Positions 1 to 28,355 are shown, numbered from the stretch's first letter. The stretch: DNA of 28,355 nt from a virus (IMGVR_UViG_3300035135_000697:1-28355); one strand, 5' to 3'. Numbers and translations: made by a program. The notes: generated by a model from the sequence alone, not told the origin.

Positions 1-291
1 ATTCTGCAAGGTGTGGCAAAGGATCTGAATGTGGTTGCTCCTGACTTCTGCAAGCGTCTGTGTGACTGGGCAGATATCATCCGTAAGACTTTCTATGATG
101 GTGGTATCGATGAAGTTATCAGCACTCGTCGTCTGGTCCACATTATCCGTGCATATTCCATCTGGGCAGATAAGGTCAAGGCAATCGAAGTTTGTCTGAA
201 TCGTTTTGACGATGACACCAAACAATCCTTCCTGGATCTGTACGATAAAGTCGATGCAGATGTTGACATTAATGTTGAAGAGGAAGTATAA
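1..291 (+). CDS. cobS: CobS/MoxR-like AAA+ ATPase, C-terminal part (5'-truncated by window)
   Basis: Open from base 1. WADIIRKTFYDGGIDEVISTRRLVHI is the lid region (STR motif) of cyanophage CobS-like ATPases; usual position upstream of gp45. Confidence 0.85.
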   Translation: MLQGVAKDLNVVAPDFCKRLCDWADIIRKTFYDGGIDEVISTRRLVHIIRAYSIWADKVKAIEVCLNRFDDDTKQSFLDLYDKVDADVDINVEEEV

Positions 292-680
292 TGAACTCAT
301 GGTCACTTCTGTATGACGAAATGCACGGCAATCTTGAGCCTGAGGAGAGAGATCTCTACACATTTGAATTAGAACTTACTGAAAAAACAGTGTACAAATA
401 CAATGAAGACAAAATCCTTCAAGATGTGAAGGACTATATCGGTGATACATACCGTGCTCATTACAACTCTGGCAACGGAATCCAGACTCTTGATCTGATC
501 GATTCCTGTGGAGATGCTGCTGCTTTCTGCCGTAGCAATATTCTTAAGTACGCCTCTCGTTATGACAAGAAAGGTAGTGCTAAAATGGATCTCAAGAAGA
601 TCATCCACTATGCCGTTCTTCTCTACCACTTCACCACCAAAGACTCTGAAACTGATGAACAAGGATATGAAACTTTCTGA
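291..680 (+). CDS. DUF3310/SaV-like protein (T7 gp1.7 nucleotide-kinase-related family)
   Basis: HY...IQTLDLI...FCRSNILKYASRYDKKG...DLKKIIHYA pattern; start overlaps the cobS stop (TAATG). Confidence 0.65.
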   Translation: MNSWSLLYDEMHGNLEPEERDLYTFELELTEKTVYKYNEDKILQDVKDYIGDTYRAHYNSGNGIQTLDLIDSCGDAAAFCRSNILKYASRYDKKGSAKMDLKKIIHYAVLLYHFTTKDSETDEQGYETF

Positions 681-1335
681 AAAGACTATTGATCTTTTGG
701 AGAACTTCTCTTCAATTAACCAGTCCATCCTGGTGAAGAAGGGTTCTAAACTTCGCACCATCTCGGTGATGAAGAACATCCTCGCAGAAGCAGAGGTTGA
801 TGAAAACTTTGAAAAGGACTTTGGCATCTATGATCTGCCTCAGTTCCTGAACGGTGTTGGTCTTATGAATGACCCTGACATCGACCTGAAGCATGATTCT
901 TACATGATCATCCGCGAAGGTCGTAGCACCCGTGTGAAGTTTGCTTTTGCTGATCCTGAGGTTATTGTTAGTCCTCCTGAGAAGGCAATCGAACTGCCTA
1001 GCAACGATGTTGCATTTCAACTGGACAGCAGTCAGTTGCAAAAACTTCTGAAGGCATCCTCTGTCTACCAACTCCCTGATTTGTCTGCTGTTGGTAATGG
1101 CAGTGAGATTACACTCGTAGTCTCTGATCGTAAGAACGATAACTCTAACGAGTATTCTTTGATCGTTGGTAAAACTGATAAGACCTTTGAACTGAACTTC
1201 AAGATCGAGAATATCAAATTGATTCCTGGATCTTACGAGGTTATTATTTCTAAGAAACTGCTCTCTCAGTTCACCAACTCCACTTACAACCTCAAGTATT
1301 TCATTGCTCTGGAACCAGATTCTACCTTTGAGTGA
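667..1335 (+). CDS. gp45: DNA polymerase sliding clamp
   Basis: MKLSEKTIDLLENFSSINQSILVK...FGIYDLPQFL...YFIALEPDS matches T4-like gp45. The true start is likely ATG 667, not the ORF-track start at 508. Confidence 0.95.
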   Translation: MKLSEKTIDLLENFSSINQSILVKKGSKLRTISVMKNILAEAEVDENFEKDFGIYDLPQFLNGVGLMNDPDIDLKHDSYMIIREGRSTRVKFAFADPEVIVSPPEKAIELPSNDVAFQLDSSQLQKLLKASSVYQLPDLSAVGNGSEITLVVSDRKNDNSNEYSLIVGKTDKTFELNFKIENIKLIPGSYEVIISKKLLSQFTNSTYNLKYFIALEPDSTFE

Positions 1336-1670
1336 TGAAGCATATACTCTTTACACTAAAGGGTTGTAACGCTGTCTTGCTGGATGACGAAGCTCATATC
1401 AGGCAGGTGTTGATTGTTGCTGCACAATTATCTCAAAGTGAAATGTTGGAACTATGTTCTTACAAGTTCCAACCCCAAGGTGTTACAGCAATCGCTATGC
1501 TTGCCGAGTCTCATATCTCCATACATACATGGCCAGAGACTGGTGCTGCTGTATGTGATGTGTTTACATGTGGTGAGCATACCTCACCAGAGAGTGCCGT
1601 CCGATATATGTACGATCACTTACAAGCGGGTGACATTGTAGAAAAAAGTTTCTTGAGGTCTAAAGAATGA
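1335..1670 (+). CDS. speD: S-adenosylmethionine decarboxylase proenzyme (pyruvoyl-dependent)
   Basis: FQPQGVT...LAESHISIHTWPE...CDVFTCG; contains the E-S autocleavage site. Confidence 0.92.
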   Translation: MKHILFTLKGCNAVLLDDEAHIRQVLIVAAQLSQSEMLELCSYKFQPQGVTAIAMLAESHISIHTWPETGAAVCDVFTCGEHTSPESAVRYMYDHLQAGDIVEKSFLRSKE

Positions 1671-2188
1671 TTTCTCTGTTTAGTATTAACGCTTTTAAAT
1701 ATACTGTTCCCGATTGGGAAAAAAATAGAGATAGAATCTTAGATCTGATTCCATTTAACTGCGAGAAATGGACTACGGTAGAACCACACATCACTTATAC
1801 CGATTATTTTAACGATGATGTTCAACCTTATCGAAAAGAATTCTTAGAGTTAGTGGGTCCTATTCTCTCAGAGTTTAGGAATGTTGCAAACTTCAAGTTT
1901 AATACCGTTGGACAATTGTGGTGTCAGGCTTATAATAAGAGAGACTATCATGTTCCTCACGATCATGGTCCGCTAGGATACTCAGCAGTCTTCTATGCTA
2001 AAATGAGTGAGGAGCATCCTAGTACGCTCTTCTTCAGTCCTTTCTCTGACGAGACAGGAATCAAAACATATCAGTCAGTGCCATGTACGGAAGGCGATCT
2101 TCTCATCTTCCCCTCACATCTAATGCATATGGCACCGCCTCATGACTCAGAAGACGAAAGAATTATTATTTCGTTCAATTTGATATGA
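1667..2188 (+). CDS. 2OG-Fe(II) oxygenase-fold protein
   Basis: HxH (PHDH), YSAVFY, EGDLLIFPSHLMH, terminal RIIISFN. Confidence 0.85.
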   Translation: MISLFSINAFKYTVPDWEKNRDRILDLIPFNCEKWTTVEPHITYTDYFNDDVQPYRKEFLELVGPILSEFRNVANFKFNTVGQLWCQAYNKRDYHVPHDHGPLGYSAVFYAKMSEEHPSTLFFSPFSDETGIKTYQSVPCTEGDLLIFPSHLMHMAPPHDSEDERIIISFNLI

Positions 2189-2718
2189 ACATCTTTGTGA
2201 CGGATCCTGATCCCAGGATCTCTGCTCAGGTTCTCCCTGACAAACATATTGTCAAGATGCCTCTAGAAACATGTCAGATGGCATCTGTAATCTTCTCCAA
2301 GTACCACTGGGACTGGGGCACAATCAATAAGAAAGATGGCACTCCTTACCGTACCACAGGTGGGTTCAGGAACCATCCCTGTACCGTGTGGGCAGCGTCT
2401 AGTAAGGCAAACTTTGCTTGGATGCTCTCTCACGGTTTTGAATTGATGTTCGAGTACGAGAAAAGGTTTGGTAAGGAGCATGGATGCTTCCTGACCATGT
2501 GCCAAGCAATGACCATCTATCACGATCATCTTAAGCACATTGATGGCAGCATCTACGATTATAAAGATGCAAAGGACTTTGCTCGTGCTATGCCCGACGA
2601 GTTCAAATATGATGATACAATAGACACATTCACTGCCTACAAGCGGTACATTGCCTCTAAACCTTGGGTCAAGGACAACTATCGTCGTATTCCTGAGCGT
2701 AAACCAGACTGGATTTGA
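2185..2718 (+). CDS. Pyrimidine-dimer DNA glycosylase/endonuclease V-like protein
   Basis: MNIFVTD...DKHIVKMPLETCQM...NHPCTVW...EYEKRFGKEH...AMPDEFK, typical of DenV-related phage proteins. Confidence 0.75.
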   Translation: MNIFVTDPDPRISAQVLPDKHIVKMPLETCQMASVIFSKYHWDWGTINKKDGTPYRTTGGFRNHPCTVWAASSKANFAWMLSHGFELMFEYEKRFGKEHGCFLTMCQAMTIYHDHLKHIDGSIYDYKDAKDFARAMPDEFKYDDTIDTFTAYKRYIASKPWVKDNYRRIPERKPDWI

Positions 2719-2720
2719 TT

Positions 2721-3665
2721 ATGCGTAATGAGTTTCTCTGGGTCGAAAAGTATCGCCCTAAGAAGATTGATGATTGTATTCTCCCTGAGAGTACAAAGAA
2801 GACATTCAATGAGATGTTGCAGCAAGGTGAGATTCCTAATCTCCTGCTGACTGGTCCAGCTGGATGTGGTAAAACAACAGTCGCCCGCGCTCTGTGTGAG
2901 CAACTCGGGTGCGATTATATTCTTATTAACGGATCCGATGAGGGAAGATTTCTGGACACAGTACGGAACCAGGCAAAGAATTTTGCTTCGACCGTTTCAC
3001 TTTCGTCAGATGCTAGACACAAAGTCATCATCATTGATGAAGCTGATAACACAACCCACGATGTACAACTCCTCTTACGGAGTAATATTGAGGCATTTCA
3101 TCGCAACTGCCGCTTCATCTTCACCTGCAACTACAAGAACAAAATCATTGAACCCCTCCACAGCAGGTGTTCAGTCGTTGAGTTCAGTATCAAAGGCAAA
3201 GAAAAAGCAGTCATCGCTGGAGGATTCTTCAAGCGTCTCCAAGAAATCCTGGATCAGGAGAGTATTGGGTATGATCAAAAGGTCATTGCAGAACTGATCA
3301 ATAAGCACTTCCCTGACTGGCGTCGGACACTGAATGAGTGTCAGCGTTATTCTGTCAGCGGTCATATTGACAGTGCCATCCTGGCAGAGTTCTCTGATGT
3401 AAAGGTTGAGGATCTTCTCAGGAGTCTGAAGGCAAAGGACTTTCTTGCCGTCAGGAAGTGGGTGGTCAACAATCTGGACAATGACCCCACAACGGTCCTC
3501 AGGAGGGTCTACGATGCCCTGTATGGGGTCCTACAGGGTCCTAGCATTGCTGCTGCCGTTCTGATCATTGCAAAGTATCAGTACCAGATTGCGTTCGTTG
3601 CAGACCAGGAGATCAACCTCTTGGCAGCACTCACTGAGATTATGGTGGAGTGTGAGTTTAAATGA
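2721..3665 (+). CDS. gp44: Clamp loader large subunit
   Basis: LWVEKYRP, Walker A GPAGCGKTT, Walker B IIDEAD, PLHSRC (SRC motif); ATG at 2721. Confidence 0.97.
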   Translation: MRNEFLWVEKYRPKKIDDCILPESTKKTFNEMLQQGEIPNLLLTGPAGCGKTTVARALCEQLGCDYILINGSDEGRFLDTVRNQAKNFASTVSLSSDARHKVIIIDEADNTTHDVQLLLRSNIEAFHRNCRFIFTCNYKNKIIEPLHSRCSVVEFSIKGKEKAVIAGGFFKRLQEILDQESIGYDQKVIAELINKHFPDWRRTLNECQRYSVSGHIDSAILAEFSDVKVEDLLRSLKAKDFLAVRKWVVNNLDNDPTTVLRRVYDALYGVLQGPSIAAAVLIIAKYQYQIAFVADQEINLLAALTEIMVECEFK

Positions 3666-3949
3666 AGAAACTTTGCCCTGAGTGTAAGACCGTAAAAGAT
3701 TCCAAAGATTTTATCAAAGGTATCTGTAAGGAGTGCAATGCAAAGATTGTTATTCCACCTAGGGTGATGAGTGAGGAGGAGAAAGAATTTGAAAGGCATA
3801 TCGATGACGATCACAATGTAATCAGCCACTTCTATAGGGCTAAGACTCGTCACCCAAATATCCCATTCTACCTTCAAGATGAGACTGGAAAGACTTATGA
3901 GTTTGGATGGAATCTAATATATCAGTACATAGAAAACTGCAACCAATGA
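3662..3949 (+). CDS. Hypothetical protein with N-terminal CxxC-x13-CxxC zinc-finger-like motif
   Basis: CPEC...CKEC; start overlaps the gp44 stop (ATGA). Confidence 0.65.
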   Translation: MKKLCPECKTVKDSKDFIKGICKECNAKIVIPPRVMSEEEKEFERHIDDDHNVISHFYRAKTRHPNIPFYLQDETGKTYEFGWNLIYQYIENCNQ

Positions 3950-4128
3950 AAAAGAAGACCACTCCAGAGAATGTGCAAGAGTCCAACGAAGCACTATTTC
4001 ATGCTACAATGAACCTACCTGCTGCTGCTGAGCACTGTGGAATGACGCAGAAGGAAATGAAAATGACCTTCCGCGAATACCTGAAGTATAACGAACCTGA
4101 TTATGACATCTCTCAAGACGCCGCTTAG
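3946..4128 (+). CDS. Small hypothetical protein (possible HTH)
   Basis: ATG 3946 overlaps the upstream TGA; MNLPAAAEHCGMTQKEMKMTF is HTH-like. Confidence 0.65.
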   Translation: MKKKTTPENVQESNEALFHATMNLPAAAEHCGMTQKEMKMTFREYLKYNEPDYDISQDAA

Positions 4129-4936
4129 ATACCCAGGAGGCAAATCTAGGGCAGTGACTAAGATGCTGCAGTTTCTGCCATCTCTAGAGGATTACACGGA
4201 GTATCGTGAACCCTTTCTAGGTGGTGGATCTTTTGCTATCTGGATGACTCAACGGTATCCATTCATGAATATCTGGGTCAATGATCTGTATGAACCACTG
4301 TACAATTTCTGGTGCGAGGTTCGTGACAACGGACAAAAGATGAGAGATGAATTGATTCAACTTAAGTATCGTCATCCAGAACCTGCATCAGCAAAGCAAT
4401 TGTTCTTAGAAGCAAAGGAGTATCTCACTTATGAAGGACGCAAAAGTGAACCCTTTCATCGTGCCGTTAGTTATTACATTGTTAACAAGTGCTCTTTTTC
4501 TGGTCTCACAGAGTCCTCATCCTTTTCTGCCCAAGCAAGTGAGTCCAACTTCTCGATGCGTGGAATAGATAAACTGCCAGGATATCAGCAGATTGTAAAG
4601 GATTGGAAGATTACCAATCTTTCGTATGAAGAACTGCTGACAGATGATAAGTCTGTCTTCACCTATCACGATCCCCCATACGATATCAAAGATAATCTGT
4701 ATGGTAGAAAGGGTAACATGCATAAGAAGTTCGATCACGATAAGTTTGCTCTAGACTGTGATCGTTTTATTGGTCATCAGATGGTCTCGTATAACTCCAC
4801 TCAGTTGATTAGAGATCGTTTTGAAGGATGGAATGCCCAAGAGTATGATCTCACATACACCATGCGTTCTGTTGGTGATTACATGAAGAACCAGCAGGAT
4901 CGTAAAGAACTTCTCCTTATGAATTACGAACTCTGA
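4103..4936 (+). CDS. dam: DNA adenine methyltransferase (Dam/D12 class)
   Basis: PLRYPGGKS, EPFLGGGS (motif I), DPPY (motif IV). Confidence 0.93.
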   Translation: MTSLKTPLRYPGGKSRAVTKMLQFLPSLEDYTEYREPFLGGGSFAIWMTQRYPFMNIWVNDLYEPLYNFWCEVRDNGQKMRDELIQLKYRHPEPASAKQLFLEAKEYLTYEGRKSEPFHRAVSYYIVNKCSFSGLTESSSFSAQASESNFSMRGIDKLPGYQQIVKDWKITNLSYEELLTDDKSVFTYHDPPYDIKDNLYGRKGNMHKKFDHDKFALDCDRFIGHQMVSYNSTQLIRDRFEGWNAQEYDLTYTMRSVGDYMKNQQDRKELLLMNYEL

Positions 4937-5316
4937 TGGAACTAAAAGACTGGTTGAACTCTATCAATTTTAATAAGGATAACCTTATTAAGGAGGACCC
5001 TTCTATTGCTAAGAAGTATCCTCCATTCATTGTCAATAAGTGTCTGTCTGGGCATCTGGATTCTGTTCTGTTCGCTAATGAAATGAACAAGAGTCATTTC
5101 TTAGACAAGGATATGCAATATGATTTCTTGTTGAATTCTCTTCGCAAGAAGCGTAGGTTCTCTCCCTGGTTAAAGAAAGAGAAGATCTCTGATCTAGATG
5201 CCGTCAAAAAATATTATAGATACAGTGATGAAAAAGCACAGCAAACTCTTCGGATTCTGACCAAGGATCAGATTGCTTACATCAAAAAGAAAATGGACAC
5301 TGGTGGCATGAAATGA
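4936..5316 (+). CDS. gp62: Clamp loader small subunit
   Basis: LKDWLNSIN...YPPFIVNKCLS...ANEMN...QYDFLLNSLRKKRRFSPW; position before regA. Confidence 0.93.
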   Translation: MELKDWLNSINFNKDNLIKEDPSIAKKYPPFIVNKCLSGHLDSVLFANEMNKSHFLDKDMQYDFLLNSLRKKRRFSPWLKKEKISDLDAVKKYYRYSDEKAQQTLRILTKDQIAYIKKKMDTGGMK

Positions 5317-6095
5317 GAGTTCTTAGTATTGATCTAGATTATATTTCCGAACCAGCTATCAATGATAACAAAAGGTTGGAGGATGAGGAGAACCCACAGG
5401 AGTATGATATGTGGGCGGTTGTCCATTGGCAACAACTCTTTGAGGATTATCCTTCAGAAATCTCTCATAGAATTAATCTAGGTCACTATGATTATTGTTT
5501 GCGAGTTTTTCTCAGAGCTCTTAGGACATGTCAGGATGTGCATTTTGGATATGATCATGACAATATTCTATATGGTTTAGAAGGTCATAGTAATCTTGAT
5601 ATCATTAACATCGATCATCATGACGATGTGTTTGCTGGAATATTTGAACCCAGTCCAGATTACGAAGCTGATATCCTAAAACATATGGATAGAGTTATGG
5701 AAGGTAACTGGGCACTATGGTTACATCAACATGGTAGACTTAATTCATATACCTGGATTGGTGACGATCTGAGTGATAATATTTCTAGGAATGAATATGT
5801 TCCAAAGTTCTTACCCAATTACACATATTCCACCAGAGAAAAATGGGACTGGAAAGATAATTATGAGTTTGACCAGATCTTTATCTGTCTGTCACCACAA
5901 TATATTCCACCACTGCACTGGCACTTCTTTTCAACCTTCATGGTTCTGTATGAAGAGATCACTGGCAAAAAAGTAAATACAGATCTCTTGCATAGGAAAT
6001 ATGAAATGAATTATTACTATAAGGGTGTTACTGATTTTGTGACCAAAGGAACCCAGATCAGTAAAGGGAAGTCCGCTCCAAGAATTATTTACTAA
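5313..6095 (+). CDS. Putative metal-dependent hydrolase (arginase/UPF0489-like motifs)
   Basis: LSIDLDY, YDHD, INIDHHDD, EGNW, ICLSPQY; AT-rich insertion between gp62 and regA. Confidence 0.55.
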   Translation: MRVLSIDLDYISEPAINDNKRLEDEENPQEYDMWAVVHWQQLFEDYPSEISHRINLGHYDYCLRVFLRALRTCQDVHFGYDHDNILYGLEGHSNLDIINIDHHDDVFAGIFEPSPDYEADILKHMDRVMEGNWALWLHQHGRLNSYTWIGDDLSDNISRNEYVPKFLPNYTYSTREKWDWKDNYEFDQIFICLSPQYIPPLHWHFFSTFMVLYEEITGKKVNTDLLHRKYEMNYYYKGVTDFVTKGTQISKGKSAPRIIY

Positions 6096-6098
6096 ATA
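6092..6098 (+). promoter_or_regulatory. Possible T4-type late promoter (CTAAATA) upstream of regA
   Basis: TAAATA core overlapping the upstream stop, about 25 nt before the regA ATG. Confidence 0.4.
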
Positions 6099-6122
6099 AT
6101 AAAAACATTTTGCGTAATTGAG

Positions 6123-6560
6123 ATGAGCGTCGTTGTTGAACCCACGGTGAACTGGTCTGCCGATCAAATGGTAGAAGTTGCACTGAGTGAACCAGATGAT
6201 TTTCTGAAAGTCCGAGAAACACTTACGAGGATCGGAGTCGCATCCCGTAAGGAAAAGAAACTGTATCAGTCTTGCCACATCCTGCATAAGCAAGGTAGAT
6301 ATTTTATCGTACACTTTAAAGAACTCTTTGCTCTGGATGGTAAGAGAGCAAACCTGACAGTCAATGATGTCCAGCGCCGTAACAGAATCGCTCAGTTGCT
6401 TGCTGATTGGGGACTGATTAAGATCATTGATGTTGATCAGATTCTTGATATCGCTCCTCTGAACCAAATCAAAGTCCTGTCTTATAAAGATAAGGGGGAT
6501 TGGATTCTTGAGACTAAGTATAATATTGGCCGTAAGAAAACTGAAGGAGAAAGTGCATAA
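6123..6560 (+). CDS. regA: Translational repressor RegA
   Basis: EPDDFLKVRETLTRIGVASRKEKKLYQSCHILHKQGRYFIVHFKELFALDG. Confidence 0.97.
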   Translation: MSVVVEPTVNWSADQMVEVALSEPDDFLKVRETLTRIGVASRKEKKLYQSCHILHKQGRYFIVHFKELFALDGKRANLTVNDVQRRNRIAQLLADWGLIKIIDVDQILDIAPLNQIKVLSYKDKGDWILETKYNIGRKKTEGESA

Positions 6561-6565
6561 ATAGT

Positions 6566-6642
6566 TCGTCGCCTTTTCGTGCGCGACACGCTACATACGG
6601 AAAACACGCTACCGTTAGGGGGGTTTACCGACCCCCCTTTTT
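6566..6642 (+). ncRNA. Candidate small RNA between regA and hsp20
   Basis: ATAAATA (6557-6563), GTCGC/GCGAC stem, 9-nt direct repeat ACACGCTAC, then an intrinsic terminator. Confidence 0.4.
6617..6642 (+). terminator. Rho-independent terminator
   Basis: AGGGGGGT-TTACCG-ACCCCCCT followed by a T run. Confidence 0.85.
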
Positions 6643-6665
6643 AATGCTAATATGGTTAAATAGTA

Positions 6666-6720
6666 GTGGATGCCGTAAGGATCCACACAATCATATCTCG
6701 CTTTAAAAGGAGAAGTACAG
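6666..6720 (+). promoter_or_regulatory. hsp20 5' UTR: GNRA-capped hairpin plus SD-sequestering ROSE-like hairpin
   Basis: GTGGAT-G-CC-GTAA-GG-ATCCAC, then TCTCGCTT-TAA-AAGGAGA, where UCGCU pairs with AGGA through a bulged G. Confidence 0.6.
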
Positions 6721-7161
6721 ATGACAAGCGCACTAGAGCGGTACAATGTCGCGAACATGAACCAGCTGTTGGAGAAACTAAATCGCAACAGTATTGGTAT
6801 GGATGGTTATTTTGACCGTATCTTTGATCGGTTGCATGAGACTACCACAAATTATCCACCTTACAACCTGATCCAAGTCAGCAGCGTGGAGAGTAGACTA
6901 GAAGTCGCCCTGGCTGGATTTAAGAAGAAAGAAGTATTTGTCTATACTCAAGATGGCAAACTCTTCGTGGAGGGTCAGAAAGAGGACAAAGAGAGTGGAA
7001 CAGAGTACATGCATAAAGGATTAGCTCAGAGATCCTTTACGCGGGTGTGGACTCTCTCGGATGATACAGAGGTTAGGGATGTGACCTTTGAGGATGGTCT
7101 CTTGACAGTGATCCTAGGAAAAATTGTTCCAGAAGCGCACAAGCGTAAGGACTGGTTCTAA
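6721..7161 (+). CDS. hsp20: Small heat-shock protein (Hsp20/IbpA family)
   Basis: NYPPYNL, LEVALAGF, HKGLAQRSFTR, FEDGLL; strong SD AAGGAG. Confidence 0.96.
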   Translation: MTSALERYNVANMNQLLEKLNRNSIGMDGYFDRIFDRLHETTTNYPPYNLIQVSSVESRLEVALAGFKKKEVFVYTQDGKLFVEGQKEDKESGTEYMHKGLAQRSFTRVWTLSDDTEVRDVTFEDGLLTVILGKIVPEAHKRKDWF

Positions 7162-7167
7162 ATAGCG

Positions 7168-7188
7168 AGGGCGGCAACGCCCTTTTTT
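7168..7188 (+). terminator. Rho-independent terminator after hsp20
   Basis: AGGGCG-GCAA-CGCCCT followed by a T run. Confidence 0.85.
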
Positions 7189-7190
7189 CA

Positions 7191-7199
7191 TGCTATAAT
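7191..7199 (+). promoter_or_regulatory. Sigma70-type extended -10 promoter (TGcTATAAT)
   Basis: Perfect TGnTATAAT about 21 nt upstream of ATG 7221. Confidence 0.65.
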
Positions 7200-7220
7200 G
7201 CTAGAAGGTAAGTTCTAATC

Positions 7221-7526
7221 ATGTCAATTAAGATTGCAATTCTAAGTGATGGCACTCAGTTGATCGCTGACATCAAAGAGATTCATGATCCCGAGACTAA
7301 AAACTATCAATATTTGTTCAAAAAACCTTATGAGGTCATCTATACTCCAGAGATGACCCTGACTGAAGAGGCAGGTAATCAAAATTCCACAGTCAAGAAG
7401 GTTGGTTTGCAAACCTGGATCGATGTTGTTGCTGAGTCAGACTATCTGATCAATCCTGCGACTGTTGTAACCATTGCAGACCCGATTCCTGACCTAAAAT
7501 CCATGTACGGAGACCTTGACAAATGA
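7221..7526 (+). CDS. Hypothetical protein (small beta-rich domain; paralog of next gene)
   Basis: 101 aa, IKIAIL..G..LIADIKE...W...VVTIADP...Y; sits between hsp20 and gp43. Confidence 0.75.
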   Translation: MSIKIAILSDGTQLIADIKEIHDPETKNYQYLFKKPYEVIYTPEMTLTEEAGNQNSTVKKVGLQTWIDVVAESDYLINPATVVTIADPIPDLKSMYGDLDK

Positions 7527-7816
7527 GTTCAGTAGTCAAAATCCTTGTATTTAAGAACGATTACAAGGTTTTAATCACCAAAATTAGAGAAGTTAATGCA
7601 GAACTTGGTGAACCTGATTGCGAATTGACTGATCCTGTTGAGTTTTTCCATCCAGAAGACGATACTAAGGATTGGACAAAGCGTGTTCGCAGGTGGCCAG
7701 GTAAACATCTGACCTCTCAGAACCAGTGTCGTATCTCTTCTGATGCTATACTGACATTGGTCGATCCAGAGATTGAAATCCTGGAAGCATACAATGAATT
7801 GATTGCCAAAAACTGA
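7523..7816 (+). CDS. Hypothetical protein (paralog of previous gene)
   Basis: 97 aa, VKILVF....LITKIRE...WP...ILTLVDP...Y; ATGA overlap. Confidence 0.75.
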   Translation: MSSVVKILVFKNDYKVLITKIREVNAELGEPDCELTDPVEFFHPEDDTKDWTKRVRRWPGKHLTSQNQCRISSDAILTLVDPEIEILEAYNELIAKN

Positions 7817-7822
7817 TTCTTA

Positions 7823-10318
7823 ATGAAGTTCTATACTAATGTGCAAATGATCGGGGATAGTTTCCTCGTTCGTGGCTATGATCGTGGTGAGTATTTTCAG
7901 TTCCGTGAGAAATATTCGCCCACTTTGTTCGTTCCTTCGGGCAAACCTACTAACTATAGGACTTTGGAAGGCGAGTATGTTGAAGCAATTCGCCCTGGAT
8001 CTGTTCGAGAGTCTAGAGAGTTCATCAAAAAGTATGAAAGCGTAGAGAACTTCAAGATCTACGGCAATGAGCGGTTTATCTATCAGTATATTTCTGATAA
8101 GTACCCTCAGGACGAGATTAAGTTTGATATTGGTAAGATTCGCCTGTATACAATCGACATCGAGACTCGTTCTGAGAATGGATTTCCCGATGTCGAGTCT
8201 GCTGACCAGGAAATCCTGCTCATTACTATCCAAGATAGTGCTACGAAGGAGATTATTACCTGGGGTCAGGGTCCTTTCAAGGTCCACAAAGACAACCTAA
8301 GGTATCTCCAGTTCAATAATGAGCGTGATCTGCTGAATGCATTCATTACCTGGTGGATCGACCATACTCCAGACATCATTACTGGATGGAACATCCAACT
8401 GTTCGACATGCCGTTCATCGCCAAGCGTTTGGACCGTGTTCTAGGAGAAAAACTTGCCAAGAGACTGTCTCCATGGGGTCTTGTGACTCAAAAAGAGGTC
8501 TTTATTAAGGGTCGTAAGCAAGTTTTCTATGATATTGGTGGTGTTACACAACTAGATTACCTTGATCTGTACAAGAAATTTACTTATACAAACCAAGAAT
8601 CTTATCGTCTAGACCATATCGCCAGTGTAGAACTGGGTCAGCAGAAACTTGATCACTCTGAGTTTGACACCTTCCAAGATTTCTACACAAATGGGTGGAA
8701 GAAGTTCGTAGAATACAACATCATCGATGTGGAGCTCGTAGACCGTCTTGAAGGTAAGATGAAGTTGATCGAGCTCGCTCTGACTATGGCATATGAAGCC
8801 AAGGTGAACTATAATGATGTTTTCTATCAGGTACGGATGTGGGATGCCATCATCTACAACTACCTGAAAAAGAAAAACATTGTTATTCCTCCTAAGGAAA
8901 AGTCTGATAAGGATGAAAAGTATGCGGGCGCGTATGTTAAGGAACCAGTTCCTGGGGTATATGATTGGGTGGTCAGCTTTGACCTTAATAGCCTGTACCC
9001 TCACCTTATTATGCAGTACAATATCTCACCAGAGACAATTCTCGATGAGAGGCATCCCACAGCCAGCGTTGATAAGATACTTGGTGAGCAAATAAGTTTT
9101 GAGATGTACAAGGACTACGCTGTCTGTGCTAACGGTGCAATGTATCGTAAGGACAAGCGTGGGTTTTTGCCAGAATTGATGGAGAAGATGTATGGCGACC
9201 GTGTTATCTTTAAGAAAAAGATGCTTGCCGCAAAGCAGGAGTACGAGAAGACTCCTACTGTTGCACTTGAAAAAGAGATCGCCAGATGTAACAACATTCA
9301 AATGGCGAAAAAGATTTCTCTTAACTCTGCTTATGGTGCTATTGGTAATCAATACTTCAGGTATTACAAACTAGCAAACGCTGAAGCGATCACTTTGTCT
9401 GGTCAGGTCTCGATTCGCTGGATCGAGAACAAAATGAACGAATATCTAAATAGACTTTTGCAGACGGAAGGCGAAGATTATGTCATCGCTAGCGATACCG
9501 ACTCAATCTATCTTAATCTTGGACCTCTTGTTACTAAATTTTTTAGTAATAAGTCTAATGATAAAACAGCAATTGTGGGCGTACTTGACAAGATCTGCCA
9601 GGAGAAACTGGAACCTTTTATCGAATCATCATATCAAGATCTGGCAGCGTATGTTTCGGCGTATGATCAAAAGATGCAAATGAAGCGGGAGAATATCGCC
9701 GAGCGCGGTATCTGGACTGCTAAGAAGAGATATATTCTAAATGTATGGAACAGTGAGGGTGTTCAATATAATGAACCCAAACTGAAAATGATGGGTATTG
9801 AGGCAGTAAAGTCGTCAACACCTGCCCCTTGTAGGGAGATGATTAAGTCTGCCCTCAAGATCATGATGAGTCAGACAGAGGATGACCTCATCGACTTTAT
9901 TGAAGACTCTCGTAAGAAGTTTAAAACTCTGCCACCAGAGCAGATCTCTTTCCCACGGTCAGTAAGTGATGTTGTTAAGTACAAATCACATGCAGACATC
10001 TATGTAAAGGGCACACCGATTCATTGTCGTGGTGCATTACTCTTTAATCACTACATCAAAGAGTATGGTCTTATGAATAAGTATTCTCTTATTCAGAACG
10101 GAGAGAAGATCAAGTTCTGCTATCTCAAGAAACCTAATAAGTTCCATGAGAATGTAATATCCTTCATACAAGACTTCCCAAAAGAACTTGGTATAACTAA
10201 ATATGTGGACTATGATCTGCAGTTTGAAAAGGCATTCCTAGAACCGATGAAGATCATCATTGAATCGGTTGGATGGAGTATCGAAAAGGCAAATACACTG
10301 GAGAATTTCTTCGTGTGA
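7823..10318 (+). CDS. gp43: Family B DNA polymerase
   Basis: Exo I DIET, Exo II GWNIQLFD, Exo III YNIIDV, SFDLNSLYP, KISLNSAYG, SDTDS; uninterrupted. Confidence 0.98.
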   Translation: MKFYTNVQMIGDSFLVRGYDRGEYFQFREKYSPTLFVPSGKPTNYRTLEGEYVEAIRPGSVRESREFIKKYESVENFKIYGNERFIYQYISDKYPQDEIKFDIGKIRLYTIDIETRSENGFPDVESADQEILLITIQDSATKEIITWGQGPFKVHKDNLRYLQFNNERDLLNAFITWWIDHTPDIITGWNIQLFDMPFIAKRLDRVLGEKLAKRLSPWGLVTQKEVFIKGRKQVFYDIGGVTQLDYLDLYKKFTYTNQESYRLDHIASVELGQQKLDHSEFDTFQDFYTNGWKKFVEYNIIDVELVDRLEGKMKLIELALTMAYEAKVNYNDVFYQVRMWDAIIYNYLKKKNIVIPPKEKSDKDEKYAGAYVKEPVPGVYDWVVSFDLNSLYPHLIMQYNISPETILDERHPTASVDKILGEQISFEMYKDYAVCANGAMYRKDKRGFLPELMEKMYGDRVIFKKKMLAAKQEYEKTPTVALEKEIARCNNIQMAKKISLNSAYGAIGNQYFRYYKLANAEAITLSGQVSIRWIENKMNEYLNRLLQTEGEDYVIASDTDSIYLNLGPLVTKFFSNKSNDKTAIVGVLDKICQEKLEPFIESSYQDLAAYVSAYDQKMQMKRENIAERGIWTAKKRYILNVWNSEGVQYNEPKLKMMGIEAVKSSTPAPCREMIKSALKIMMSQTEDDLIDFIEDSRKKFKTLPPEQISFPRSVSDVVKYKSHADIYVKGTPIHCRGALLFNHYIKEYGLMNKYSLIQNGEKIKFCYLKKPNKFHENVISFIQDFPKELGITKYVDYDLQFEKAFLEPMKIIIESVGWSIEKANTLENFFV

Positions 10319-10327
10319 TGCTATAAT
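10319..10327 (+). promoter_or_regulatory. Sigma70-type extended -10 promoter (TGcTATAAT) for uvsX
   Basis: Same 9-mer as 7191-7199, about 21 nt upstream of ATG 10349. Confidence 0.65.
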
Positions 10328-10348
10328 ATTGTCACTACTGGTAACTTC

Positions 10349-11356
10349 ATGGACTTTCTAAAAGACATCGTAAAAGAGATTGGCGATGAGTACACACAAC
10401 TCGCACGGGATATTGACGAGACTGAGACATATGTTGACACAGGTTCGTACATTTTTAACGGACTGTGTTCAGGTAGTATTTTTGGTGGTGTATCTGGGAA
10501 TAAGATTACTGCCATTGCTGGCGAGTCTTCTACTGGCAAAACTTTCTTCAGCCTCGCTGTCGTCAAAAATTTCTTGGATACTAATCCCGATGGTTATTGT
10601 CTATATTTTGACACTGAAGCCGCTGTTACAAAGACTCTCCTCGCAGATCGGGACATCGATCTTGATCGGGTAGTTGTTCTGAATGTTGTAACAATTGAAG
10701 ACTTTCGTAGCAAAGCACTGAAGGCAGTCGATATATACTTAAAAAAACCTGAAGAGGAGCGCAGACCTTGTATGTTTGTGCTAGACTCACTGGGGATGCT
10801 TTCGACTGAGAAAGAGATTACCGACGCTCTCAACGACAAGCAGGTTCGGGATATGACTAAATCCCAACTTGTAAAAGGTGCGTTCCGTATGCTCACCCTG
10901 AAACTGGGGCAGGCAAACATTCCAATGATTGTTACCAACCACACCTACGATGTCATCGGATCTTATGTACCTACCAAAGAAATGGGAGGAGGCAGTGGCC
11001 TCAAGTATGCAGCGTCTACAATCATCTATCTCAGCAAGAAAAAAGAGAAGGATGGAACAGAAGTGGTCGGCAATCTTATCAAAGCTAAGACTGCTAAGTC
11101 GCGTCTGAGTAAAGAGAATAATGAAGTTACAGTGCGTCTTTATTACGATGAGCGTGGTCTTGATAGATATTTTGGTCTTCTTGAACTCGGTGAGATCGGT
11201 GGACTTTGGAAGAATGTAGCAGGTCGCTACGAGATTAACGGCAAGAAAGTTTACGCTAAAGAGATCTATAAGAATCCTGAGAAATACTTCACGGATGATG
11301 TGATGATTGAACTTGATAAAATTGCCGTGAAAGAATTTAGTTATGGAAAAAATTGA
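10349..11356 (+). CDS. uvsX: RecA-like recombinase UvsX
   Basis: GESSTGKT, YFDTEAA, VLDSLGML, MGGGSGLKYAAS. Confidence 0.96.
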   Translation: MDFLKDIVKEIGDEYTQLARDIDETETYVDTGSYIFNGLCSGSIFGGVSGNKITAIAGESSTGKTFFSLAVVKNFLDTNPDGYCLYFDTEAAVTKTLLADRDIDLDRVVVLNVVTIEDFRSKALKAVDIYLKKPEEERRPCMFVLDSLGMLSTEKEITDALNDKQVRDMTKSQLVKGAFRMLTLKLGQANIPMIVTNHTYDVIGSYVPTKEMGGGSGLKYAASTIIYLSKKKEKDGTEVVGNLIKAKTAKSRLSKENNEVTVRLYYDERGLDRYFGLLELGEIGGLWKNVAGRYEINGKKVYAKEIYKNPEKYFTDDVMIELDKIAVKEFSYGKN

Positions 11357-12722
11357 GATCACAGTCCTCAAGAATCTTGTTTATAATGAAGACTACGCTA
11401 GAAAAGTTGTCCCATTCATTAACCTTGAATACTTTGAACTGAGAACGGAGAAGGTTATCTGCGAAGAGATTATTGACTTTATCTCCCAGTACGATAAACT
11501 TCCCACTCCTGAGATTCTACAGATTGAGATTTCAAATAGAGAAGATCTTACTGAACAAGAGTTTAAAGACATTAGAGCAATCCTCCCGCTGTTGATCGAT
11601 GATGACATCAACAACGATTGGTTATTCGATGCTACAGAAAAGTGGTGCAGGGATCGTGCTATATATCTTGCGCTCATGGAATCCATTCGTATTGCCGACG
11701 GCAAGGATGAGAAGAAGGGCAGAGATGCAATCCCGAGTATCCTCAGCGATGCTCTGTCGGTTTGCTTTGACAACCATGTTGGGCACGACTACCTAGAAGA
11801 CTACGAACAACGCTATGAGTCCTATCACAAGCAAGAAGATAAGATCCCATTCGACCTTGAATTCTTTAACAAGATCACAAAGGGTGGTCTCCCTAATAAG
11901 ACTCTCAATGTCGCTCTTGCTGGTACAGGTGTCGGCAAGTCTCTATTCATGTGCCACATGGCTAGCTCCGTCCTCTTGCAGGGGAAGAATGTTCTCTACA
12001 TCACTCTTGAGATGGCGGAGGTCAGAATTGCTGAACGGATTGACGCGAACCTCCTCAATGTAAATATCAAAGACATTGCTGAACTGCCTAAGGTAATGTT
12101 CGAGAATAAGGTTACGAAACTCTCACAAAAGACTCAAGGTCAGCTAATTATTAAAGAGTATCCTACTGCGAGTGCCCACAGTGGACATTTTAAAGCACTT
12201 CTTAATGAGCTTGCACTTAAGAAGTCATTTAGACCTGATATTATTTTCATTGATTACCTTAATATATGCGCTTCCTCACGATATCGCGGCAACGGTAATG
12301 TCAATTCATATAGCTATATCAAAGCTATTGCTGAGGAGCTTAGAGGGTTGGCTGTTGAAGCAGGAGTCCCTATCGTTTCTGCCACGCAGACCACTCGTTC
12401 TGGTTATGGTAGCTCTGATGTTGAGCTTACTGATACCTCTGAGTCCTTTGGTCTCCCTGCTACTGCTGATCTTATGTTTGCCCTTATTTCTACTGAAGAG
12501 CTCGAAGAACTGGGACAAATTATGGTGAAGCAACTGAAGAATCGTTACAACGATCTATCAGTTAATAAGAGATTTGTAGTTGGAATTGACCGTTCTAAAA
12601 TGAGACTGTATGATTGTGAGCAGTCCCAGGGTGGAGATCTTCTAGACAGTGGGCAGGAAGAAGAGTATGAACCTCCTTCTACTAATGGTATGAAGAACAA
12701 GTTTGCAAAGTTGAATTTCTAA
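11343..12722 (+). CDS. gp41: Replicative DnaB-family helicase
   Basis: LAGTGVGKS, ITLEMAE, IFIDYLNI, ATQTTR, SESFGLPATAD, QLKNRY. Confidence 0.97.
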   Translation: MEKIEITVLKNLVYNEDYARKVVPFINLEYFELRTEKVICEEIIDFISQYDKLPTPEILQIEISNREDLTEQEFKDIRAILPLLIDDDINNDWLFDATEKWCRDRAIYLALMESIRIADGKDEKKGRDAIPSILSDALSVCFDNHVGHDYLEDYEQRYESYHKQEDKIPFDLEFFNKITKGGLPNKTLNVALAGTGVGKSLFMCHMASSVLLQGKNVLYITLEMAEVRIAERIDANLLNVNIKDIAELPKVMFENKVTKLSQKTQGQLIIKEYPTASAHSGHFKALLNELALKKSFRPDIIFIDYLNICASSRYRGNGNVNSYSYIKAIAEELRGLAVEAGVPIVSATQTTRSGYGSSDVELTDTSESFGLPATADLMFALISTEELEELGQIMVKQLKNRYNDLSVNKRFVVGIDRSKMRLYDCEQSQGGDLLDSGQEEEYEPPSTNGMKNKFAKLNF

Positions 12723-13588
12723 TGATACGAAACAGTAACAACGACTGGCAGGATATCTGTGAGATAAATCCTCTCAAGGTAGAGTTTAAATACCTTGGGG
12801 ATATCCCTGTATTAATTGCTAGAGACTTCTTTACTAATCCTGATGCAATTACTGAGTTCTTTAGTAAGGGTCATTGGTGGGAGAATGGTACAAATGAAGT
12901 AATGGCTGAAGAACTTATTAGACCAGGTAAGTCATTATATTTTCACGAGGAGGTAATGGATTGGTTTGCTGCACCAATCTTGGCACCGTTCCAGTCTCTT
13001 CTTGGTGTGAAGGCATTAAAACTTCACTCTATTAATGGTAATTGTTTTAATGGTGACATGCCATTAGATAATCTTCTCTCTGCATTTCCTCATACAGATG
13101 TTCCTGGTGGAGATTTTGTAAAAGCTCCTCAGATTGCATTCAATATCGGTCTTACAAAGGAGAGACAGCATCTGGTACAAACTGGGTTTTGGTCTTTCGA
13201 TGGTAAAAAATCTAAATTAGATTTTAGTTTTAATGACGAATCTGCGGTCGAAAAACTTAACGATTATATCCTCGGCACCAAGGATGCTCGTGGTAATACT
13301 TGGTTCCAGATCAAAGATTTTGAACAGTATAAGCTTGAAGAAATCGTCAACATAGACTATAATAGTCTTGTAGCATATCCAACTCACTATCTTCACAATC
13401 CATACATGGAACCTCATTGGTTCACTGGACATGATAGAGTAACCATTGCTGGGTTCCTCGGTGCATATCCAGAAGATCTAGATTTTGAAGACAACCATTT
13501 GGAAGATGTGTCATACGCTTGGGAGTTTTTCCAACTAGACAAAATCCACAACTTCCATCCAAAGAAAACAAAAATTATTTGTGATTAG
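12722..13588 (+). CDS. DUF6445-like / 2OG-Fe(II) oxygenase-fold protein
   Basis: VLIARDFFTNPD, RPG, PHTD, TGFW, YNSLVAYP..YLH, RVT; same pattern as 26269..26859. Confidence 0.6.
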   Translation: MIRNSNNDWQDICEINPLKVEFKYLGDIPVLIARDFFTNPDAITEFFSKGHWWENGTNEVMAEELIRPGKSLYFHEEVMDWFAAPILAPFQSLLGVKALKLHSINGNCFNGDMPLDNLLSAFPHTDVPGGDFVKAPQIAFNIGLTKERQHLVQTGFWSFDGKKSKLDFSFNDESAVEKLNDYILGTKDARGNTWFQIKDFEQYKLEEIVNIDYNSLVAYPTHYLHNPYMEPHWFTGHDRVTIAGFLGAYPEDLDFEDNHLEDVSYAWEFFQLDKIHNFHPKKTKIICD

Positions 13589-13590
13589 TC

Positions 13591-14208
13591 ATGCCAATGA
13601 ATACGAATGCCCTCAATAATGAGGTGCCTCAACCTATTCCCCCTCGTCGTCCTAACCGTCCTAAAGAGTTTTGGGAAGCAGAACCTGGTGATGCTGAGGT
13701 TGTGAACGCATGGCGGGACAATCCTGAAGATCCTACTAGTCAACAGGGTGCTGTTCCTCAACAACCAGAACCCGTTGCTCCCAATGTCGTCGTAACTCCT
13801 AGCACTGCTCCCCGTGGCGACCGTTATATTGAGTTCGTTGATCAGGTTACTAGTGCCCCCTCTAAGGATAATGCACAGTTCATCGCTCGTGTTGCTGCAC
13901 TGAAAGCGAATGGTTGTGCCATTGAGCGTCTGTTAACCGCTGCCGTCGGTATCTCTGCAGAGGGTGGTGAGTTTATGGAGATCGTTAAGAAGATCGCCTT
14001 CCAAGGCAAACCTTGGGATGCTGCAAACATTGATCATCTGAAGATCGAACTGGGCGATGTCATGTGGTATGTTGCTCAGGCATGTATGGCACTGGATATC
14101 TCTTTGGAAGAGGTCCTGGATCGTAACATCGATAAACTGTCGAAGCGTTATCCTGAAGGCACCTTCGATGCTTACTACTCAGAGAATCGTCGGGCAGGAG
14201 ATCTCTGA
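13591..14208 (+). CDS. mazG: MazG-like nucleoside triphosphate pyrophosphohydrolase with Pro-rich N-terminal extension
   Basis: LLTAAVGISAEGGEFMEIVKK...ELGDVMWYVAQAC...NIDKLSKRYP. Confidence 0.92.
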   Translation: MPMNTNALNNEVPQPIPPRRPNRPKEFWEAEPGDAEVVNAWRDNPEDPTSQQGAVPQQPEPVAPNVVVTPSTAPRGDRYIEFVDQVTSAPSKDNAQFIARVAALKANGCAIERLLTAAVGISAEGGEFMEIVKKIAFQGKPWDAANIDHLKIELGDVMWYVAQACMALDISLEEVLDRNIDKLSKRYPEGTFDAYYSENRRAGDL

Positions 14209-14363
14209 TGGACGCAGCAGTACATGCATGGAACTCAATGGGTTGGTTCGATGGTTTTCTTTTTACCGTCTGGATCGTCGCATTGTATGTTGGCAAACTG
14301 AAAATTGATCAACGGTTTGCCCGTCGTACCGTATACCGTGTTAAATTAGAAGAGGACAAATGA
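14208..14363 (+). CDS. 51-aa single-pass membrane peptide (not in ORF track)
   Basis: MDAAVHAWNSMGWFDGFLFTVWIVALYVGKLKIDQRFARRTVYRVKLEEDK; TGATG overlap with mazG and ATGA overlap with the next gene. Confidence 0.75.
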   Translation: MDAAVHAWNSMGWFDGFLFTVWIVALYVGKLKIDQRFARRTVYRVKLEEDK

Positions 14364-14584
14364 CCAAGATCAATCTTGAAATCGAACTTGTAGATGCACT
14401 CTCTGTACTGCAAGCTTTGGTGCGGGAACAAGAAGGATTCACTCAGGATCCTACTTGCACTCCTGATCGTATTGCTCGTATCCGTAAGGTAATTCTTGAA
14501 CTGGATAAAGCAATGGATGCAGCATCTGGTGATGGATGTCCACCAGGAACTGTCGCTGTGAATGGCGAGTGTGCTGAACTCTAA
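14360..14584 (+). CDS. Hypothetical protein
   Basis: SD GAGGA, ATGA overlap, followed by a terminator. Confidence 0.7.
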   Translation: MTKINLEIELVDALSVLQALVREQEGFTQDPTCTPDRIARIRKVILELDKAMDAASGDGCPPGTVAVNGECAEL

Positions 14585-14593
14585 TCTAAATAC

Positions 14594-14618
14594 AGGGGAG
14601 TAGGACTCCCCTTTTTTT
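14594..14618 (+). terminator. Rho-independent terminator ending the replication transcript
   Basis: AGGGGAGT-AGG-ACTCCCCT with a T7 run; preceded by TAAATA at 14587-14592. Confidence 0.85.
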
Positions 14619-15953
14619 ATGGCTGAACCCTCAGAAGGATTTTTTGCTGGGTGTGCTTTATGCACTAACCAGGAACTGAATGCTGCCACTGCTAACGAGA
14701 CATCGTTGCAGAACTTCTATGACATTATGTTCCAGAGATACAACTCTAGTCAAGTTGTTGGTGCTGGGGCAGTAAAGAATGACTTCTTGAAAGAAGTTAC
14801 TATTGGCAACTCTAAGAACCTAGCAACATTCTATTCAGATCTTGTCATTGGAATCTCTGCTGTGAAAGCAGTTAGGAATTTCATGGCAACAAGTTCTACA
14901 TATACACTACAACCTAACGCTGTTCCAAATGCAGTATATCTGACAGGAACACAGTGGCCTAAAGAGGTTCAGCAGTTTAAGTTTGCTGCTTTTGGTATGG
15001 CAGACTTTAATTCATCAGATTTAATCTTACAATACGGTGCCACATATGTTGGCGTATCTCTAAAGAAAAAACCAAAAGCAACAGCTCCGAGTCCTACTCT
15101 CATCAATAAAGCGTTCGATACTGTATTGAACGGTCCTACATTTGCAAATATTAAAAAACAACTTACCACTGCTAGACAGAACTTCTTTGGTCAAGTTATT
15201 AAGGATGCACTGACCACTGGACCTCTTGTAGGTATTGCTAAGTTAGAAGATGGGTCTGATCCTCGTACCGCTCCTGTAGATAAGTTATGGAGAACGAAGA
15301 TCAAGATCATGAAAAACGGAAAGGAAACTGCCGTTGCACTAATTAATCTTAAGGATACTGGTATGGTATCTGATTCTGCTCTTTTAAATCCAGAGATTCC
15401 TAGACAATCTGCAAGTTCCATGAGGAACTATGTTAATGGAAAGTTGGGTAAAGTTGGGAATGAACCCAATGCTTTGTACAAACAATTTTTAGCAATCATT
15501 CAGCAGAATCAACAGATGTTTGCTGACACTCTTATCAATCTGATTCTTAAAAAGAGTTTGTTGGATGAGATGAGTGAATATACAACAACCAATTTTGAGT
15601 TTATCTTATGTACTGGTGTTGGAAATGTAACTATTTCTAAGACAACGGGTATGAATATTCAACCTGGACGCGGTGAATGTATTGGTATAGATAGTGTTGC
15701 ACTGGCACTCGCTGCATTAAGAAAGGCACCAAAGACTATTGAGATTGATCAGCAGAAGACAGCAGCATCCACTGCTGCAAAGTTGTACTTCAAAGTCAAA
15801 GCTGGTACAATGGAATTACTAGACTTAGAATTGAGGTACAAGGGGTCATTTACTGCACAACCTCAGTTCCAAGCTTTCTTAGCATCGGACCTTAAAGGAT
15901 TACTCACAGGATCAGGACAATTTAGTAATGCAAAAGCGATCATCAGGGGCTGA
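14619..15953 (+). CDS. 444-aa hypothetical protein, possible PD-(D/E)XK-like nuclease fold
   Basis: Long ORF; SSDLIL...VGVSLKKK motif. Confidence 0.6.
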   Translation: MAEPSEGFFAGCALCTNQELNAATANETSLQNFYDIMFQRYNSSQVVGAGAVKNDFLKEVTIGNSKNLATFYSDLVIGISAVKAVRNFMATSSTYTLQPNAVPNAVYLTGTQWPKEVQQFKFAAFGMADFNSSDLILQYGATYVGVSLKKKPKATAPSPTLINKAFDTVLNGPTFANIKKQLTTARQNFFGQVIKDALTTGPLVGIAKLEDGSDPRTAPVDKLWRTKIKIMKNGKETAVALINLKDTGMVSDSALLNPEIPRQSASSMRNYVNGKLGKVGNEPNALYKQFLAIIQQNQQMFADTLINLILKKSLLDEMSEYTTTNFEFILCTGVGNVTISKTTGMNIQPGRGECIGIDSVALALAALRKAPKTIEIDQQKTAASTAAKLYFKVKAGTMELLDLELRYKGSFTAQPQFQAFLASDLKGLLTGSGQFSNAKAIIRG

Positions 15954-16572
15954 TAGAAAAAAAGCAGACTTTGTTTTTGGAATTCCTCTCTTTAGATATT
16001 GGAAAGATCCGACAGAATTGCGACAAATTGCTGAACAAAAGTACAAAACCTGGGAAGACTATCCCATCAATGATAGTCCTAGTGGTTGGGATTGCTCACT
16101 GAGGACGGAGTTTAATGTCGCGCATGAAAATTACTATGAACAATTTTATGACGATATTATGGTAGAACTTGCCGAAGATCTTGGACTAGATGGGCATAGA
16201 TGTTATATTGATGAGAGTTGGTTGAACTATTATACGGATCCAAATCACTCTCAGGAAGAACATGATCATCTTCCTGGATACTTTTCTGCCATACATTATA
16301 TAAAAATTAATCCAGAAGTTCATGGTTCGACTATCTTTACTAACCCACTAGCACAGATGTCTTCTTTCATGAATGATGGTAAAGATTATAAGGAATACTC
16401 AGGAATGAATTCAGAAACTTGGACTCCCGAAGTCATTTCTGGTGATATCATAGTCTTCCCATCATTCCTAAAGCATCGGGTGAACCATGCAAAGACTTCA
16501 GAGAGTAGGATCACACTAGCATTTAATATAAATACCATCAAAGGGTCCAGTAGAAGGGTATTCGGTCGCTGA
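15928..16572 (+). CDS. 2OG-Fe(II) oxygenase-fold protein
   Basis: SWLNYY, QEEHDH, FSAIHY, GDIIVFPSFLKHRV, RITLAFN. Confidence 0.85.
   Translation: MQKRSSGADRKKADFVFGIPLFRYWKDPTELRQIAEQKYKTWEDYPINDSPSGWDCSLRTEFNVAHENYYEQFYDDIMVELAEDLGLDGHRCYIDESWLNYYTDPNHSQEEHDHLPGYFSAIHYIKINPEVHGSTIFTNPLAQMSSFMNDGKDYKEYSGMNSETWTPEVISGDIIVFPSFLKHRVNHAKTSESRITLAFNINTIKGSSRRVFGR
16527..16534 (+). promoter_or_regulatory. T4-type late promoter TATAAATA
   Basis: Exact consensus 42 nt upstream of ATG 16577. Confidence 0.8.
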
Positions 16573-16576
16573 TACT

Positions 16577-17788
16577 ATGAAATCTTTTTTTACATTCTTA
16601 GGGGAAGCGCAGTCTAACGCATCTAAGCAGGCGAAGAAGCTTGGTCTTAAGGGCGACGGACATGGTTCCTGGGTAGATGGTCAGGGTAGAATTGTTGGTA
16701 GAACTGTAGAAGGTGAGTTTGTTTTCTCCAGTGGTAGGAAACCTGCTGCCGAGACCGATCCACAAAAACCTGGTGCTGCTGCTAGACAAATTGCACCAGA
16801 ACAAGGTCCACCTCCTGTTCCTGGTGCTGGTGGTCAAGAGGGTGCTCCAGAAGAGGAAGAAGAAGCAGTAGAAAAGACACGCGGAACTATTACTATTGGT
16901 TTTGGTAGGTTCAATCCTCCTACATCTGGACACGAGAAACTGTTAGATAGAATTAAAGATACTGCTTCTGGTGATGAGTATGTAATTTATCCATCACATA
17001 CTACTGATCCTCAGAAGAATCCTTTGGATCCTGAGGCAAAGGTTCTCTTCATGAAGAAGATGTTCCCCGATCATAGTTCTGCAATTGTCTATGATCCATC
17101 CATTCGTACTATTATTGATGCTCTGAAAAATGCAGACTCCCAAGGATACGCCTCTGTCAATGTCGTGGTTGGTGCTGACAGAAAGAAAGAATTTGAGAGT
17201 CTCGCGAACAAATACAACGGGCAACTCTATAATTTTGATGCGGTTAATGTCATCAGTGCAGGGGAACGAGACCCTGATGCTGAAGGGGTCGAGGGTATGT
17301 CTGCTTCCAAACTCAGAGCTTTAGCAGCAGATGGTGACTTTGAAGCATTTAGAAAAGGACTGCCAAAGGCAGCGAAAGGTGTAGTCGCTCGTGAACTGTT
17401 TAATACAGTTCAAAAGTCCATGGGTAAGGCTGCTACTAAGAAAGAAGGTTTGGAACTCTGGCAGATTGCACCTAAGTTTGATTGGAAGACTCTTAGAGAA
17501 CGCTACATTGGTGGATATGTCTTTAACATTGGTCAACTTGTAGAAAATATGAATACAGGTTTGATTGGTAGAGTCATGCGTAAGGGCACCAACTATGTTA
17601 TTGCCGTTACTCAAGAAGGTATTATGTTTAAGTCCTTCTTGCAGGACCTGAATGAGTTTGTTAAAAAACCTGTTAGTGGTGTTGTAGCATCTAAAAGAGA
17701 GGTCGGGACAGATTCTTATAGGGAGTATGTTCAGCAACTTACACCTGAGGAGAAGGTCAAGTCATTTATAAATAATAACAAGAAATAG
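16577..17788 (+). CDS. Cytidylyltransferase-like (HIGH-superfamily) nucleotidyltransferase
   Basis: FGRFNPPTSGHEKL (T/HxGH), KNPL, VVGADR, MSASKLR. Confidence 0.88.
   Translation: MKSFFTFLGEAQSNASKQAKKLGLKGDGHGSWVDGQGRIVGRTVEGEFVFSSGRKPAAETDPQKPGAAARQIAPEQGPPPVPGAGGQEGAPEEEEEAVEKTRGTITIGFGRFNPPTSGHEKLLDRIKDTASGDEYVIYPSHTTDPQKNPLDPEAKVLFMKKMFPDHSSAIVYDPSIRTIIDALKNADSQGYASVNVVVGADRKKEFESLANKYNGQLYNFDAVNVISAGERDPDAEGVEGMSASKLRALAADGDFEAFRKGLPKAAKGVVARELFNTVQKSMGKAATKKEGLELWQIAPKFDWKTLRERYIGGYVFNIGQLVENMNTGLIGRVMRKGTNYVIAVTQEGIMFKSFLQDLNEFVKKPVSGVVASKREVGTDSYREYVQQLTPEEKVKSFINNNKK
17767..17774 (+). promoter_or_regulatory. T4-type late promoter TATAAATA
   Basis: Exact consensus 31 nt upstream of ATG 17806. 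Confidence 0.8.
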
Positions 17789-17805
17789 TCAGCCGTTGTA
17801 GTTCG

Positions 17806-18783
17806 ATGTCAGATTTTATTGAAGCAAACTCGGATGAGATCATGCTGCGTAGCATGACCAATGTCTTCGTTGAGAAGAAGTTAGATCCTGTTGGAAAAGA
17901 GGACGCCGATATTGATAACGACGGCGATACTGATAAGAGCGATAAGTATCTGCACAATCGCCGTAAGGCAATTGGTGCTGCAATCGCTGCCGAGAAGGGC
18001 AAAAAGAAGGCAGTAAAGGAGGAGATGGAGGAGTATCTTCGTTCTAAGGTTGCTTCTATTAATGAAGGTGTAAAACTTCATAAGTCAGAGAAGGCAACGA
18101 CCTCTGATGAGAAGGCAGTAGAAATTGTTGAGAAGGAAGTTAAGAATAAGGTTACTGTTAACCCTGTCATGGGCGAGTCCGTCGCTTCCATGATCCAATC
18201 TATGTACGAGCGTAAGTACATGGGTGAAGGTCTGAAGCAGGCACGGAAGAATGTTGGTGCCTCTACTTGCTGGGATGGATACACGGCAAAGGGTACTAAG
18301 AAAAAGAACGGTAAGGAAGTTCCTAACTGTGTAAAGGAAGAGGATGAGCAAATTAATGAAGCGACTCCTGGTGAAAAAACCTTTGATAAAGCAACCAGCC
18401 CTGAACTTCAGAAAAAAACTCATAAAATGGGTACAGCCGTTGGACAAGGAGTGAAGGATCATATTGGTGGTCTTGCTCAAGGTGCTTTTGGTAAAAAAAC
18501 TAAGTCAAAAAATCCTGTAACTCAAGTTGGTAATGCAGTTACCAGAACTCTTAGTTCTCCCGCCAGAGCGGCTGCTGGTTATGCAACGGGACTTGTTAGA
18601 GGTCTTGCAAATTCTTACGAACCAGAAGGTAATCTGGTAGACGAAGAGTCTTGTGGTTCTGATAAGAAGATGAATATCAGAGGTTACAATTCTGATGAGC
18701 AGAAGAAGCGTCTTGAGAAAAAGCGTGGCATGAAACTGGATGATCATCCCCAATATAAAAAGGATGATACCGAAAAAAAGTAG
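17806..18783 (+). CDS. Late, highly charged modular protein (probable internal virion protein); 0-frame product
   Basis: K/E-rich; DIDNDGDTDKSD loop, CWDGY..VPNCV module, SYEPEG motif; late promoter. Confidence 0.8.
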   Translation: MSDFIEANSDEIMLRSMTNVFVEKKLDPVGKEDADIDNDGDTDKSDKYLHNRRKAIGAAIAAEKGKKKAVKEEMEEYLRSKVASINEGVKLHKSEKATTSDEKAVEIVEKEVKNKVTVNPVMGESVASMIQSMYERKYMGEGLKQARKNVGASTCWDGYTAKGTKKKNGKEVPNCVKEEDEQINEATPGEKTFDKATSPELQKKTHKMGTAVGQGVKDHIGGLAQGAFGKKTKSKNPVTQVGNAVTRTLSSPARAAAGYATGLVRGLANSYEPEGNLVDEESCGSDKKMNIRGYNSDEQKKRLEKKRGMKLDDHPQYKKDDTEKK

Positions 18784-18806
18784 AGTCCTCCTCACCAGAG
18801 GAGGGT
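18761..18806 (+). other. -1 programmed ribosomal frameshift signal
   Basis: AGGA (18761-64), A_AAA_AAG (18774-80) in the correct phase, TAG, hairpin CCTCCTC-ACCA-GAGGAGG (18787-18804). Confidence 0.75.
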
Positions 18807-19172
18807 AAAAATCTTTGGACTCGTCTTACTGAAGACAGAGCAGAAGATGCAAAAAAGTCTCTAGACAAAGTTAAGAAGCGTCAAAAGGTTCTTGATAAGT
18901 ATGAGAAAGAGACTGGTAGAAAACCAGACATCACTAAGTCTCCTGAGTATAAGCAACATAAGATGAGATTCCCTGGTGCCAAGCGCACTGGTAAGAAGAA
19001 GAAAGGTGAGAAGGAGACTGAACTGCAGCAGCATAACCGTAGGACTACTAGACATAATGAGAGACTTATGAAGCACGGTCCTACTAAAAAGGAGGCTGAG
19101 CGTCAGAAAGGTTACGATGCTTACGAGAAAAAGCACAAGTCAAAATACGGTAACAGATCTGTATGGGATTGA
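18780..19172 (+). CDS. -1 frame extension (130 aa, Lys/Arg-rich) of the 17806 protein
   Basis: Frame is open from just after TGA 18765-67 to 19172; first ATG only at 18963; composition matches the upstream ORF. Confidence 0.72.
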   Translation, partial: VESSSPEEGKNLWTRLTEDRAEDAKKSLDKVKKRQKVLDKYEKETGRKPDITKSPEYKQHKMRFPGAKRTGKKKKGEKETELQQHNRRTTRHNERLMKHGPTKKEAERQKGYDAYEKKHKSKYGNRSVWD

Positions 19173-19203
19173 GCCTATATAAATTAGGTTCAATATTAAA
19201 ATC

Positions 19204-19407
19204 ATGCTTGCATTTTTACTCCCCTTAGCATCTAAGGTAATTTCTGATGCAGTCTCAAAGATTCCAGAAAATGAAGAACTCGGTGAGAAACTCATTGAGA
19301 TCTGTCTTGTTATTCTTACTAAAGCAGTTAAGTTGACCAAGACTGATATGGATGATCAGCTCCTGGAGGTCGTTACTAAAGCGATCAAAAACCGCGAGGA
19401 TGCTTGA
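19204..19407 (+). CDS. Small late hypothetical protein
   Basis: 67 aa amphipathic; preceded by TATAAATT (19178-19185). Confidence 0.75.
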   Translation: MLAFLLPLASKVISDAVSKIPENEELGEKLIEICLVILTKAVKLTKTDMDDQLLEVVTKAIKNREDA

Positions 19408-19409
19408 CT

Positions 19410-19417
19410 TATAAATA
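19410..19417 (+). promoter_or_regulatory. T4-type late promoter TATAAATA
   Basis: Exact consensus 33 nt upstream of ATG 19451. Confidence 0.8.
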
Positions 19418-19450
19418 ATTCTAAGAAAATCGTACTTTGGGTGCAGAAAC

Positions 19451-19954
19451 ATGGCTCTTTGGGGCGATAACGATAACATCACAACATTTGGTACTGTTGC
19501 TGTCAACGGTACTACTATTACTGGTACTGGAACCACCTTCACATCCGATGTGTCGGTCGGTCAGGTAATCCGTATTGGCGTAAGGGGCGGTGTTGGCACA
19601 TACTACGGTGACGCAGTTATCACTGGTATCACCAGCGATAGAATTCTCACCATCGATACCACTGATGGTCTGAGTGCTACTAGCATTGCTGCTACCTCCT
19701 ACTATGTCTCCACTCTGCCTAAGTCTTCTGTCTTAGACAGCGTGTTCCAAGAGGGTAGATCTGACGCTGATTCTCTGGTATACGGCACTGCTGCTGCTGA
19801 TCATGACGGCACTGCCTATGATCTTGATCATGCTGGTTGGGTAGGTGTTACGACTTACATCGACATGCACGGTGAACTTAGAGTTAAGAAGGAAGTTCTG
19901 GTTGCCATGTCTGGCATCAGCACAGGTAACATTCCTTATCCTACAGACGAATGA
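19451..19954 (+). CDS. Probable virion structural protein
   Basis: MALWG start, Thr/Gly-rich beta strands, HAGWVG...RVKKEVLVAM C-terminus; late promoter. Confidence 0.7.
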   Translation: MALWGDNDNITTFGTVAVNGTTITGTGTTFTSDVSVGQVIRIGVRGGVGTYYGDAVITGITSDRILTIDTTDGLSATSIAATSYYVSTLPKSSVLDSVFQEGRSDADSLVYGTAAADHDGTAYDLDHAGWVGVTTYIDMHGELRVKKEVLVAMSGISTGNIPYPTDE

Positions 19955-19968
19955 TAATGTAATTTGAT

Positions 19969-20340
19969 ATGCGCTTTGATGAATTGAATGACGGTAACTA
20001 CCTTTTGTTCGCTATCAAGAATTATGAGAATCCTCAGGCAGTAACCGAAGAGGATTTTTATGATGACTTGAAGCGTATTAAGTATATAAAACGATTACTA
20101 AAAAGATACAGGAACACGGGAGAGTTAAGAACACATCTTATTCTTAACCACTTCATTGTTTTGTTCAATGTATTCGACGATGCTGGGGTCCCTCTCCTAT
20201 TCTTTAAATTGGAGAAGGACCTTTGGCCATGTACAAAAAGTTTTTTGAGTTATCTCGGAAGGATACCTGAATATCCACTCACCGAACTAAATAATATTCA
20301 AGAAGATGACTACTGTTTAGAGCAGTTAAAGGCAATCTGA
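19969..20340 (+). CDS. Conserved T4-like phage hypothetical protein
   Basis: FDELN..NYLLFAIKNYENPQ...FYDDLKRIKYIKRLL...LILNH. Confidence 0.8.
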   Translation: MRFDELNDGNYLLFAIKNYENPQAVTEEDFYDDLKRIKYIKRLLKRYRNTGELRTHLILNHFIVLFNVFDDAGVPLLFFKLEKDLWPCTKSFLSYLGRIPEYPLTELNNIQEDDYCLEQLKAI

Positions 20341-20528
20341 TGGATAGAAGATTAGACAAAGTAGTTACACTGATTCGAGAGATGATGGGTGCTGGTGCTG
20401 TCGGTGGTCCTACCAATAGGATCGGCGGCGGGAAGATTGCTGGTACAAAAGAAGCTGGTGATGATCCACCAGTTCGTAAGAAGAAGAAATATATCTACCA
20501 AAGAAATACTCGCAAGAATTGGATGTAG
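20340..20528 (+). CDS. Small hypothetical protein (Gly-rich, basic tail)
   Basis: TGATG overlap with the upstream gene; fills the gap exactly. Confidence 0.65.
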   Translation: MDRRLDKVVTLIREMMGAGAVGGPTNRIGGGKIAGTKEAGDDPPVRKKKKYIYQRNTRKNWM

Positions 20529-20532
20529 GGGG

Positions 20533-20967
20533 ATGGCATTCGGATTAGGAAAACTTGCAGTATTAGAATCTAAACTTGACATCTACGAAGACTTGTCCAA
20601 AGAGATGTTGGATAAGTTAGAGAGAGCAGTAGGAACTATCTCTGATAATAGTAACAAGATTGCTATTATCTTGGAGCGTCATGAAAACAGATTAGATGAG
20701 AGTGAAAGAACTGATGATCTCATCATCAAAATGCTCGAAGAGATGAAAGAAAAGCATGAGAAGGATACTGAAACTATTCATGATAGGATTAGTGCCCTCC
20801 AGAAGAAAGTAGATATTAATGCTAAGTTTGTGATTGGTGCTGGTGCTGTTCTCGCTACTCTTGTGGCAGTATTACAAGTGGTTCCACCCATCATTGAAGT
20901 CTTGACACCGCCAGCAACTGCGAGTATAGTAGGTGCAGAGACGCCCTTCGTGAATGGATCTAATTGA
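20533..20967 (+). CDS. Coiled-coil protein with C-terminal transmembrane helix
   Basis: ATG 20533 after AGGGGG; heptad-like KLAVLESKL...; hydrophobic FVIGAGAVLATLVAVL. Confidence 0.75.
   Translation: MAFGLGKLAVLESKLDIYEDLSKEMLDKLERAVGTISDNSNKIAIILERHENRLDESERTDDLIIKMLEEMKEKHEKDTETIHDRISALQKKVDINAKFVIGAGAVLATLVAVLQVVPPIIEVLTPPATASIVGAETPFVNGSN
20902..20930 (+). promoter_or_regulatory. Sigma70 promoter for primase-nrdAB
   Basis: TTGACA-17 nt-TATAGT ending 23 nt before ATG 20954, embedded in the upstream CDS. Confidence 0.8.
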
Positions 20968-21922
20968 TTCCAAATATATTAGTTTAGTCTCTGCTCGCTT
21001 ACAGAAATTTAAAAGGGTTAAGTCGGATCTGTATAACTTCCGCTGCCCTATTTGTGGTGACTCGCAGAAGAACAAGAACAAGGCACGGGGATATCTCTAT
21101 GCCGTAAAGGCAAATACTAATTTTAAGTGCCACAACTGTGGTGCTTCGATGTCGTTCAACAATCTTTTGAAGAAGTTGGACTCATCTCTTCATGGAAGAT
21201 ATACCCTAGAGAAATATAAAACAGGTGTTACTGGCAAGAACTTTGTAGTAGAAGAACCTGAATTTGTTTTTGAGAAACCTAAGTTTGCACAGAAGATTAA
21301 TCTCCCCTCATGTAGTGAGGTAGAAGTTGCTAGAGTATATCTTGAGCAGCGTAAGATTGATCCTTCCAAATTTTATTTTGCAGAAAACTTTGATGAGTTT
21401 GTCAAGTCGTTTCCAGATGTAGACTACTCATACATGGGTAAAGAGTCTAGGATTATCATCCCACTCTTCTATGAGAAGTCTCTCGTCGGATTCCAAGCAA
21501 GGGCAATAGGTCCTAACAAGATAAAGTACATTACGGTAATGCTCAATGATAAAGCGCCCAAAATCTATGGACTTGATACGGTCAGAGGAGATGCTCCAGT
21601 CTATGTTACGGAGGGACCTTTCGACAGCACATTCGTTCCACATTCGATTGCTATGTGCGGAGCTGACGCTGATGTTGGTCGTTGGGGGATTAGCAATCCT
21701 GTCTATATCTACGATAACGAACCGCGCAATAGAGAGATTGTCAACAGAATCGGTCGTACAATCGATAGAGGCGACTCCCTAGTCATTTGGCCATCAGACA
21801 TTAAAGAAAAAGACATTAATGATATGGTCCTCGCTGGACATGATGTGGTTGGCGTGTTAAAATCGAATACATATTCAGGACTAGAAGCGAAGGTTAAGTT
21901 TACAGCATGGAAAAAAGTCTAG
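20954..21922 (+). CDS. gp61: DNA primase
   Basis: NFRCPICGDS...FKCHNC zinc domain, TEGPFDS, YDNEPRN, KDINDM (TOPRIM). Confidence 0.96.
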   Translation: MDLIDSKYISLVSARLQKFKRVKSDLYNFRCPICGDSQKNKNKARGYLYAVKANTNFKCHNCGASMSFNNLLKKLDSSLHGRYTLEKYKTGVTGKNFVVEEPEFVFEKPKFAQKINLPSCSEVEVARVYLEQRKIDPSKFYFAENFDEFVKSFPDVDYSYMGKESRIIIPLFYEKSLVGFQARAIGPNKIKYITVMLNDKAPKIYGLDTVRGDAPVYVTEGPFDSTFVPHSIAMCGADADVGRWGISNPVYIYDNEPRNREIVNRIGRTIDRGDSLVIWPSDIKEKDINDMVLAGHDVVGVLKSNTYSGLEAKVKFTAWKKV

Positions 21923-22449
21923 AAATCCACACTATCTCTAGGATAGATGTACTAAGAGGCACTTCCAATGTTGACTTAACTGGTCTCGCTGATCTGTTGC
22001 TAGAGCATCAAAACAATCGTTTAGATCCAGAACCTTCGCATACTCATTACGAAGATTCTGAGTGCCCAGATCATCCTATCGTAGATAGTATTGTTCATGA
22101 ACTAATGACTGCCTTTAAAGCAGCAACCAAGATGGACTTAATGTTGCACAGTAAGTGGGCACATATCCATCAAAAGAACATGAGCACTAACATGCATGAT
22201 CACTATCCATGCGATGTTAGTTCAGCGTTCTATGTTTCTGTTCCAGAGGGATCGGGTAATATTTGTTTCCATCCTTCGCATAATAAATATCATCCCACGA
22301 GGGAAGTTTTTCAACCTCAGGAGGGGATGTTCTTAATGTTCCCTGGTACATTAGAACACTCTGTGACAAGGAATCATTCTGAAGAACCTAGGATTTCTCT
22401 AGCATTTAATTTCACAATAGTTAAGAACGAAGATGACAAACGGGACTAA
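21907..22449 (+). CDS. 2OG-Fe(II) oxygenase-fold protein
   Basis: KWAHIH, MHDH, SSAFYV, EGMFLMFPGTLEHSV, RISLAFN. Confidence 0.85.
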   Translation: MEKSLEIHTISRIDVLRGTSNVDLTGLADLLLEHQNNRLDPEPSHTHYEDSECPDHPIVDSIVHELMTAFKAATKMDLMLHSKWAHIHQKNMSTNMHDHYPCDVSSAFYVSVPEGSGNICFHPSHNKYHPTREVFQPQEGMFLMFPGTLEHSVTRNHSEEPRISLAFNFTIVKNEDDKRD

Positions 22450-24727
22450 AGTTCGTAAGCGGTCTGGACAAACTGAGAGTCTTGACCTGAACAAAATGCA
22501 TAAGATGGTGGACGAGGCATGTAAAGACCTTGCAGGTGTGTCTGCCTCTCAGATTGAAATCAATTCTGGCATCCAATTCTATGATGGAATTACCACTGCA
22601 GAGATTCAGGAGATCCTGATTCGCTCTGCAAGCGACCTGGTTGACCTGGATAACCCCAACTACCAATTCGTTGCCGCTAGACTGCTCCTGTTCGCTCTCA
22701 GGAAGCAATTGTGGGGTCGTATGCATGAGCATCCTACTCTTGGGTATCATGCCCATCAGTGCGTCACTCAGGGTGTGTATGACAAATACTTTTTTGCTCA
22801 CTACTCAGACGATGAGATTGAGAAACTGAATTCATATATCGATCATGATCGTGACTTTCTGTTTACATACGCTGGTTTACGGCAAGTTGTAGATAAATAC
22901 CTCGTGCAAGATCGCAGCACTGGAGATGTCTATGAGACACCCCAGTTTATGTACATGATGATTGCTGCAACGATCTTTGCCGAGTATCCAAAGCAGAATA
23001 GGCTCGATTATGTCAGGCGGTACTACGACGCAATCAGCAAGCACAGGATCAACATTCCCACACCTATCATGGCGGGAGTTAGAACTCCACTTCGACAATT
23101 TGCAAGCTGTGTTCTTGTTGATGTTGATGACACCCTCGATAGCATCTTTAGCTCTGATATGGCTATCGGCTACTATGTTGCACAAAGGGCGGGAATCGGT
23201 ATCAACGCGGGCAGAATCCGTGGCATCAACAGTAAAATCAGAGGCGGAGAAGTTCAACACACAGGTGTTGTACCATTCCTTAAAAAGTTTGAATCGACTG
23301 TCAGGTGTTGTACACAAAATGGAATACGAGGTGGCTCAGCGACTGTCCACTTCCCAATCTGGCACAAAGAAATAGAGGATATTATTGTCCTCAAGAACAA
23401 TAAAGGTACGGAGGACAACCGTGTACGCAAACTCGATTATTCCATTCAGGTCTCGAAGATCTTCTATGAGCGTTTCATCAAAAACGAAGACATCACACTC
23501 TTCAGCCCTCACGATGTACCAGGTCTTTATGATGCTTTTGGCACTCCTGAGTTTGATGAACTATATTGCAATTATGAATCAGATAGATCTGTTCCAAGAA
23601 AAACTATTGGCGCTCAAAAACTCTTTCTCGATCTTCTGAAGGAGAGAGCAGAGACAGGTCGGATGTATATCATGAACCTGGATCATTGCAACACTCACTC
23701 TTCATTCAAAGATAAGGTTGAGATGAGCAATCTTTGTCAGGAGATTACACTGCCAACAAAACCGTTGAGTCATATTGACGATCCTGAAGGTGAGATTGCC
23801 CTCTGTATTCTGTCTGCAATCAATGTAGGCAAGCTTCGTAACCTGGATGAGTTGGAGGAACTCTGTGACCTCTCTGTGCGTGGTCTGGACGCTCTCATTG
23901 ACTTCCAAGGATACCCAGTTAAGGCAGCAGAGATTGGCACCAAGAACCGTCGTTCTCTGGGCATTGGGTACATTGGTTTGGCACACTACCTTGCTAAGCA
24001 CAAAGCAAAGTATAGTGACCAAGAGGCATGGCAATTGACTCATGACCTTACAGAAGCGTTCCAGTATTACCTGCTGAAGGCATCTAATACTCTTGCAGTA
24101 GAACAGGGTGCTTGTGGATACTTTGATCGTACTAAGTACGCTGATGGTATCCTGCCTATTGATACCTATAAGAAAGATGTAGATGGAATTGTCGCTAACG
24201 ATCTGAAGTATGATTGGGAAACTCTTAGAAAGTCTATCACCACCCACGGTCTTAGGAACTCAACACTGTCTGCTCAGATGCCATCAGAGAGCAGTTCCGT
24301 TGTGTCAAACGCAACAAATGGAATCGAACCACCTAGAGGATATCTGTCCACTAAGAAGAGCAAAAAGGGACCGCTTAAACAGATTGTCCCTTCGTATGGT
24401 ACTCTTAAGAATAACTACACCCTTCTTTGGGATATGGAATCTAATGAGGGTTATATTAAGATCGTCGCCGTAATGCAAAAGTTCTTTGATCAGGCGATCT
24501 CTGGTAACTGGAGTTACAATCCTGAGAACTATCCTGACAATGAGGTTCCAGTGTCGGTCATGGCAAATGACTTTTTGACTACATATAAGTACGGTTGGAA
24601 GACCTCATATTATCAGAACACTTACGACAATAAAACGGATGAAATAGAAGAACCTAAGGAAGACGCTGCAGCGGATCTATTAAAGAAATTATCAGAAGTA
24701 ACGGAGTGCGATGCCTGTGCAATTTAA
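22433..24727 (+). CDS. nrdA: Class Ia ribonucleotide reductase alpha subunit
   Basis: ATP cone VRKRSG, PTPIMAG, QFASCVL, SNLCQEI, MPSESSS, KTSYY, C-terminal CDAC. Confidence 0.98.
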   Translation: MTNGTKVRKRSGQTESLDLNKMHKMVDEACKDLAGVSASQIEINSGIQFYDGITTAEIQEILIRSASDLVDLDNPNYQFVAARLLLFALRKQLWGRMHEHPTLGYHAHQCVTQGVYDKYFFAHYSDDEIEKLNSYIDHDRDFLFTYAGLRQVVDKYLVQDRSTGDVYETPQFMYMMIAATIFAEYPKQNRLDYVRRYYDAISKHRINIPTPIMAGVRTPLRQFASCVLVDVDDTLDSIFSSDMAIGYYVAQRAGIGINAGRIRGINSKIRGGEVQHTGVVPFLKKFESTVRCCTQNGIRGGSATVHFPIWHKEIEDIIVLKNNKGTEDNRVRKLDYSIQVSKIFYERFIKNEDITLFSPHDVPGLYDAFGTPEFDELYCNYESDRSVPRKTIGAQKLFLDLLKERAETGRMYIMNLDHCNTHSSFKDKVEMSNLCQEITLPTKPLSHIDDPEGEIALCILSAINVGKLRNLDELEELCDLSVRGLDALIDFQGYPVKAAEIGTKNRRSLGIGYIGLAHYLAKHKAKYSDQEAWQLTHDLTEAFQYYLLKASNTLAVEQGACGYFDRTKYADGILPIDTYKKDVDGIVANDLKYDWETLRKSITTHGLRNSTLSAQMPSESSSVVSNATNGIEPPRGYLSTKKSKKGPLKQIVPSYGTLKNNYTLLWDMESNEGYIKIVAVMQKFFDQAISGNWSYNPENYPDNEVPVSVMANDFLTTYKYGWKTSYYQNTYDNKTDEIEEPKEDAAADLLKKLSEVTECDACAI

Positions 24728-25895
24728 ACTTACCGACGAAAAAAAGAAGACCTCTGTAGAGGCAATGACTGTCTTCAATACAGACGCTGTAGATATTAAA
24801 AAACAACCTATGTTCTTCGGTGCCCCCTTGGGGGTACAGAGATATGACTCATATAAGTATCCAGTATTTGACAGACTGACCCAGAGTCAGTTAGGATACT
24901 TCTGGAGACCCGAAGAGGTGTCTCTGCAGAAGGATCGTTCTGACTACCATACACTTCGTCCTGAGCAGAAACATATCTTCACTAGTAACCTGAAGTATCA
25001 GGTTATGCTAGACTCTATCCAAGGTCGGGGACCAGGACTGTCTTTCACTCCTTACTGTTCCCTTCCTGAACTGGAAGCATGTATGAATGTGTGGCAGTTT
25101 ATGGAGATGATCCATAGTCGCTCGTATACATATATCATTAAAAATGTTTACAGTGATCCCTCAGAAGTCTTTGATACTATTATTGAGGACCAAAGAATTC
25201 TTGAGAGAGCAAGCGCCATTACTCAGGCATATGATGATTTCATCAATGCCGCACAAATGTATGGATCCAGCAACGATTGGATTCATGCACAAGAGGGCGC
25301 AGGGTATTTCAAAGAGAGCAGGTATGAACTCAAAAGAAAACTCTATCGTGCTGTCGCGAATGTCAACATCCTGGAAGGAATTAGATTCTATGTCTCCTTC
25401 GCGTGCTCGTTTGCTTTTGGCGAACTTAAGCTTATGGAAGGATCAGCAAAGATCATCAGCCTTATCGCCAGGGACGAGAATCAACATCTCGTAATCACTC
25501 AGAATATTCTCAACAACTGGGCAGCAGGAGATGATCCTGACATGCTGAAGATTGCTAAGGAAGAGGAAGAGTGGTTGTATCAGACATTTGATCAGGCAGT
25601 TCAGCAAGAGAAGCAGTGGGCAGAGTATCTGTTCAAAGATGGATCTATGATCGGTCTGAATGAAAAACTACTGTGCCAGTATGTTGAGTGGATCGCTAAT
25701 CGTCGTATGAAAGCGATTGGTCTTAAACCAGTTTATGATATCCCTGCAAAGAATAACCCACTACCTTGGACACAACACTGGATTTCTTCTAAGGGTCTGC
25801 AAGTTGCTCCCCAGGAGACTGAGGTTGAGTCCTACATTGTTGGTGGTATTAAGCAGGATGTAAAGAAAGACACTTTTGCAGGATTTGAATTATGA
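24711..25895 (+). CDS. nrdB: Class Ia ribonucleotide reductase beta subunit
   Basis: FWRPEEV, LDSIQGR, EMIHSRSY, LEGIRFYVSF, RDENQH, APQETE. Confidence 0.98.
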   Translation: MPVQFKLTDEKKKTSVEAMTVFNTDAVDIKKQPMFFGAPLGVQRYDSYKYPVFDRLTQSQLGYFWRPEEVSLQKDRSDYHTLRPEQKHIFTSNLKYQVMLDSIQGRGPGLSFTPYCSLPELEACMNVWQFMEMIHSRSYTYIIKNVYSDPSEVFDTIIEDQRILERASAITQAYDDFINAAQMYGSSNDWIHAQEGAGYFKESRYELKRKLYRAVANVNILEGIRFYVSFACSFAFGELKLMEGSAKIISLIARDENQHLVITQNILNNWAAGDDPDMLKIAKEEEEWLYQTFDQAVQQEKQWAEYLFKDGSMIGLNEKLLCQYVEWIANRRMKAIGLKPVYDIPAKNNPLPWTQHWISSKGLQVAPQETEVESYIVGGIKQDVKKDTFAGFEL

Positions 25896-26143
25896 TTTCT
25901 ACTGAAGAGAAAACCACTTTCACTATCCCTGAGGGGGTAGAACTTATTGATGATGCATTTTATGTGACCGAGACTCGCTTCATGTGGAAGAGTGTTCTCA
26001 AAGATGGTAAAGATTTTCTTTTCGGTTTAGATAGAGAAACTGTACTAGAGATGTCTCGCTGGCATCTCAAATGTCTTCAGGAGGGAACTCTTGATGACTA
26101 CACTAGAGTCGTTAACGATGGCAAAGTAGGTGGCAAACTCTGA
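25892..26143 (+). CDS. Hypothetical protein
   Basis: ATGA overlap with nrdB; 83 aa. Confidence 0.7.
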   Translation: MISTEEKTTFTIPEGVELIDDAFYVTETRFMWKSVLKDGKDFLFGLDRETVLEMSRWHLKCLQEGTLDDYTRVVNDGKVGGKL

Positions 26144-26285
26144 ATTACCTGAGTGGAAGAAGAGGGCACTTCAAGATCCTAGTCTTCCCCAGAGACAATT
26201 AGATGTATTGATGCACGGTCCAAAGTCATTGACTGATGCTTGGTTCTTAGCTGCTATGAAATTTAAGTATGATAGACCTTATTGA
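26130..26285 (+). CDS. 51-aa hypothetical protein (not in ORF track)
   Basis: GTG start; (M)ANSELPEWKKRALQDPSLPQRQLDVLMHGPKSLTDAWFLAAMKFKYDRPY; fills the gap, overlapping both neighbours. Confidence 0.6.
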   Translation: MANSELPEWKKRALQDPSLPQRQLDVLMHGPKSLTDAWFLAAMKFKYDRPY

Positions 26286-26859
26286 CGAGGAAAAAGTTTT
26301 TAGACCTGGTAGCAACAGGAAAGAAAGCACAGCACAATTTCATAAGACCACTGTTCTTATTGTAGATAACTTCTACGAAAATCCAGAACTGGTTAGAGAT
26401 CTTGCGTTAAAAATTCCTCCAACATATCATACTCATAGGGGTGCATACCCAGGATCTATGGTCAATGCATCCTACGATATGAGGCAACTTGCTCCAGTTT
26501 ATTGGGACTATATCGAAAGATACTTTCCTCATAAACTCTCTAAGGATTATGTGGACTGGAACATAGACAATGCTACATTCATGGTCAATGTAATGCAGAG
26601 TCCTGGTAACGAAGAGTTATATCCACACATTGATAATCCTTCTGGTGATAATTTTGCCAGTACAATCTATCTCAACACTCCTGAAGAGTGTTCTGGGGGA
26701 ACTGGTTTCTATGATTACGATGAATATTATACTGGAATGGTAGATATGAAGTTCAATAGAATGATTTTGTATCTACAGAATGTTCATCACACTGCTATTA
26801 TGAGGAAGGGATCATTTACTGGAGACCTATACAGACTTAATCAGCAGTTCTTCATCTAA
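26269..26859 (+). CDS. DUF6445-like / 2OG-Fe(II) oxygenase-fold protein
   Basis: VLIVDNFYENP, YPG, PHID, IYLN, GGTGFY, FNRMILY...HH, RLNQ. Confidence 0.75.
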   Translation: MIDLIDEEKVFRPGSNRKESTAQFHKTTVLIVDNFYENPELVRDLALKIPPTYHTHRGAYPGSMVNASYDMRQLAPVYWDYIERYFPHKLSKDYVDWNIDNATFMVNVMQSPGNEELYPHIDNPSGDNFASTIYLNTPEECSGGTGFYDYDEYYTGMVDMKFNRMILYLQNVHHTAIMRKGSFTGDLYRLNQQFFI

Positions 26860-26879
26860 ATAAAGTATATCGTCGCCGC

Positions 26880-26916
26880 AGAGGGTCCTGGTCACAGTCA
26901 GGTAACCCTCTTTTTT
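26880..26916 (+). terminator. Long bulged terminator hairpin (possibly the 3' end of a small RNA)
   Basis: AGAGGGT/ACCCTCT plus CCTG/CAGG stems followed by a T run. Confidence 0.75.
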
Positions 26917-26922
26917 CTTGCT

Positions 26923-26930
26923 TATAAATA
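26923..26930 (+). promoter_or_regulatory. T4-type late promoter TATAAATA
   Basis: Exact consensus 26 nt upstream of ATG 26957. Confidence 0.8.
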
Positions 26931-26956
26931 CTTTTACTGGAATCTGACACAGAAAG

Positions 26957-28355
26957 ATGCTGCCTTCTGATATTTCTAAAATGGCACAGACCTTCAGCGA
27001 CATTGCTGAGGGTAAGCAAAAGGACGATTCGTATCTAGAGACAGATATGAAGAAGCGTCGTAAGAATAATGAAAAGGCTGTCGAAGACATGAAGAAAGTG
27101 AAGGACGATACTGTCCCTCGCTGGATGAGAGAGAAATTGGAACTTGTAATTAGCGAGTCCTTCTACTTCAAGAGACTCATGGTCTTGGATGAGGATCTGG
27201 CAGAAGCATATCTTGTAATCGCAGCAGAATGTGTTCTCAGAGGATATGAAAGTCCCAGACTTATCGATAACATCGCTGAGGCAATCGATAAAGATATTGT
27301 AGGTCACGATTTCCGTTCTGGATTATTTGCAGTCAATCCTAGACTTCATGAGAGTCGTGACGCAGCAGAGAAGCGTCAGGCAAGAGCTATCATTAATGAG
27401 GTAACACCTGCTCCTAAAACGAACAAGGAGACCGATCTTGCTTATAGATCTGGTAGAGCACTTACCAACATGGGTCGCGACCTTGTACAAGGTGTGGGTC
27501 AAAGTTTTTCAAATATGTTTCGGGGCAAGCGTGACACTCCTGAGAACAATCCTGCTGCTTATAGACAGCAGCGAAGACTCAATAACATTGGTAACTTCCT
27601 GAGAACAGGTCAAGTTCCTACCAATAACAGTTCTACAACTCGTGCATCTACTCCTGCTGCACAGCAACAGATTGATAAGAACTCCAAAGAACGCGCTACT
27701 AATAAAGATTACTTTGGTACTGGTGCAGGTAATCCAACAGCACCACCTGCTAAACCAGCACCACCTGCTGCAGCACCAGCAGCACCTGCAGCACCTGCAG
27801 CACCAGCAGCACCTGCAAGACCAGCGGCACCTGCTTCACCAGCACCTACTGCTGTATCGAGACCTGCAGCACCTAAAAAACCTAGCATCGATAGTTTAGT
27901 TAATAAAGAGTATGATCGATTAAGAAATCAACCTGGTGGAACGAAAGCAGGTGGTGCTGCAGAGAAGTTCGGTAAGGCTGTTTCCGCTGCAAAGTTTGGT
28001 AAGAACTTTGCAAAACCAAAGACTCCAAATCCTTTGATGTCTAAGACTTTCGATTCTTACGAACCAGAAGGCGAGACCATTGAAGAGAAGAAGAAAGGTC
28101 TCTGGGATAACATTCATGCTAAGCGTAAGCGTGGTGAGAAACCTGCCAAACCTGGTGATAAGGACTATCCCAAGACTCTCGATGTTGAGTCGGTAAGTTT
28201 CTATGACTGTGTTGTTGGATATCTCATCGAGAATGAGATGATCCAGACTGAGGATCAGGCACTGGTCATCATGGAAGAACTGACTGGCGAAGAGATCGCT
28301 TTCATTGTCGAAGCATATACCACTAAGCATGGTAAGAAGGCAATGGATTGGAATC
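26957..28355 (+). CDS. Large late modular protein (probable internal virion protein), runs off window; not in ORF track
   Basis: Hand translation is open for about 466 codons: MLPSDISKMAQTFSDIAEGKQKDDSYLETDMKKRR...PAAPAAP...SYEPEGETIEEKKKGLWDNIHAKRKRGEKPAKPGDKDYP... Confidence 0.88.
   Translation, partial: MLPSDISKMAQTFSDIAEGKQKDDSYLETDMKKRRKNNEKAVEDMKKVKDDTVPRWMREKLELVISESFYFKRLMVLDEDLAEAYLVIAAECVLRGYESPRLIDNIAEAIDKDIVGHDFRSGLFAVNPRLHESRDAAEKRQARAIINEVTPAPKTNKETDLAYRSGRALTNMGRDLVQGVGQSFSNMFRGKRDTPENNPAAYRQQRRLNNIGNFLRTGQVPTNNSSTTRASTPAAQQQIDKNSKERATNKDYFGTGAGNPTAPPAKPAPPAAAPAAPAAPAAPAAPARPAAPASPAPTAVSRPAAPKKPSIDSLVNKEYDRLRNQPGGTKAGGAAEKFGKAVSAAKFGKNFAKPKTPNPLMSKTFDSYEPEGETIEEKKKGLWDNIHAKRKRGEKPAKPGDKDYPKTLDVESVSFYDCVVGYLIENEMIQTEDQALVIMEELTGEEIAFIVEAYTTKHGKKAMDWN
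27740..27874 (+). repeat. Imperfect 9-bp tandem repeat (GCAGCACCW) encoding an Ala-Ala-Pro linker
   Basis: gcagcaccagcagcacctgcagcacctgcagcaccagcagcacct core inside the 26957 ORF. Confidence 0.85.

Follow-up and report, generated by a model that had tools for sequence, protein, structure and literature searches.

A probable dnaX/IS3-type programmed −1 frameshift cassette between a mosaic protein and a start-less basic tail in a T4-like cyanomyovirus

How is a protein segment made when its coding sequence has no start codon and lies in the −1 frame directly behind the stop codon of another gene? This question is raised by a locus in a 28,355-base IMG/VR record, which is the whole stretch of DNA that was analyzed and is referred to here as the window. 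The window is a fragment of a T4-like cyanomyovirus, about 15% complete by CheckV, and in GenBank it is closest to Synechococcus and Prochlorococcus phages within the Kyanoviridae. It carries T4-type replication genes (sliding clamp, clamp loader, RegA, Hsp20, DNA polymerase, UvsX, and gp41 helicase) along with genes for MazG, 2OG-Fe(II) oxygenases, a cytidylyltransferase/NMNAT-like protein, gp61 primase, and NrdA/B. The locus lies between the cytidylyltransferase/NMNAT-like gene and the small virion genes. No tRNA gene was found within the 28,355 bases. A search of genome contigs with the phage Hsp20 led to three MAG contigs, which resemble phage contamination.

The upstream part of the locus is a 0-frame ORF of 325 aa (17806..18783, on the plus strand, as are all features below). 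Its product, here called the body, is a short mosaic member of the Lys/Glu-rich family of syn9 gp185 (T4-GC_715 in the S-BM1 record), with profile matches to phrog_4359 (1e-32) and phrog_22379 (5e-27). It has KKLDPVGKEDADIDNDGD as its N-terminal motif and includes the module KRLEKKRGMKLDDHPQYKK, and its N-terminus bears the family mark KLDPVGKEDxDIDNDGD, which is shared with syn9 gp185 and S-BM1 gp83. The module that follows KRLEKKRGMKLDDHPQYKK differs in dozens of phages. The position of the gene after the cytidylyltransferase-like gene is syntenic with syn9, S-BM1, S-MS29, and two further loci (L023 and L024).

The −1 frame is closed by a TGA at 18765-67 and is then open until the TGA at 19170-72, which gives an extension of 130 codons plus TGA (18780..19172; VESSSPEEGKNLWTRLTEDRAEDAKK...SVWD). 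The first ATG, GTG, or TTG in this frame is at 18963, and 61 start-less codons run up to it from the GTA at 18780, as an earlier note on this DNA had claimed. The encoded tail matches the C-terminal half of the syn9 gp186/S-BM1 gp84 family (phrog_1784, 3e-22, profile positions 105-216 of 218), while the N-terminal half of phrog_1784 (MLSFK..., with the CxxC region) and its start codon are absent from the window. By this profile coverage, the tail is a C-terminal module of the phrog_1784 family and not a full member. The tail is basic, and AlphaFold modeled it as four helices (pLDDT 74.7, pTM 0.39). Pfam gave nothing over threshold for the tail (AcrIC5 scored 18.3 bits against a cut-off of 27), and Foldseek gave no match of the model in the PDB at E <= 0.001; the best score in the ESM Atlas was 0.76, to unnamed viral clusters.

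The start-less part of the tail is conserved. Over tail residues 18-61 (18831..18962), comparison with the nearest homologue (L010) gave 12.5 synonymous and 8.5 non-synonymous changes, with a dS of 0.82, a dN of 0.084, and a dN/dS of 0.10, and the part after the internal Met has a ratio of 0.09. The start-less segment has therefore evolved as translated sequence. Most of the homologues found by tblastn with the tail are genes in their own right: 15 of the 23 rows, in which some contigs appear twice, are stand-alone ORFs of 242-292 aa, each beginning at a start codon of its own 115 codons or more upstream. The remaining rows comprise one in-frame fusion (L025), two homologues cut by contig ends, and five from the window's own strain, and the start-less form of the tail is found only in those last five. 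A metagenome scan returned at least four loci, and all of those listed are stand-alone gp186-like genes.

The two frames meet at a run of seven A residues (18773-18779). The 0-frame ORF ends ...ACC GAA AAA AAG TAG (...DDTEKK and stop), which places A_AAA_AAG (18774-18780), a slippery heptamer of the X_XXY_YYZ pattern, in phase with the ORF, and the 0-frame stop TAG (18781-18783) abuts the 3′ end of the heptamer. A Shine-Dalgarno-like AAGGA (18760..18764, with AGGA at 18761-18764) ends 9 nt before the heptamer. Both the in-phase heptamer and the upstream AGGA had been described in the earlier note and are present as described. Downstream, a hairpin (18786..18805) is formed by CCUCCUC/GAGGAGG, with seven Watson-Crick pairs, one U.G pair, and the loop ACCA. 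Its arms are CCTCCTC at 18787-18793 and GAGGAGG at 18798-18804, and the extra U.G pair joins 18786 to 18805. The perfect stem had also been noted before, together with an extension by two G-U pairs, of which the fold clearly adds only one.

The hairpin starts 5-6 nt past the heptamer, inside the range of 5-9 nt for signals of the dnaX/IS3 type, and has a predicted stability of −13.1 kcal/mol, which none of 200 shuffled sequences reached; of the 28,315 28-nt windows that the sequence contains, only 0.11% are as stable. A longer fold of 50 nt is unremarkable, with a z score of −1.19 and 22 of 200 shuffles folding equally well. The heptamer itself is common, since AAAAAAG occurs eight times on the plus strand of the window. 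By phase arithmetic, three of the eight are in phase with an ORF (18774, 18851, and 24740), such that in-phase copies are not avoided. Purine runs such as AAGGA and GAGGA are likewise common in the Lys/Glu linkers of this protein family, and the upstream AGGA may be a mere by-product of Lys/Glu-rich linker codons (AAG GAx or GAG GAA). A role of the hairpin as a terminator was considered and ruled out: there is no U-run 3′ of it on the plus strand, and on the minus strand a T7 run is separated from the stem by 7 nt.

Relatives of the window indicate how body and tail are joined elsewhere. In-frame fusions of the same N-terminal domain with this type of tail are found in the syntenic locus L024 (379 aa) and in L025 (319 aa), and database proteins P0023-P0035 likewise have the same N-terminal domain and such a tail in one frame. 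In protein P0092, this N-terminal domain is followed in frame by a tail that matches the window's exactly over its last ~55 residues, ending ...RHNERLMKHGPTKKEAERQKGYDAYEKKHKSKYGNRSVWD. On the evidence of these in-frame joins (L024, L025, P0023, and P0092), body and tail belong on one polypeptide. Where the tail gene stands alone, it overlaps the upstream stop codon (TGATG) behind GGAGGG, an arrangement of translational coupling. Related phages thus link body and tail in three ways: as coupled genes, in one in-frame ORF, and through the probable frameshift cassette.

The same cassette is present in a diverged phage. The IMG/VR contig L023 (43.5 kb) has the same gene order as the window, and its flanking genes differ from those of the window with dS values of 0.66-1.49. 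Its 181-aa ORF ends ACT GAA AAA AAG TAG, which is followed by AAA CCTCCTCT-ATTGA-AGAGGGGG; the predicted hairpin, CCUCCUCU-AUUGA-AGAGGGGG, has a stability of −14.9 kcal/mol, reached by 1 of 200 shuffles. The two phages agree in heptamer, TAG, spacer length, and 5′ arm of the hairpin, and a GAGGA in L023 lies at the identical 9-nt distance before the heptamer. The hairpins differ in their loops, in one U-A pair that is U-G in L023, and in the basal U.G pair, which is A-U in L023. On both sides of the cassette, the flanking modules differ between the two phages. The L023 body ends ...NCVKEEETEKK, and its −1 frame is open for 217 codons, 41-43 of them before any start codon. The modules encoded in that frame are found in frame in S-MS29, P0039, P0041, and P0047, and the frame ends in a basic tail, ...KYDSARD. 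We regard it as the decisive result that the cassette is conserved in so diverged a phage, between modules unlike those of the window.

Substitutions in the stem were also compared. The earlier note had suggested looking in homologues for a conserved slippery site and stop and for compensatory changes in the hairpin; the slippery site and stop are kept in L023, whereas RNAalifold on the two sequences gave no pair of the core stem changed on both sides. In a MAFFT alignment of the two hairpins, the gap that reflects the difference in loop length was placed outside the loop. The 3′ arm encodes EEG, a linker motif that precedes several modules in relatives, and the arm may therefore owe some of its conservation to the protein.

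Further members of the family are known from their protein termini. The cassette DNA comes from two lineages, the window strain and L023, and the other eight members are known as protein termini only. Nine of the 11 closest library proteins have [ST]EKK as their end (P0013-P0021, 190-374 aa), or 10 of 12 when the L023 ORF is included, and these termini stand behind at least five different upstream modules. The two exceptions are P0022, which has another ending, and P0023, which is an in-frame fusion. The more remote family members that were fetched, 32 in all, do not end in [ST]EKK. No close relative had a read-through form of 455 aa among the 5.8 billion proteins of the library. Pattern scans of IMG/VR for the cassette returned only the window strain and L023, the 11 other loci being in unrelated contexts, and blastn and tblastn searches, including a 96-nt cassette query, found no GenBank phage isolate that carries either the cassette or a member of the close N-terminal clade.

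The frame break depends on the length of one homopolymer, and its reality was checked against independent assemblies. The A7 run, the TAG, and the hairpin are the same in three IMG/VR assemblies from different metagenomes, which are 99.93-99.97% identical over 4-6 kb. Logan contigs from 6-7 runs in six studies (2018-2025) bridge the site without an indel (X1, X3, X4, X5, X9, and X10; X2 has no cover at 18776-18821), and the heptamer is identical in all of the bridging contigs. The earlier note had raised an A8 run as the sign of an assembly error. No A8 was seen in the three assemblies or in any bridging contig; these are contigs and not raw reads, and because contigs drop rare variants a minority A8 could go unseen. 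A second allele carries changes at 18765 and 18768 (DD to EE), at 18794 in the hairpin loop, and at 18811, 18815, and 18828, and leaves the heptamer, TAG, spacer, and stem arms unchanged; X3 and X5 each carry two alleles. The one RNA-library run (X19) provided a single contig at 18906-19000 and none spanning the cassette.

Taken together, the conserved start-less tail, the in-frame relatives, the cassette in L023, and the [ST]EKK termini favor the reading that the earlier note had proposed, and we consider it very probable that the cassette brings about programmed −1 ribosomal frameshifting of the dnaX/IS3 type. The ribosome that decodes GAA AAA AAG, while UAG occupies its A site, would stall at the hairpin 5-6 nt downstream. 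tRNA-Lys would then slip back by one base, from AAA AAG to AAA AAA, and reading would resume at GUA. The slow UAG and the hairpin at the mRNA entrance would aid the slip, and the upstream AGGA possibly would too. In E. coli, A_AAA_AAG is shifty because AAG is decoded only by tRNA-Lys(UUU), there being no tRNA-Lys(CUU). Two products are predicted: the 325-aa body stopped at the TAG and a 455-aa form with the 130-aa basic helical tail, lengths that follow from the sequence and agree with those given earlier. The junction of the long form would read ...DDTEKK-VESSSPEEGKNLW... (VESSSPEEGK). We infer that slippage does occur and that its purpose would be to determine what fraction of the molecules bears the tail. 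A fixed ratio of the two products that sets the dose of the basic module, as proposed in the earlier note, is likewise a conjecture.

Two of the alternatives concern the A run itself. If the frame break were a fixed mutation, through the loss of one base from an A8 run or through an out-of-frame recombination joint in the A-rich linker, the locus would make the 325-aa protein only and the tail would be a decaying remnant. Indels arise at homopolymer runs, so an A run at the frame break is expected under this explanation as well; an in-frame linker ...TEKKKGLW... exists in P0036-P0038, and a single strain supplies every DNA copy of the window's exact arrangement. However, the same break is kept in L023 (dS 0.66-1.5) and in 10 of the 12 closest termini, behind different modules, and the −1 ORFs are intact over 130 codons in the window and 217 in L023. 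A decaying remnant also fits poorly with the dN/dS of 0.10 in the start-less segment, with a stop that abuts the heptamer and a hairpin (within the top 0.11% of the window) at the right spacing in both lineages, and with the lack of any repaired read-through form among close relatives in the 5.8 billion proteins; we consider a fixed mutation quite unlikely. That the A7 run is instead an assembly or sequencing error, the true genome having A8 and one continuous ORF, has in its favor only the general risk at homopolymers. It is effectively refuted by the A7 in the three IMG/VR assemblies and in the bridging contigs of 6-7 runs from six studies, the second allele included, as well as by L023, which has the same break, and by nine database proteins that stop at the same place.

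Other ways of producing the tail were also weighed. RNA polymerase could add an A within the A7 run, such that a share of the mRNAs would be in frame, as is known for Thermus dnaX and some IS elements. The same protein would be expected (A8 reads ...EKKVESS...), and the A7 run is conserved. Efficient transcriptional slippage usually needs runs of at least 9, however, and its known stimulatory hairpins are upstream, in the nascent RNA, whereas the conserved structure here is downstream, at a spacing typical of ribosomal frameshifting. Slippage by the polymerase also leaves the conserved in-phase heptamer and the adjacent stop unexplained, and it is a very unlikely source of the long form. Independent translation of the tail could begin at the ATG at 18963, which would give a 69-aa peptide, or by termination-reinitiation after the TAG with GAGGAGG as the ribosome-binding site. 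That ATG is present, GAGGAGG is strongly Shine-Dalgarno-like, and the stand-alone homologues are coupled to the upstream gene via GGAGGG and TGATG. The −1 frame, however, has no ATG, GTG, or TTG between 18768 and 18963, and no near-cognate start is common to the window and L023 at the same place. Moreover, 44 conserved codons before Met 18963 are under purifying selection, the position of this Met holds Lys or Gln in syn9, S-MS29, and L012, and no Shine-Dalgarno-like sequence lies ahead of 18963, all of which makes independent translation extremely unlikely.

The probable frameshift signal can be compared with well-studied ones. The E. coli dnaX signal consists of A_AAA_AAG, a Shine-Dalgarno-like element ~10 nt upstream, and a stem-loop ~6 nt downstream. 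The heptamer and the predicted hairpin of the window correspond to the first and the last of these, and AAGGA is a candidate counterpart of the upstream element. In dnaX, the shifted frame reaches a stop almost immediately and yields a shorter product, whereas here the 0 frame stops and the shift would add 130 aa; the window gene encodes an unrelated phage mosaic protein, and its hairpin is shorter (7-8 bp). In the orfA-orfB pairs of IS3 and IS911, A_AAA_AAG (or A_AAG) with a downstream structure and a 0-frame stop nearby fuses a start-less ORF to the upstream product. The window resembles them in its nearby 0-frame stop and in the short upstream product that would be fused to a start-less ORF, but it has no transposase and no inverted repeats and is a block of T4-like replication and virion genes.

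Phage frameshifts are best known in tail-chaperone and capsid genes. In the G/GT tail assembly chaperone of lambda and the 10A/10B capsid protein of T7, −1 slippage makes a minor, C-terminally extended form beside the major short one. An extended form beside a short form is likewise predicted here, although the gene family (phrog_4359/phrog_1784), the heptamer, and the genome position are different. Homologous body and basic tail occur at the same genome position as syn9 gp185/gp186 and S-BM1 gp83/gp84 (T4-GC_715/T4-GC_933). Unlike gp186 and gp84, which are separate ORFs with their own ATG or GTG, the tail in the window lacks the gp186 N-terminal half and would be linked to the body by the probable frameshift cassette. 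A full-text literature search, which covered few subscription journals, found nothing on frameshifting in this cyanophage gene. The signal is of a textbook type; what is new is the gene and the virus group.

The presence of one cassette between different modules raises the possibility, which we put forward tentatively and consider doubtful, that its ~45 nt form a portable frameshift linker that moves by recombination among the shuffled modules of one cyanomyovirus protein family. The hairpin may then be viewed as an anti-Shine-Dalgarno-like CCUCCUC arm paired with a Shine-Dalgarno-like GAGGAGG arm, and the cassette may stem from the Shine-Dalgarno sequence of an ancestral coupled junction (CCAGGAGGGTAA, versus CCAGAGGAGGGTAA in the window). 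If it is such a linker, frameshifting would add a tunable third means of adjusting how many bodies bear the tail, besides fusion and translational coupling, and T4-like cyanophages would have their first described programmed frameshift outside tail-chaperone and capsid genes.

Whether or not the linker is portable, a true frameshift would offer a natural example of three interchangeable links (fusion, coupling, and frameshifting) in one abundant marine phage group. The cassette is also a compact dnaX-like signal for cyanobacteria, in which recoding has been little studied. Gene callers break the locus up, reporting a 325-aa protein with a 69-aa ORF beside it or with nothing, and the conserved tail is therefore missed in cyanophage annotations; P0013-P0021 are all recorded as ending at [ST]EKK.

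We also found a possible connection to the virion. The GenBank record of phage S-SCSM1 lists ORF89 and ORF90 as virion proteins, together with the NMNAT-like protein next to them. The available text of the S-SCSM1 report gives 45 virion proteins that were detected with mass spectrometry and names NMNAT among them (PMC9602691). ORF89 and the body have only a 26-aa DDHPQYKK module in common, and an association of the window protein with virions, suggested by this one shared module, is a weak lead. Since purified S-SCSM1 virions hold, according to that record and text, one-module relatives of the body, the ratio of long to short forms may matter for particle content, a weak link.

The tail, as the -1 frame extension of the body ORF, also occurs in a variant allele in X3 and X5, two sequencing runs with contigs that bridge the cassette. 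This allele carries a 1-nt deletion at window position 18827 and a C inserted after 18830, and these two changes compensate each other, so that the tail frame is kept. The 3' arm of the hairpin, CCAGAGGAGGGTAA (window 18795-18809), is similar to two other sequences: CCAGGAGGGTAA at L001:2050-2075, which is the SD and stop region at the coupled gp83/gp84 junction of S-BM1 and syn9, and GAAGAAGGTAAGAAA, which encodes the EEGKK linker preceding the GLWDNIHAKR modules.

GAA AAA AAG TAG is also found in two other IMG/VR contigs, 3300024518_002971 (L107:1501-1560) and 3300024520_000903 (L112), where it forms the end of an unrelated phage ORF (...EEHEKK) that is open for 141 aa upstream. The TAG is followed by CCTCC...GGAGG; the -1 frame, which reads VAFLRENVEAQFFFDM..., stays open over 125 codons. 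This may represent a separate frameshift site. Within the window, A_AAA_AAG also occurs in phase (as determined by hand) at 18851-18857, within the tail frame, and at 24740-24746, close to the start of nrdB, which shows that the heptamer by itself is not avoided there. Neither a downstream hairpin nor a long -1 ORF was noticed at these two positions.

A second paralogue of the mosaic family, the syn9 gp185-like Lys/Glu-rich proteins, lies on the + strand at 26957-28354 and is incomplete, continuing past the window end. It contains ...SYEPEGETIEEKKKGLWDNIHAKRKRGEK along with other modules in common with the family.

The gap of 31 nt between the tail stop and a 67-aa gene at 19204 contains TATAAATT (window 19178-19185). 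The consensus of the T4 late-promoter box is TATAAATA, and TATAAATT looks similar to it. Farther downstream, the DUF7201 ORF (20389-20967) and the gp61 primase ORF (20954-21922), which lie in different frames and share a 14-nt overlap, cover phrog_451 in two pieces, matching positions 1-128 and 131-461, respectively, of its 461 positions.

A copy of the cyanophage Hsp20 (67-72% identical) is encoded on contigs of three bacterial MAGs, with titles naming Acidibacter, Psychromonas, and Actinomycetota (L119, L120, and L121, respectively); these are probably phage contigs that were misbinned.
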